58,085 nucleotides of DNA, from NCBI GenBank assembly GCA_964548205.1, contig CAZJPJ010000001.1, positions 1 to 58,085 on the forward strand. Direction: 5' to 3'. Shown here one piece after another: positions 1 through 58,085 of this stretch (the first letter of the stretch is position 1; every line of letters begins with the position of its first letter). Origin of the DNA: an uncultured Candidatus Saccharibacteria bacterium (GTDB lineage Bacteria > Patescibacteriota > Minisyncoccia > Phycocordibacterales > WO2-35-19). Under the pieces are notes generated by a model. The model searched no databases. It saw only the letters and a list, made by a program, of their open reading frames with translations, and was not told the DNA's origin. Both the position numbers and the translations under genes were made by a program.

Positions 1-45
1 GTTGGACCAGCTACCAAAGCGAAGGTTAATGAGTACTTGAGGTGA
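1..45 (+). CDS. 3' end of a gene cut by the window edge (VGPATKAKVNEYLR*), likely peptidoglycan-binding domain protein
   Basis: Frame 1 is open to TGA at 43-45; VGPAT resembles the end of PG_binding_1 repeats. Confidence 0.4.
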   Translation, partial: VGPATKAKVNEYLR

Positions 46-63
46 TGTTCACAGAATCGGGCT

Positions 64-110
64 TTGTCTAAATCAAGCTTGCTGATATAATTTTAGGCAA
101 GCTTGATTTA
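64..110 (+). promoter_or_regulatory. Putative sigma70 promoter overlapped by a 14-bp inverted repeat
   Basis: TTGTCT 64-69 and TATAAT 86-91; TAAATCAAGCTTGC (69-82) and GCAAGCTTGATTTA (97-110) are perfect reverse complements. Confidence 0.45.
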
Positions 111-125
111 TTTCGTAACACTTTT

Positions 126-635
126 TTGATGGATATAAATAATACAAATAGAAATATGAGGTTTGGTGTTGATCAACCAACTAACGGAGGGGATCAGTAC
201 TCAAAAATAAAAAATGTTTCTTCAAATTCGAACAGTCTTTTTAGATTTATAAAAAAAGCAATAATATTTATATTGGTTTTGTCGGTTTTGTTTGGATTGC
301 TTTACTATTCAAAGAATATTTTTTTGGATAAAGCTCCATATTCTAGCGATAGTTTTCATGCAATATTTCTAACAAACAACCAAGTTTATTTTGGGCACAT
401 TAAAGAGATGAGCAAAGATTTGCTCGTCCTTGGTGGGGTGTATTATTTACAATTTGATAACCAGGATGCTCAAAACAATCTGACTACCCCAAGATTTTCA
501 CTTATAAAGCTCGGTAGCGAAATCCATGGACCGAAAGAAGAGATGTATATAAATAGAGAACATATCCTTTTCTACGAAGAACTAAAAAGTGATAGTCAAG
601 TAGTAAAATCCATTATAAGCCAGGAAAGTAATTAG
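126..635 (+). CDS. Single-pass membrane hypothetical protein (FLTNNQVYFG motif)
   Basis: 169-aa ORF with one TM segment followed by a soluble domain; ATG at 129 is a possible start. Confidence 0.75.
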   Translation: MMDINNTNRNMRFGVDQPTNGGDQYSKIKNVSSNSNSLFRFIKKAIIFILVLSVLFGLLYYSKNIFLDKAPYSSDSFHAIFLTNNQVYFGHIKEMSKDLLVLGGVYYLQFDNQDAQNNLTTPRFSLIKLGSEIHGPKEEMYINREHILFYEELKSDSQVVKSIISQESN

Positions 636-643
636 TTTTAGTC

Positions 644-3067
644 ATGGATCAAGAAACCAAGCAAAATCTCAATTTTAGAAGTGCAGATATTGCGAATGTG
701 GGTACAAAAATTGCATCTGTTCCGAAAAGAAGAAATGATATTTTTTCTTTGTTTATTTTTCTGTTACCAATCCTATTCATACCTATAGCTTTTGTTTCTG
801 TAAATTTCTCAAAGTTTGTATTAGTCACTATTTTTGTATTAGTGGCGGCGATTGTCTATAGAAAAGATCTTGCAAGATATCTAATTGATCTTAGGTCTAT
901 GCCAAAGTTTGTTTTTGCAATGATCGCTTTTTACTTGGTGGCGATCATCTCCACTGTGTATTCTGGCAACACTTACAAGTCTCTGGTGGGAGAGATAGTT
1001 GATTATAATAGTTTTTTTGGTATATCTATCTTCATAATTGCTTTCTTTGTCACTGTTGCGTATTTGAATAATAAAAATCGACCAGAAAAGATCTTTAAGG
1101 CTATTGTTTTTTCTGGTGGCGCTGTATTGTTCTACTATTTATTTCGTGTGCTATTTGCCAACATATCAATAATACAGAAGTTCGGACCCTATCTAAAGGA
1201 TAATTTGATAGGATCGCATATAGATGTCTCTATATTTTTGGCCCTTAGTGTAGCTGTTTCTTTATTCTATAGAAGTAATATATTTAAAAATAATATTTCT
1301 AGTATTTTTTTTATAGTGATTGCGATGATACTTGTAGGGGCAATAAACTTCAAACCTTTGCTTATAATTATGGCGGTCATGTCGCTATTGTCTCTTGTGC
1401 CAAGGGTCTACAGAAATATAAAGAATCTAAAATTGCTTATAAAGGAAAAAAGTAACCTAACTTATTTGTGTGTTTTGGTTCTATCTTTGGTTTTTGTACT
1501 AAGTCCAACAATCGGATCGAAGGTGTCTTCTTTTTTGTACATAAACAATCTAGAAATATATCCAAACACTGTATCTACTTACCAAGTATATGAGAGCATG
1601 TTGATAGATGGGCAATTGTTGGGGGTAGGGCCAGGCATGTTTTATAAGGCATGGTCGGTGTATAAACCAAATAGTGTATTTCTTACAGAATTTTTTAACC
1701 TCGATTTCAATATTGGCTCAGGTTTTGTGCCCACATTGTTTGTAAACACTGGCCTTTTTGGTACTGTGGCATTGTTGCTTTTCTTTGTTTTTTATATAAA
1801 GTCTGGAATAGGTTTTATAAGAAGGAGCTACAACTCTGGTACTGAATTATATGATGGGGTGAACGGATCACAGTATGGTTTTGATTTTTATAAAGTAGGG
1901 GTACTTTCGTTCAAGACTTCTTTGTTTATGTGGGCGGTATTGCTGTTCTATTTTCCGAGTATTGTATTAATCTTTATAACTTTTGTTCTAACGGCTTTTT
2001 TCACTTATTGTCTAAATGTTGAGTATTTTAATACTGTACAAAATAGAGAAACTACTGGAACAAGGTCTAGAGTAGAAAGTATTATATCAGCTACCATACT
2101 ATTGGTAGTTATAAGTGGAGGATTGCTGATAATTAGAAGATTCGTTTCTTTTGTTGTTTTTGAGAAAGCTGTATCAAATATTTCTATTGAGAATCTAGAT
2201 ACAGTACAGAAAAATATAGAAAGGTCTATAAGGATAAGTGGTACAGATAGAGCTTATAGGGTGTTGTCTGAAGTGTATCTTGCTAAGACAATAAATATGG
2301 CATATTCAGATCTAGCAAAGAACAATAATACTCTAAGTGAAAATGCTACGTTGTCTTTCCAAAATGGAGTAGATAGTGCTATATCGGCAGCTAATAGGGC
2401 GATAGAGATAGATAGGGCTGATTACAAAAACCATCTGGCACTTGCGAAAATATATGATACTTTGGCAGTGAATGGTGTTTCAGGATCTGCACAAATAGCG
2501 ATACAGAATTATAATAATGTATTAACACTTGTACCCAATTCACCACGCGTTTTGCTGGACATAGCCAGGATGTATGCGCTAGGTGGTGATTTTGATTCTA
2601 CGAGAGAAAGCTTGCTCAAGGCTTTGTATATTAAGCAAAATTTCACCGATGCTTACTTTACTCTAGCTCAGATCGACCTTGCTCAAAACAATATTTCGCA
2701 GGCCATAACAAATGTTAGAAATGCAGTCGTGTCTGATCCATATAATGCTGGTTTGAGCTTCCAGTTGGGTGTATTGAATTATAGCCAAGAAAGGTGGGGA
2801 GATGCTGCAAGTGCTTTCGAAGCCGCCTTGGTAGTGGTACCAGACTATGCCAACGCAAAATACTTCTTAGCATTATCTTATTATCGATTAGGTCGTAGGA
2901 ATGATGCGGTGGCCTTATTTGAGGATATACAATCAACGAATCCTGATAATACAGAAGTAAAGTTTATTCTAGAAAATCTCAGGGCAGGCAGAGAGCCCTT
3001 TTATAATGCAAGACCTCCTATTAGTGATAAGCCAGAAGAACGTTCTGAGTTACCTATTGGTGAATAA
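644..3067 (+). CDS. Polytopic membrane protein, O-antigen-ligase-like N-terminal region plus C-terminal TPR repeats
   Basis: Many TM helices, LLGVGPGMF motif, then TPR-like helices (AYFTLAQIDL, AKYFLALSYYRLG). Confidence 0.75.
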   Translation: MDQETKQNLNFRSADIANVGTKIASVPKRRNDIFSLFIFLLPILFIPIAFVSVNFSKFVLVTIFVLVAAIVYRKDLARYLIDLRSMPKFVFAMIAFYLVAIISTVYSGNTYKSLVGEIVDYNSFFGISIFIIAFFVTVAYLNNKNRPEKIFKAIVFSGGAVLFYYLFRVLFANISIIQKFGPYLKDNLIGSHIDVSIFLALSVAVSLFYRSNIFKNNISSIFFIVIAMILVGAINFKPLLIIMAVMSLLSLVPRVYRNIKNLKLLIKEKSNLTYLCVLVLSLVFVLSPTIGSKVSSFLYINNLEIYPNTVSTYQVYESMLIDGQLLGVGPGMFYKAWSVYKPNSVFLTEFFNLDFNIGSGFVPTLFVNTGLFGTVALLLFFVFYIKSGIGFIRRSYNSGTELYDGVNGSQYGFDFYKVGVLSFKTSLFMWAVLLFYFPSIVLIFITFVLTAFFTYCLNVEYFNTVQNRETTGTRSRVESIISATILLVVISGGLLIIRRFVSFVVFEKAVSNISIENLDTVQKNIERSIRISGTDRAYRVLSEVYLAKTINMAYSDLAKNNNTLSENATLSFQNGVDSAISAANRAIEIDRADYKNHLALAKIYDTLAVNGVSGSAQIAIQNYNNVLTLVPNSPRVLLDIARMYALGGDFDSTRESLLKALYIKQNFTDAYFTLAQIDLAQNNISQAITNVRNAVVSDPYNAGLSFQLGVLNYSQERWGDAASAFEAALVVVPDYANAKYFLALSYYRLGRRNDAVALFEDIQSTNPDNTEVKFILENLRAGREPFYNARPPISDKPEERSELPIGE

Positions 3068-3105
3068 AATAGTAATAATTCTTAGCCGGTGCTAAACTTT
3101 TAGGT

Positions 3106-4734
3106 GTGGTTAAGAGAGCTATAAGTGCTGTGATAAGCAAGATACAAGATTTCAAACGAGCAGCTTTTTGGCTTGCTTCTTTTGCTTTGATAAGTCAGTT
3201 GCTGGCTTTAGTAAGGGATAGATTGTTGGCGCATAACTTTGGTGCTGGCGAAGAGCTTGATATATACTACGCCGCATTTAAAATCCCAGATTTGATATTT
3301 GTGACCGTGGCCTCTCTTGTATCTATAAGCGCTTTGGTGCCTCTTTTTGCCAAGAAAGAAGTTTTGGGTGAGAAATATTTACAAGAAGCAACCAACTCTA
3401 TATTTACTGTTTTCTCTGGTTTTATTGTATTGGTATCTGTTTTGTCTTATTTTCTGATTCCTAAAATAGTACCGATTGCTTTTTCTGGAGTAAGTGATTT
3501 TGCTCTCCAAGAGATAGAGTATCTGTCACGAATCTTATTGCTATCGCCACTCCTCTTGGGTTTCTCAAACTTTTTTGGGTCTATAGTGCAGTATCAAAAC
3601 AGATTTATACTTTATGCTTTAAGTCCTGTTCTTTATAATATAGGAATCATTGCTGGTATTGTCTTGGGGGTAGAAACTTTCGGTATTTCGGCTGTTGTTG
3701 TAGGTGTATGTATTGGAGCTCTTTTACATTTGGGTCTGCAGGCTATATTTGTGATTCTCTCAGATCTAAGGCCGCGTTTTGTTTTCAATATAAAATGGAA
3801 TGATGTAAAAGAAATTGCATACCTGTCTATACCAAGGACTTTTGCTCTTTCTGTAACCAGTTTTGTCAGTTTTGTTTTTGCGGCACTAGCAGCCAAATTG
3901 GCAGTAGGCTCTATAGCGGTATTTAACTTGGCAAATAATCTACAATCGGCCCCGCTATCATTGATAGGAGTGTCTTTTTCTATAGCGGCATTTCCTGCGC
4001 TTGCGATATCTGCCGCTCGTAACCACAAAGAAGAGGTGGTGGCGAAGATTTCTGAAGGACTGAGGCAAATAATATTTTGGTCTCTACCTATTACAGCCTT
4101 GATAATTATTTTGCGAGCTCATATAGTAAGGGTGGTTTTGGGTTCGGGTAATTTCGATTGGTCTGATACTAGGTTGACCGCTGCGGTCCTCGCTCTTTTT
4201 GTGATCTCAACCGTCTTTCAAAGTGTCCAACTCTTTTTATCGCGTTCTTTATATGCGTTGGGTAAAACCAAATGGCCACTTATAGCCAATGTGGCAGGTG
4301 GGGGAATCTCTATATGTGTGGCCTACTATATATACGCCAATTGGATCGAATTTCGTGGCATGTTTATGACTATAGAGAATCTACTAAATATAAATGATCT
4401 AAATGCGGCTATCCTGGTTTTGCCTCTCTCTTTTTCCTTGGGCTTTATTGTCTCTTCTGTATTGCTCTTTTATGCTTTGGGCAACGATATATATATATCT
4501 ATAGTTAGATCGATAAGTGCAACTATTCGGGACGCACTTATAGCGGCTCTGTCAGCTGGTTTGGGTGGTTATCTTCTACTTTATATATTTGGAAATGTTT
4601 TCAATTTAGACACTTTTACGGGTGTGTTTTCCCATGGTATTGTTGGGGGGCTTTCAGGTATTGCATTTGCTAGTGTGGCATTATATTTATTGGGTAACGA
4701 GGATGTGAGAGGGGTGATAAGGAAGGTCAAATAG
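3106..4734 (+). CDS. murJ: Lipid II flippase MurJ (MviN)
   Basis: LALVRDRLLAHNFGAG, AAFKIPDLIF and LSRSLYALG motifs; hydrophobic throughout; GTG start. Confidence 0.9.
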   Translation: MVKRAISAVISKIQDFKRAAFWLASFALISQLLALVRDRLLAHNFGAGEELDIYYAAFKIPDLIFVTVASLVSISALVPLFAKKEVLGEKYLQEATNSIFTVFSGFIVLVSVLSYFLIPKIVPIAFSGVSDFALQEIEYLSRILLLSPLLLGFSNFFGSIVQYQNRFILYALSPVLYNIGIIAGIVLGVETFGISAVVVGVCIGALLHLGLQAIFVILSDLRPRFVFNIKWNDVKEIAYLSIPRTFALSVTSFVSFVFAALAAKLAVGSIAVFNLANNLQSAPLSLIGVSFSIAAFPALAISAARNHKEEVVAKISEGLRQIIFWSLPITALIIILRAHIVRVVLGSGNFDWSDTRLTAAVLALFVISTVFQSVQLFLSRSLYALGKTKWPLIANVAGGGISICVAYYIYANWIEFRGMFMTIENLLNINDLNAAILVLPLSFSLGFIVSSVLLFYALGNDIYISIVRSISATIRDALIAALSAGLGGYLLLYIFGNVFNLDTFTGVFSHGIVGGLSGIAFASVALYLLGNEDVRGVIRKVK

Positions 4735-4740
4735 ATAAGA

Positions 4741-6603
4741 ATGAATAATATAAGAAATTTTTGCATCATAGCGCATATTGATCACGGTAAGTCTACTTTG
4801 GCCGACCGGATGCTTGAAGTTACTAAGACAATCGAAAAGAGAAAGATGCAAAATCAAGTCCTAGACAATATGGAGCTTGAAAGAGAGAGGGGAATAACAA
4901 TAAAAATGACCCCAGTGCGGATGATATATCGCCCGCAAGCTCTAAATTCTAAATCCGAAATTCAAAACGGTTTCGAATTTGGAAATTCGGATTTGGAGCT
5001 TGATTCAAAACAGTATGTTTTAAATCTAATAGATACTCCAGGGCATATAGACTTTTCTTATGAAGTGTCTAGAGCTTTAAGTGCTGTCGAAGGTGTGATA
5101 CTGCTCGTCGATGCTACGCAAGGGGTCCAAGCTCAGACTTTGTCAGTGCTCGGTATGGCAAAGGATATGAACCTCGTAGTGATACCAGTTGTCTCAAAGG
5201 TGGACTCTCCTTTGGCTATGGTAGATGAAGTAAAAGATGAAATAGCTGGAATTTTGAATATAGAAAAAGATGAAATACTTGAGGTGTCTGGTAAGACGGG
5301 TCAGGGGGTAGAGGCTTTGCTTCAAACTATAATATCTAAAATACCTTCTCCTAGTATAAATCTGGAAGCTCCTCTAAAAGCTCTGGTTTTTGATCTTGAG
5401 TATCAAACCCATACTGGGGTAACTGTGTATCTCAGAGTTGTGGATGGAGCAATAAAAGAATCTGACAATCTTTTATTTAGGATTTCTTTGGAAAAATTCA
5501 GAGCTCAGGAAGTGGGGATATTTTCACCAGACAAGAAGCCTATTAAGGAACTAAAGGCTGGAGAGATAGGTTATGTGGTTACTGGCGTCAAAAGTGCTAG
5601 AGTCACATCAGTCGGTGATACTCTTGTTCGGCAGTCTGAAAACGCTCTTCCTCTGCCCGGCCACCAAAGACCTCTACCAGTGGTTTGGGCCAGTGTCTTT
5701 CCAGAAGATCAAAATGATCTTCTGGTACTAAAACAGGCATTACAAAAACTAGAGCTATCTGACTCGTCACTTTCTTTCGAAGAAGAATCATCAGGGGTCT
5801 TGGGTAAAGGGTACAGATGTGGTTTTTTAGGACTGCTTCACCTCGAGATTATTATAGAAAGATTGAAAAGGGAATTTGACCTAGATCTGGTTATTACTCA
5901 GCCTTCTATAAACTACTTTGTGTCATATAACCAAAATGCATCTAAAGAAAAAAAAGATGAAGTCATATATTCGGCTTCATTGTTCCCAGATGATGGTGTG
6001 ATTTTAAAAATAGAAGAACCATGGATAGAGTGCAACATAGTCTCTCCTGTAGATTATGTGAACAACCTCATGCCTCTTGTTTATGAACATGAGGCAGAGC
6101 TTTCGAATACGATACAGATAGGTGATGGACGTACTACTATAGTACTGAATTTACCACTTCGTGAATTCATGAGAGGTTTCTTCGATAGGGTCAAAAGCAT
6201 CTCTGCTGGATTCGCCAGTGTATCTTATAGGCCAATCGGTATGCGGGAAGCTAATGTCACAAGGCTCGATATATTGATAAACGGTGAGGTTAATCCGATA
6301 TTTTCGAGAGTAGTTTCAAAGAGAACGGTTGAAACTGAAGCAGAAAAAACTGTTGAAAAATTAGAGAACGTGCTTCCAAGGCAGATGTTTGAACTAAAGA
6401 TCCAAGCTAAGGCTCAAGGCAGGATAATATCTTCTCGTACTATAAAAGCATTCAGAAAAGATGTAACTCAGCATATGTATGGAGGTGATATTACGCGCAA
6501 GATGAAACTCAGAGAAAAACAGAAAAAAGGTAAGAAAAAAATGCTTGCTAGGGGTAAGTTGAACATACCTCATGATGTCTTTGTAAAAATAATGAAACCC
6601 TAG
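4741..6603 (+). CDS. lepA: Elongation factor 4 (LepA)
   Basis: IIAHIDHGKSTLADR, ERERGITIK, DTPGHIDF, GFLGLLH, YGGDITRKMKL. Confidence 0.98.
   Translation: MNNIRNFCIIAHIDHGKSTLADRMLEVTKTIEKRKMQNQVLDNMELERERGITIKMTPVRMIYRPQALNSKSEIQNGFEFGNSDLELDSKQYVLNLIDTPGHIDFSYEVSRALSAVEGVILLVDATQGVQAQTLSVLGMAKDMNLVVIPVVSKVDSPLAMVDEVKDEIAGILNIEKDEILEVSGKTGQGVEALLQTIISKIPSPSINLEAPLKALVFDLEYQTHTGVTVYLRVVDGAIKESDNLLFRISLEKFRAQEVGIFSPDKKPIKELKAGEIGYVVTGVKSARVTSVGDTLVRQSENALPLPGHQRPLPVVWASVFPEDQNDLLVLKQALQKLELSDSSLSFEEESSGVLGKGYRCGFLGLLHLEIIIERLKREFDLDLVITQPSINYFVSYNQNASKEKKDEVIYSASLFPDDGVILKIEEPWIECNIVSPVDYVNNLMPLVYEHEAELSNTIQIGDGRTTIVLNLPLREFMRGFFDRVKSISAGFASVSYRPIGMREANVTRLDILINGEVNPIFSRVVSKRTVETEAEKTVEKLENVLPRQMFELKIQAKAQGRIISSRTIKAFRKDVTQHMYGGDITRKMKLREKQKKGKKKMLARGKLNIPHDVFVKIMKP
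4937..5001. repeat. Imperfect palindrome of heptamer units, in frame inside lepA
   Basis: aagctctaaattctaaatccgaaattc...gaatttggaaattcggatttggagctt; encodes ALNSKSEIQNGFEFGNSDLEL. Confidence 0.7.
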
Positions 6604-6627
6604 ATCTCTACGTGTTAAAATATAGGC

Positions 6628-6993
6628 ATGAGAGGGGCTGGTAAAAAAAGCGACAAAACTAAACACTTGGGTATATTTGTACTGCTTTTTTTATTGCTCT
6701 TGCTTATAAGCAACTCTACATATAAGGTATACAAGAAAAAGGAAACAGCCGAAGAGGCTTTGAGTAAGATGAATTCTGAGATGGTTGATATAGAGAACAG
6801 GATAGCTATATTAAGACGTTCAGAAAAAAGGCTTTCAAATGATGAGGGGATCGAGTTTGAGCTAAGAAAAAAATTTAGTGTTGCAAGTGCGGGGGAGAGT
6901 TTGGCGGTAATAGTGGATGGGGATAAAAAAGATGGTAATGAGAGTGGCGACCAAAGCTTATGGTCAAAAATAAAAGTTTTTTTTGGTTTCTGA
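6628..6993 (+). CDS. Septum formation initiator family protein (FtsB/DivIC-like)
   Basis: Basic N-terminus, one TM helix, coiled coil, EFELRKKFSVASAGESLAVIV C-terminal motif. Confidence 0.75.
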   Translation: MRGAGKKSDKTKHLGIFVLLFLLLLLISNSTYKVYKKKETAEEALSKMNSEMVDIENRIAILRRSEKRLSNDEGIEFELRKKFSVASAGESLAVIVDGDKKDGNESGDQSLWSKIKVFFGF

Positions 6994-7020
6994 CACTTTT
7001 CCATATATTTTTGGAAAAGT

Positions 7021-7331
7021 AGGGATAATGGAGGTGGTGGAGGTGGATACACAGTCAAGCAAAATGATTTGCATCATCAATTGATGAGTTGGATGAAGGA
7101 GATGAAAGTAGAGAGATTACAGAGGAAGAATTTGTAGTGGAAGAAAGCTCAGAAAATGAGGGAGAGAGAACAGAACAACCGGTGATATTTGAGGATGAAG
7201 TAAGTGACACAGAAGATCTAAATGATGAAGAAGTGCTGGATGATAATGAGGAATCTGAAGAAGTTGTAAGTACGGGAACCTCTCAAGAAGCTGTTGGGGA
7301 AGAGGTTGTAGATGACAAGGGTCTTATATAA
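7021..7331 (+). pseudogene. Probable relic: poly-Gly linker plus highly acidic tail split by a frameshift
   Basis: GGGGGGYTVKQND in one frame, FASSIDELDEGDES... continuing in the -1 frame; the ORF track gives only 7089..7331 with a TTG start. Confidence 0.4.
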
Positions 7332-8712
7332 GGCTCTTGAGGGTTTTGCGAACCAAAGTATCTTTTCCAGAATCTTTGATGATATAGCCTTCTTTCTCAA
7401 TCTGATTTCTTATCTCGTCCGAACGAGACCAATCTTTGTTTTTTCTTGCCTCGTTTCTTTCATCTATAAGCTCATTGTTTTCTTCAGGTATTTCAAAAAG
7501 TTTTTCTGAAATATTTTTTATATCTAATCCCAATATTTTGTCTATAGTATCTATCTGATTTTTCGATTCTGCCGCAGAAAGCAAGGCTAGAGCAAGGGGA
7601 GTGTTGAGGTCATCGCTCATAGCTTCTTCAAATTGCTTTTTTATTTCGTTGTCATTTTCAGAACTATCTGGCATCGTGTGATAATCATTTGCGATTCTCT
7701 CCAATGTGTTTTGAGCTGAGAGGAGAGCTTCATCTGTCAGATTTGCTCCTGTTTTGTAATGAGCTTGAAGTAATAGATACCTCAAAGAAAGCGGATGAAT
7801 GCCTTTCTTTTTTATATCGTCTATATATACAACGTTACCCAAAGATTTGCTTATCTTCTCGTCGTCCAATTTGAGATGTGCTCGGTGTAACCAAAAACGA
7901 GAAAATGGAGATTTGTCTGTAGCTGCTTCTGATTGAGCAATTTCATTGTTGTGATGTACTCCTATGTGCTCTATACCGCCAGTGTGAATATCGATCTGCT
8001 CTCCTAGAAGCTTTATGATCATAGCGCTACACTCGATGTGCCAACCAGGGAAACCTGTGCCCCAAGGTGATGGCCAGCCATTTTGGTCATCAGATTTCCA
8101 GAGCAAGAAGTCTGTAGGTTTCTTCTTGCTTTTGGAAGTAGCGACCCTAGCTCCAGCCTTTTGTCCTTCTATATTTATACTTCCGAGTTTGCCATAATCT
8201 GTAAACTTTGCTGTATCAAAATACAGACCATCTTCACCTTTGTATGTATAACCCTTTGTTTCGATTCTTTCTATGAGTTCTATCTGATCTTTTATATAAT
8301 CAGAAGCGAAAGGGAACAGGGTGTCTTTGGTCTTTATGTTCAATGCGTGTAGATCTTCTTGGAACAATACAGCATACTTTTCTGCTAGTACTCTCATGTT
8401 CTGTAGAGTAAGAGCCAGGCCTTCTCTTTTGAGCCCTTTACTCATTCGGTCTTCTCCGATATCTGCATTACCTTCGTTGTCTCCGCTTAGGTGGCCAAAG
8501 TCTGTATAGTTTATAACTTGTTTTACTTTGTATCCGAAATATTCTAATGAACGTCGCAAAACATCGGTAAAGACAAACATCGATAAGTTGCCAATATGTT
8601 GCCTGTCATAAAGAGTTGGTCCGCAATTGTACATCCGGACTTCACGGGGTTCTATGGTAGAAAATTCCTCCTTTTTCCCACTAAGTGTATTATGGAATCT
8701 TAGTTTCATCAT
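7324..8712 (-). CDS. cysS: Cysteine--tRNA ligase
   Basis: YNCGPT, HIGN, GFPGWHIECSAM, HHNNEIAQSEA, KISKSLGN. Confidence 0.97.
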   Translation of the reverse strand: MMKLRFHNTLSGKKEEFSTIEPREVRMYNCGPTLYDRQHIGNLSMFVFTDVLRRSLEYFGYKVKQVINYTDFGHLSGDNEGNADIGEDRMSKGLKREGLALTLQNMRVLAEKYAVLFQEDLHALNIKTKDTLFPFASDYIKDQIELIERIETKGYTYKGEDGLYFDTAKFTDYGKLGSINIEGQKAGARVATSKSKKKPTDFLLWKSDDQNGWPSPWGTGFPGWHIECSAMIIKLLGEQIDIHTGGIEHIGVHHNNEIAQSEAATDKSPFSRFWLHRAHLKLDDEKISKSLGNVVYIDDIKKKGIHPLSLRYLLLQAHYKTGANLTDEALLSAQNTLERIANDYHTMPDSSENDNEIKKQFEEAMSDDLNTPLALALLSAAESKNQIDTIDKILGLDIKNISEKLFEIPEENNELIDERNEARKNKDWSRSDEIRNQIEKEGYIIKDSGKDTLVRKTLKSLI

Positions 8713-8719
8713 ATCTTAC

Positions 8720-9619
8720 CTATAGCCATTTCTTATACCTGAAAAAGCCAAACATGGCAAAGGTTGCAAATAGCATAATAGATAGCACTAACCAAAAATC
8801 ATGCGTTACTCCTACTATAGGTATATATTTTGTATTCATGCCAAATATAGAGGCGATAAGAGAGAGTGGGAAGGTGACAAAAGCCAGAATTGTAAAGACT
8901 TTCATGATCTCGTTTTGCTTGGTTGAGAGAAGTGAGTTGTTGGTTTCTCTTAGCTCGCTTACTATTGCACTGAGGTTGTCGGCTTCTGACATCAGTCTCT
9001 GCCATTGCTCTGCTATGTCATTTAGGTTTTTATCAAAATTGTGGCCATAATTTTTGTTTGTATCCGCAAGACCTGTCCATATGTATTTGTGTTCTAAAAG
9101 CGTCCTTCTAAATACGAGCATGTTTCTGCTCGCGTTTGAAAGTACGAAGACCATGTCCTTTTCTTCTCCATTAAAAATACTGTTTTCTATCTGTCGCAAC
9201 TTGCTTTCCATAAAAGAGAGTTCGTCGAACAAAAATTTATATATTTCTACCATCAATCCAAAGAATGGATGTTCCTCGTGTTCTTTCTGAAGTATCTGAT
9301 CAGTTTCAAATCTTTTTGCAAAATAATAGAGCGATTCTATCGAGTCGTATCTCACTGTTATAAGGTTCTTTTCTGAGATGACAAAATCTACTTCTTGCTC
9401 CATGTTGTTTTTGTCCGATCGGTTGAATACAGGGATTCTCATAACTATGTAGTTACTGAGCTCATTGTCTTCTATGAACTGCTTCGGGGTTGGTGCAAGT
9501 AAGTCCCTTGCTACGGCTTGATCAACACCATGAGCCTGAACCAAGGTATCTACATCTTCTTTGGTCGGAGATTCAACATCGATCCACTTATAATTTCCAA
9601 GTTGGCGGGTGATTATCAT
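8720..9619 (-). CDS. corA: CorA family Mg2+/divalent cation transporter
   Basis: GMN signature (SIFGMNTK) between two C-terminal TM helices. Confidence 0.9.
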   Translation of the reverse strand: MIITRQLGNYKWIDVESPTKEDVDTLVQAHGVDQAVARDLLAPTPKQFIEDNELSNYIVMRIPVFNRSDKNNMEQEVDFVISEKNLITVRYDSIESLYYFAKRFETDQILQKEHEEHPFFGLMVEIYKFLFDELSFMESKLRQIENSIFNGEEKDMVFVLSNASRNMLVFRRTLLEHKYIWTGLADTNKNYGHNFDKNLNDIAEQWQRLMSEADNLSAIVSELRETNNSLLSTKQNEIMKVFTILAFVTFPLSLIASIFGMNTKYIPIVGVTHDFWLVLSIMLFATFAMFGFFRYKKWL

Positions 9620-9644
9620 AATTTTGTGATAGTATTATACCAAA

Positions 9645-10862
9645 ATGGATGAAAACAATCATAAAAATTGGGTAAGAAACTCTGTAGCTATTTTTTTAAT
9701 TTTTGTGCTAGGGGCGCATTTTGGGGCTTTGGGCAATGAAAGGAGGGCTCCGCGAATGAATGTGTTGAACATAGATGAAAAAGATCTTGATCTAGGTCCG
9801 TTCTGGCAAGTCTGGAACACTCTTGAAGATAGATTTGCTCCTGCTTCTTCTACGACACCTCCGGTATCTAGCGATGATAAAATATACGGAGCTATAGCGG
9901 GGCTTGCTGCTTCTTATAGAGATCCATATACAGTTTTTTTGCCGCCAGCTGAGTCGAAGTTTTTTAATGAAGAAATAAATGGTTCCTTCGGAGGTGTCGG
10001 TATGGAGATAGGTATAGAAGGAGGGGTTTTGACTGTGGTATCACCTCTAAAGGGTACTCCAGCTGATAAGGCTGGTGTAAAACCGGGAGACAAGATCGTA
10101 GCAATAAACGGGGTTCTTACTCAGGGTATAAGTGTAGACGAAGCTGTAAAAAATATAAGAGGTGAAATAGGTACAAGTGTGGAAGTATCTTTTGCCCGAG
10201 AGGGGGAAAAAGAGCTTCTGGTAAAAAACCTAGTAAGGGCAGTTATCGAGATACCTACAGTAGAGACTAAAGTTACAAAAGAAGGAGTCTTTGTAATAGA
10301 ACTTTACAACTTTAGTGCTGTATCCCCAAATCTTTTTAGGGGAGCACTTAGAGAATTTGTACTTTCTGGCAGTGATAGGTTGATAATAGATTTGCGCAAT
10401 AATCCTGGTGGATTTTTGGAAGCCGCTATTGATATGGCTAGCTGGTTTTTGCCTACAGGTAAGGTGGTAGTGACAGAAGATTTTGGTAGAGAAGGGGAGG
10501 AAGATCAGGTCTATAGAAGCAAGGGTTATGATGTCTTTAATGAAAATCTAAAGATGGTGATACTTATAAACGAAGGGTCTGCAAGTGCTTCTGAAATATT
10601 GGCTGGGGCTTTGCGCGAGCACGGCAAGGCTACTCTTATCGGGCAGAAAAGTTTTGGGAAAGGTTCGGTCCAAGAATTGCTACCGATCACAGACGATACA
10701 TCACTAAAGGTGACAGTGGCGCATTGGCTCACCCCAGATGGCAACTCTATATCAAATGGGGGCATAACTCCTGATGTAGAAATAGAATTAACGCCCGAAA
10801 ATACAAAAGATGGCGCTGATCCGACTCTCGACGCCGCAGTGAAGTATCTGCTTTCGAAATAA
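9645..10862 (+). CDS. ctpA: S41 family C-terminal processing peptidase with PDZ domain
   Basis: DPYT, FGGVGMEI, DLRNNPGG, SASASEI, GKGSVQ. Confidence 0.92.
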   Translation: MDENNHKNWVRNSVAIFLIFVLGAHFGALGNERRAPRMNVLNIDEKDLDLGPFWQVWNTLEDRFAPASSTTPPVSSDDKIYGAIAGLAASYRDPYTVFLPPAESKFFNEEINGSFGGVGMEIGIEGGVLTVVSPLKGTPADKAGVKPGDKIVAINGVLTQGISVDEAVKNIRGEIGTSVEVSFAREGEKELLVKNLVRAVIEIPTVETKVTKEGVFVIELYNFSAVSPNLFRGALREFVLSGSDRLIIDLRNNPGGFLEAAIDMASWFLPTGKVVVTEDFGREGEEDQVYRSKGYDVFNENLKMVILINEGSASASEILAGALREHGKATLIGQKSFGKGSVQELLPITDDTSLKVTVAHWLTPDGNSISNGGITPDVEIELTPENTKDGADPTLDAAVKYLLSK

Positions 10863-10879
10863 AAATATAAAAAGTTAAA

Positions 10880-10906
10880 ACCGCGGGCGAAATTTTCGCC
10901 CGCGGT
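10880..10906. terminator. GC-rich palindrome between convergent genes
   Basis: ACCGCGGGCGAAA-T-TTTCGCCCGCGGT, 13-bp perfect arms. Confidence 0.65.
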
Positions 10907-10925
10907 CGCGGTGGAAGGGGATGGT

Positions 10926-11426
10926 CTAGTCCTGCTGCTTTGCCATCTTATCCCAGTCGAGGTCGACGCTATCGACCCCGAAATGTCGTAAGGCCCTCCG
11001 GAGTTTTTCGTATCCGGCTTTGGCCTCCGATATACGACGATCGAGATCGATCGCTTTCTGCGGGTCCACCTTCCGGTTTTTGTAGAGAGAGTTTTCTTCC
11101 TCCACAAATACTTGGATAGACACGGCTAGAGATATCATCTCAGCCTTGCCTTTGGATTCAGCGTATGTTCTCCATTTCCACATTTCTCCGAGAGCATGCG
11201 GGTGTAACCCAATTGCTTCGGTGACGAGCTCTTCCATTTGGTAGATGTCGTAAATGAAAAATGTGAAAAAAAATGCGAACAGGCTTGCCGCGATGGCAAC
11301 ATAGGGCTCGATACCTCCCGTTCTGTAGAAGAGTTCGTAGCCGGCGATCAGTGCCATAATGGTCCCAATAATCGCCGTCAAGGTACCTAAGAGTACCCAA
11401 AAAAGCTTTCTTTTTCTGCTCATCAT
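10926..11426 (-). CDS. Hypothetical membrane protein (2 TM plus coiled coil), GC-richer than its neighbours
   Basis: 166-aa ORF with its own consensus promoter upstream. Confidence 0.7.
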   Translation of the reverse strand: MMSRKRKLFWVLLGTLTAIIGTIMALIAGYELFYRTGGIEPYVAIAASLFAFFFTFFIYDIYQMEELVTEAIGLHPHALGEMWKWRTYAESKGKAEMISLAVSIQVFVEEENSLYKNRKVDPQKAIDLDRRISEAKAGYEKLRRALRHFGVDSVDLDWDKMAKQQD

Positions 11427-11507
11427 TTCATTTTCCTCTTTCCAGAAGCTTCCTCAGCTTCTGTTTTTGAAAGTACATAACGCTTCCTCAGCGCCATGCC
11501 TGCTATA

Positions 11508-11536
11508 ATTATATACTATTAATGCTATTATGTCAA
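11508..11536 (-). promoter_or_regulatory. Consensus sigma70 promoter
   Basis: Minus strand TTGACA-17 nt-TATAAT, exact consensus. Confidence 0.75.
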
Positions 11537-11598
11537 ATCTGAATCTATGTAAGTGATTCTGGAATATTTTCATCTATTGCTGTAAATTATAAGTAAAT

Positions 11599-12042
11599 AT
11601 GAAAGTGATACTTCTACAAGACGTGAAGGGGACGGGGAGAAAGGGAGAAGTCAAAGAGGTTAGTGACGGGTATGCTAGGAATTTTTTGTTGCCAAACAAG
11701 AAGGCAGTATTTGCATCTCCAGAGGCTGTAAAAAAATATAATGATAATAAAGAGAGAGAAGGGGTACAGAGGGAGATAGAGCAAAATCTAGCTCGCCAGA
11801 CTCTCGACATGCTCAGAGGGACAAAGGTGGTGATAAAGGTAAAAGCCAATGAACAAGGGCACCTCTTTGCCAAACTCGACACTGCTCTCATAGCACAGGC
11901 TATAAAAGATCAGACTAAAACTGAAATAAAGCAGGAAAATATAAAAATAAAAGAACCGATCAAACAGATCGGCGCTCACAAAATAGGTATAGACTTAGCA
12001 GGGGTAGTGGGGGAGATGGAGGTGGTCGTAGATAGTGAGTAG
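11599..12042 (+). CDS. rplI: 50S ribosomal protein L9
   Basis: [32 protein letters not shown]. Confidence 0.97.
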
Positions 12043-12120
12043 CTCCTAAAAATATCTTCACTCGCACGCATAATTTTTTGCTAAAAATTTGCTCGTGCCC
12101 GCACAATTCAAGGAGTCATA

Positions 12121-12148
12121 TTGACTTTTTATCATTTTCCAGTATAAT
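12121..12148 (+). promoter_or_regulatory. Putative sigma70 promoter
   Basis: TTGACT-16 nt-TATAAT; GGAGG at 12175-12179 before GTG 12186. Confidence 0.6.
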
Positions 12149-12185
12149 CTCCAAAGGAAGTTAACTTTGAAATTGGAGGTGCTGA

Positions 12186-12791
12186 GTGCACAAGCTTACT
12201 TTTTTTCTTGGAGTTTTGGTGGCGGTCCTGCACGGGAGCGCCTTCATCATTTACAACATTCAGACAAAACAAGGTAAGTCTGATCCAAACCCGGTTAGTT
12301 GGAGTATCTGGGCATTTCTTGCGACCATGAACGCTCTGACTTATCGGGAAATGAGCGGGGACGTTGTTGCCACATTCCAGTTCTATACTGGTTCGGTGGC
12401 TTGTACGTTGACTTTTCTTTACGTGCTCGCTATCGGGGAGTTTGCTTGGCTTGAGCCGGAAGAATGGTTGCTCTTTCTCCTGGGGTTGGCGGCGTCTTTG
12501 GTCTATTGGAAATTCAGAAATGCAACGGGTGGCAATCTTATCATTCTTGTTGCGTTTTTGATTTCATTCTACCCAACGTTTAAAGCGGTTCTTGAGAACC
12601 CTTTCAAGGAGACTCCCACGGCTTGGAATATTTGGACGCTGGCGCTGTTTCTTAATGTGGTAAATATAGCTCTCCGCGGTGGTGAGCCGATCGCGTTCCT
12701 TATGCCCGGTGTCCTGCTCATTTGCCACTGGAGCATCGCATGGTTGTCTCGACCAAAGAGGAAAGAACAGTTTCGTTTTGCTCGAGCTTGA
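12186..12791 (+). CDS. Polytopic membrane protein with two P-x-x-x-x-W-x-I-W-like halves (PQ-loop/SemiSWEET-like by inference)
   Basis: DPNPVSWSIW and PFKETPTAWNIW halves; paralogous to the broken gene at 41197-41629. Confidence 0.7.
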   Translation: MHKLTFFLGVLVAVLHGSAFIIYNIQTKQGKSDPNPVSWSIWAFLATMNALTYREMSGDVVATFQFYTGSVACTLTFLYVLAIGEFAWLEPEEWLLFLLGLAASLVYWKFRNATGGNLIILVAFLISFYPTFKAVLENPFKETPTAWNIWTLALFLNVVNIALRGGEPIAFLMPGVLLICHWSIAWLSRPKRKEQFRFARA

Positions 12792-12798
12792 AACAACA

Positions 12799-12828
12799 CA
12801 GCCGCCGTCCCCATGGGGACGGCGGCTG
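12799..12828. terminator. Perfect 30-bp palindrome between convergent genes
   Basis: CAGCCGCCGTCCCCA|TGGGGACGGCGGCTG. Confidence 0.7.
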
Positions 12829-12850
12829 ATCTGATATTTTTTATATATAA

Positions 12851-13123
12851 CTACGCTATGCTGGCGACTTTTTTGATGACAGTAGTGCCGTCGAAGTGAG
12901 TTTTGCGTTTGTTGCTGAAGGAGACTTTGCCTTCGCGGAGGGCATATAGAGTGTGGTCCTTGCCCATGGCGACACCGTTGCCGGCGAGTACCTTGGAGCC
13001 TCTTTGGCGTACTATGATAGAGCCAAGCACAGCAAAGCCTCCATCAGGTATCTTTACACCGAGGAATTTAGGATTGGAATCTCGCCCGTTTTTGGTTGTA
13101 CCGGCTGCTTTTTTATGTGCCAT
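12851..13123 (-). CDS. rpmA: 50S ribosomal protein L27
   Basis: [31 protein letters not shown]. Confidence 0.98.
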
Positions 13124-13240
13124 CTCTCTTTATTGCTAAATGCTTATGTTATTGGGATAATATATACCAATTTGGTGTCCTTGGCAAGGGCCTAGATCTA
13201 AAGTCTCAAGACCCAAAAACCAAGTACCAAACAAATCCTA

Positions 13241-13759
13241 ATGCTCGAAAAACAAAGTCTAGAAACAAAAGAAGAATACATAAATGATTTCGATGTCGAT
13301 ATTTCAGAAGAGAAAAATGGCTTGAGTCATAAATTAGAGCATTTTTTGGAGAGTCGGTATTTTGTGGCCGTAGTAGTGGTACTTGTAGCTACTATCGCTT
13401 TTTGTATAGGAAGGTTTGGGCAAATAGGGAGTATGAGGGAGCCGGTGAGGATATTGCGCAGTGGGCAAGCTGGAGCGGTAGCTAATCTTGAGGGAAGCGT
13501 TTCCAACAAAGATATCCCCCCTAACCCCCCATACCCTAAGGGGAGCACAGAAGAAAAAAACACAGAGTCACAAAATTTTAACGCTGCAGCTTCTGGTTCT
13601 CAACAAGTCGTAGCTTCCAAAAACGGCACCAAGTACCACCTCCCAACATGTCCTGGGGCCAAGCAGATCAGTGAGAAAAACAAAATAACATTTAAGAGTA
13701 TTGAAGAGGCTCGCGCCGCTGGCTACACCCCCGCCGCCAATTGCAAAGGTCTGAAGTAA
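13241..13759 (+). CDS. Membrane-anchored protein with C-terminal Ada-like metal-binding domain
   Basis: TM helix, low-complexity linker, SKNGTKYHLPTC...EEARAAGYTPAANC. Confidence 0.75.
   Translation: MLEKQSLETKEEYINDFDVDISEEKNGLSHKLEHFLESRYFVAVVVVLVATIAFCIGRFGQIGSMREPVRILRSGQAGAVANLEGSVSNKDIPPNPPYPKGSTEEKNTESQNFNAAASGSQQVVASKNGTKYHLPTCPGAKQISEKNKITFKSIEEARAAGYTPAANCKGLK
13514..13545 (+). repeat. CCCCCCTAACCCC...AGGGG dispersed repeat, copy inside a CDS
   Basis: ATCCCCCCTAACCCCCCATACCCTAAGGGGAG, read as IPPNPPYPKG. Confidence 0.55.
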
Positions 13760-13834
13760 AGTATTGAGTATTTTGTACTAGTGAGTTGATAAAATTGCAA
13801 AACCTCTTAAGTTCCGTATTATTTAGATATAAAT

Positions 13835-14437
13835 ATGAAAGGAATTATTTACATAATGACAACAGCTGTTTCTGGTCTCATAAAGATTGGTCAAAGCGGA
13901 ACAAATAACTACCAAGAACGCATGCGCTTTCTTGAGTCGAATGGTTACTACAACGTCTCTGGACTAAAAAGATTTTTTGCAATCGAAATAGATGACTATC
14001 AAGAGAAAGAGCGTTTGCTCCATGAAATATTTAGTAAACAGCAGATTGGCGATAGCGAATTATTTGCTCTTGATTATGATTTAGTGCGTCAGCTTTTATT
14101 GTCATTTGACGGTAAGGTGATTTATCCCAAAGATGTAAACAAGGAAAAAGAATTTGACGAAGTTTCAAAAGCTAGAGAACAAGGAGCAAGGTTTAGTTTG
14201 TATAAAAAAGGTATCAAAGACGGAGAAGAAGTTGTTTTTATCTCTGACAAGGAAATCACGGCAAAAGTTGTTGGTGAACGCGAAGTGGAATATGGCGGAC
14301 AAGTTTGGAAACTTTCGCCCCTTACCTATAAGATATTTGAGCAAAAAGGAAAATTAAACGAAAGTGGTGCTTACCAAGGAGCGGCGTATTGGGAGTATAA
14401 AGGTAAGAGACTCAGAGACTTACCAGAAATTATTTAA
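13835..14437 (+). CDS. GIY-YIG/T5orf172-like nuclease with C-terminal RAMA-like domain
   Basis: GIIYIMT...LIKIG...ERMRFL N-terminus; EYGGQVWKLSPL...GAYQGAAYWEYKGKRL C-terminus. Confidence 0.65.
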   Translation: MKGIIYIMTTAVSGLIKIGQSGTNNYQERMRFLESNGYYNVSGLKRFFAIEIDDYQEKERLLHEIFSKQQIGDSELFALDYDLVRQLLLSFDGKVIYPKDVNKEKEFDEVSKAREQGARFSLYKKGIKDGEEVVFISDKEITAKVVGEREVEYGGQVWKLSPLTYKIFEQKGKLNESGAYQGAAYWEYKGKRLRDLPEII

Positions 14438-14468
14438 ACCCGATATTACAAGTATAATTTTTATTAAT

Positions 14469-16505
14469 ATGGCACAATCAATCGAACCAAACATCGCAGA
14501 CCTCGTAAACGGATGGCTAAAGACTTACAAGCTCGACTATAAATTGGAGATGGAGTCTTTGAATATGGAAATTGACAAAGCGCTGACTGACTACTTCACA
14601 AAAAATGGTGGTTCGGGTGCCAATCGACCTGATGCAAAACTCCTCCTGCAAGACAAAAACCTGGACTATTATCCTGTACTAATTGAGTACAAGGGCTACA
14701 AAGACAAACTGGTCAAACTCGACAGCGATGGTCAAGTAGAAAACAAAACAGCCAAGAACGAGCCGAATTTCAAAAATATCAATGGCTTTGCCGTAAACGG
14801 TGCTGTGCATTATGCAAACGCGGTGCTGCACCACACTAGCTATACAGATATTATTGCTATCGGCGTGACCGGTCACAAAGACGAAGCTGGAACAATTCAC
14901 CACCAAATTGGTGTGTACTTTGTTTCAAAAAACAACCTTGGAGCCGGGCAAAAAGTCGGCGAATACACCGACTTGTCATTCTTGAAGTCAGAAAACTTTG
15001 ATGCGTTCATCGAAAAGGTAAAAAGTCTCAGTCTTACCCAAGAAGAAATCGACAAACTCAAAGAGCAAAAGGAAAGAGAAATTGAAACAAGTCTCTTAAA
15101 GCTCAACAACGATATCTACCAAAACGAAAAAGGCATCGGAACAAATGATCGCGTCTATCTTGTGGCAGCTTCTATTATTGCAACTATCGGAGTGCCCAAT
15201 AAAGTTCCGGTACTAGAAAAAAGTGATCTAAGATCACAAACATTTGAAGGGGGACGAGACGGGGATATTATAATTGACAGGATAAATGCTTTTTTGAATG
15301 AAAGAAATTTACCAAAAGACAAGAAGAATCTAATTGTTCGAACTCTCTCAAACACATTGTTAAATGAAAACATAAACAGACCCGTCAATGGAGAAAGTCA
15401 ACTCAGACGAGTATTTTCTAAAATCGTAGACGACCTTGGTATTTACTACAAAATCGGTCTGACGACAGATTTTACCGGCAAGCTTTTTAATGAGATGTAC
15501 CGCTGGCTCGGCTTCACGCCAGACACATATAACGACGTCGTACTCACACCACCTTATGTAGCCAGGCTTTTGGTCAAACTAGCTCGTGTCAATAAAGATT
15601 CATATGTTTGGGACTTTGCTACCGGGTCGGCCGGTTTGTTAGTAGCAGCCATGAACGAGATGCTCAATGACGCCAAGCAATCCATCAAATCACCCGATGA
15701 GCTCGCGCAAAAAGAAATCAAAATCAAAGCCGAGCAACTCCTTGGTCTCGAATGGCTACCCGAAGTGTACATGCTCGCGATCCTCAATATGATTCTGATG
15801 GGTGACGGAAGCTCAAACATTCTCAATCAAGACTCCCTCAAAGACTTCGATGGCAAATACGGATTTGGCAAAACCGACAGTAATTTCCCAGCCGATGCCT
15901 TCGTGCTCAATCCACCGTATTCTGCCGCTGGTAATGGTATGAATTTCGTAGAAAAAGCGCTTAGCATGATGAACAAGGGCTACGCTGCGATCATCATCCA
16001 AAGCTCAGCAGGTAGTGGGAAGGCGAAAGAATACAACAAGCGTATCCTTGAGAAGCACACACTTATTGCCAGCATCAAAATGCCCGATAATTTGTTTATT
16101 GGGAAGTCGAGTGTGCAAACTCGTATCTACGTGTTCAAGGTAAACGAAAAGCACCAAAAAGATGAAATGGTGAAGTTTATTGATTTTTCAAACGATGGCT
16201 ATACCCGCACCGACCGCAAAAAGGCTAGTAACAATCTTAAAGATACCAATCAAGCAAAAGAACGCTACGAAGAGCTGGTGAACCTTGTGAGGTTTGGCAA
16301 GAGCAAACTCTCTATCTTTACTGAAGCCGAATACTACGAAAACACCATTGATCCAGACAATGGCGCGGACTGGAACCAATCTGCCCCTATAGACACCACG
16401 CCAACCATTGCCGACTTCAAAAAGACCGTTGGCGACTATCTCGCATGGGAAGTTGGCAATATCTTAAAACAGCAAAGTAAAAACGACCCGTCGGGAAAAG
16501 CCTAA
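14469..16505 (+). CDS. Fused restriction endonuclease/N6-adenine methyltransferase (BcgI-alpha-like, type IIB/IIG RM subunit)
   Basis: PD...IEYK nuclease motif, DFATGSAG (motif I), NPPY (motif IV). ATG 14469 preferred to the track's GTG 14364, which overlaps the upstream gene. Confidence 0.88.
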   Translation: MAQSIEPNIADLVNGWLKTYKLDYKLEMESLNMEIDKALTDYFTKNGGSGANRPDAKLLLQDKNLDYYPVLIEYKGYKDKLVKLDSDGQVENKTAKNEPNFKNINGFAVNGAVHYANAVLHHTSYTDIIAIGVTGHKDEAGTIHHQIGVYFVSKNNLGAGQKVGEYTDLSFLKSENFDAFIEKVKSLSLTQEEIDKLKEQKEREIETSLLKLNNDIYQNEKGIGTNDRVYLVAASIIATIGVPNKVPVLEKSDLRSQTFEGGRDGDIIIDRINAFLNERNLPKDKKNLIVRTLSNTLLNENINRPVNGESQLRRVFSKIVDDLGIYYKIGLTTDFTGKLFNEMYRWLGFTPDTYNDVVLTPPYVARLLVKLARVNKDSYVWDFATGSAGLLVAAMNEMLNDAKQSIKSPDELAQKEIKIKAEQLLGLEWLPEVYMLAILNMILMGDGSSNILNQDSLKDFDGKYGFGKTDSNFPADAFVLNPPYSAAGNGMNFVEKALSMMNKGYAAIIIQSSAGSGKAKEYNKRILEKHTLIASIKMPDNLFIGKSSVQTRIYVFKVNEKHQKDEMVKFIDFSNDGYTRTDRKKASNNLKDTNQAKERYEELVNLVRFGKSKLSIFTEAEYYENTIDPDNGADWNQSAPIDTTPTIADFKKTVGDYLAWEVGNILKQQSKNDPSGKA

Positions 16506-16543
16506 GCCCCCTCGACGCAAAGCTGCAAGAGGTCGAGTGGGGC
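16493..16543 (+). other. Candidate programmed -1 ribosomal frameshift signal
   Basis: Slippery G GGA AAA 16493-16499, 6-nt spacer GCCTAA, stem GCCCC-CTCGAC (16506-16516) pairing with GTCGAG-T-GGGGC (16532-16543). Confidence 0.7.
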
Positions 16544-17650
16544 GAATACAGGATCGGTGGTTTGTTTGAGATTGGAACTGGAAGCTTGGTTAATATTAGA
16601 GATGCAAAAAGTGGAGATATTCCACGTGTGTCTGTGCAAACTACCGATAACGGTATTCTCGGATATTTTGATGGATCTCTAGTAAACGCTCGATATTTTG
16701 AAAATTTCATCAGCGTAAATTTTTTTGGAGTTTCTTATTACCACCCATATCGTGCGAGTGTCGAAATGAAGGTACATACTCTAAAACTTCCAAACAAATC
16801 TCTTACAAAGTCTGAGGGAACATTTATATCTGCAATGATAAATAAGGCTTTTGATGGAAAATTTAATTATAGCACACAACTTTCAAGTTCTAAATTAAAA
16901 AATGGTAATTATACAATTCAACTCCCAACCAAAAACGGCAAGATAGATTTTGCGTTTATGGAGAGTTTTGTAGCGGAGCTGGAGGCGGAGCGGATAGCGG
17001 AGCTGGAGGCGGAGCGGATAGCGGAGCTGGAGGCGTACTTGGTCGCCAGCGGACTCAAGGACTACTCACTAACCAAGGAAGAAAAGAAGGTTTTGGTTGA
17101 GTTTGAAAAGCAGGAATTTTCTCCTTTCAAAGTCATTGATGTATTTGATGTAAAAAATACAGGTAACATCCTTTCAAGAGATATTGTCGAAAATAGCGGT
17201 GATACTCCATACCTAGGCGCAAGCGCCGACAATAACTCGGTGAGTTCGTATATATCGTACGATGAAAAATACTTAGACAAAGGAAATTGTGTCTTTATCG
17301 GTGGTAAAACATTCGTAGTGTCGTACCAAGAAAAAGACTTTTATTCCAACGATAGTCACAATCTAGTTTTGTATCTCAAAGATACTGAAAAACAGACGAA
17401 GCCAAACTACTTATATCTCGCCGCCTGCGTAAACAAGAGTTTGAAACATAAATACTCTTGGGGTGATAGCATCAGTAACAAGAAAATCCAAAAGGATACA
17501 GTCACACTTCCAGCCCAAAACGATCAGCCAGACTACGGGAAAATGGAAACTTTCATATCCGCCATTCAAAAACTGGTGATAAAAGATGTTGTACAGTACG
17601 CCGACCGCAAAATCGCCGCTACTAAAGAAGTCGTAAGCTTTAAAAGATAA
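16499..17650 (+). CDS. Specificity subunit (HsdS/BcgI-beta-like, two TRDs); probably translated as a -1 frameshift fusion to the RM subunit
   Basis: Frame open from 16481 with no ATG/GTG before TTG 16562; VEWGEYRIGGLF lies upstream of that TTG; two TRD-like halves joined by an AELEAER helix. Confidence 0.8.
   Translation, partial: SLSPLDAKLQEVEWGEYRIGGLFEIGTGSLVNIRDAKSGDIPRVSVQTTDNGILGYFDGSLVNARYFENFISVNFFGVSYYHPYRASVEMKVHTLKLPNKSLTKSEGTFISAMINKAFDGKFNYSTQLSSSKLKNGNYTIQLPTKNGKIDFAFMESFVAELEAERIAELEAERIAELEAYLVASGLKDYSLTKEEKKVLVEFEKQEFSPFKVIDVFDVKNTGNILSRDIVENSGDTPYLGASADNNSVSSYISYDEKYLDKGNCVFIGGKTFVVSYQEKDFYSNDSHNLVLYLKDTEKQTKPNYLYLAACVNKSLKHKYSWGDSISNKKIQKDTVTLPAQNDQPDYGKMETFISAIQKLVIKDVVQYADRKIAATKEVVSFKR
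16971..17035 (+). repeat. 24-bp tandem repeat (2 full copies plus 17 bp) in the inter-TRD linker
   Basis: TAGCGGAGCTGGAGGCGGAGCGGA x2 then TAGCGGAGCTGGAGGCG; encodes AELEAERI-AELEAERI-AELEA. Confidence 0.92.
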
Positions 17651-17720
17651 AAAAGGGATAATAATGAAGTCACGAAGAAAAAATAAAGAAAAGCAGATAT
17701 TGTCACGCGAACGAAGTTAG

Positions 17721-19019
17721 TTGTATGCTATTATTGGTTTTATGCAGAAGCAGAGGAAGAATTTTGAGGAGCTTTTGGTATCGATAAAAGTCGGGTTTTT
17801 TTTGGCTGTGAGACAGATAAAGCGCTCGAGTAAAGCGACAACACTTCTTATCATCTTTGTGATGATGCTCACTTTTCTCAATCTTGTAGTAGTCCGAGGA
17901 GTGCTCGTGGGGCTCATAGAAGGTTCGATAAAGGTATATAGAGAATTTTCGACCGGAGAAGTTTTTGTCTCAAATTTGCCAAAGAAAAATTATATTGAAA
18001 ACAGTCCACGTATTGTCGAGACTATAAAAAACATGCCTTGGGTGGTAGCATATTCTCCACGTTATATAGAATCGGGGACGATAGAGGCTGATTATAAATC
18101 GCGCATCAGGTTGACTGATGATCCTAACAGTACCGCTGGGGCAATAGCTGGTATAGACCCAGATCTTGAAGAGTCGACTACAAACCTTTCAAAAAAAATA
18201 GTCGAGGGTACTTTCTTAAATAGCAACGATACTGACTATGTGGTACTTGGTTCAAGCTTGCTCAAAAAATACGTACCAGTAGAGTCCTCAAGTTTTTCTT
18301 TTTTGGAAAATGTCGAACCAGGCACAAGAGTCAGGTTGACAGTCGGCGGCAACACTCGTGAGTTTACAGTCAAAGGGGTGATCCAGTCTAAAGCTGATGA
18401 AGTAGATTTTAGAGCTTATATATTAGACACTGTTATGCGCAACATGATAGGTAGGACAGACTACAATGTAGATGAAGTGGCCATACGTATAGACCCTCTT
18501 GCTGATCCAAATGTAGTAAAGCAAGCACTCATAGATGCTGGAGCGGGGCAGACAGCTAGGGTCCAGACTGCAGAAGATGCGCTACCAAAATTTGTCATCG
18601 ATATAAAAAATACTTTTGCTATACTTGGCAATGTAGTCGGTTCGATTGGGCTTGTGGTGGCCTCTATCACTATATTTATCGTTATTTTTGTTAACGCCAT
18701 TACACGTAAAAAATATATCGGCATTCTCAAGGGTATAGGTATAAATTCTAGGGCCATAGAGATAGCTTATGTACTCCAGTCTCTTTTCTACGCTCTTGCA
18801 GGTATCGGGGTAGGACTTTTGTTGCTTTATGGGTTTATGGTGCCGTTTATAGAAGAGCATCCTATCAAGTTTCCATTTAGCGATGGCATACTTGTGGCTG
18901 AAGTAAGTGCTACAGCTCTAAGAGTTCTCTTACTTATGCTTGCTACACTCATCGCTGGCTATATCCCAGCTCGGATAGTGGTAAAGCGTAACACTCTTGA
19001 TTCTATCTTAGGCCGATAG
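17721..19019 (+). CDS. ABC transporter permease, FtsX/MacB family
   Basis: One TM, large extracytoplasmic domain, three TM; RKKYIGILKGIG motif; start may be ATG 17742. Confidence 0.85.
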   Translation: MYAIIGFMQKQRKNFEELLVSIKVGFFLAVRQIKRSSKATTLLIIFVMMLTFLNLVVVRGVLVGLIEGSIKVYREFSTGEVFVSNLPKKNYIENSPRIVETIKNMPWVVAYSPRYIESGTIEADYKSRIRLTDDPNSTAGAIAGIDPDLEESTTNLSKKIVEGTFLNSNDTDYVVLGSSLLKKYVPVESSSFSFLENVEPGTRVRLTVGGNTREFTVKGVIQSKADEVDFRAYILDTVMRNMIGRTDYNVDEVAIRIDPLADPNVVKQALIDAGAGQTARVQTAEDALPKFVIDIKNTFAILGNVVGSIGLVVASITIFIVIFVNAITRKKYIGILKGIGINSRAIEIAYVLQSLFYALAGIGVGLLLLYGFMVPFIEEHPIKFPFSDGILVAEVSATALRVLLLMLATLIAGYIPARIVVKRNTLDSILGR

Positions 19020-19043
19020 GGGTATAATGTAATTTTAAATCTT

Positions 19044-19736
19044 ATGATTGAGGTAAAAAATCTGACAAAATCATTTAAAAGTGGAGAAAGTGAACTTGTA
19101 GTCTTAAACAACATATCTTTTGGTGTAAAGAATGGCGAGTTTCTATCTATAGTCGGTCGTTCTGGAAGTGGCAAGTCCACCATGCTCTATCAGCTAGGAC
19201 TGCTCGATAGTCCAAATTCTGGACAGATAATAATCTCCGGTACTGATACTAGTACGCTAAGCAACGATGAGCGTACTAGATTTAGGTTGAATGAACTCGG
19301 GTATGTATTTCAGGATTATGCTCTGGTCCCAGAACTTACAGCTATAGAAAATGTGGCTGCTCCACTCTTGATGCAGGGGTTATCTACAGAAGAGGCCAAC
19401 AAGAAAGCTGTGGTGGCGCTTCATCGTATTGGTCTAGGTGCTCGTACTGAAAATCTTCCAAACCAGCTTTCAGGCGGCGAGCAGCAGCGGGTATCTATAG
19501 CTAGAGCTTTGGCTCACGGCCCCCAGATTGTTTTTGCAGATGAGCCGACGGCAAATCTCGATTCAGAAACTGCAGATGTGGTGATGAATACTTTTGTAGA
19601 TCTGCACAAGCAAGGCCAAACTATCATTATGGTCACTCACGAACCAGAATATGCAGTACTCTCAGAGCGCTCTATAAAACTTGGTGATGGCAAGATTTTG
19701 GCTGACGGTAAACCTCGGGACGTTTTAAACCAATAG
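19044..19736 (+). CDS. ABC transporter ATP-binding protein (LolD/MacB-like)
   Basis: GRSGSGKS, LSGGEQQRVSIARAL, ADEPTANLD, VTH. Confidence 0.93.
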   Translation: MIEVKNLTKSFKSGESELVVLNNISFGVKNGEFLSIVGRSGSGKSTMLYQLGLLDSPNSGQIIISGTDTSTLSNDERTRFRLNELGYVFQDYALVPELTAIENVAAPLLMQGLSTEEANKKAVVALHRIGLGARTENLPNQLSGGEQQRVSIARALAHGPQIVFADEPTANLDSETADVVMNTFVDLHKQGQTIIMVTHEPEYAVLSERSIKLGDGKILADGKPRDVLNQ

Positions 19737-19754
19737 TGCTATAATCACGATACA

Positions 19755-21236
19755 ATGCAAAGAATAAAAATTTTTATAAAAGCAAAAAAATATTATTTGG
19801 TGTTGGTTGCTGTACTAGCTTTGCTGGTGTCAAATTTTGTGGGGGGAGGGGAGAAGAAGCAACTATATACGGTCTCGCGTATGGACATCACGGAGGAGGT
19901 TGCTGCTACAGGTAAAGTCAAGGCACGTGAAGAAGTTTCACTCGGTTTTAATGCGAGCGGTAGGGTCTCAGGAGTGTATTTTCAGATCGGGGATAAGGTA
20001 GAGAAAGGCAAGGTGATAGCAAAGCTAGACACCTCTGCGCTCGAGGCCGATCTTTTGAAGGCAAAATCTGCTCTTGATAAGGAGATAGCGCTGCTTCAAA
20101 GTGAGAATAGTGTTGCTCCTGTTACTTATGAAAATGCGGTAAACAATCTTATTACTAGCATATCCAAATCTTGGGATAGCGCAGACAATGCTATAAGAAA
20201 CAAAGCGGATCAATTTTTCAAGAATCCGAGCGAAAACCCAAGGTTTGAAGTCAAGATAGAAGATGGTAATTATATTCAGTATTTTAACGTAGATACAGCA
20301 ACTGCTCTCGAAGTAAACAATATGCGTAGTCAGGTAGAAAAAATATTGAATCATTGGCAAAACAAAACTTTCGATACTTCTTCACGTGCTTCTTTGATAG
20401 TAGAAGCTGACAAAGCGATCAGTGACTTGAGATTGGTCTCAACTTTCTTGACCAAAGTCGCTCAACTTGTGAATTCCTTTATACCGTCTGATTATGACTA
20501 TGAATCGACCGTAAATGGCTACAAAACCTTGATAGGAGGTGCAAGAAACGATGTTTCAATAGCACTTTCAGATATAGTGACGGCCAAAGACAAGTTGAAT
20601 AATTCTCCACTTTCTTCTGATAACACATTTGTCGAGATAGAGGTGCAACAATCCGAGGTGGCCCAAGCTCGCTCTGAGGTTAGGCGTATCGAGTCGCAGA
20701 TAGAAGATAGGGCGATAAGGGCTCCCTTTTCTGGTATTGTTACCATACAAGATGCAAAGGTGGGTTCTTCGATCTCTGGTGGGGAAATGATGATACAACT
20801 ACTGAGCGACAGTTCTCTTTATGTAGAGGCAAATATTTCAGAGATAAATATTGGAAAGTTACAAGAGGGGGATGTGGTGAAGGTTGATTTCGACGCTTTT
20901 CCGGGAGAAGAATATTTGGGAGAAATATTTTATATAGAGCCGGGGGCAGTTATTGTAGATGGAGTTGTAAACTACAAAATTCAGATTGAACTTTATGAGA
21001 TAGATGAAAAAATTAAATCTGGTCTGACTACAAATATAAAGATAATAACCGCAGAAGAGAAGAATGTGCTTGCTGTTCCTATATATGCCTTACAAAAAAA
21101 TGGTGATAAGAGTACCGCTAGTAAAGTGGAAGACAAAGAAAGGGTAGTGACAAATGTAGAACTTGGCAAGTCAGGCAATTCTGGTTTTGTAGAAGTGGTA
21201 TCTGGATTAGAAGAAGGAGATGTTATAGAGTTTTAG
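19755..21236 (+). CDS. Periplasmic adaptor (MacA/HlyD family)
   Basis: N-terminal anchor, lipoyl half-motifs (GRVSGVY...GDKVEKG; IRAPFSGIV), long coiled coil, GLEEGD end. Confidence 0.88.
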   Translation: MQRIKIFIKAKKYYLVLVAVLALLVSNFVGGGEKKQLYTVSRMDITEEVAATGKVKAREEVSLGFNASGRVSGVYFQIGDKVEKGKVIAKLDTSALEADLLKAKSALDKEIALLQSENSVAPVTYENAVNNLITSISKSWDSADNAIRNKADQFFKNPSENPRFEVKIEDGNYIQYFNVDTATALEVNNMRSQVEKILNHWQNKTFDTSSRASLIVEADKAISDLRLVSTFLTKVAQLVNSFIPSDYDYESTVNGYKTLIGGARNDVSIALSDIVTAKDKLNNSPLSSDNTFVEIEVQQSEVAQARSEVRRIESQIEDRAIRAPFSGIVTIQDAKVGSSISGGEMMIQLLSDSSLYVEANISEINIGKLQEGDVVKVDFDAFPGEEYLGEIFYIEPGAVIVDGVVNYKIQIELYEIDEKIKSGLTTNIKIITAEEKNVLAVPIYALQKNGDKSTASKVEDKERVVTNVELGKSGNSGFVEVVSGLEEGDVIEF

Positions 21237-21264
21237 TTTATAGATAATCAAGAATCTAAAAAGG

Positions 21265-22422
21265 ATGGAAAGTGAACTTTTAACGAGGGGAGTGTCTGAG
21301 ATAATAGATAAAAACTCGCTTCAAGAAAAATTGAAAAGTGGAAAGAAGTTGCGAGTCAAGCTTGGCATAGATCCGACAAGTCCAGATTTGCATCTCGGGA
21401 GATCTATACCACTGTTAAAATTACAGGATTTCCAAAAAGAGGGGCACAAAATTATTTTTATCGTTGGAGATTTTACTGGTGTGATAGGGGATACTAGCGA
21501 CAAAGACAGCGAAAGGCCAATGCTAGATAGGGATACTATAAAGAAAAATTTAGATACTTATGTATCTCAAGCAAGCAAGATAATAGATATAGAAAATGCT
21601 GAGATACATTATAACAGTGAATGGCTTGAGAAACTTGGATATGAGGAAATAGGGAAGCAGGCTAACGTTTTCTCATTGAGTGATTTTATCGACAGAGAAA
21701 ATATAAAAAAAAGATTGGATGGCGGGAAAAGAGTTTCTTTGCGAGAAGTGCTCTATCCTCTAATGCAAGGGTATGATAGTGTAGCAATAAAAGCTGACAT
21801 AGAACTCGGTGGAACTGATCAGCGTTTCAATCTGCTTGCCGGAAGAGATATGCAGAAGATGTATGGTCAAGAGCCTCAAGATATAATAATGGGACCCCTT
21901 TTGGAAGGTGTAGATGGTAGAAAGATGAGCTCTAGTTTCGGTAACACTATAAACTTAAACGATGCTCCAAATGATATGTATGGCAAGGTTATGGGAGTAT
22001 CAGATGATCTCATAATAAAATATTTCACTCTCGTTACTAGGGTTCCTCTAAGAGAGATTTCTAAATTAGATGAAGATTTGAAAGGTGGTAAAAATCCTCG
22101 AGATATAAAGATGATCCTTGCAAAAACTATCACAAGGATGTATCACTCTGCTGAGGCTGCAGATAGTGCAGAGAAATACTTCATTGACACCTTTTCGCTC
22201 GGTAAAATCCCAGAGAGGGTAGAGGAGCTCAGTCCAAAAAGTTTTCTACTACTAGATATTCTTGTAGAATCAGGATTGGCATCTTCAAAATCTGAAGCTA
22301 GGCGTCTAGTAGGGCAGGGGGGGGTAAAGGTGGATAGCGAGGTGGTCCAAGACATAGATATGGAGGTGAAAAGTGGGTCTTTGGTACAGAAAGGCAAGGC
22401 AGGATTTCTAAAAATCGTATAA
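21265..22422 (+). CDS. tyrS: Tyrosine--tRNA ligase
   Basis: GIDPTSPDLHLG, YPLMQGYD, GGTDQRFN, KMSSS, C-terminal S4 domain. Confidence 0.97.
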   Translation: MESELLTRGVSEIIDKNSLQEKLKSGKKLRVKLGIDPTSPDLHLGRSIPLLKLQDFQKEGHKIIFIVGDFTGVIGDTSDKDSERPMLDRDTIKKNLDTYVSQASKIIDIENAEIHYNSEWLEKLGYEEIGKQANVFSLSDFIDRENIKKRLDGGKRVSLREVLYPLMQGYDSVAIKADIELGGTDQRFNLLAGRDMQKMYGQEPQDIIMGPLLEGVDGRKMSSSFGNTINLNDAPNDMYGKVMGVSDDLIIKYFTLVTRVPLREISKLDEDLKGGKNPRDIKMILAKTITRMYHSAEAADSAEKYFIDTFSLGKIPERVEELSPKSFLLLDILVESGLASSKSEARRLVGQGGVKVDSEVVQDIDMEVKSGSLVQKGKAGFLKIV

Positions 22423-22493
22423 AACTATATTTTTAGCCATTTTTATGGTATAGTTTCGGGTCATTTTAGATATATTTATTACATCATTATACC

Positions 22494-22525
22494 ACTTGAC
22501 AAATAAGTGTCAAGTATGCTATAAT
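22494..22525 (+). promoter_or_regulatory. Promoter with an inverted-repeat operator over the -35 box
   Basis: TTGACA 22496-22501, TGn-TATAAT 22517-22525; ACTTGACA-aataag-TGTCAAGT inverted repeat. Confidence 0.6.
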
Positions 22526-22532
22526 ATAGGTA

Positions 22533-22714
22533 TTCCAGTAGAAAGCTGGAATTTTGTTTTATAGGGATATTAAAGTCCTAAGAACAAAAAGGCAACCTCA
22601 TTGACAGGGCAATATATATGCTTATTAAGTCGCATATTGTCCCAATTGCCATATGAGTGCCCCGACCTCTTATGTATAAGGAAAGTTTGGGGAAAGTTCC
22701 CAAGATCATAAGAG
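22533..22714 (+). ncRNA. Candidate structured 5' leader RNA
   Basis: Four consecutive hairpins between the promoter and the transglycosylase-like gene. Confidence 0.35.
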
Positions 22715-22769
22715 TAACGGATTATACTTAAACAATCGGCTTATTTTTAGTGGTACTGCGCTTGGGTTA

Positions 22770-23234
22770 ATGATCTTAGCATCAAGTATTGCACCAGCTG
22801 TATCAAACAGCGCAAACGAAACAAAAGTTCCTTTACAGCAAATTCCAAAGATAGAAGTTGTAGAGCTTGGATTTGAGATAATCGATTCGAAGCGAAACAT
22901 ATCAGCACAAGACTACGTAGCGAACTATTTCTCAGACATACCGGTGATGATCGAAGTTGCAAAGTGTGAATCACGCTTTAGGCAACACGACAAAGACGGG
23001 TCAGTCCTTAGGGGTATTGTAAATAGCTCTGACGTGGGAGTCATGCAGATAAATGAATACTACCACTTGAAAGACGCAAAGGCGTTGGGCTATGATCTCC
23101 ATTCGATCGAAGGGAATACTGCATATGCAAGGTATCTCTTTGAAAAGAAGGGGCTCTCTCCTTGGGTGCATTCGTCACCATGCTGGAAGAAGACTACTGC
23201 TTATAGCAACTATCAAGAATTGGCTTTAAAGTAA
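22770..23234 (+). CDS. Lysozyme-like/lytic transglycosylase SLT-domain protein
   Basis: VAKCESRFRQ (putative catalytic Glu), DVGVMQIN, GLSPW. Confidence 0.8.
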   Translation: MILASSIAPAVSNSANETKVPLQQIPKIEVVELGFEIIDSKRNISAQDYVANYFSDIPVMIEVAKCESRFRQHDKDGSVLRGIVNSSDVGVMQINEYYHLKDAKALGYDLHSIEGNTAYARYLFEKKGLSPWVHSSPCWKKTTAYSNYQELALK

Positions 23235-23270
23235 AACTAATAATCTCTATGGTTTATCTGTAGGGAAGTA

Positions 23271-23313
23271 AGACAAAGAACCCCGCGGTCTAGGACCGCG
23301 GGGTTCTTTGTCT
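23271..23313. terminator. Bidirectional terminator, 20-bp perfect stem
   Basis: AGACAAAGAACCCCGCGGTC-TAG-GACCGCGGGGTTCTTTGTCT. Confidence 0.8.
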
Positions 23314-23442
23314 GCCTTTATAACGTCCCACAATATATCTTTGTAGTACTAACTCTATATACAAAAAGGAGCCTCTCTTTGGCTCTTCTTTGCAAGGTCT
23401 TCCCTGCCGAATAATTTTTATTTTTGGTTATATATTTTTTTA

Positions 23443-23703
23443 TTAATTCTTTATCGCGTTCCAACCTTTGACCGCCCATTCCTTTATTATGGATATTAGT
23501 TTTAATATTATCTCTTTATATTCTGACCAACCTTTTTGGCCAAGTTCGTAAAATTTGTCTAGGAGCTCCTTAAATTTGCCTCTGGTCAAAAAATCTATAA
23601 CATCTAGGTCGTAGGCATATTTAAGTAGAACCAAGACCGCAACAATAATAAGAGTTATTTTGATGAATCCCCCATTCTTCAAATTTTTTTTTGGCATCAA
23701 CAT
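23443..23703 (-). CDS. Small membrane-anchored hypothetical protein
   Basis: 86 aa; basic N-terminus with GGF, TM helix, amphipathic tail. Confidence 0.65.
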   Translation of the reverse strand: MLMPKKNLKNGGFIKITLIIVAVLVLLKYAYDLDVIDFLTRGKFKELLDKFYELGQKGWSEYKEIILKLISIIKEWAVKGWNAIKN

Positions 23704-23720
23704 AATTTTATTTTTTTAAA

Positions 23721-25055
23721 TTATTCTGATTTATTGAAGTACGGTATCGGATCAAGATATGCAGATTTGTCAGCTATAGGTATCGAAACATTTTTACAGT
23801 TCTTGCTAAAACTATATTTTTCTACAGAAACTCCTTGAGTGGCATAAAGTGTAAGGTGCAAATGTGGACCAGTAGCATAACCGGTTTGGCCACTATAACC
23901 AATTATCGAACCAGCATTTACTTCTTGGTTTGCCACTACTTTTATAAGGTCTAGGTGAGCATATAGACTGGATAGGCCATTTAGGTGCTCTATGAGTACC
24001 CATTTACCATACGAATAGCATCCTTTTTGGCTATCAGTATTTCCGACAGCTTTTATAAAACCATCAGAAATAGATTTTACAGGTGTGCCGCGTGAGGCTC
24101 GAAAATCGACGCCATTGTGACTACCGGACGCGTATAGACGCTTAGAATCGCTTGTAATACCGAACGGTTGAGTTATGGTTATGTTATCTAGAGGCCAGAC
24201 AAATATTCCCTCTTTTGCTTTTTGATAGCTGCTCGGGTCTACTATACGTTTAAGTTGAGATTCGTATTCGAATAGTTGCTTTTCGAACTCTTCTTTTTGG
24301 CGTTGTTTTTCTTGGACAATAGCCTTATATGCAGCCTCTTGGCTCTTTGTAGTGACAAGTAAAGAATCCTTTTCTTTTTTATTATTATCAAGGATAACTT
24401 TTTTGTCACCGAGTTCTTCCTTTAAGGAAACCAATTTTAATTTTTCAGTTTCTTTGCTGGTTTTCTTCACCTCAACTTCGGATTTCTGACTAGTTAAGAG
24501 TACAGCTTGTTTGCTGATTTTTTCTTGGATGTCTATGTTGCTTTTGTAAGTGTCAAATATTTCTGCCAAGCTTTTATTTGCAAGCATCTTTTCTATCATA
24601 GATATACCGTCTTCTTGTTGTAAATCTCGTATGATGAGAGCCACAGCTTCTTTGCTGTTTCTTATTTTTTGTTCCAGACTGATGATTTCTGTATTTAGTT
24701 CACCTATATTTTTATTTGTTTTGTTTATGCTTAATTCTGCTTTATTTATTTCTGTACTGATCTTTTTCTGATTTATGTCTAAAGTCTTAATTGTATTCTC
24801 AAGGCTCTTTGCTTCTGTTTGCTTTTCTGAGATTTGTTTCTCAAATATTTTTATCTCTTCATCTAGTTGTTTTATTTTCTCGCCATGGTCATCAATTTTT
24901 CCTTTTAGCTCATTTTCTGATTGGGCTTGCACAAGGGTTGTCATCACTAAAAAAACAAATATTGAGATTGCAGATGTAAGTTTGACTAGTATTTCATTGT
25001 TTTTTTGAACATTCATTCTTAGTTTTTTCATCATTTTTTCAAAGCATTGATTCAA
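23721..25055 (-). CDS. Coiled-coil M23 peptidase (EnvC/murein hydrolase activator-like)
   Basis: Long coiled coil then HNGVD, YAHL and TGPHLH M23 motifs; true start may be a downstream ATG. Confidence 0.88.
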   Translation of the reverse strand: MNQCFEKMMKKLRMNVQKNNEILVKLTSAISIFVFLVMTTLVQAQSENELKGKIDDHGEKIKQLDEEIKIFEKQISEKQTEAKSLENTIKTLDINQKKISTEINKAELSINKTNKNIGELNTEIISLEQKIRNSKEAVALIIRDLQQEDGISMIEKMLANKSLAEIFDTYKSNIDIQEKISKQAVLLTSQKSEVEVKKTSKETEKLKLVSLKEELGDKKVILDNNKKEKDSLLVTTKSQEAAYKAIVQEKQRQKEEFEKQLFEYESQLKRIVDPSSYQKAKEGIFVWPLDNITITQPFGITSDSKRLYASGSHNGVDFRASRGTPVKSISDGFIKAVGNTDSQKGCYSYGKWVLIEHLNGLSSLYAHLDLIKVVANQEVNAGSIIGYSGQTGYATGPHLHLTLYATQGVSVEKYSFSKNCKNVSIPIADKSAYLDPIPYFNKSE

Positions 25056-26370
25056 GTCTTGATCTACTCTCTTTTATACCCAAAAGTGAAATAAGGGTAA
25101 ACGGGTCTGGGGATTTTTCTTTGCCTGATAGGGAATAGCGCAATGGCCATAGCACTTCCCCCTTCCCTTCCCTTTCTGCAAGTTGCATAATATGTTTTTT
25201 TAGTTTTTCTTCATCTTGCTCTTCTTCCATAATACTTAATACATGCCCCATAATACTTACCGCTTCTTCCTTGCTCTGCCCTTTCCATCCAAGCTTGTCT
25301 TTATCGACTCGCGGGGCTTCAAATATGTAATCGTACTCGCCGCTATCGAGCCACTCCCCTACCTCATTCCACCTATGAATTCGCTCCAAAACTAAGTCTA
25401 AAAATTTGTCGAAAAAATCTTGATCTTCAAACTTTTGATTCTGACTCCATTTTGACTTTATAACTTGCAACTTGAGACTTGCAACTTGAGACTCTCTTGA
25501 GTCTCTAAGAATATGTTCACGGTTGAACCAGTCGAGTTTTTCTATATTGAATATCCCTCCCTTCTTTTGGACTTTGCTTAGATCAAATATTTTGACTAAT
25601 TCTTCCAATCTGAAGACTTCTTCGTCGGTACCAGGGTTCCAGCCTATCATAGCAAGGAAATTTATTACGGCTTCTGGTTCGTAACCTCTGTCTCTATAAT
25701 ATTTTAAAGAAACAGTTTCCCCATGTTTTCTTTTTGATAATTTTGATTTATCCTCGGCCAAAACAAGGGGTAAATGTGCGTAAATTGGTCTATCTGCGCC
25801 AAGAGCTTCTAGGATGAGGATCTGTCGAGGAGTATTCGATATATGGTCATCACCTCTTATTATATGAGTGATGCCGCTCTCTGCGTCGTCAATACAAACA
25901 GCCAAGTGATATAGCGGGTCGTCCACATTTCGAGCAATAATAAAATCACCAAGGTCGCTTACGTCTATCTCTATTTCACCACGGATAAGATCAGTAAACT
26001 TTATTTTCCCGCCTGGATTGTGGAAACGAACTACTTCTTTGTTTTCTCCGGTTTGTTCTTGTGATATATAAGCCGAGCCGTTTTTAAGAAGCTCCTGAAT
26101 TTTATTTTTATAAACTTCCAGTCTTTCTGATGAGCGCCAGACAGCACCATGGTTGTCATAATCAAGTCCGAGCCACTCGATACTTTTGTATATCTCTTCT
26201 TCATATTCCTTGCTGGATCTTTCCTTATCTGTATCCTCAATACGCAGGATCATTTTGCCGCCATTTTTGCGAGCAAAAAGATAGTTGTATATCAAAGTTC
26301 TGACGTTACCCATCTGCAAAAGGCCTGTGGGGCTTGGGGGGAAACGGACTATAACCATATCTTTATCCAT
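25039..26370 (-). CDS. gltX: Glutamate--tRNA ligase
   Basis: VRFPPSPTG, LRIEDTD, IIRGDDH, KLSKR, IGWNP. Confidence 0.95.
   Translation of the reverse strand: MDKDMVIVRFPPSPTGLLQMGNVRTLIYNYLFARKNGGKMILRIEDTDKERSSKEYEEEIYKSIEWLGLDYDNHGAVWRSSERLEVYKNKIQELLKNGSAYISQEQTGENKEVVRFHNPGGKIKFTDLIRGEIEIDVSDLGDFIIARNVDDPLYHLAVCIDDAESGITHIIRGDDHISNTPRQILILEALGADRPIYAHLPLVLAEDKSKLSKRKHGETVSLKYYRDRGYEPEAVINFLAMIGWNPGTDEEVFRLEELVKIFDLSKVQKKGGIFNIEKLDWFNREHILRDSRESQVASLKLQVIKSKWSQNQKFEDQDFFDKFLDLVLERIHRWNEVGEWLDSGEYDYIFEAPRVDKDKLGWKGQSKEEAVSIMGHVLSIMEEEQDEEKLKKHIMQLAEREGKGEVLWPLRYSLSGKEKSPDPFTLISLLGIKESRSRLESML
25453..25495. repeat. Heptamer tandem repeat inside gltX
   Basis: taacttg caacttg agacttg caacttg agactct (period 7); encodes ESQVASLKLQVIK on the minus strand. 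Confidence 0.7.
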
Positions 26371-26400
26371 AAGGTTATTTTAACAGATTTGGGAGGCCGT

Positions 26401-26447
26401 ATCACCCCCCAACCCCCTCTTAAGGTGAGAGGTGGTTGGGGGGTGAT
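26401..26447. repeat. CCCCCCAACCCC-type palindromic repeat, intergenic
   Basis: ATCACCCCCCAACC and GGTTGGGGGGTGAT, 14-bp perfect arms. Confidence 0.7.
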
Positions 26448-26452
26448 TACTT

Positions 26453-27586
26453 TTACGTTAGCTTTTCGTGGCCGAGGGCGATCGAGAGTAGCTCTTCGGC
26501 TATTTTGTCTGCAGCCCCGGGTTTGTAGAATTCTTTGGTCCTTTCGCTCATAGACTTATTTATATCACTATTGCTTACGATTCTGTTTATTTCTGCTGTG
26601 AATATGTGTGGCTTTAGATTTTCTTCTTTTATGACACTTGCACACCCCAAACTCGCATATGCGAAAGCGTTCTTTATCTGATGGTCTCCATTTGAATCCG
26701 TGATTGGTATGATGATAGAAGGCTTCTGCCAAGCCGCTATCTCAAAGATTGTAGAACCAGCTCTACTGACTACTAGGTTTGATGCCCCACTTGCCATACT
26801 TATCTCAAGACTGTTCATGTATCCATAAGGTTTGTACCTGTCTCGAAGGGGGTTTTCTAAGAGTATTGCATCTACTGACTCTTTAATCACCTCAAGATTT
26901 TTGGAACCAACTTGGTGGATGATCTGGTAGTCTTTGATTAGTTCTGGTAGCGAATCAAGGATAATATTGTTTATAACTTCGGCTCCTTGGGAGCCCCCTA
27001 TGATGAATATGGTAGGAATACTTGGCTCAAATTCGAAAAACTCATGCGCTCCTTCGGTAATAGGTTGTACTTTATCTGAAAGAATTGGCTGTCCAGTATA
27101 AGCTATTTTATCTGGATCAAAGTATTGGGCCGCCTCTTTGTAGGATACGGCAATCCTTGTTGCAAATTTGCCAGCCCAACGGTTTGCTCTACCTGGGACA
27201 CTGTCTGACTCATGTACCACTACCGGTATTCTTAATAGTCGAGCGGCAAATAATGTCGGAAAACTTGCATAGCCGCCTTTACCAAACACTACATCTGGAT
27301 ATATATCGAATAGGTCGAAAGTGGCACTGAGTACGCCCCACATAGTTTTGAAAATATCAGTGAAATTTAGTAGCGAAAAATATCTACGCATTTTACCTGC
27401 ACTGACTTTCATGTATTTTATCTCGTGATCATAAAGTATCCCTTCGTTGTAAGGGTTGTTTGAGAAGAAGTACATCTTTGGAGGTATTACTTTGTTTGCC
27501 TTGCAGAGTTTTCTTACACTGTCTGCAATAGCAATACACGAATAGAAGTGACCACCAGACCCTCCTCCTGTAAAAACAATTTTCAT
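26453..27586 (-). CDS. murG: Lipid I GlcNAc transferase MurG
   Basis: TGGGSGGH, GKGGYASFP, VHESDSVPG, GGSQGA, VSRAGST. Confidence 0.96.
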   Translation of the reverse strand: MKIVFTGGGSGGHFYSCIAIADSVRKLCKANKVIPPKMYFFSNNPYNEGILYDHEIKYMKVSAGKMRRYFSLLNFTDIFKTMWGVLSATFDLFDIYPDVVFGKGGYASFPTLFAARLLRIPVVVHESDSVPGRANRWAGKFATRIAVSYKEAAQYFDPDKIAYTGQPILSDKVQPITEGAHEFFEFEPSIPTIFIIGGSQGAEVINNIILDSLPELIKDYQIIHQVGSKNLEVIKESVDAILLENPLRDRYKPYGYMNSLEISMASGASNLVVSRAGSTIFEIAAWQKPSIIIPITDSNGDHQIKNAFAYASLGCASVIKEENLKPHIFTAEINRIVSNSDINKSMSERTKEFYKPGAADKIAEELLSIALGHEKLT

Positions 27587-27592
27587 CCCTTT

Positions 27593-28696
27593 TTATATTA
27601 TTGATCTCCTAGATATGTTCATAATGATGCCGACCTCAACAAGGGTTATAAAGAGAGCTGTTCCTCCATGGCTCAGAAATGGTAAGGTTATGCCCGTAAT
27701 CGGCAATATACCAAGCATGCCTGCTATATTGATAAATGCTTGGGACACGATAAGTATAACAATACCGGTAGAGAGCAGTCTACCAAACTGATCTTTTGAG
27801 CCAGCTGCTACTTTTAGGCCGCTAAGTCCAAACAAAAGAAAAGTTCCTATTATTGAAACCGATCCAACAAAACCAAATTCTTCTGAGGCCACAGCAAAAA
27901 CTGCGTCACCCACGGGTTCTGGGAGGTATCTAAATTTTTGGACACTTTGTCCAAATCCCCTACCCCACACTTTTCCAGAACCTACAGCAATCAGAGATTG
28001 GTTCAATTGGTAGCTGCTGGTCTGCACGTTTGCTTGAGGGTTTAGCATGGTCTCTATTCGCTGCTTGATATAAGGTCTAGTAAAGAAAAGTGCCACAAGT
28101 ACTAGTATTCCGCTAAGTAGAATAATGCCTATGTGTTGCCACTTTCCTCCAGCTACGAGATACATAGCAAGAGATGCAAACATCATCACTGCAAATGTGT
28201 CAGTATCTGGTTGTGTAAGCAGTATTGCTCCAGCGATCAGTGATATTACTATAAAGGGTATCAATCCAAATCTAAAACTTTCTACTTTTTGTTTGATAGC
28301 TGAAAGCCAAGCAGAGAAATAAATGATAAAACCAAGCTTTAATATTTCTGAAGGTTGGAAGGTGATGAAGCCAAGGTTGATCCACCTCTTAGCTCCTCCA
28401 TGTTCTAATCCGATACCTGGGACCCACACAAGCAGAGTGAGTACTATCGAAGCTAGGAAAATTATGACAGCATATTTGCGCCAGAAGCTATAGTCTATGC
28501 GTGCTACAACGACGCATGCTATTGATCCCAAAAATAAACCATAAAATAACTGGTTGAAAGCTATACTTGAAAACTGCAACTCGCTCTTAGCCAAGACTCC
28601 TAGTGAAGCAGAACTAAATACAAAAAAACCGCCGACTATTAACAAAACAGTCCACGATAGAAACGATTTGTTTATCCTCCCTACTTTTCTAGCCAC
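27593..28696 (-). CDS. ftsW: SEDS peptidoglycan polymerase FtsW
   Basis: GAKRWI, FQPSE, QPD, GRGFGQS, ITGITLPFLSHGGT; lies in the mraY-ftsW-murG order. Confidence 0.92.
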   Translation of the reverse strand: MARKVGRINKSFLSWTVLLIVGGFFVFSSASLGVLAKSELQFSSIAFNQLFYGLFLGSIACVVVARIDYSFWRKYAVIIFLASIVLTLLVWVPGIGLEHGGAKRWINLGFITFQPSEILKLGFIIYFSAWLSAIKQKVESFRFGLIPFIVISLIAGAILLTQPDTDTFAVMMFASLAMYLVAGGKWQHIGIILLSGILVLVALFFTRPYIKQRIETMLNPQANVQTSSYQLNQSLIAVGSGKVWGRGFGQSVQKFRYLPEPVGDAVFAVASEEFGFVGSVSIIGTFLLFGLSGLKVAAGSKDQFGRLLSTGIVILIVSQAFINIAGMLGILPITGITLPFLSHGGTALFITLVEVGIIMNISRRSII

Positions 28697-28716
28697 GTTG
28701 GTATTTTAGCATAGGT

Positions 28717-29790
28717 CTATCCGATGAGGGCTAAAGTTATACCTAGAAATGCAGATATTAGGCCAAATATCCAGTAACGCATGGTGACCTTGTAAGCGGG
28801 CCAGCCGATAGCTTCGAAGTGGTGGTGTACAGGGGCTACGAGGAATACTTTTTTGCCTCTGAGCTTTTTTGACAAGACTTGTATCAGGTTTGAAATTACT
28901 GTAAGGACCAAAGGCAACGCAATAACTGGCAAGACTAGTAAGCCGTATCCTCCACCTAGTTTGTCTGTCATAAATGCTACAACAGTGAGGGTGATAGTCA
29001 GGCCCATAGTGCCTGTCTCAGACATATAGTAACGAGCTGGAGGTATGTTGAACCATAGGAAAGCTAGAAGTCCGCCTGCTATAGTGGCGCAAAAGGCTGC
29101 CAAGTCTATCTGTTGCTGGTAAAAAGCTATACCGGCGTAGGCTGCAAACATAGTGGTAAATATGCCTCCTGCCAAACCGTCTATACCGTCGATGACGCCC
29201 CCTGCATAAATAGCCCAAGTGATGATCATAAAGATCGGGATAAACAACCAACCTACATACAGCTCTCCCCATACCTGTGGCAAGCCGATACTTGTAACTT
29301 CTAGTTTCTCATAAAACCACCAAGCGCAGGCAAGGGATATTGCGCCGACCGCGAAAAGTCTGTGCTTGATCGATAGGCCACCATTTTTGCCATTACCAGA
29401 TCTTTTTATATCTAATGCGTCATCAATTAGACCTACTAAACCACCAAGTAGCATTGTAAATAAGGGTACCCATGTTTGATTTCTAGATAGGAAATCGAGT
29501 TTCTCTATCACTTCTCCTCCAATTGTTCTAGATAATATCCAGATGATTATTATTGTTACGCTTGCAGATACCCATATCACTACTCCCCCCATGCTTGGGG
29601 TCCCTATATCTCTATCTTTGTGCAATTGGTTGCGTATGGTTGCTTCTCCCCCACCCAAAGCTTCCTTCCCAGCACGTTTTTTCCACATTTTATGTTTGTA
29701 GAGGTAGTTGGTGAGTGGAGGAGTCATCATAACGCCGAGAATAAAAGCGCAAATAGCAGGGAAAAAGACTTTGACTATATCTATTATCAT
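28717..29790 (-). CDS. mraY: Phospho-MurNAc-pentapeptide transferase
   Basis: TPSMGG, GLIDD, DGIDGL, FLWFNIPPA, APVHHHFEAIGW. Confidence 0.95.
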   Translation of the reverse strand: MIIDIVKVFFPAICAFILGVMMTPPLTNYLYKHKMWKKRAGKEALGGGEATIRNQLHKDRDIGTPSMGGVVIWVSASVTIIIIWILSRTIGGEVIEKLDFLSRNQTWVPLFTMLLGGLVGLIDDALDIKRSGNGKNGGLSIKHRLFAVGAISLACAWWFYEKLEVTSIGLPQVWGELYVGWLFIPIFMIITWAIYAGGVIDGIDGLAGGIFTTMFAAYAGIAFYQQQIDLAAFCATIAGGLLAFLWFNIPPARYYMSETGTMGLTITLTVVAFMTDKLGGGYGLLVLPVIALPLVLTVISNLIQVLSKKLRGKKVFLVAPVHHHFEAIGWPAYKVTMRYWIFGLISAFLGITLALIG

Positions 29791-30734
29791 TACTCTATTG
29801 TATTTTCTTTGTTTATAAATTTCATAGTCGAATCTATCAAAGCCAAAGTATCAGTGAAGCGATCTTCTTGGGTAGACCCTAGAACTACAACGATAATTGG
29901 CCTGTCTATGCCTGCGTCGTATGCTACTGCAAGGTTGCCTCCTGCAAGGTCTGTATACCCCGTCTTAGAAGCCAATATCCACGGTATCTGGTTTATAAAA
30001 GTGTTTGTATTTGTAGCTTCGTAGTTTTGTTCTGTGCTCCTTACAGAGATGCTGGGGTATCTTGTTGCCTCAAGTATTTCCGGGCGATTTTTTAGTATGT
30101 ATTCGAAAAGTGTCGCCACATCTCTGGCTGAGCCATAAGCTCCCCCTCTGTCGATAGTACGATCTAGTCCGTGTTCGTTGAAAAATTTGCTGTTTGTCAT
30201 GCCTACTTCTTCTGCCACTCTGTTCATTTCTTTTACAAAATTGGTGCTATTGTCTACTGTGCTTGCTTGGGCTACAGACGCTAAAGCATGAGCCCCATCG
30301 TTTGATGATGTTACCAAAGTGAAATCTGCAAGATTTTCAAACACCCAAGTATCTCCGCTGTTCAGACCCGAATCTCCTTCTGGTGACATGTAGTCTTCTA
30401 TTATTTTTATTGTCGAGTGTTTTGGTAATATCTCGTATGCGGTAAGTGCAGTCATCACTTTTGTAAGAGAAGCTAGAGGTTTGGGAGTATCTGGGTTTTT
30501 CTCGCTGATGACTTTCTTAGATACAACGTCATATACTATATAACTCTCGGCCTTTATATTTAGACTGGAAAAAAGGTCTTCTGTTTCTTTTGTTTTAGAT
30601 TCGGTTTCTTTGGGAATACTTGTGACTATGATGCCAAAGGTGGTTATCGAGAGAATGGATAAAAAAAGTAAACTCCACAAAAAATAGCGAGCTCTTTTTT
30701 TAAGGTTTATTTTTTTTTCAAAATCGTTATCCAC
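29790..30734 (-). CDS. D-alanyl-D-alanine carboxypeptidase (S11)
   Basis: SxxK (ASLTK), SxN (SSND), HGL and KTG motifs; N-terminal TM anchor. Confidence 0.9.
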   Translation of the reverse strand: MDNDFEKKINLKKRARYFLWSLLFLSILSITTFGIIVTSIPKETESKTKETEDLFSSLNIKAESYIVYDVVSKKVISEKNPDTPKPLASLTKVMTALTAYEILPKHSTIKIIEDYMSPEGDSGLNSGDTWVFENLADFTLVTSSNDGAHALASVAQASTVDNSTNFVKEMNRVAEEVGMTNSKFFNEHGLDRTIDRGGAYGSARDVATLFEYILKNRPEILEATRYPSISVRSTEQNYEATNTNTFINQIPWILASKTGYTDLAGGNLAVAYDAGIDRPIIVVVLGSTQEDRFTDTLALIDSTMKFINKENTIE

Positions 30735-30738
30735 TCTA

Positions 30739-31281
30739 TTATATTTCTTGTTTGTTCTCTCGTTCCTCGATGGTCTTTTTTATCTTGCGTTCGAACTCTT
30801 CTTTGTTTGGTAGTTCTGATAGACTGCTAATCCCTAAGAATCTCAATAATTCTATGCTTGGTTTGTAAAAGAAACTCCTGCCTTCTTTTGCTGATTCACG
30901 ATCGATCAGCCCTCTGACTAGGAGGTGTCTTAGCATAAAACCAGAATCGACTCCTCTCACATAATCTATATCTCTTTTGGAGATTCTACCATTATAAGCG
31001 ATTATTGTGAGTGTCTCTACACCAGCTTTGCCCAAGTCTTTGTCCAATTCTTCTTTGGCTATTTGTTCTATTAGATCTTTTGATTCCAGAGACGTGTTTA
31101 AGGAAACTTCCTCACCAGTGTTTACGAGTGTTATGGAGTGATCTTTCAGTAAATTGTTAAGATCATGCAAAGCCTTCTCGATATCCTCAGGGCTACTAGC
31201 AAGGGTTTTTGCTAAGTACTTTATTTGTGTCGGTTCGTTTCTGTAGAACAGAATAGCTTCAATTTTTTGGGCTAATGTCAT
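30739..31281 (-). CDS. scpB: SMC-Scp complex subunit ScpB
   Basis: IEAILF, ETLTIIAY, IDYVRGVDS. Confidence 0.93.
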   Translation of the reverse strand: MTLAQKIEAILFYRNEPTQIKYLAKTLASSPEDIEKALHDLNNLLKDHSITLVNTGEEVSLNTSLESKDLIEQIAKEELDKDLGKAGVETLTIIAYNGRISKRDIDYVRGVDSGFMLRHLLVRGLIDRESAKEGRSFFYKPSIELLRFLGISSLSELPNKEEFERKIKKTIEERENKQEI

Positions 31282-31298
31282 GTTTGTATAAATTAGGA

Positions 31299-32024
31299 CT
31301 AGTATCTTGGAGTGCCAACTTGTTCTTTCTCTATCTCTATGTCGTCAAATTGCAATTCTTGACTGACTCTAATCATACCCTTTTTTACCAGCTCAAGCAT
31401 GGCTAGGAAGCTGACTATGACGTCCACTTTTTGGGCTTTGCCGATATTTGAGAATTCTTTGAAGCTTGTACGGATACTGCTACTTATTCTCTGGCTTAGT
31501 TTGTCTATCATCTCTTCGAGACTTATGACCGTCTTCACTATAGCTTTTGGGACATCACTTGTTTTTGGAAGTCCTTCAAGCACTCTCTCCATGGCCAATC
31601 TTAGACTGTGTGGATTGATTTCTCTTGTTGGACTAAATACTCGAATACGGTCCTTCCTTTCTATAGGAGCATAAAGTATCCTGCCGAACATTTTTGAGAT
31701 ATCCGCAGAAAGTGTTTTATACACTTGGTATTGCCGGAGACGTTCTTCTAGTTCCTCTATACTTTGCTCTTCTTCGCTTGAGAGCTCCAATGTCGGAAGT
31801 AGAGATTTAGATTTTATAAGCAAAAGAGTCGAGGCTATGACGATAAAATCTGCACTGTCGTTTAAAGGAAAGTCATCATGAGAATTGATATGGTTTATAA
31901 AATCATCTGCTACTTCAGAGAGGGATACGCTGCTGATATGTAGCTTCCTTTTTTCGATAAGGTCTAGGAGTATTTCGAGCGGTCCTTCGAAATCTTCTAT
32001 TCTTACTTTGAATTCGGTTTCCAT
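31299..32024 (-). CDS. scpA: Segregation/condensation protein ScpA
   Basis: FEGPLEILLDLI, LLLIKSKSLLP, FLAMLEL. Confidence 0.93.
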   Translation of the reverse strand: METEFKVRIEDFEGPLEILLDLIEKRKLHISSVSLSEVADDFINHINSHDDFPLNDSADFIVIASTLLLIKSKSLLPTLELSSEEEQSIEELEERLRQYQVYKTLSADISKMFGRILYAPIERKDRIRVFSPTREINPHSLRLAMERVLEGLPKTSDVPKAIVKTVISLEEMIDKLSQRISSSIRTSFKEFSNIGKAQKVDVIVSFLAMLELVKKGMIRVSQELQFDDIEIEKEQVGTPRY

Positions 32025-32075
32025 TTTTTCAGATTTTACAAAACTATTCTGGCTTTCTTGAGAATATTAGAATGC

Positions 32076-33467
32076 TTATTTTTCTTTCTCTATTTTTATA
32101 CCTAACTCTTTGAGTTGCTTCTCGCTGAGTTCTTTCGGAGCGTTCATGACTGCAGTTTTGCCACCTCGAGTCATTGGAAATGCCTGAACTTCTCGAAGGT
32201 AAGTTTCTCCTGAAAGATTCATGATATTGCGTTCTACTCCAAGCGCAATACCACCATGAGGGGGGACTCCGTATTTGAAAGCTTCGAGCATGTGGCCTAC
32301 GCTCGATTCTATTTCTGCCATTGTATAGCCCATGACTTTGTAAGTAGCTTCTAGGATCTCTCTTTGGTGTGCTCTTATAGAACCACCTCCAGACTCATAT
32401 CCATTGCAAACCAGATCATACTGTGTGGTAAGAATATTCTCGATATTTTCGCCCTTCAACAGCCAATCTACATGCTCGGGGATAGGCATAGAAAACGGGT
32501 TGTGCGTAAAGGTCCAACCTCCTTCGTCGGTCTTTTCGAAAAATGGGAAATTGACCACCCAAGCGTAGGCCAAAATACCAGCTTGCTTTTCTTCTTCAGT
32601 CCGTAGATCAAACTTATCTGCCCCGTATTTTTCAAGAGCGTCTTTGTAGCTTATTCTTGGGAATGGCTTTTCTTTTATCTTGAAACCAAGAGATTCGACT
32701 ACAGTGGTGACCATCTCTTCTACTGTATTCATGACGTCTTCCATTCTGACGAAAGACATCTCTAAGTCTATTTGGGTGTGTTCAAAACCTCTATCTGCCC
32801 TCAGGTCTTCATCTCTTACAGCTCTTGCTATCTGAAAATATTTTTCAAAGCCAGCTACCATCAGAAGTTGTTTGTATTGCTGTGGAGATTGTGGCAGAGC
32901 ATAAAATTTGCCTTTGTGAATTCTCGATGGTACGACGAAATCTCTTGACCCTTCAGGGGTTGATTCGGTAAGGAGCGGGGTCTCTATTTCGTTAAAATTT
33001 TTGGAAAAAAGATATTCTCTGACTCGTTTTACAAACTCGCTTCGGAGCTTTACGTTTCTTTGCATCCTCTCGCTCCTTAGATCGAGGTAGCGATACTTTA
33101 GCCTGACTTCCTCGTCCACTTTGCTGGTATCCTCTGTGATATCAAATGGCAGAGTCTCGGCTTTGTTTAGGACTTCTATCTTCTTTATTTCTACTTCTAT
33201 GTCACCGTTTTGTTTGTCTTTGATTATGTTTTTTTCTGGCCGAGCATTTACTTTGCCTTCGATAGCCACAACCCACTCGGTGCGCACTTCTTTGGCCGTC
33301 TCAATAGCTTCTGAAGCTGGTAGGACGATGCATTGGACTAGGCCAGACATGTCGCGGATGTCCATAAAGACCATTTTGCCTTGGTCGCGCCTTACATTTA
33401 CCCAACCCTTGATCAGTACCTCCTCTCCTTTTCTAGAGCCCAAATCTTTGATATATGTTCTTTGCAT
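32076..33467 (-). CDS. aspS: Aspartate--tRNA ligase, compact bacterial type
   Basis: OB-fold start MQRTYI, RLKYRYLDLR, EGSRDF, LPQSPQ, RDEDLRADR, PPHGGIALG; ATG 33467 preferred to the track's 33572. Confidence 0.93.
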   Translation of the reverse strand: MQRTYIKDLGSRKGEEVLIKGWVNVRRDQGKMVFMDIRDMSGLVQCIVLPASEAIETAKEVRTEWVVAIEGKVNARPEKNIIKDKQNGDIEVEIKKIEVLNKAETLPFDITEDTSKVDEEVRLKYRYLDLRSERMQRNVKLRSEFVKRVREYLFSKNFNEIETPLLTESTPEGSRDFVVPSRIHKGKFYALPQSPQQYKQLLMVAGFEKYFQIARAVRDEDLRADRGFEHTQIDLEMSFVRMEDVMNTVEEMVTTVVESLGFKIKEKPFPRISYKDALEKYGADKFDLRTEEEKQAGILAYAWVVNFPFFEKTDEGGWTFTHNPFSMPIPEHVDWLLKGENIENILTTQYDLVCNGYESGGGSIRAHQREILEATYKVMGYTMAEIESSVGHMLEAFKYGVPPHGGIALGVERNIMNLSGETYLREVQAFPMTRGGKTAVMNAPKELSEKQLKELGIKIEKEK

Positions 33468-33503
33468 GGGGCAAATAATACCATATATATAAGTATTTTG
33501 GTA

Positions 33504-33533
33504 TTGCTCAATAACAAAATAAGTTTGTATAAT
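33504..33533 (+). promoter_or_regulatory. Putative promoter divergent from aspS
   Basis: TTGCTC-18 nt-TATAAT; GGAGG at 33541-33545. Confidence 0.5.
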
Positions 33534-33549
33534 TGGGGCGGGAGGCAGT

Positions 33550-33636
33550 ATGGAGCTGTTAGGATGCGTCATAGTGTTTTTTCTCCTCAGTCTTGCAAAA
33601 GACTGGGGAAAGTTTGATCGGGCGCGAAAAAAATAA
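33550..33636 (+). CDS. 28-aa hydrophobic peptide MELLGCVIVFFLLSLAKDWGKFDRARKK
   Basis: GGAGG 4 nt before ATG; TM-like core and basic tail; below the ORF-track cutoff. Confidence 0.5.
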   Translation: MELLGCVIVFFLLSLAKDWGKFDRARKK

Positions 33637-33719
33637 AGCCCGACAAAAACAACGTTTCACCGGAGATTGGGCGGCCAAGCATTTGCTCTGGCCGCCTTGT
33701 GCTTTATCTGCTGTACAGA

Positions 33720-33848
33720 ATGCTTTTTTTAGTTTATCTTTTGTCCAGAATGCCATCACTCATTGACATCCTGCTTGATGGAGGTACGATACTACTAGTT
33801 GTTTTTATTGCCTTTCTTTTCAAGCGTCATGATTTCAGTCCGGACTAG
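33720..33848 (+). CDS. 42-aa hydrophobic peptide MLFLVYLLSRMPSLIDILLDGGTILLVVFIAFLFKRHDFSPD
   Basis: Translated by hand; in-frame GTG at 33699 is an alternative start; followed by a terminator. Confidence 0.4.
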   Translation: MLFLVYLLSRMPSLIDILLDGGTILLVVFIAFLFKRHDFSPD

Positions 33849-33875
33849 TCTAGTTTCTGGTCCGGATAACCACAC

Positions 33876-33907
33876 CCGAGGTGAGCTCTACGCTTGCCTC
33901 GGTTTTT
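33876..33907 (+). terminator. Intrinsic terminator
   Basis: CCGAGGTGAGC-tctac-GCTTGCCTCGG (11 bp including 2 G-U) followed by TTTTT. Confidence 0.7.
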
Positions 33908-33926
33908 CCATTTTATAATGCAAATA

Positions 33927-35708
33927 TTAATCTGGTAAAAATCCGCCGGCTTGGAGCTCCCACAATTTTTTATACAAACTTTCTTCTTTTGTTAGAAGCT
34001 CATCATGGCTTCCTTGTTCTATTATCTTGCCGTTGTCTACTACTACCACTCTATCCATCTTTCTGATGGTGGAGAGTCTGTGGGCGATGACGATAACCGT
34101 CTTGCCCTGCATCAACTTATCGAGCGCATCCTGTATAAGTGACTCCGAATGTGAATCAAGGCTTGAAGTAGCTTCATCGAGTACAAGTATGGGGGCGTCT
34201 TTGAGAATTGCTCTGGCTATGGCTACTCTTTGACGTTCTCCACCCGAAAGTTTTACCCCCCTTTCTCCGACAAATGTCTCATATTTTAGTGGTAAGGATT
34301 CGATAAATTCATCGCAGTGCGCTAGGTGGGCCGCTTCCTTCACTTCCTTCTCTGCGGCTTTTTCTTTGCCGTACCTGATGTTTTCCATAAGTGTGCGGTG
34401 GAAGAGTATTGGGTCTTGGGGTACGAGACTGACATTGCTTCTCAGACTATCTTGGGTGACTCGTTTGATATCTTGACCATCGATCTCTATCTTTCCACTA
34501 TCAAGATCGTACATGCGAGTAAGGAGCTTCACAATGGTCGATTTGCCCGCGCCAGACGGTCCTATGAGGGCCACCTTCTCCCCAGCTTTGATACTGAGAC
34601 TTATGCCATCTAGGACTGTGCGAGTAGAGTTGAAGGCAAAAGAAATGTTTCTAAATTCTATGTTTCCTTCTTTGACTTTGAGTTTCTTAGCACCGGGCAA
34701 GTCTTTGACTTCGTATGGTGTCTCTAGTATTTCTACCATCTCCTTCGAGTCTGCGAAGCTTTGATAAGTATCACGGATGATCCGGCCAAAATCCCACATT
34801 CGTTGGGCCAGACTTATTACATAAACTTGGAGTAATACAAATGTACCTACTGTTATTGCGTCAGTTTGCCAGTACTGTATGGCGTAGTAAAAAATAAAGA
34901 ATTCGACAATAAAAATCAGAGCCACCTGTACACCATCTTTAAATATACCTATATCCCAACTTTTCTTTTGCGCAGACGCCTGTTCTACAGTCGCTCTATT
35001 GAATATGAACTGTTCTCTACTGTGTCCAACAAAACTGGCAATTGTATTCTGATTAGTCAGAGCATCTGCCAGAACTGCTGTAGTATTTGAATCGGCTTTT
35101 GCTGCAGCTATATCAAACTTTAGTTTATAAATTGAGAATAGGTAATTGTACACAAGCATTACAAATGCCCAGGCAAGAATGCCGTATGCGATTTTAGGAT
35201 TGTGAAAATAGACCACGATGACTGCGCCGAAGACCTGAATGACCAAAGGGATAAAATTATAAAGTATGCGGTCGTTAAGTACCTCAAGTGCACGTGCGAA
35301 ACGACCCACTCTTTGAACTAGGGCTCCGGTGAAATTGTTGGTAAAGAATGTGTATGAATGGCGCAAAGTATAATCAAAAGAAAATTGTCTAACTTGAGCC
35401 ATTGTTTTGGCAACAAAATTGTTGTTTACATAAAATCCTGTTTGTCTAAAAAACCATATGAAGGCATGAATTACTAAAATCGAGGTAATGATATCTATCA
35501 ATTGAGGGGTTAGCGCTGATTTACTCCCTGCAGTCTCAAACAAATCGAAGAATTTTTTGTAGAAAATGGGAACTATGACATCTAAAATTGCTGGGAAAGT
35601 AAAAGCGAAAACGCAATAAAAAAACTGCCAGTGTCTAGGCCTTGCAATGCGCCAGAAATATTTAAGAACGGTTTTGACACCGATATTTTGACTTGTTTTT
35701 TCCTCCAT
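33927..35708 (-). CDS. ABC exporter, fused permease/ATP-binding (type IV)
   Basis: TM domain plus GPSGAGKS, LSGGERQRVAIARA, LDEATSSLD, IAHRLST. Confidence 0.93.
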   Translation of the reverse strand: MEEKTSQNIGVKTVLKYFWRIARPRHWQFFYCVFAFTFPAILDVIVPIFYKKFFDLFETAGSKSALTPQLIDIITSILVIHAFIWFFRQTGFYVNNNFVAKTMAQVRQFSFDYTLRHSYTFFTNNFTGALVQRVGRFARALEVLNDRILYNFIPLVIQVFGAVIVVYFHNPKIAYGILAWAFVMLVYNYLFSIYKLKFDIAAAKADSNTTAVLADALTNQNTIASFVGHSREQFIFNRATVEQASAQKKSWDIGIFKDGVQVALIFIVEFFIFYYAIQYWQTDAITVGTFVLLQVYVISLAQRMWDFGRIIRDTYQSFADSKEMVEILETPYEVKDLPGAKKLKVKEGNIEFRNISFAFNSTRTVLDGISLSIKAGEKVALIGPSGAGKSTIVKLLTRMYDLDSGKIEIDGQDIKRVTQDSLRSNVSLVPQDPILFHRTLMENIRYGKEKAAEKEVKEAAHLAHCDEFIESLPLKYETFVGERGVKLSGGERQRVAIARAILKDAPILVLDEATSSLDSHSESLIQDALDKLMQGKTVIVIAHRLSTIRKMDRVVVVDNGKIIEQGSHDELLTKEESLYKKLWELQAGGFLPD

Positions 35709-35709
35709 A

Positions 35710-36681
35710 TTATAAAACTCCTATTGCTCGCTTCACTGCTTTTAGCTTGGCGCTGGCTACTTCTTTTGCACGAGCGCGACCGCTTTCTAGTATTTTGGGC
35801 ACATCTGTATTGTTCGCTACCTCTTCTCTCCTTTTTCTCATTGGACCAATAAAATTTTTGAGATCTTCGATCAGTACCTCTTTCAATACTTTGTACTTGC
35901 CTTTGTTTTCTCGATAAACTTCTTCTAGTTTATCGATGGTGAGCGAAGTCGAACCATTTTGGCCTACAAGGAGTTTATGAATATTGTATACATTTTCGGG
36001 TGTGTCGCTACCCGAGTCAGTGACGATGCTCATGACGAACTTCTCTATCTCTTCATTGCTTGCGAAAAGTGACAGATAGTTGCCGTAGCTCTTGCTCATC
36101 TTCCTACCGTCGTTGCCCGGCACTGTCTCCACATTTTTCATAATGTATTCTTGAGGGAGTTTGAAGGTATCTCCAAAGATTCGATTAAATTTTTCTGCAG
36201 TGTCGCGAGCGAACTCTATGTGCTGTTTTTGGTCTTGCCCGACTGGTACTATGTCTGGTTCGTAGAGCAATATATCTGCGGCCATGAGCATGGGGTAATT
36301 GAAGGTGCCCATGCTTACATCTTCTTCCTTTCCTTTCTCTACTGCATCTTTGTATGCATGAGCGCGTTTGAGATAAGGGACTGTCATAATAGTGTCGAAG
36401 ATCCAGCACAGCTCTGTGTGCTCGCTTACGTCTGATTGTTTGAAGAGAACATTTTTCTCTGTATCAAATCCTAGGGCGAGATAGTCGAGAGCGAGGTCCA
36501 GAGTATTTTGTCTCATCTCATCCCTGTTCTGAATATGATTGAGGGCGTGATAATCTGCGAGCATGGCAAAGGTCTCATAATCTTTCTGAAGGTCGATCAT
36601 CTGCTTCATAAAACCAAAATAGTTGCCTATGTGCGGCCTGCCTGTGGGCTTGATACCAGCTAGAATTCTTTTCATTGCCAC
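35710..36681 (-). CDS. trpS: Tryptophan--tRNA ligase
   Basis: GIKPTGRPHIGNY, YPMLMAADIL, VPVGQDQKQH, KMSKSYGN. Confidence 0.97.
   Translation of the reverse strand: MAMKRILAGIKPTGRPHIGNYFGFMKQMIDLQKDYETFAMLADYHALNHIQNRDEMRQNTLDLALDYLALGFDTEKNVLFKQSDVSEHTELCWIFDTIMTVPYLKRAHAYKDAVEKGKEEDVSMGTFNYPMLMAADILLYEPDIVPVGQDQKQHIEFARDTAEKFNRIFGDTFKLPQEYIMKNVETVPGNDGRKMSKSYGNYLSLFASNEEIEKFVMSIVTDSGSDTPENVYNIHKLLVGQNGSTSLTIDKLEEVYRENKGKYKVLKEVLIEDLKNFIGPMRKRREEVANNTDVPKILESGRARAKEVASAKLKAVKRAIGVL
35936..35957. repeat. Small palindromic GAGCGAAGTCGAA element inside trpS
   Basis: ATGGT-GAGCGAAGTCGA-ACCAT; encodes NGSTSLTI on the minus strand. Confidence 0.6.
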
Positions 36682-36709
36682 ATTTTAGCAGGGTTTCCCC
36701 CGTTTGTCT

Positions 36710-37201
36710 TTACATTTTTCTCGAGTCGTAGGCCCAGTGGAGGAGGGCTTGGCGTTGCTTTGTGTGGCAAGAAAGGTCACCTACTCTACAATGCTTGGCT
36801 ATTTGAGCTATGTGTCGGCGCATGGCGAGCCAGCGTTTGATCTGCCCCTCGTCTTCTTTCCCTAGTCGCCTGCCCTGATAGTACTTGCAGTACCACTCGA
36901 ACCAACCATGAGGGTCGCGCTTGTTGATCCAGCCTTTCTTTTGCCAATATTCGTATGGGGTGCTTGCGTTGACGCCGAAAAAATTGAGCGAAGCCAATTT
37001 TTTCGGCTCGCCTGTCTTCTTATCTTTTTCCTCTGAAAGTTTTACTCCCTTCCACCAATCGGCTGGTATAAATTTTGGCTTTAGATTTTTTGCAAATATA
37101 AAATAGGCCCCACCAAACACTCCGAGCCTAAGCATTTGCTTCGGGGTCAGATCAGGCTTGAAGAGTTTGTGCAAGTCGATATCTTTTGAAATCTTTCTCA
37201 T
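36710..37201 (-). CDS. Conserved hypothetical protein (Trp-rich; DPHGWFEWYC..Y.GRR motif)
   Basis: 163-aa ORF; start overlaps the kinase stop (ATGA). Confidence 0.8.
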   Translation of the reverse strand: MRKISKDIDLHKLFKPDLTPKQMLRLGVFGGAYFIFAKNLKPKFIPADWWKGVKLSEEKDKKTGEPKKLASLNFFGVNASTPYEYWQKKGWINKRDPHGWFEWYCKYYQGRRLGKEDEGQIKRWLAMRRHIAQIAKHCRVGDLSCHTKQRQALLHWAYDSRKM

Positions 37202-38850
37202 ATTCTTGAGATGGGCAATTTTAGTATGAAAGTAGCACCCTTCCCTGCCCCTTCAGACTGCACTACTATGTCTCCGCCATGAGCTTCTGCCATCTTTTTT
37301 GCAATATATAGACCGAGGCCAGTACCTGTGACGTTGGTCTTGTGAGCATCTTTTGTTCTAGAGAATTTGGTAAAAAGCTTGTTTACTTCATGTGGGTCTA
37401 TACCTATACCTGTATCTTTGACCATGACTTCGGCAGTATCGTGATCTAGTAGTGTGGACACCTCGATCGAACCCTTGGGAGTGTATTTGATAGCGTTGTC
37501 GATAAGATTACCTATGATCTGCCTTATTTTGCCCTTATCGGCATTGACTGAGAGCCTCTGGTTAGAGAGGTTGGTGTTTAGTATAAGGCCCGCTTTTTCG
37601 ACATTTGGCCTGAGTGAATGAGCTACTTCCTTGGTAAGATCTGAGATGTCGAATATTTCTTTGTTATAAGCCATCCTACCTTGCTCGATGCGAGAGATGT
37701 CTAAAAATTCGTTTACTATATCGATAAGATTTTGGCATGAAGTCATGATCGTTTTGACCGGCTGTCTTACTGTCTGCGATATTTCCCCAAAATCACCTTC
37801 TAATACCATAGAAGAATAGCCTTTGATAGCAGTAAGGGGGCTACGTATCTGGTGTGTGGCAAGAGAAAGAAACTCTGATTTCATCTTATCTAGTTCTGTC
37901 AATCGATCGTTGGCTTTGCTCAAATCTTCTGCCAATTTCTCAATCTTCTCTCTTTGTTGTACCTCTCTTCTGACACTTCTAACTAGTATATAACCAAGAA
38001 TAATTACTAAAACAAGAGTTACACTAGTTATAACTCTTACTCTCTCTATTGTCCTAATAAATAGGATTGCTGAAGTTAGTAGTATTAATATGGCCACAAG
38101 TATTTGTGCTCCCAGGGTTTTAGTTTTGAATGCGTTATATTTCATTATTGAAAAAGCGACAATACCCATAAAAAGTGGCATTCCAAATAATCCAAATTGG
38201 GCATATTCCCAGTTTTCTGTGATACTACCTATTATATTACCTGAGGTGAAAGCCAACAAAAATGTAATTATTCCAATACCAAAAAGAATTTTTTCGCTCA
38301 TTGCGACCTCAGTGTTACTCCTGAGTGAGACCCACAGTATATGCAAAATAATTATAATTATTAATGCTTCTATTCCGTATGAATAATATTTTATAAAGAC
38401 ATGTTCAACTGCATCACAGTATGCTATGTCTATTCCCTGTAATATGAATCTTGTTGGTAGTAAGAAAATTACTGGAAGCGCAAATAAAGAACCTATCATT
38501 TTTATTTTCGTGGGAGGTGTTTTTTTGTATATAAAAGTGTATGTGAGGTATAGAGCAGTTAGATACACTATTATTTCAATTAGGATTTGTACAGCCCAAA
38601 GAAACATTACAACATTGCTTTGGTTTGTAGCCCAAACATGCCAGTCTATTATGACCCACAAGCTAAAAATCATAGCCAAAACACTAAATATCTTTCCAAA
38701 AAGTTTATTACTAGATTTGTATAAAAACAATGCTGTTAATATAGCCGCTGTCAATGATACAAAATGTGAGTATGGTAAAAGAAAGGGTACATTGCTTGAA
38801 AATAATAAGTAGTGTGGAAATTCCCAAGGACAAACAATTGAATCAATCAT
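37198..38850 (-). CDS. Membrane sensor histidine kinase (multi-TM sensor, HisKA, HATPase_c)
   Basis: H-box ATHQIRSPLTAIKGY, N-box NLIDNAIKY, DTGIG, GTGLGL. Confidence 0.93.
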   Translation of the reverse strand: MIDSIVCPWEFPHYLLFSSNVPFLLPYSHFVSLTAAILTALFLYKSSNKLFGKIFSVLAMIFSLWVIIDWHVWATNQSNVVMFLWAVQILIEIIVYLTALYLTYTFIYKKTPPTKIKMIGSLFALPVIFLLPTRFILQGIDIAYCDAVEHVFIKYYSYGIEALIIIIILHILWVSLRSNTEVAMSEKILFGIGIITFLLAFTSGNIIGSITENWEYAQFGLFGMPLFMGIVAFSIMKYNAFKTKTLGAQILVAILILLTSAILFIRTIERVRVITSVTLVLVIILGYILVRSVRREVQQREKIEKLAEDLSKANDRLTELDKMKSEFLSLATHQIRSPLTAIKGYSSMVLEGDFGEISQTVRQPVKTIMTSCQNLIDIVNEFLDISRIEQGRMAYNKEIFDISDLTKEVAHSLRPNVEKAGLILNTNLSNQRLSVNADKGKIRQIIGNLIDNAIKYTPKGSIEVSTLLDHDTAEVMVKDTGIGIDPHEVNKLFTKFSRTKDAHKTNVTGTGLGLYIAKKMAEAHGGDIVVQSEGAGKGATFILKLPISRI

Positions 38851-39688
38851 TTAAATATTTAAATTTTAGTGTTTCAAATCCTCCACCGTAAACATAACTG
38901 ATCTTGCCTCTAATAATATCCCCGGTTACTACATTTTTGGCCTCGATCGGTATTAATACTTTTCCATTCAATGCAGGTGTTTCTTCAAGTGAGAGGTTTT
39001 CATTAAGAACTGTTCTGCTCTCAAGTAAAATTGAATCTACGACCCCATCTTTCTCGATTCTAGATTCAATTATTGTATCTACTTTTTTTCTTAATACTTT
39101 CTTAAAATTGTAGTCGTCATACATTATTTTAGTGCTCATATTCTCAAAAAAATTCTTATATTGAGTATGAATATCCCATAAGTGTAAAATCATAGGCATC
39201 TTTAAGCCATATAATTCATAATTTGATTTACCAAATGTAGCAAAGCTTTGCTGAGCGGTCGGTATGTATACTGTTTTTTCGCTAACATATTTTTTTTTCT
39301 TTAAATTCAGAAGACATTCAATCTGAGATTCGTCGATCATGCCTGTTGTCAACATTTCCATTATTACGATATCAAAATGTGTACCACTTTTTAAATCTAA
39401 TTTCCTTGTGTCTTGTTTAATTATTTTGATTATTTTTGAATACCCGTTTATGTTTATATTATTTTTTGCAGTTTTCGCTATGAATGGATCTAGTTCTACG
39501 GAAAATACTTTTGAAGCTCCCGCTTTTGCAGCAAATAAAGTTAAAATACCTGATCCTGTTCCAGCATCCAAAACAACCGATCTTGGTCCTGTGGCATCTT
39601 TAATTGCCCTTCTAAACATTTCGGTACGCGGTTTGTCTAGCAGACATTGCCCAACCAAATCCATGGAACTAAAAGCTTTATCAGACAT
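38843..39688 (-). CDS. Class I SAM-dependent methyltransferase with PRMT-like architecture
   Basis: DKPRT pre-motif, VLDAGTGSGIL, VELD, E-x8-E loop EMLTTGMIDE, YIP, then a beta-rich C-terminal half. Confidence 0.85.
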   Translation of the reverse strand: MSDKAFSSMDLVGQCLLDKPRTEMFRRAIKDATGPRSVVLDAGTGSGILTLFAAKAGASKVFSVELDPFIAKTAKNNININGYSKIIKIIKQDTRKLDLKSGTHFDIVIMEMLTTGMIDESQIECLLNLKKKKYVSEKTVYIPTAQQSFATFGKSNYELYGLKMPMILHLWDIHTQYKNFFENMSTKIMYDDYNFKKVLRKKVDTIIESRIEKDGVVDSILLESRTVLNENLSLEETPALNGKVLIPIEAKNVVTGDIIRGKISYVYGGGFETLKFKYLND

Positions 39689-39883
39689 AATTCCTAAATT
39701 TTTATCTTATCAGAATATTGATAGGTATTGGCTTCACTATCATACCTAGTATAGTCATTAATTAAAACATATCTATAAAAAGTTATAGCAAGTGATATTG
39801 CCAATGATAAGGAAAAAAAAATTATCCAATATCTGTAAAATTTATCCGACACTGTATGTTATATTGTATCACATAATCAATAT

Positions 39884-40810
39884 ATGCAAAATCTCTTTTG
39901 GACTATCCTTTTTCTGCCGCCCGTATTTTATTCTTTAGGAAATTTGTTAGATAAACGTTTGGTGTCTATCGGTGGTGAGAGGAGTTCTTTAATAATAACT
40001 ACTCTCTCTGCTCTGAGTTCCATCATAGCTCTCCCTGCGATCCTGTTATTTATTGATGTCAGTTCACCAAATCTTACGGACTTTTTGATAATGGCCTTTA
40101 GTGGTTTTTTTACTTCTGTTTCTACTTTTCTCTATCTTGCAGCATTAGAAAGGGATAGTATATATTCTGTCGCGCCAGCTTTGCAGTTAGGTCCTGTATT
40201 TGCTTTTTTGCTCGGCTTTTATTTTCTAAAAGAAAGTATAAGCATAACTCAAGTTGTCGGGGGTCTAGTTGTAATTTTGAGCTCCATCTACCTTACTGTT
40301 AATGTTGAAGTAACTCAAACCGGAAAAAAATTTGATTTTTCAACTTTTCTACTCACCACACTTTCTGCTTTTATGCTATCTGTATCTGCTACATTATTTA
40401 AGTTTATGGCTACTGGTTATGGATATTGGACTGTCCAATTTTTTGAATACATCGGTATAGCCATTGCAGGATTAATTTTGATTGTTTCATCTAAAAAAAT
40501 ACGTGAGAATATCTCTGTTATGATTAGATTTAATAGAAATAGATCAAATTTTTTGGTTCTTTATTTTGCAACTGAGGGGGTTATGATCACAAGTGACCTT
40601 GTTTTAAATTTTGCAACTCTGCTAGCTCCCCTTGTTGTAGTCTTCACTATAAATTCAACCCAGCCTATCTTTCTAGTGGTTTTATCGATCGTCCTCCATT
40701 ATTTCAAACCGTCTTCTGATATAGATATTAATAGTCGTAAAGACAGGGATAAGATACTTTTATTCATCTTTATTATATCTATAGGCTCACTATTGGTTGC
40801 ACTTGGTTAG
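39884..40810 (+). CDS. EamA/DMT family transporter
   Basis: About 10 TM in two repeats; AALERDSIYSVAPAL, FLKESIS. Confidence 0.85.
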   Translation: MQNLFWTILFLPPVFYSLGNLLDKRLVSIGGERSSLIITTLSALSSIIALPAILLFIDVSSPNLTDFLIMAFSGFFTSVSTFLYLAALERDSIYSVAPALQLGPVFAFLLGFYFLKESISITQVVGGLVVILSSIYLTVNVEVTQTGKKFDFSTFLLTTLSAFMLSVSATLFKFMATGYGYWTVQFFEYIGIAIAGLILIVSSKKIRENISVMIRFNRNRSNFLVLYFATEGVMITSDLVLNFATLLAPLVVVFTINSTQPIFLVVLSIVLHYFKPSSDIDINSRKDRDKILLFIFIISIGSLLVALG

Positions 40811-41187
40811 GCTTGATTCTGATATTTCAACCCTCTTTTAATAAAATTTGTTTCAACTTCTTCTAATTGAAATCGATTTTTAAAGAATTCTATTATAAGT
40901 GAGTTGTCCATACCATTTTTGCATGTATAAACATCTGCACTCAGAAAACCTTTTTGAGGGAAAGTGTGAATACTTATATGGCTTTCTGCGATCACCACAA
41001 AACCACTCCATCCTCCTGGGTCTTTTTTATCATTCGCTTTAGCAAAATAGACTTCTGGGTTTGAAAGCTTATTCATTCCTAGTTTTTGTGGTAGATCGTT
41101 GAGGCAAGCAAGTACTAAGTCTTTGTCATTTAGTTTACTTTCTGATCCTCCATAGCCATCTATTGTTAAATGTTCTCCAAAATGCAT
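40807..41187 (-). CDS. speD: SpeD-family pyruvoyl-dependent decarboxylase proenzyme
   Basis: FGEHLTID, VIAE|SHISIHTFP self-cleavage site, DVYTC. Confidence 0.85.
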   Translation of the reverse strand: MHFGEHLTIDGYGGSESKLNDKDLVLACLNDLPQKLGMNKLSNPEVYFAKANDKKDPGGWSGFVVIAESHISIHTFPQKGFLSADVYTCKNGMDNSLIIEFFKNRFQLEEVETNFIKRGLKYQNQA

Positions 41188-41196
41188 AACTGCACG

Positions 41197-41629
41197 CTAT
41201 TTGTTATAAGAAATGTGTTTTCTATATATCAATGATGTAATGGTTCCGTTAATAAGAAAAGTGTACACTGGATATATTATGACAGAAAATGTTTTTTGAT
41301 CAATTGCAAGAACGTTGAATGCATTACTTAGAAAAGTTATTGTCCATGCAAAAGAATCTTCGTTCTTGGGATTTATCCAAGTCTTCTTGATAGTGGGTAA
41401 AGCGCCCAGAAAATCAATAAATATATTTATTAAAAGGGCAATGATTGGGGTGTTGAATTGCCACCACAAAATAAGGCTAAAAAATGATAACGCCGATAGC
41501 AGACCAAATAAACCATGTTGCTCTGTTGGGGCGAGTGGTACCCTTTAGTATTGCGGCTATGTAAAAAATATAGGCAGAAAAAGAGAGAATGCCAGCGATT
41601 ATTCCAAATACACCGGTAAAGCCTAACAT
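41197..41629 (-). pseudogene. Membrane-protein pseudogene with internal deletion and frameshift (paralog of 12186-12791)
   Basis: ATG 41629 gives MLGFTGVFG...TRPNRATWFIWSAIGVIIF*; SLILWWQFNTP...PTIKKTWINP continues in another frame; about 50 aa missing relative to the paralog. Confidence 0.65.
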
Positions 41630-43998
41630 TAAAACTCCTTAAAGGTTGGGTCGACGGCAAAGTATGCGTATATTGTGCCGGCATTTGATACTGTAAAGTT
41701 GCATACTGGATTTGAACCAGAAGCCGCACACAAGCCACCCCACCCTACAAATATTCTTCCAACTGCAGGAGTTGCGGTCATAGTGAGATCTGTATCTTGT
41801 GCAAAGTCTTCAGTACAATCTCCGCCACAATTTATACCAGAAGGAGAGCTTGTAACTGTGCCCTGCCCTGCCTTTATGACATTGATGGTATGGTCCGGTG
41901 GAGAGCCAATATCGATATCAACACTATCTTGGGCAGATAGGGATCCGTTTACACAAGTAAGTGTGTAAGTGCGGCTTGTGGTTAGGTTATTCAGAGTCTG
42001 ATTGCCAGATGTGCCGGTCCAGCTTGTTGGGCTAACACTGCAAGAAGTGGCGTCGGTCGAAGTCCATGTGAAAGTGGCTGATCCTCCGTAAGGAATAGTT
42101 GGAGGGTTGTCTGAACCGTTGGCCTTTATGTCTGCCGTCGGAGTAGCAACCCTCTGGAAGTCTAAGGAAAATCTAGCATCGCCCGTGTTGTCGTAGACTG
42201 AGAAGTATAACTCGTTTTGGCCAGATGGTAGTCCAGTCCCTGAGGTCGACACTGTCCTATAAGTGTGGTCGCTCCACTCCCCTGATGGTGATACGAGTGT
42301 GTAAACACCAGAAAGTCCGGGGTTGACCACAAGATAATGTCCGTCATTTGATCCGCTGGTCAAGTTGTATGCCCCATTAAAATTGTTGAAGCTACCTCTC
42401 CAGAGGATCATAAATCTATCGGTGATACCGTTAGGTCCGCTTGTTCCAAAGTCCTCATCTAGTAAGGATCCACTACTTGGTGTTCCAGATATAGAAGGTC
42501 CGTCAGGGGCTTGCGAGTGGAGTAACCAGCCTGGGTTGTCCCAGTTTGGGGTGTACCCTGGCCACGCTACACCTGGGTCCCAAGCGTATAGACAACCAGT
42601 GAGCTTGTTTACTCCTATGGCAAATGGATCGCAAGGCAACATATCTAATACTTCTACTGTCGTTGTTTCGCTATTGGTAATTCCGCTCCTTGTACAAGCA
42701 AGAGTATAAGTGTTTGTGCCAGCAGTTTGAGCATCTGCAAGCCTATTTTCTGAACCACCACTGGCACTCTTGCTTCCAGACCAAGAACCGCTAGCAGTAC
42801 AAGTAGTTCCACTAGGGTTGGTTGGTGCCCAAGATAAGTCGTAAGACTGACCCCGCAAGACTCTACCACTGTTGCTACCAGTAGGATCAGAAGTAATGTC
42901 AGGCACGTGAACTCTGAGGTTTGGTATAGAAACAGTATTTGCTACAGTGAAGTTGATAAGGGTGCTAGACTGATCAAAGTCAGATTTACAATTTTCGTGC
43001 ATTCTCCATTGGAATGGGTATGTACCTGGAATTGTGGGGGCTGTTATCCGCATAAAGAATGTGTGTACTTCGCCTGGTGAGACAACACTTTTCTCTTGCC
43101 AAGATCCTGAGACGTATTCCTCTAAGTCAATAATGTTTTTTGCTTGAGGCGAGATTCCCACCTGATCTGTAACATTCCAGTCATGACTTCCGATACTGTG
43201 TAAGGAGTATCCATTGTGAGAAGGGCAAGTGGAAACGTCAGTATTAGTGCTCGCATTCCAATTGCTTGTACCGCTGTTTCTGAAAGTTAGCCCTATCATG
43301 TAAGATTGACCTGGGTTGAGAGTGGTAGTCCAAGGTAAAGTGTTAAGCCAAGTGTCATACATGCTGGCAGAAAGGAAAGTAGCATCATTGCCTGGTGTAG
43401 TGCTCGGATCGTCATTGTCTGTACCAGCTCCCGTACCTCCGTAAGGTGCGTAGTTGTAAGTCACAGTACAGTCATTGTTTGTGAAAGAGCTATTGACGTT
43501 GAAGGTGCTTCCAGAACCGGCTATGGCATAAGTTGTGACACCTGCCCCACAGTCGACTGTTACGTTATCAAGATAAGTATAATTACCATTTGAGTCAGTT
43601 GGACCTGCTATGTTGTTGCCAGAACTACCAGGAACTGGGTCTCCTGATACGGTGGCGGTTGTTGTAATTCTAGCATCTGTTCCTCCACTTGGCGCAGCGA
43701 GTCCAATACCGAAGGCGCTACCTGTTTGGGTTCCAGATATTGATCCAGTCGGCCTTGAGACGACTGTTACGTTGTCAATTTCTACTTTTTCTGCTAAAGT
43801 GGTTGTTGTATTACCTGACTGTCCAGCTTGTGTGCCGCCTGTTGGAGCATTAGTTATGATTGTTACTGTAGGTACCGGTAAGTTTGCGAAGGGGTTTCCA
43901 AAATCGACAATAGCAAATACTGTATCTGTGAATATTGGAGAGACGACAAGTATTGCAGTTACTGCAATATAGAACGGCATTTTTTTTCTAAAAGTCAT
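41629..43998 (-). CDS. Large secreted surface protein (Thr/Gly/Ser-rich; NBR1-like Ig, PA14-like and PKD-like segments, C-terminal Cys-containing beta repeat)
   Basis: Signal peptide; FRNSGTSNW...APTIPGTYPFQWRM; DRFMILWRG...SNDG; GTVTSSPSGINCGGDC...ATP...FVGWGGLC. Confidence 0.78.
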   Translation of the reverse strand: MTFRKKMPFYIAVTAILVVSPIFTDTVFAIVDFGNPFANLPVPTVTIITNAPTGGTQAGQSGNTTTTLAEKVEIDNVTVVSRPTGSISGTQTGSAFGIGLAAPSGGTDARITTTATVSGDPVPGSSGNNIAGPTDSNGNYTYLDNVTVDCGAGVTTYAIAGSGSTFNVNSSFTNNDCTVTYNYAPYGGTGAGTDNDDPSTTPGNDATFLSASMYDTWLNTLPWTTTLNPGQSYMIGLTFRNSGTSNWNASTNTDVSTCPSHNGYSLHSIGSHDWNVTDQVGISPQAKNIIDLEEYVSGSWQEKSVVSPGEVHTFFMRITAPTIPGTYPFQWRMHENCKSDFDQSSTLINFTVANTVSIPNLRVHVPDITSDPTGSNSGRVLRGQSYDLSWAPTNPSGTTCTASGSWSGSKSASGGSENRLADAQTAGTNTYTLACTRSGITNSETTTVEVLDMLPCDPFAIGVNKLTGCLYAWDPGVAWPGYTPNWDNPGWLLHSQAPDGPSISGTPSSGSLLDEDFGTSGPNGITDRFMILWRGSFNNFNGAYNLTSGSNDGHYLVVNPGLSGVYTLVSPSGEWSDHTYRTVSTSGTGLPSGQNELYFSVYDNTGDARFSLDFQRVATPTADIKANGSDNPPTIPYGGSATFTWTSTDATSCSVSPTSWTGTSGNQTLNNLTTSRTYTLTCVNGSLSAQDSVDIDIGSPPDHTINVIKAGQGTVTSSPSGINCGGDCTEDFAQDTDLTMTATPAVGRIFVGWGGLCAASGSNPVCNFTVSNAGTIYAYFAVDPTFKEF

Positions 43999-43999
43999 A

Positions 44000-44503
44000 C
44001 TATTTTTTTATAAGAGTGTTAGTTATACCCAATATATATATCCTCGACCCTTCTCCTTCCATGTCTTCTACTCTATAGACAAGAGTCTCACCTATGCGGT
44101 TTTTCATCTTGAGGACACTGTGGTCGTTGTAGGTATTTGACCCTGCTATGGCTACCCAGCCATCTTGTTGTCTTGGTCTGTAGATTTCGTCTAGGAGCTC
44201 TTTTCTATTTTTATCTGAAGTATAAGACACTCCTTCGGCGTCTGGTACTTCATATGACTTGATGTCGTACTCGGCTAGGTGCTGTGGTGTCGGAACGTAT
44301 CGCTCATAACTGCTCCCTTCGTTTGCTCTGCTCAGAAAATATTCTGGCAGGTCTTCTACTTGGGATTCTAGACTTTTGTTGGCCATATATTTATAACCAA
44401 AGAACAGCCCCAGAGCTACAAGGATGAGGATTATAAATACAAACAAAGCAGAAAAGCCCTTCTGCCCGTTTGTTTGTTGAGTGGAATATGAGTTCATTTG
44501 CAT
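44000..44503 (-). CDS. Pilin-like membrane-anchored protein
   Basis: GQKG|FSALFVFIILILVALGLFFGY prepilin-like N-terminus, no Glu at +5. Confidence 0.6.
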   Translation of the reverse strand: MQMNSYSTQQTNGQKGFSALFVFIILILVALGLFFGYKYMANKSLESQVEDLPEYFLSRANEGSSYERYVPTPQHLAEYDIKSYEVPDAEGVSYTSDKNRKELLDEIYRPRQQDGWVAIAGSNTYNDHSVLKMKNRIGETLVYRVEDMEGEGSRIYILGITNTLIKK

Positions 44504-44567
44504 ATTTATTGTAACAAAGTCTGCCCTTGACCTTGTAGTAGATTGTGTGGATAAGGGGTGCAGACTC

Positions 44568-44596
44568 TTGATTTTTTATCAAAAGTAGTTTATTAT
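44568..44596 (+). promoter_or_regulatory. Putative sigma70 promoter
   Basis: TTGATT-17 nt-TATTAT; AGGAG before ATG 44687. Confidence 0.5.
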
Positions 44597-44686
44597 GCGA
44601 CCAGAAATCGAGCCACTACCCTACTGCTTTGAGTGTGGGGAAAATAGGGCTTGAAAACGTTTTTTGAAAAAAGAGGAGAAAAACCC

Positions 44687-46828
44687 ATGACTGCTCTGTT
44701 GGCCTTGATGTTTTTTGGGTTTTCCGGAGCGGCCTTTGGGCAGCTCCTCGGAGGGCCGATGATCATGGAGGCAATGCCTCCCATGGTCAAAACCGAAAAA
44801 GAAATCGGTGGCCGTGAAGCGGCCACGAGTCACATGGCAACCCCTATTGTTTCGGGGGGTCGGTTGCTTGTTCCTTTGGATGAATCACCCGTTGTGATTT
44901 CTCCATCGGTGGATGAGGGGCATTTTTTCATGGATTCAACTGGTGTATACCAGGTCAGTCCTAATGGAGAGGAGCTTCTAATCCAAGATGGCAACTTCAC
45001 GGCTGGAAAGCCCTGGATGTTGTCAGCTAACAACAGGCTTATGTTTTCCTTCCCAACAATCCAAGGGAGGAGTCTTATTGGCACCAAAAGTGGATCACTC
45101 TCGACTGTCAAAGTCATTGATTCTGCCAACGGTGGCGGAACTGACATGATTGTTGGGAGCATTCTTATTGGTCGAGATTCCCCCGGTGGGGCTACGATGG
45201 TCGGTTGGATTGACAGACCGACCGTCCGGCAAATTTATGCCGGGATGTATATATGGGAGGGTGATGTGCTCAGGAAGTTCTGGGCGCAGACTCCGGGTAA
45301 ACCTGGTTCTGGTTTCCCCGCTCAGGCAACCAGGAAGTACGTGTACTTCCTGGTCCAGGAGCAGGGTGGCCCATGGATTCTCAGTCGATACTCGCGTACC
45401 GACGGGACTACCGTGGTTATAAAATCGGGGATCACACCGATTGACGGGGAAGGCTTCGGAGGTCTTCACGCAACTGAAGACTCAGTTGCTTTCATCCATA
45501 AAGATACCTCAGGAAAGTACCGGTTTAGCCGGTACAACGATGGGCCTCGCGTGACCCCGACCGAAGAGTGCCTTATAAAGGACTGTTCGGAAACCATCTC
45601 TGGTGTGTCTCTCAACGAAAGTTGGGGGCATGCCTACCACGCGGGAATTCTAACCTTTATTATGAAGACGGGTGGAGGTAATGCCCTCTTCCAAATAAAG
45701 GCTGGGGTCGGCGAAATGCTTATCTCCCCATCAGATTTCCCACAGGCAAAACCTGCTGGGAGCATCTCATCGGCTGGGAGGTTTTATACCATGTTGTCGG
45801 AGGGCTCTATCGGCCGTCCGCTCAACAGAGTTTATACCCTCCTCAAACCCGAGCTCAGTCTCGGGTCGGCGAATACTGTTCGCGGGGAACTCGGCAAGGA
45901 AGTAGTACTTCCCTGCTCGGATTGCCCGGCGATCACCACGCTTGCCTACGAGGTTAGCGTGGCTGGGAAGAAAATCCCCGCGACCAACGATGGTCGCGGT
46001 CAGATCCGCTTTCCCCTTCCGGCAGGCATACCTGCCGGTGTCCATGACGTGGTTCTTTCCATCTCGGGTCTGGAACTCCGGTTCCGGCTTGAGGTGGTAG
46101 AATTGGGACCGAAAGTGGTTACGCCTCGAATTTCCGGGGCGTATGACTATAACGCGGAAGGTCATGACCGGCAATTCGTATCTCCGGGTGAGCTCATAAC
46201 TCTTCGGGGTAAAGACTTTTGCTTCCCAACCTCTGCTCCTATTGGGGCAAGTGTTGTTGGGGAGAAGAGGTTGGCAGGCTGTCAAGTTCGTGTCGAATCG
46301 CTGGGAGATGACAGTATTTCCTACGCGAACATGGTCCGAGCTTGGACTCTTGATCGGGACGGTAGCGCCTATGTGGACATAGTGGTTCCTGAAACTGTGT
46401 CGTCCAGAGCTGTATTCGTAGTTGAAAGATTCGATGCAGCTCAGAAAAATGTCGAGGCAACTTCACAGAAGTTCGTCCTCGATGTTGTGGAGACGGCGCC
46501 ACTTATCCTAGGGGTGTACCAAGGGTTCAAGCCAATGTCTGGGGAGAACTATGCTGTCCCCGGTAGCTACCTTGAGGTGTACCTCACCGGCTTCGGCAAG
46601 ATCGAAAAGGTGGAGGGGGTCGAAAAATCCATTCTGCCAGTGTCGGTCTTTATCGGTGACAAGAAGGTAGAACTTGCCGCCGAAAAACTCCTTGCGCCTG
46701 GGGTCTACCAGATCAATTTCCAGGTACCGTTGGATTTCAGAATCGGGGTCGGGCGGTATAACGCTCCTATCTCGATTGAAGTTGGAGGGCGCCGTTCGAC
46801 GGCGTTCCTTATCAACTTCTCCAACTGA
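44687..46828 (+). CDS. Secreted protein with IPT/TIG-like and Solibacter-type C-terminal domain
   Basis: Signal peptide ending AAFG|Q; VSPGELITLRG, PGSYLEVYLTGFG, PVSVFIG, APGVYQINFQVP; the track starts at TTG 44651. Confidence 0.78.
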   Translation: MTALLALMFFGFSGAAFGQLLGGPMIMEAMPPMVKTEKEIGGREAATSHMATPIVSGGRLLVPLDESPVVISPSVDEGHFFMDSTGVYQVSPNGEELLIQDGNFTAGKPWMLSANNRLMFSFPTIQGRSLIGTKSGSLSTVKVIDSANGGGTDMIVGSILIGRDSPGGATMVGWIDRPTVRQIYAGMYIWEGDVLRKFWAQTPGKPGSGFPAQATRKYVYFLVQEQGGPWILSRYSRTDGTTVVIKSGITPIDGEGFGGLHATEDSVAFIHKDTSGKYRFSRYNDGPRVTPTEECLIKDCSETISGVSLNESWGHAYHAGILTFIMKTGGGNALFQIKAGVGEMLISPSDFPQAKPAGSISSAGRFYTMLSEGSIGRPLNRVYTLLKPELSLGSANTVRGELGKEVVLPCSDCPAITTLAYEVSVAGKKIPATNDGRGQIRFPLPAGIPAGVHDVVLSISGLELRFRLEVVELGPKVVTPRISGAYDYNAEGHDRQFVSPGELITLRGKDFCFPTSAPIGASVVGEKRLAGCQVRVESLGDDSISYANMVRAWTLDRDGSAYVDIVVPETVSSRAVFVVERFDAAQKNVEATSQKFVLDVVETAPLILGVYQGFKPMSGENYAVPGSYLEVYLTGFGKIEKVEGVEKSILPVSVFIGDKKVELAAEKLLAPGVYQINFQVPLDFRIGVGRYNAPISIEVGGRRSTAFLINFSN

Positions 46829-46863
46829 CTCCTCGCTTTTCGCCCTGAAACACGGGCCCAAAA

Positions 46864-46922
46864 ACAGCCCTGCTGTCTACCCTGCACTTTGTGCGGAGGG
46901 AGATGGCGGGGCTGTACTTTTT
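46864..46922 (+). terminator. Long G-U-rich hairpin with U-tract
   Basis: ACAGCCCTGCTGTCT pairs with AGATGGCGGGGCTGT, inner CCCT/AGGG and GCAC/GTGC, then ACTTTTTT. Confidence 0.6.
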
Positions 46923-46968
46923 TATAAAAAATTATATAATCTACACAGAATCCACGAAGGAGGATCTG

Positions 46969-48567
46969 ATGTTTGAAAAAATGTGTTTTTCTTTGTTCTT
47001 GCTCGTGGCTCTTTTGCCCGGGCAAACTAGTGTTCGAAGTTTCGTAAAGCTCACGCTTGAGCAATACGAAGCGGCACAAGGGATCCGTATCGGCGGTATC
47101 CCCAACGCTCGGGACCTCTTCCCCTACGAAGGGAGGTATCGCTGGGTCTGCCCAGAGGCAACCCACTTTGAGTGGCTCTTGCCACTCTCTGACGTTAGGC
47201 TTTTGCCCGTTGGGTCGGAGCTTGGCCGGGTGGCAGTAATTACTGCTCCTTTTGGAGCGCTACCCTGTGGCCCTGCCTTATACAGGCAGATCTTTGAGGT
47301 CGGTCTCCCGGCTGTACTTTCGGTCGGGCCTCGCTCGAGCCAGTTTGACTCCGAGAATACTTTACCCGCCTTCGAGCAGATAGGGTTTGAACGAGGGCTC
47401 TTCGGTCAAAAGCCTGTCCGACAGGCCGATGTGCCAGAGGTCGTCATTCTTGACTCTGGCTTTGAGGCTCGGCATCAGGAATTCCAAGGAAAGGTATTGG
47501 TTGGCAAAGGCAATAGCGCCATAGCTACCGACACTGATCCTCTGGGCCACGGCACGTCGGTGACCAGCCTCTCATCCGGCAGGCAAGTTGGAGTCTCGAT
47601 CCAATCGAGGCTATCTGTACTTCCGGTAACTCGGCAGGTGCAAGCGGACGGGCAAAACTTCACTGCTACCGACGAGGTGGCTGTGGTGAAGGTGCTCCTC
47701 TCGCTCCATCGGCGCTACAGCGAAGATCCGCGTTGGATGTTTGTAAACATGAGCTTCTCTGTTTATGAACAACCCGAAGATAAGGCTCACTGGGACATCT
47801 GGGGAGAGATCTTCAGGAGTTTCAGTGAGAATAAGATTCTCTTTGTAGCAAGCGCGGGCAATCTCGCTACCGACGCAAGCGCCTTCGAGCCTTGCGCTTC
47901 GGCAACCAATGCAGACAACGTGATCTGCGTGGCTGGTGTCGATGGGGAGGACCGGCTTGTCGGCGAAGCCAAGGGTAGTGGTGTGGGGTCTGGCTTCGGC
48001 CGGGCTGTGACTATATCTGCTCCTTGGACCGCCTACAGCGCGGTGCCAGAGGGCTACGCTTGGTGCACCGGCACCTCCTGTTCGGCCCCTCTCGTCGCTG
48101 GAGCACTGGCTCTGGCAATCGAGGAGAATCCGGATACGGATATCAAGCCAAGCGCGCTCAAGCAGGCGCTCCGACGGAGCGCTCGCTTTGAGCCTCTTGA
48201 GGGAACAACTTTCGCAGGGATCCTAGACGTAGCGAATCTTGTAACAGAGGTTCGTGAACCAAGCGAGGATCCAGAGGTGAAGGTTTCGGCCGTTGTTATT
48301 CACCGAGAAGGTGCTGTGTCTCCACAACCTGGAGATATGGTGACCGTTTACGGTGAAGGTTTGTCAGGAGTGAGGATCTACCTAAATCAGAAGGAGACCA
48401 AGGTCTTGTATCAGTCTCCTTCTCAGGTGATCATTGGGCTCCCCTCCGTATTTGGTGGCTGGAAGTCGTGGGAAAACTCTATCACCTTGGTCAACACCAA
48501 GGACGGCAGGGCTATCCCTACCACAGCTACCACTCTTTTCAGTGGGGTGACGCTTGTCGCCCCCTGA
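46969..48567 (+). CDS. Secreted S8 subtilisin-like serine protease with C-terminal IPT/TIG-like domain
   Basis: Triad ILDSG, GHGT, GTSCSAP; oxyanion SAGN; AAGGAGG before ATG 46969 (the track starts at 46891). Confidence 0.88.
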   Translation: MFEKMCFSLFLLVALLPGQTSVRSFVKLTLEQYEAAQGIRIGGIPNARDLFPYEGRYRWVCPEATHFEWLLPLSDVRLLPVGSELGRVAVITAPFGALPCGPALYRQIFEVGLPAVLSVGPRSSQFDSENTLPAFEQIGFERGLFGQKPVRQADVPEVVILDSGFEARHQEFQGKVLVGKGNSAIATDTDPLGHGTSVTSLSSGRQVGVSIQSRLSVLPVTRQVQADGQNFTATDEVAVVKVLLSLHRRYSEDPRWMFVNMSFSVYEQPEDKAHWDIWGEIFRSFSENKILFVASAGNLATDASAFEPCASATNADNVICVAGVDGEDRLVGEAKGSGVGSGFGRAVTISAPWTAYSAVPEGYAWCTGTSCSAPLVAGALALAIEENPDTDIKPSALKQALRRSARFEPLEGTTFAGILDVANLVTEVREPSEDPEVKVSAVVIHREGAVSPQPGDMVTVYGEGLSGVRIYLNQKETKVLYQSPSQVIIGLPSVFGGWKSWENSITLVNTKDGRAIPTTATTLFSGVTLVAP

Positions 48568-48580
48568 CGCTCTTTTTTGA

Positions 48581-48632
48581 ATCCCCCCTTAGGTTCGCTA
48601 TGTCGTTGGCATGGCTTACCTCTGGGGGTTTT
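48581..48632 (+). terminator. Hairpin with U-tract after the S8 gene
   Basis: CCCC/GGGG, AGGT/ACCT and GCTATGTC/GGCATGGC stems then TTTT. Confidence 0.5.
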
Positions 48633-48654
48633 CGCTTGTCTATAATCTGGTACA

Positions 48655-49428
48655 ATGGGTCCCATGAATAAGAAATATTTGGTTGCAACAATAGCAGTCT
48701 TAGCCATAATAGCTTTCGCTTTTTATACCAAAAATGAAGATAGTAAATCTTTAGAAGGAAACAATATAGGAAATAGTACACAATCTACAACTACAGAAGA
48801 AATAAGTGTAGGTACAAATGAAAGGAACGATAAGGGTATTGCTTCTCCACAACCTCTCTCCCCCGCTTCACAAAGCACAAAAGACAAAGCGTGGAGTGTC
48901 TTCCAGAGTTATCTCAAAGCGGCTACCAATAAAGACCTAGAAGCGCTCAAAAAATACACTTACAAACTCTCCACTGTCTGTCTCGATCCAGCTCAAAAAG
49001 CAGATTGTGAGGCGCGTATGGGTACTGTAGCGTTCTTCGGCTCCACCTTTGATAAAAAGGATTTTGTAAATGTCTGGAGCGACGAAGACCAGATAATACT
49101 TGCCACAAACTATAACGATGCAAGTGATGGTGAGATATATTCGCGCATTAGGCAGATAATTTACTTTTTGTATGACAGTGGAGAACTAAAGCTGTTGCGC
49201 TTTAGTCCTGAACAAGGCTTCTACCTACCGAAAGATTTTGGTAGCAAAGAAGAGATTGACAAAATGTTAGCCATAAGGACAGTTGATGCTGATCAAGATG
49301 GTATCGAGGACTATATCGAAAGTTGTATCGACAAAAAAGACGGTTGTATAAACACGGACCCAACAAAGAGAGATACTGATGGCAATGGCCTATGGGATGG
49401 TATCGAGGTGCAGTTGAGGAAGGAGTAG
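48655..49428 (+). CDS. Exported protein with C-terminal Ca-binding (thrombospondin type-3-like) repeats
   Basis: N-terminal anchor; DADQDGIEDYIE and TDPTKRDTDGNGLWDGIE. Confidence 0.75.
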   Translation: MGPMNKKYLVATIAVLAIIAFAFYTKNEDSKSLEGNNIGNSTQSTTTEEISVGTNERNDKGIASPQPLSPASQSTKDKAWSVFQSYLKAATNKDLEALKKYTYKLSTVCLDPAQKADCEARMGTVAFFGSTFDKKDFVNVWSDEDQIILATNYNDASDGEIYSRIRQIIYFLYDSGELKLLRFSPEQGFYLPKDFGSKEEIDKMLAIRTVDADQDGIEDYIESCIDKKDGCINTDPTKRDTDGNGLWDGIEVQLRKE

Positions 49429-49439
49429 TAAGAGTAAGC

Positions 49440-49555
49440 AAAATAAACCAAAGCGAGATTCCACAGGCCGACGGGCCGAGGACAAGGAAATTTTCTTCAA
49501 AAAATTTCCGTATCGAGTGTGGTTTATTTTGCGAGGGACTTGTTGGAATCTTACT
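49440..49555. repeat. Structured intergenic element with nested inverted repeats
   Basis: AAAATAAACCA/TGGTTTATTTT, AGATTCCA/TGGAATCT, GGAAATTTT/AAAATTTCC. Confidence 0.4.
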
Positions 49556-49580
49556 AATCTTACTTATGATTATTTTTTTG

Positions 49581-50681
49581 CTAGACTCCCTCTTTTTTCA
49601 ATTTTTCGACCAAGCCTTTTGATTCCTTAGAAAGCTTTTTGGGTAGATGGATACGCAAATGTACCAGTATGTCTCCCCTCTTGCCCCCTTCCGGTACCCC
49701 TTTGCCTTTGATGCGTAGTATTTCGCCAAAGCCCGCCCCTTCTGGTATTTTGAGACTAGCTTCTCCGTCGAGTGTCGCTATCTTGTATTCTGCACCGAGT
49801 AGAGCGTCGCTCAGTTTTATATCTAAGTACATAACAAGGTCAGCTCCTTCTTTGCGAAAGACTTTGTGAGCTTTAACGTGTATTTTGATATAAAGGTCCC
49901 CGTTTCGACCTCCACGTACAGCTTCTCCGGCCCCAGAAAGGCGTATCATCTCTCCATCACTTATACCACTCGGTACTCTTATTTTTATCTCTTCTTGTTT
50001 TTTGTAAACTCCTGCTCCACGACATTCGCTACACTTTTCTTTCGGCACTTTGCCTTTGCCAAGACATTCTTCACAGGCTCGTGTCATTTCTACAGACCCA
50101 AGTATGGAGCGCTTTACTTCTCTTATCTTACCTTTACCATTGCACTGTTTGCAGTCGATAAGCTCGCTACTTTTTTGAGCACCACTACCACTACATGTGT
50201 TGCACACGGATACTTTGCTCAAAAGTACACTCCTCTCGACTCCAAAGACTGCTTCTTCGAAGGCTAGTTCGATATCGATAGAAATATCTCTACCACGGTT
50301 TTCACGAGCTCTGCCTCCGCCGAAAAATTCTCCGAATATATCGCCTATATCCCAAGCCTGTCCACTTGCTCCAGAGAAATCGAATCCGGCATTGCGGAAT
50401 TGCTCGGCAAAATCTTGCCATCCGCCTTGGGTACCACCAAAACCATCAAAGCCTGCGCCTCCCTGCCCTCCAGCAAAAGTCTGGCCATAGGTGTCGTATT
50501 GAGCTCGTTTGCTGTCGTCAGAAAGGACGCTATAAGCTTCGTTGACTTCTTTGAACTTGTCGGCGTCGCCCCCTTTTTTGTCTGGGTGGTACTGATGGGC
50601 CAGCTTCCTAAAAGCCTTTTTTATCTCATCTTTGCTGGCCTTTTTATCTATACCTAGTATGTCGTAATAGTTTTTTGCCAT
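49581..50681 (-). CDS. dnaJ: Chaperone DnaJ
   Basis: J-domain HPD, G/F region, four CxxCxGxG motifs. Confidence 0.97.
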   Translation of the reverse strand: MAKNYYDILGIDKKASKDEIKKAFRKLAHQYHPDKKGGDADKFKEVNEAYSVLSDDSKRAQYDTYGQTFAGGQGGAGFDGFGGTQGGWQDFAEQFRNAGFDFSGASGQAWDIGDIFGEFFGGGRARENRGRDISIDIELAFEEAVFGVERSVLLSKVSVCNTCSGSGAQKSSELIDCKQCNGKGKIREVKRSILGSVEMTRACEECLGKGKVPKEKCSECRGAGVYKKQEEIKIRVPSGISDGEMIRLSGAGEAVRGGRNGDLYIKIHVKAHKVFRKEGADLVMYLDIKLSDALLGAEYKIATLDGEASLKIPEGAGFGEILRIKGKGVPEGGKRGDILVHLRIHLPKKLSKESKGLVEKLKKEGV

Positions 50682-50737
50682 AATTGAGGTTGATTATACT
50701 TAAATTCGGCGTATTATCAATGGTGGGAGGGTTGCAT

Positions 50738-50911
50738 ATGGAATATGTGATTGTTCTGGGTACTGGTCACCGAGGTATGTTCTTTCAACATGAAGGTACA
50801 GTGACTGTGGTTGAAGGCGCAAACTTCGACTGGCTGCATGCTGAAGCAGAAAGACTTTGGCCCGGGATGAAGTTGGTCAACATAGTTTGCCGCCGGCCAG
50901 TACAAGTCTGA
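50738..50911 (+). CDS. 57-aa hypothetical protein inserted antisense between dnaK and dnaJ
   Basis: TTGATT-16-TATTAT (50690-50717), GGGAGG 50725-50730, ATG 50738, hairpin plus U-tract 50942-50968. Confidence 0.55.
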   Translation: MEYVIVLGTGHRGMFFQHEGTVTVVEGANFDWLHAEAERLWPGMKLVNIVCRRPVQV

Positions 50912-50967
50912 TGAGCTAGCCGGTATTAAGCCTCATTGCACGGCCCTGATGTTTGGGGCCTTTCTTT

Positions 50968-52872
50968 TTACTTACTTTCTTCAGAATTTTTATCTCCCTC
51001 TTCTTCTTTTTTCTCTTCTGGTTGGTCTGTGCTACTCGGTCCTTGTGAGGTGGGGTTGCTTTCAGTGGTTTGGTTTTTGCTCATATGCTCGCCTATTTTC
51101 TGCACTTCTTTGGACAATTCTTCGGTAGCGTTTTTGATCGTTGTAAGATCATCTTTGTCTTTTACATTTTTGAGTGCAGAAATTTTTTCTTCTACTCCTT
51201 TCTTTATTTCATCTGTTATTTTTCCTTCAGCATCTTTGAGCGATTTTTCTGCTGTGTAGATCATCTGCTCTGATAGGTTTTTGGCTTCTACTATCTCCTT
51301 TTTCTTTGCGTCTTCGCTTGCATGCATTTCTGCATCTTTCTTCATCTTCTCTATCTCTTCACTAGAAAGACCGGAGCTTGCCTCAATCCTTATAGACTGC
51401 TCTTTGCCGGTAGCCTTGTCTTTGGCCTTCACATTCAAAATACCATTGGCATCGATATCGAAAGTAACCTCGACTTGAGGGATGCCACGTGGAGCGGGAG
51501 CGATACCGTCTAAGATAAACCTACCCAATGAACGATTGTCGCTTGCTAGAGAGCGCTCCCCTTGGACTACATGCACCTCGACACTTGTCTGGTTGTCGGC
51601 AGCGGTAGAGAATACTTGGCTGCGTGAAGCAGGGACTGTAGTGTTTTTTTCTATCAATTTTGTATTTACTCCGCCCATTGTCTCGATACCGAAAGAAAGC
51701 GGTATGACATCGAGGAGGAGTATGTCTTTGACATCGCCTCCTATGATACCTCCTTGGATAGCGGCGCCGAGAGCTACCACTTCGTCAGGGTTGATGCTTT
51801 TGTTCGGTTCTTTGCCGAAAAACTTTTTTACTTCTTCTACTATCTTTGGCATGCGAGTCTGACCACCGACGAGTACGATCTCGTCTATCTCGCCAACTTT
51901 GAACGGAGATGCTTCCAAGGCTCTCTTGGTGATATCGATAGAGCGAGCGATGAATTCGTCGGCTATTTCTTCCAGTTTGGCTCGACTCATCTTGATAAGA
52001 AGATGGCGAGGGCCAGAAGAGTCGGATGTGATAAACGGGATATTGACCTCAGTCTCTGTAGCAGTAGAGAGTTCTATTTTGGCTTTTTCGGCTGCTTCGT
52101 CAAGTCTCTGCAATGCTAGAGGGTCTTTTGTGATGTCTATTCCTGATTCCTTTTTAAATTCATCAGCGAGCCACTTGATAATCTTCTGGTCTATGTCCTT
52201 ACCTCCCAAGTGTGAGTCGCCGTCTGTAGATTTTACTTCCACCACATCATCACCCACTTCAAGTATTGAAATATCGAAAGTACCACCACCAAAATCAAAC
52301 ACAGCTATTTTCTCATCTTTCTTTTTGTTGAAACCATAAGCAAGGGCGGCTGCGGTCGGTTCGTTGATGATCCTCTTCACGTCTAGCCCTGCTATGGCGC
52401 CTGCGTCTTTGGTAGCTTTTCTTTGGGCATCGTTGAAATATGCCGGTACTGTGATGATCGCTTCTGTGATTTTTTCACCTAGTTTGGCCTCCGCGTCTGC
52501 CTTTAGTTTGCCCAAGACCATAGCGCTTATTTCTTCTGGTCTGTATTTTTTATCTTGCATTGTTACGAGTACACCGTTGCTGTCTGATTTAGAAACCTCG
52601 AAAGGTACAGTAGCTTTGTCGCTCTGCACAGCTCCTTCGTCAAAATTGTGACCGATAAAGCGCTTGATGCCAAAGACTGTGTTCTTGGGGTTGGTTACCG
52701 CCTGTCTTTTGGCCAAAAGTCCCACCAGTCTTTCGCCGGTTTTGGATATAGCAACAATAGATGGAGTAGTCCTTGCCCCCTCACTGTTTTCGATGATTTT
52801 GGGATTGCCGGCCTCCATCACTGCTACTGCGCTGTTTGTAGTACCTAGGTCTATTCCAATTATTTTTGCCAT
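50968..52872 (-). CDS. dnaK: Chaperone DnaK
   Basis: [34 protein letters not shown]. Confidence 0.99.
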
Positions 52873-52996
52873 ATTATGTGAAAGTTAAAGGTTGATAAAG
52901 TTTGAAAGTATTTGCGGATAAAATTATAACTCTAGCCCTCCCGCCTGTGTACTTGACTACAAAGGCATAATTTGTTATAATACCGAAATAATAAAT

Positions 52997-53335
52997 TTAC
53001 TTTTTACGCTCCAGCTTGCTTACTCTGTTGTCCAAATCTACAAATAGTCTCTTATCTGCCTTACCTTCAAATTGGATCTTCATGTTGAATTCTATGTTAC
53101 TTACTTTGGATTTGATCTCTTTTACATCATAAGCAACGTTATCAATCTTCCTATCTAGATCTAGGTGTTGTTCTGCCACCCCTTTCACGTAACCATGCAT
53201 CTCTTCTTTATAGGCACCCATCTGACGCTTTATATCCGCACCAATTTCTTTGGCCGCCATTTTTATGAATTTCTTTACTTCAGCATCTGTATACTTTTTG
53301 TCTTGGGCTAGTTTTTTTGGAGTAGATTTTTTCAT
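52997..53335 (-). CDS. Coiled-coil hypothetical protein
   Basis: 112-aa heptad-rich ORF between grpE and dnaK. Confidence 0.65.
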   Translation of the reverse strand: MKKSTPKKLAQDKKYTDAEVKKFIKMAAKEIGADIKRQMGAYKEEMHGYVKGVAEQHLDLDRKIDNVAYDVKEIKSKVSNIEFNMKIQFEGKADKRLFVDLDNRVSKLERKK

Positions 53336-53352
53336 TACTCCTATTATACCAA

Positions 53353-53910
53353 CTAGTATCTGTATTCACCAACCTTGACCTTCGGAGCTCTTATGATTTT
53401 GTTGTGGAACTTGTAACCTACGTTCATGACTTCGACTACAATATGATCTTTGGACTTATCTTCGACTAGCACTGTCTCGATAGCTTCGTCTCTCTCTGGA
53501 TCAAACTTTTCTCCTAGTGGAGATACGACAGATACTCCGTGGCTATTCAATATACCTACAAGTTGGTTGTGAATGTACTCTACTCCGATGCGCCAGTTTT
53601 TGTCTACCTTCTCCCAAGCCTCTTTGTTCTTAAACGCTCCTTCAAATGAATCGAGGACTGGAATAAGCTCTGTAGCGATATCTTCCTTGGCAAACTTTGC
53701 AAACTCTTTCTTTTCTTCCTCTAACCGCTTGCGCAAGTTGACCGACTCGGCTCTCTCCTTCTGCCAGCCGGTCAGGTACTCACTCGCCTTAGCCTCTGCC
53801 TCTTTTAGTTTGGCACGTAGCTTTTTTACTAGAGCAGATTGATCTTCCGCCCCATCCTCGTCGATCGAGTCCTCGAGCTCTATGTCAGATTCATCTCTTT
53901 CTTCTTGCAT
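53353..53910 (-). CDS. grpE: Nucleotide exchange factor GrpE
   Basis: ELIPVLDSF, GEKFDP, VGYKFHNKIIRAPKVKVG. Confidence 0.95.
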   Translation of the reverse strand: MQEERDESDIELEDSIDEDGAEDQSALVKKLRAKLKEAEAKASEYLTGWQKERAESVNLRKRLEEEKKEFAKFAKEDIATELIPVLDSFEGAFKNKEAWEKVDKNWRIGVEYIHNQLVGILNSHGVSVVSPLGEKFDPERDEAIETVLVEDKSKDHIVVEVMNVGYKFHNKIIRAPKVKVGEYRY

Positions 53911-53971
53911 ATAAAATACTATTGATTAGGACCAATAATACAGCAAACCATACAGAGTAACTAAAATTAAG

Positions 53972-54376
53972 TTATCGTTTACTCCACTGCGGAGCCTTTC
54001 TTGCTTTCTTTAGACCGAACTTGCGACGCTCTTTGGCTCTCGGATCTCGTTTCAAAAATCCAGCTTGCTTTACTTTGTCTCTTAAGGAATTGTCGCTAAG
54101 AGCGATAGCTCTGGCGATACCGTGTCTCACTGCTTCAGCTTGGGAATGTATACCACCCCCCTTTACTTGGACACTAACTTCAAAGTGAGTTCCAGCCAAC
54201 TCTAGGGCCTCTTCGATCATTTTCTGCATTTCTAGTGTTACAAAGTAGGCAGCAAGGTCCTTCTCATTTATCTTATATGAATTCTTGCTAGCAGGAGTTA
54301 TGCGCACACGAGCAACACTGGTCTTCCTTCGACCTATCCCTTCTGTGTATTTGTCTGTTTTTGCTTTGGTTATCAT
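53972..54376 (-). CDS. rpsI: 30S ribosomal protein S9
   Basis: GRRKTSVARV, GGGIHSQAEA, KKARKAPQWSKR. Confidence 0.98.
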   Translation of the reverse strand: MITKAKTDKYTEGIGRRKTSVARVRITPASKNSYKINEKDLAAYFVTLEMQKMIEEALELAGTHFEVSVQVKGGGIHSQAEAVRHGIARAIALSDNSLRDKVKQAGFLKRDPRAKERRKFGLKKARKAPQWSKR

Positions 54377-54390
54377 GTTGTTTTTTTCTT

Positions 54391-54426
54391 ATCCCCCTCC
54401 CCTCTGGGGAGGGGTTAGGGGTGGGG
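54391..54426 (-). repeat. CCCCACCCCTAACCCCTCCCC...GGGGAGGGG dispersed repeat between rplM and rpsI
   Basis: Minus strand CCCCACCCCTAACCCCTCCCCAGAGGGGAGGGGGAT. Confidence 0.65.
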
Positions 54427-54428
54427 TG

Positions 54429-54773
54429 TTATTCTGTAATTATCAAATTTTTGATCATTTTAGGTCTGAGTTTATTGGTTGGCAACATGCCATAAACCGC
54501 CTTTCTAAAAGCTTCTTTATAACCCTTATCATCTACTGTCTTTTTCATCTTTCTTTCTTTTAAACCTCCTGGGTAACCAGAATACGATTTGTATGTTTTT
54601 TCCTGAAGTTTTTTGTTTAGAATATCCGCTTTGCTAGCATTTGTTATTTTTACCTTCACATCTGGAATGGCGTTGCGCACAAAATCTGCCCTATTCTTGC
54701 CCATAAGGATCTTTGCGGCTTCGCTAGCCACTCTTCCCAACTTCTTGTTTTGTGCGTCTATTGTGTATTCCAT
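54429..54773 (-). CDS. rplM: 50S ribosomal protein L13 (short form)
   Basis: IDAQNKKLGRVAS, YSGYPGGLK, AVYGMLP. Confidence 0.95.
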   Translation of the reverse strand: MEYTIDAQNKKLGRVASEAAKILMGKNRADFVRNAIPDVKVKITNASKADILNKKLQEKTYKSYSGYPGGLKERKMKKTVDDKGYKEAFRKAVYGMLPTNKLRPKMIKNLIITE

Positions 54774-55120
54774 TATTTTACAAATTCTATTATCGCCATT
54801 GGTGCGCCATCTGACTTTCTTCTATCTGTCTTCAGTATGCGGGTATAACCACCGTTTCTTTTGTCATATTCTTTTGCATACTTCTCTACTTTTTTGGCTG
54901 CAAGTACGCCTATTTTGTCTATGACCATACGCTTAGAAGAAAGAGTGTTCTTTTTCCCTAGAGTGATAATCTTTTCTACGAAGGGCCTGACTTCCTTTGC
55001 TTTTGGTTCTGTAGTTTTTATTTTAGATTTCAAAACTAGAGACCTTGCAAGAGAATTAAGCAGAGCCTTTCTCTGTTTTCTTACTCTTCCGAATTTTCTG
55101 TTTGTATTGTGATGTCTCAT
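54773..55120 (-). CDS. rplQ: 50S ribosomal protein L17
   Basis: MRHHNTNRKFGR, IKTTEPKAKE, RNGGYTRILK. Confidence 0.98.
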   Translation of the reverse strand: MRHHNTNRKFGRVRKQRKALLNSLARSLVLKSKIKTTEPKAKEVRPFVEKIITLGKKNTLSSKRMVIDKIGVLAAKKVEKYAKEYDKRNGGYTRILKTDRRKSDGAPMAIIEFVK

Positions 55121-55147
55121 TTTTTTAAAATCTAAAGCTCCGTTTGA

Positions 55148-56119
55148 TTATTTCAGTGTTATCCCGTGGTCTGAAAGAACCCTCTTTATCTCAGCTACAC
55201 CCTTTGCGCCGAGGCCTTCTATCTCGAGGATATCATCCTCCTTTTTTCTGGCAAGTCCACCAACAGTCCTGATGTTTGCTCCAGAAAGAGCATTCATTGT
55301 ACGAGCAGAAAGCTCGAGAGATTCTATTCTTGTTTTTAGGAACTCTGGGTCAAGTTTTTGATCGTCGATACCTTCATCCTTTGATTCTCCCGTTGTAATC
55401 TCTGGTTCATCAAAAGAGCTGTCTTCAAAGCCAGTTATGGCCCTGAGTTGTTCGATCATAATTCTTATTGAACTTTCCAAAGCTTCTTTAGGTGTGATAC
55501 TTCCATCTGTTTCTAAAGATATTCTTAGACGATTGAAGTCAGTACGATCTCCCACACGCATGTTCTCTACCTCGTAGTTCGCCCTTCTTACTGGTGTGAA
55601 GTTCGCATCAAGTGCAATAGTTCCTATATCAACTCTTGATTTGCTTAGAGCGTCTTTGGCTACAAAACCAAGACCCTTCTCGATAACCATCTCTATTTTG
55701 AGTTCAGTATTTTTATTTGTGATAGTAGCTATATGAATGTCTTTGTCCAAAACTTCTACTTGGCCGGGAGTCTCTATGTCTTGGGCAAGTACCTCACCTT
55801 CACCTTTCTTGTGCAGTGTTACTGTCACAGCTTCATCACCTGTGACATTGAATCTGATCTTCTTGATATTCAAAAGCATGACCAAAACGTCTTCCTTTAT
55901 GCCATCTATAGTAGAAAATTCGTGTTCGACACCATCTATCTTTATAGAAGTGACTGCAGCACCAGGTAAAGAAGACAATATAATCCTACGAAGGCTGTTT
56001 CCGATAGTGTATCCATATCCTGGATACAGGTTGTCTATCTCATACACGCCTTTGTTGCCATCCTCGCTTACTATGCGAGGTTTTGATGGCAATACGATGG
56101 TTTTTTCGAAGTGGTCCAT
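55148..56119 (-). CDS. rpoA: RNA polymerase alpha subunit
   Basis: GYGYTIGNSLRRIILSS, HEFSTIDGIKED, alpha-CTD LELSART. Confidence 0.98.
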   Translation of the reverse strand: MDHFEKTIVLPSKPRIVSEDGNKGVYEIDNLYPGYGYTIGNSLRRIILSSLPGAAVTSIKIDGVEHEFSTIDGIKEDVLVMLLNIKKIRFNVTGDEAVTVTLHKKGEGEVLAQDIETPGQVEVLDKDIHIATITNKNTELKIEMVIEKGLGFVAKDALSKSRVDIGTIALDANFTPVRRANYEVENMRVGDRTDFNRLRISLETDGSITPKEALESSIRIMIEQLRAITGFEDSSFDEPEITTGESKDEGIDDQKLDPEFLKTRIESLELSARTMNALSGANIRTVGGLARKKEDDILEIEGLGAKGVAEIKRVLSDHGITLK

Positions 56120-56190
56120 TTTTTTGGCTTTTAGATACTAATTACGGCTATAAATTATACACTAATTTTATAAAACTTGCAATATCTTGG

Positions 56191-56790
56191 CTATCTCTGA
56201 TAAAACTCAATCACCTGCCCAAGATCAAACAACATTTCTTGCTTCTCAAGACCCGGGTTGTGCTTCAGTGTCACTTCCAGCTTTTCTGTGTCTACCCCCA
56301 ACCATTCTGGTGCGCTCACTTCCTTTATTTTTTCCTTTATATCCACAAACATCTTGTTGTTCTTGCTTCCTTCTCTTATACCTATAACGTCGCCGATTCT
56401 GACTTCACGAGATGGTATAGTTGTCTTTGTACCGTTTACTGTAAAATGACCATGTGCTACTGCCTGCCTTGCTCCACTGTGGGTACTAACCAAGCCTGAT
56501 CTCCATACTATATTGTCGAGCCTTCTTTCTAATGAAGAGTACAAGTTTGCCAAAGGAAGACCTTTCTTATTTTCTAGAGCTTTCTTTACATAGTTTCCGA
56601 ATTGTTTTTCGCTAACCAAATAGAACATTCTTGCTTTTTGCTTTTCTGCCATTTGTAAACCATAATCAGTCTTTGGTCTGAAGCTCCTGACCTTCTTTCC
56701 TTCTCTCAGAGCAAATTTTTGAGTTTGTGTCTTCTCAAACACTGGTGCTCCGAGTCTTCTTGCTATTTTGTATTTTGGTCCAATTTTCAT
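56191..56790 (-). CDS. rpsD: 30S ribosomal protein S4
   Basis: GPKYKIARRLG, EKQKAR, LERRLDNIVWR, ARQAVAHGH. Confidence 0.97.
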   Translation of the reverse strand: MKIGPKYKIARRLGAPVFEKTQTQKFALREGKKVRSFRPKTDYGLQMAEKQKARMFYLVSEKQFGNYVKKALENKKGLPLANLYSSLERRLDNIVWRSGLVSTHSGARQAVAHGHFTVNGTKTTIPSREVRIGDVIGIREGSKNNKMFVDIKEKIKEVSAPEWLGVDTEKLEVTLKHNPGLEKQEMLFDLGQVIEFYQR

Positions 56791-56805
56791 ATCTCTATAT
56801 TTCGT

Positions 56806-57231
56806 TTATACCCTTCTTGGTTTCTTAGGTTTTGGTCCATTAAATGGTACTGGGGTGGCATCTTTGATCGAAAGAAGAGCTACGCCCTTGCTGATAAAAC
56901 CACGTATCGCTGACTCTCTGCCTGCGCCTACGCCTTTTACAATCACAGACACCTCTTTTACACCTAGCGTCTGAGCTTTTTCAGCAAGGACTTCACCGAC
57001 TTTTGCTGCGGCAAATGGTGTTCCCTTTTTTGCCCCCTTAAATCCCAAACTGCCACTTGAGGAACCTGCAAAGACGTTTCCTTTCCTATCAGTAAGCACT
57101 ACTTTTGTGTTGTTGTATGTAGCTTCAATATTCAAAATACCAGATTCGAGTCTTTTGCGAGAAGAGCCACCGGTCTTCTTGCCAGCTTCTGTTGCACTAT
57201 CTTCAGTTGAAACGATTCTTTTCTTTCCCAT
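56806..57231 (-). CDS. rpsK: 30S ribosomal protein S11
   Basis: ATYNNT, GFKGAKKGTPFAA, DATPVPFNG. Confidence 0.98.
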   Translation of the reverse strand: MGKKRIVSTEDSATEAGKKTGGSSRKRLESGILNIEATYNNTKVVLTDRKGNVFAGSSSGSLGFKGAKKGTPFAAAKVGEVLAEKAQTLGVKEVSVIVKGVGAGRESAIRGFISKGVALLSIKDATPVPFNGPKPKKPRRV

Positions 57232-57308
57232 ATTATCTCTAGCTTTTAGTTGCTAGCTTCTGGCTTCTAGTAGGACTAAAAGCAAAAAGCTAATAACTAT
57301 AAGCTACA

Positions 57309-57689
57309 TTACTTCTTATCTACAGCCCTCCTACCGGTACCCATAGTCTTTCTAACGTTGCCTCTGCGAGTCCTAGAGTTTGTCTTGGTACGTTGACCTC
57401 TGACTGGTAGACCTCTCATGTGTCTTGTTCCCCTGTATGATTGTATATCCTTCAATCTCTTTATGTTTGAACTTATTTCGCGTTTTAGATCTCCTTCTAT
57501 TTTGAAACTCTCTACTATCTTTCTTATAGTATTTTCTTTGTCAGTATCTATCTCTTTAGGTTTGGTTCCCAACTCCACCCCTGCTTCTTTCAAGATCTTT
57601 TCTGCTCTTGAGCGACCTATGCCAAAAAGAGTTGTTAGACCGATTTCTAATCTTTTTTCCTCCGGGATTGTTATACCTAAAATTCTCAT
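57309..57689 (-). CDS. rpsM: 30S ribosomal protein S13
   Basis: RILGITIP, YRGTRHMRGLPVRGQRTKTNSRTR. Confidence 0.98.
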   Translation of the reverse strand: MRILGITIPEEKRLEIGLTTLFGIGRSRAEKILKEAGVELGTKPKEIDTDKENTIRKIVESFKIEGDLKREISSNIKRLKDIQSYRGTRHMRGLPVRGQRTKTNSRTRRGNVRKTMGTGRRAVDKK

Positions 57690-57704
57690 AATTTTATTTA
57701 AAAT

Positions 57705-57821
57705 TTAGCCCTGTCTTTGCTTATGTTTCGGATTAGACTTGCACAATATAAACAAAATACCTCGTCTGCGGACAAGTTGGCACTTCGAACATATTTTTTT
57801 TACAGATGCTTTTACTTTCAT
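57705..57821 (-). CDS. rpmJ: 50S ribosomal protein L36 (Zn-binding type)
   Basis: Hand-translated [38 protein letters not shown]; below the ORF-track cutoff. Confidence 0.95.
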
Positions 57822-57858
57822 TCTAACCTATTGATCGGATCAAGATTGATCTATTATT

Positions 57859-58085
57859 TTATTGTGCAGGCTTTTTATTATCTATTCTTTTGACTATTCT
57901 ACCTTTGCCTCCATAAGAGTCTAACAAAACCTCCACCCTATCTCCTACAAGGACCTTTATCCTATTCAAGCGCATTTTGCCAGCCAAATAGGCTATGAGC
58001 TCTCCCTCTTCTCCGTCTAAGGATACCTTAAAAAGAGTATTCGGTAGTGCTTCTGTGACAGTTCCTACGCTAGATGCCTTTGTGT
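57859..58085 (-). CDS. infA: Translation initiation factor IF-1 (5' end outside the window)
   Basis: Hand-translated ...GTVTEALPNTLFKV...AYLAGKMRLNRIKVLVGDRVEV...GRIVKRIDNKKPAQ*. Confidence 0.93.
   Translation of the reverse strand, partial: TKASSVGTVTEALPNTLFKVSLDGEEGELIAYLAGKMRLNRIKVLVGDRVEVLLDSYGGKGRIVKRIDNKKPAQ

Follow-up and report, generated by a model that had tools for sequence, protein, structure and literature searches.

A probable programmed -1 frameshift between the nuclease-methyltransferase and specificity genes of a BcgI-like restriction-modification system

How can the specificity subunit (S) of a restriction-modification system be translated when its coding sequence has no evident start codon? 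The question is raised by a locus of an uncultured Candidatus Saccharibacteria bacterium, in a stretch of 58,085 nt that was analyzed as a whole (hereafter the window; contig CAZJPJ010000001.1 of assembly GCA_964548205.1). The open reading frame of the nuclease-methyltransferase (RM) ends CCG TCG GGA AAA GCC TAA, and the S frame, which lies at -1 relative to RM and is open only from 16481 because a TAA closes it upstream, reads ..GKSLSPLDAKLQEVEWGEYRIGGLFEI.. (Table 1). Its earliest ATG, GTG or TTG in the window is TTG 16562, inside TRD1. According to the original prediction, which had placed the RM end, the heptamer G_GGA_AAA and the open -1 frame where we find them and had seen no ATG or GTG before TTG 16562 (nor is there an earlier TTG), RM and S are parts of a single recoded gene, read through a programmed -1 frameshift at the heptamer. 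Our results strongly favor this hypothesis, and from the sequence comparisons presented here we regard it as very probably correct.

Table 1. Features of the RM-S junction and of the two coding sequences in the window
Feature	Position	Strand	Remarks
RM gene, zero frame, 678 aa	14469..16505	+	starts at ATG 14469; N-terminal PD-(D/E)XK nuclease and gamma-class N6-adenine methyltransferase; proposed termination product
TAA, -1 (S) frame	16478..16480	+	5' limit for a shift into the S frame
Slippery heptamer G_GGA_AAA	16493..16499	+	X_XXY_YYZ, zero-frame phase
S coding sequence, -1 frame, from GGG AAA	16493..17650	+	385 codons counted from the heptamer, stop ending at 17650; two TRDs, central coiled coil
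TAA, zero frame	16503..16505	+	one codon past the heptamer, within the 6-nt spacer
Putative stimulatory stem-loop	16506..16543	+	5' arm 16506-16516, loop 16517-16531, 3' arm 16532-16543
24-nt tandem repeat, 2.7 copies	16971..17035	+	encodes (AELEAERI)n, central conserved region of S

The proteins are of BcgI-like architecture: RM combines the nuclease with the gamma-class methyltransferase and S carries two TRDs, a likeness judged from this architecture and the published description of BcgI. RM matches Pfam N6_Mtase (1.1e-23) and the PADLOC profile REase_MTase_IIG (PDLC03616, 796 bits), and P54-D55..E73-x-K75, DFATGSAG and NPPY are invariant in the RM alignment. S matches Pfam Methylase_S in two stretches (1.2e-29) and PADLOC Specificity_II over 5-382, profile position 2 falling on residue 5 after the heptamer. 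A sequence search of solved structures with RM and S gave no match for either. Self-alignment of TRD1 with TRD2 (E = 3e-11) starts 13 residues before TTG 16562, at LQEVEWGEY, which bears out the earlier observation that a segment matching the second TRD half precedes that codon; an S started there would therefore be truncated. TTG 16562 moreover encodes the Leu that is conserved in G[DG]LF and is TTA or CTN in other loci, and it was rejected as the true start. S is predicted to be translated only as a C-terminal extension of RM; the reading frames give 678 aa for RM and 1060 aa for the RM-S fusion, in agreement with the lengths first proposed (678 and about 1060). The tandem repeat in S lies within the fused reading frame and outside the frameshift signal, at a local GC of 0.62.

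The window contains 766 XXXYYYZ heptamers, both strands counted; the one at the junction ranks 6th by downstream folding energy and is alone in sitting between a long zero-frame and a long -1 reading frame. Neither an intrinsic terminator nor an internal promoter was found at the junction on the + strand, and an Rfam search of the junction matched no family, frameshift elements included.

Conservation was assessed over more than 12 phyla, in 209 distinct junctions of homologous loci, with the H. pylori loci analyzed separately. The loci are related by descent and horizontal transfer, hence the counts are not independent events, and loci L162-L280 were chosen by a pattern that fixes part of the stem, a selection from which alignment A1 and the first two scans are free. 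At the same phase, the heptamer is GGGAAAA in 113 junctions, GGGAAAG in 89, AAAAAAA in 4 (L105, L115, L149 and L153, with the stop following) and another sequence in 3, so that 202 of the 209 read G_GGA_AAR. The two protein-based scans found an in-phase heptamer in 134 of 159 homologous loci, and seven H. pylori loci with a complete RM frame carry C_CCA_AAG and TGA at this position. The peptide at the slippery site varies (LGK, LKK, PPK) while the slipperiness stays, and the base 5' of GGA is always G, though the amino acid of that zero-frame codon varies. The zero-frame stop (TAG in 127 junctions, TAA in 69, TGA in 13) abuts the heptamer in 203 of the 209 and is spaced by one codon, as in the window, in four. 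On the other side, 57 of 125 homologues have a -1-frame stop at 0-2 codons before the heptamer, and several loci close the -1 frame directly before it (TGA GGG AAA G); the S frame often opens right at the heptamer, and the RM/S overlap can be as short as 7 nt. From the heptamer onward, the -1 frame across homologues reads GK[VI][DN]xPLxxKLxxV[EK]WGE[FY].

The original prediction had likened the signal to those of dnaX and IS elements. This holds for the phase of the heptamer, the -1 reading frame and the stem with its covariation, but not for the SD-like stimulator, which is absent about 10-14 nt 5' of the heptamer in the window (..AAAAACGACCCGTC GGGAAAA). Such an element is present in dnaX and is in general optional, not obligatory, for -1 frameshifting. 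Among homologues, 60 of 125 junctions have an SD-like 5-mer with its start 10-17 nt upstream, at a distance like that in dnaX, compared with 2.45% of background windows. The heptamer of the window ends in A_AAA rather than A_AAG; G_GGA_AAG and C_CCA_AAG have been reported to be highly shift-prone in E. coli (PMC5009743), where A_AAA is reported to be less shift-prone than A_AAG.

Downstream of the heptamer, folding recovered the originally described stem after its 6-nt spacer: 11 bp formed by GCCCC-CTCGAC and GTCGAG-U-GGGGC, in which one U (16538) bulges out; the loop has 15 nt and the MFE is -23.4 kcal/mol. Taken alone, this fold does not differ significantly from those of shuffled sequences (z = -1.42). 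In alignment A1, the homologous 11-bp helix is paired in 94.8% of cells, against at most 49% in slid controls, and shows double changes at 5 pairs, with a score that none of 500 shuffles reached; RNAalifold independently predicts the same helix. The stem pair at positions 20/42 is UA in 79 cases, UG in 61, CG in 58 and GC in 3, C-A never occurring, and in C. perfringens a Leu CTG faces a Gln CAG. The median MFE of homologue stems is -17.5 kcal/mol versus -3.2 for control 39-mers, none of which reaches that median, and the H. pylori stem shares the bulged register of the window. The pattern of these changes indicates that the stem is maintained through compensatory substitution. The alignment of homologues thus upheld the expectation of a conserved heptamer, a conserved -1 phase and a covarying stem.

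Relatives in which RM and S are a single chain are informative in this respect. In-frame RM-S proteins exist at 56-77% identity (Campylobacter examples have 1052-1075 aa), and we take them to be of the CjeI/AloI type. They share the domain order, and three of them (L116, L125 and P0046/L283) read the predicted trans-frame junction peptide, e.g. ..LGGEVNSPLNEKLKNVEWGEF. Unlike the window, with its zero-frame TAA and change of frame, these are uninterrupted reading frames in which the fusion is the sole product; in the three named loci heptamer and stop are gone, no conserved stem is kept, and the stems scored are weaker (-1.7 to -10.7 kcal/mol). Since the V[EK]WG motif persists in in-frame relatives whose stems are weak, the stem was rejected as a by-product of protein coding, and changes in the 5' arm argue against it as well, being nearly all pairing-preserving transitions even where the amino acid changes. 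A more distant relative, at 41% identity, lacks the cassette; its S has an ATG that overlaps the stop of RM and is served by a normal SD.

The alternative that survives best, although we consider it improbable, holds that S is a separate polypeptide, started by reinitiation or coupling after the RM stop at a non-canonical codon (ATA, GTA or CTG). In BcgI itself, B is a polypeptide of its own (PMC3592470), and when a member of the H. pylori systems, named BcgI-like, was engineered with a separate S start it methylated DNA, at TCAN6TRG (PMC3936762); free S is functional once given a start, and fusion is therefore not required for S function. The codon that overlaps the stop is ATA in 102 junctions, and RefSeq annotates S in homologues with truncated starts or with ATA or CTG, as PGAP sometimes calls. 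An ATG overlaps the stop (ATGA) in 13 of the 209 junctions, which read GGGAAAATGA, as does a GTG (GTGA) in the AAGTGA of H. pylori; in that minority of homologues, free S could also arise by coupling. However, the same codon is GTA, two mismatches from AUG, in 89 junctions. The first ATG, GTG or TTG of the S frame is scattered from +6 to +393 nt, no canonical start precedes the conserved Trp in 124 of the 209 junctions, and 35 have no ATG, GTG, TTG, CTG or ATH codon before it, so that most homologues offer no conserved S start, a point on which the original prediction could have failed. Two further candidates were rejected: a TTG at the leucine of 'KL', where all six Leu codons occur, and the ATG just after the stop in many loci (TAGATG), which lies in the RM frame and opens a 7-codon reading frame only. 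A separately started S also leaves unexplained the invariant GGG, its replacement by A_AAA_AAA or C_CCA_AAG, the G at the preceding wobble position, and the fact that in-frame fusions have lost the heptamer and carry a weaker stem. Finally, the cassette is equally conserved among Bacteroidota, which make little use of SD-led initiation.

Less probable still is transcriptional slippage, in which realignment of RNA polymerase at the A run would yield mRNA lacking one base or gaining two, with S in frame. Seven consecutive A occupy the site in four homologues, and contig-level RNA data are compatible with rare variants. Most loci, however, have only G3A3-4, whereas efficient bacterial transcriptional slippage needs longer runs, of about 9 A or T (PMC5009743), and it is ribosomal frameshifting that is marked by a conserved X_XXY_YYZ phase, a spacer and a stem. 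Contigs from Microcystis metatranscriptomes span the junction of a homologue and match the genomic sequence without indel; the two frames are co-transcribed there and the message is unedited. A search among RNA runs for an A. actinomycetemcomitans homologue found none.

The frame break could also be read as a defect, whether an indel introduced in sequencing or assembly, the decay of a fused gene or a switch of phase variation in the DNA. In favor of this reading are the in-frame fused relatives, a few clearly decayed loci (L011, TGG to TAG; L048, indels) and the separate phase-variable G tract of H. pylori S genes (PMC3936762), but it is effectively refuted, since about 200 distinct loci share the exact nucleotide of the break and keep both reading frames intact (RM exactly 678 aa in dozens of homologue clusters, S at least 300 codons in 172 of 187), no repeat at the site is long enough for DNA slippage, and the independent Logan assembly of the source run is identical over 16300-16700, with zero differences, so that the junction is not the indel against which the original prediction had cautioned.

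In the programmed frameshift that we propose, a ribosome in the RM frame would reach the heptamer with tRNA-Gly in the P site and tRNA-Lys in the A site, while the stem-loop 6 nt downstream would resist unwinding. A fraction of ribosomes would slip by one base in the 5' direction, pair anew with GGG_AAA and continue in the S frame, giving the fusion with the junction ..NDPSGK followed by SLSPLDAKLQEVEWGEY.., and the others would stop at the zero-frame TAA and release free RM. A -1 slip required to make S would explain why S has no start codon of its own. We infer that such slips occur, at an efficiency that would set the ratio of the two products and may thereby tune restriction, as originally suggested. 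The proposed rationale agrees with what is known of BcgI, an A2B enzyme that is activated by free A (PMC3592470), and BcgI thus offers a reason for making both RM and RM-S. As S with two TRDs binds two RM in A2B enzymes, one fusion and one free RM would form an active protomer; BcgI needs extra nuclease domains in order to cleave, and surplus free RM could provide them. The difference is that B is a separately initiated polypeptide, whereas the subfamily described here departs from BcgI in an S without conserved start and a predicted fusion. The rationale also agrees with the engineered EcoKI M-S fusion ('Type IMS'), in which the methyltransferase C-terminus is likewise joined to the S N-terminus: it is functional in vivo and in vitro requires additional free M (Roberts et al. 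2012, PMC3510504), the situation that partial frameshifting would create naturally. That fusion, however, is artificial and belongs to a Type I system needing a separate HsdR motor subunit, and native EcoKI uses a 1-nt overlap with coupled initiation rather than frameshifting.

Among recoded genes, E. coli dnaX (tau/gamma) resembles the cassette in a heptamer ending in A_AAR (tRNA-Lys), a simple stem-loop that follows within a few nucleotides, an SD-like element on the 5' side (seen in about half the RM-S homologues, though not in the window) and, as predicted here, two products per mRNA whose ratio would matter for complex assembly. It differs in its heptamer, A_AAA_AAG as against G_GGA_AAR, C_CCA_AAG or A_AAA_AAA, and in that the RM-S frameshift product would be the longer protein, gaining a whole DNA-recognition subunit. 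The G/GT tail chaperone genes of lambda-like phages use G_GGA_AAG and generally work without strong 3' structure. They share with RM-S this heptamer, a slip (predicted in the case of RM-S) near the end of the first reading frame that extends the protein C-terminally at a fixed ratio, and carriage on mobile elements; RM-S differs in its conserved, covarying 11-bp stem and in products that are enzyme subunits, not chaperones. G_GGA_AAG is also listed for g-t expression in halovirus HCTV-5, and dnaX is also described in a 'reversed' layout, where the zero-frame stop immediately follows the slippery site (PMC5009743).

Whether the frameshift is more than a fixed-ratio device is a further matter. 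It could be a regulated switch, responsive to tRNA-Lys modification, release factors or the state of growth or infection, and would then be the first recoding control of anti-phage defence, spread horizontally through more than 12 phyla; we regard this as rather doubtful. Availability of RF1 would be relevant, as the TAG stops that follow the heptamer are read by RF1 only. The ratio of S-bearing complexes, for methylation and site recognition, to free RM, for nuclease activation, would move, and restriction could be timed against self-protection following horizontal transfer, by the cell or by a prophage. The cassette occurs in hundreds of genomes of most major bacterial phyla, and also on plasmids and in E. 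coli prophages, the E. coli homologue sitting in a lambdoid prophage.

To our knowledge, conserved bacterial programmed frameshifts outside IS and phage tail genes are few (among them dnaX, copA, csoS2, cdd and prfB). In the literature on restriction-modification systems we found no description of frameshifting, and the cassette is absent from the GeneTack paper with its supplement and from the 2016 recoding review. If our interpretation is true, restriction-modification and defence systems would here gain their first described recoding signal, and the cassette would be a compact, portable frameshift module that works with E. coli-type heptamers. The finding would correct a systematic annotation error in the starts that RefSeq assigns to S, and also the conclusion of a 2014 H. 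pylori paper, which took the missing S start as inactivation; native H. pylori systems are reported inactive, and the phase-variable G tract accounts for this (PMC3936762). The H. pylori junctions were found here with an N-terminus-based pattern, a pattern from the published primer giving no match because the primer is partly engineered. Heterologous expression of these Type IIB enzymes, and likewise the prediction of methylomes from genomes, would have to treat S as an RM-S fusion. The frameshift would, finally, be a natural answer to how one mRNA sets two catalytic subunits per specificity subunit.

Sequence comparison shows a complete and conserved -1 frameshift signal at the junction between the nuclease-methyltransferase gene (RM) and the specificity gene (S). 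The sequence statements behind the original prediction, a programmed -1 frameshift that would fuse the two products, all proved correct for the window junction when the ORF ends, the heptamer, the -1 frame, the stem and the earliest ATG, GTG or TTG of the S frame (TTG 16562) were re-read. The -1 frame from 16481 reads ..GKSLSPLDAKLQEVEWGEYRIGGLFEI.., and the stem closes a 15-nt loop, follows the heptamer after a 6-nt spacer and has an MFE of -23.4 kcal/mol. It was also argued that S should be translated from upstream of TTG 16562. The alignment of one half of S with the other (E = 3e-11) begins at LQEVEWGEY, and S from that TTG would consequently miss 13 residues of the first target recognition half (TRD1). 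A sequencing indel, the artefact that had to be considered, is countered by a second, independently made assembly from the source run, which is identical to the window over 16300-16700. Taken by itself, the window fold was not significant against shuffles (z = -1.42). Among the 766 XXXYYYZ heptamers of the window, the one at the junction ranked 6th in downstream folding and was the only one flanked by long ORFs in the 0 and -1 frames. By-products of this window-wide control were four very stable hairpins, probably intrinsic terminators, following A/T-rich heptamer-like runs. Neither a promoter-like nor a terminator-like site was found on the + strand at the window junction.

Features of the RM/S junction and of other sites in the window
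Feature	Position	Strand	Description
Gene upstream of RM	13835-14437	+	200-aa T5orf172/MUG113-domain protein
RM gene	14469 (ATG) to 16503-16505 (TAA)	+	678 aa; final codons CCG TCG GGA AAA GCC TAA
-1-frame stop TAA	16478-16480	+	closes S frame 5' of junction
Slippery heptamer G_GGA_AAA	16493-16499	+	X_XXY_YYZ phase
S frame	heptamer to 17650	+	385 codons, two-TRD specificity protein
Stem	5' arm 16506-16516; 3' arm 16532-16543	+	GCCCC-CTCGAC / GTCGAG-U-GGGGC; 11 bp, one bulge
Tandem repeat	16971-17035	+	perfect 24-nt repeat, 2.7 copies, 12-nt sub-period
Hairpin	~12842	-	-22 to -30 kcal/mol (range of the four hairpins)
Hairpin	~46857	+	same range
Hairpin	~48573	+	same range
Hairpin	~54381	+	same range

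Relatives retrieved with the hypothetical fusion as query displayed three architectures: an RM of exactly 678 aa (dozens of clusters, 82-88% identity), RM with one TRD in frame (~850-890 aa), and RM with two TRDs in frame (~1052-1075 aa). Two protein-based scans of species-representative genomes yielded 159 loci, of which 134 were split and carried a correctly phased G_GGA_AAR at the RM stop, 18 were in-frame fusions, and seven were split with another sequence at the site (A_AAA_AAA then TAA or TAG at the same position in four; CGA_AAG, G_AGA_AAA and G_GAA_AAG in the remaining three). Scanning DNA with a pattern that combined heptamer, stop and stem added at least 120 further genomes. The pooled set, partly chosen by a pattern that fixes stem positions 13, 14, 18, 19 and 42-49, comprised 209 distinct junctions, each preceded by a long ORF and not phylogenetically independent as counts; key statistics were drawn from unbiased junction sets.

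The hosts belong to Pseudomonadota, Campylobacterota, Bacteroidota, Bacillota, Mycoplasmatota, Cyanobacteriota (including Melainabacteria), Spirochaetota, Actinomycetota, Chloroflexota, Patescibacteria, Kiritimatiellia, Lentisphaerota, Cloacimonadota and Deferribacterota, and junctions are also carried by plasmids of C. perfringens, Arsenophonus and Acinetobacter and by lambdoid prophages of E. coli. In more than 12 phyla, Patescibacteria and Mycoplasmatota among them, RM proteins share 77-88% identity with that of the window, which indicates that this one enzyme family has spread horizontally very recently and very broadly. A homologue is present in 30 of 5426 complete E. coli genomes. The one on the E. 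coli E110019 chromosome (1043812-1046771) combines G_GGA_AAG TAA with a good stem. It belongs to a lambdoid prophage, where it is flanked by the Q antiterminator and the tRNA/lysis region and so occupies a late-operon cargo position, and it offers a convenient native system for experiments.

Across the 209 junctions the heptamer is GGGAAAA (113), GGGAAAG (89), AAAAAAA (4) or another sequence (3); a stop codon abuts it 3' in 203, and the zero-frame stop is TAG in 127, TAA in 69 and TGA in 13. The zero-frame codon 5' of GGA (CTG, TTG, GAG, TCG, CCG, GTG, CAG and others) always ends in G, and its amino acid differs among loci despite this constant base. Judged from such sequence patterns, the junction is under selection at the nucleotide rather than the protein level. 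H. pylori homologues, traced via primer sequences in the supplement of PMC3936762, have an RM of 678 aa (681 in one) that ends ACG CCC CCA AAG TGA in all seven loci with a complete RM ORF, and the -1 frame goes on as PKVIGPLSSQLNAIKWGEF. Homologous genes thus carry three canonical slippery heptamers at one site, G_GGA_AAR, A_AAA_AAA and C_CCA_AAG, encoding LGK, LKK or PPK. Both G_GGA_AAG and C_CCA_AAG have been named as highly shift-prone in E. coli (PMC5009743).

The S frame extends over at least 300 codons in 172 of the 187 complete cases. It spans only ~190-227 codons (one TRD) in the H. pylori loci L285, L289, L290 and L291, probably reflecting the published phase-variable G tract, and in L015, L026, L050, L053 and L073, which may be genuine half-S forms or truncations. 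Two loci have decayed, L011 (~6070) by a TGG to TAG change in the conserved Trp codon within the stem 3' arm, and L048 (~6030-6110) by several indels past the heptamer.

Could S be initiated independently? The -1 frame is closed 0-2 codons 5' of the heptamer in 57 of 125 junctions and directly 5' of it in five (TGA GGG AAA G), where the overlap of the frames is consequently the heptamer exactly. The earliest canonical start in the S frame is spread over +6 to +393 nt; none precedes the conserved Trp in 124 of 209 junctions, and in 35 of the 209 a near-cognate start is also absent. The conserved Leu codon, TTG in 58 loci, is elsewhere TTA (69), CTG (31), CTA (22), CTT (13) or CTC (12). By these counts, most loci have no alternative way to start S that can be read from their sequence. 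Free S could arise by coupling at the 13 junctions that read GGGAAAATGA and at the H. pylori AAGTGA, and S engineered as a separate protein is functional in the H. pylori system (PMC3936762). In RefSeq, the S of E. coli E110019 begins 69 nt downstream, at an internal GTG (309 aa), that of the Arsenophonus plasmid at ATA and that of the C. perfringens plasmid at CTG; ribosomal slippage is annotated for none of the S genes of the homologous loci L160 (E. coli E110019), L161 and L282. The RM-S family is probably mis-annotated throughout databases.

In the alignment of 70 junctions from the first scan, chosen without a pattern, an 11-12-bp helix starts 6 nt past the heptamer with 94.8% of cells paired, as against 35-49% when partners were slid by 1-3 columns. 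Five pairs were changed on both sides, the covariation score was reached by none of 500 shuffles, and RNAalifold, unaided, yields the same helix. Nearly every change in the 5' arm is a transition that preserves a G-U or G-C pair, even when Pro becomes Ser or Leu. At positions 20/42 the pooled set has UA (79), UG (61), CG (58) and GC (3) but no C-A, and in the C. perfringens plasmid stem a Leu CTG is paired with a Gln CAG. The window and H. pylori have in common an alternative register, in which a G13-C50 pair and a bulged U make up for A-to-C at position 17. The median hairpin energy (-17.5 kcal/mol, versus -3.2 for control 39-mers from the same genes) was reached by none of 2340 controls. Conservation of the heptamer and its phase, covariation of the stem and the lack of a normal S start, the features on which the original prediction depended, are all found among the homologues.

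In 60 of 125 junctions a Shine-Dalgarno (SD)-like 5-mer starts 10-17 nt 5' of the heptamer, as against only 2.45% of equivalent windows elsewhere in RM genes. Because Asp and Glu codons abound here and the loci share ancestry, the p-value overstates the case; the 5-mers nevertheless cluster clearly by position. Its position resembles that of the dnaX SD stimulator. There is no such element upstream of the window's heptamer, and with A_AAA in addition, frameshift efficiency in the window may be below that of A_AAG loci.

In-frame relatives serve as natural controls. Their reading frame gives exactly the peptide expected of a trans-frame product (..ERLKKDALLNEKLKNVKWGKY in L116; ..KELGGEVNSPLNEKLKNVEWGEF in P0046, from TTG GGA GGG GAG GTA AAT TCT CCA CTC), and have lost heptamer and stop. 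The stem folds at -1.7 to -10.7 kcal/mol in those scored (L021, L067, L116, L125, L135), and in P0046 the 5' arm shows C-to-T substitutions. In a plasmid system of L. salivarius, 41% identical, AGGATGG precedes an ATG that overlaps the stop of RM, and the junction has neither heptamer nor stem. Consequently, the cassette is a derived trait of one subfamily, dispensable once the frames merge or S gains its own start.

RM matches Pfam N6_Mtase and, over its whole length, PADLOC REase_MTase_IIG (796 bits); an alignment of 12 proteins has no variation in the nuclease motif P54-D55..E73-x-K75 or in the methyltransferase motifs DFATGSAG and NPPY. S has two Pfam Methylase_S matches and one to PADLOC Specificity_II, position 2 of which falls on the fifth residue past the heptamer. 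Solved structures searched by sequence gave no match for RM or S. The locus is a BcgI-like Type IIB/IIG system, and the H. pylori members have been named BcgI-like (PMC3936762). The product of the gene directly upstream of RM has a match (8e-57) to PDC-S57, a candidate defence family in PADLOC, which places the locus within a small defence island. The tandem repeat, in a local patch of 62% GC, codes for (AELEAERI)n within the central coiled coil of S. In Type I enzymes, repeat number in the central region of S changes the spacer length of the recognition site (EcoR124I/II), and the repeat could be a specificity-switching site.

For the Microcystis homologue (L018, 5800-6300), contigs of four metatranscriptome runs run through the heptamer and the stop codon without an indel; RM and S share a single mRNA of genomic sequence, at the level of contigs, in which rare slippage variants are invisible. 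The contigs part only 3' of the conserved junction, into different TRD alleles (e.g. ..LEELFGKSTR), and the junction appears to delimit the exchange of TRDs among alleles.

No frameshift in a restriction-modification system was found in the open-access literature, the 2016 recoding review, or the GeneTack survey and its supplement (a description may exist elsewhere, for instance in notes at REBASE), the nearest mention being Krebes et al. 2014, and Rfam has no family matching the cassette. We propose that some ribosomes would slip on G_GGA_AAA to yield a 1060-aa RM-S fusion, and that others would terminate to yield the 678-aa RM. The BcgI protomer is A2B with B central, and its cleavage is activated by free A (PMC3592470); the M-S fusion engineered from EcoKI functions in vivo and requires added free M in vitro (PMC3510504). 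One fusion with one free RM would mimic A2B, and surplus RM would aid cleavage. That frameshift efficiency tunes restriction, as the original prediction inferred, is speculation. In our judgement, the cassette belongs to a familiar type of signal, here in a biological setting that is new for it, restriction-modification.
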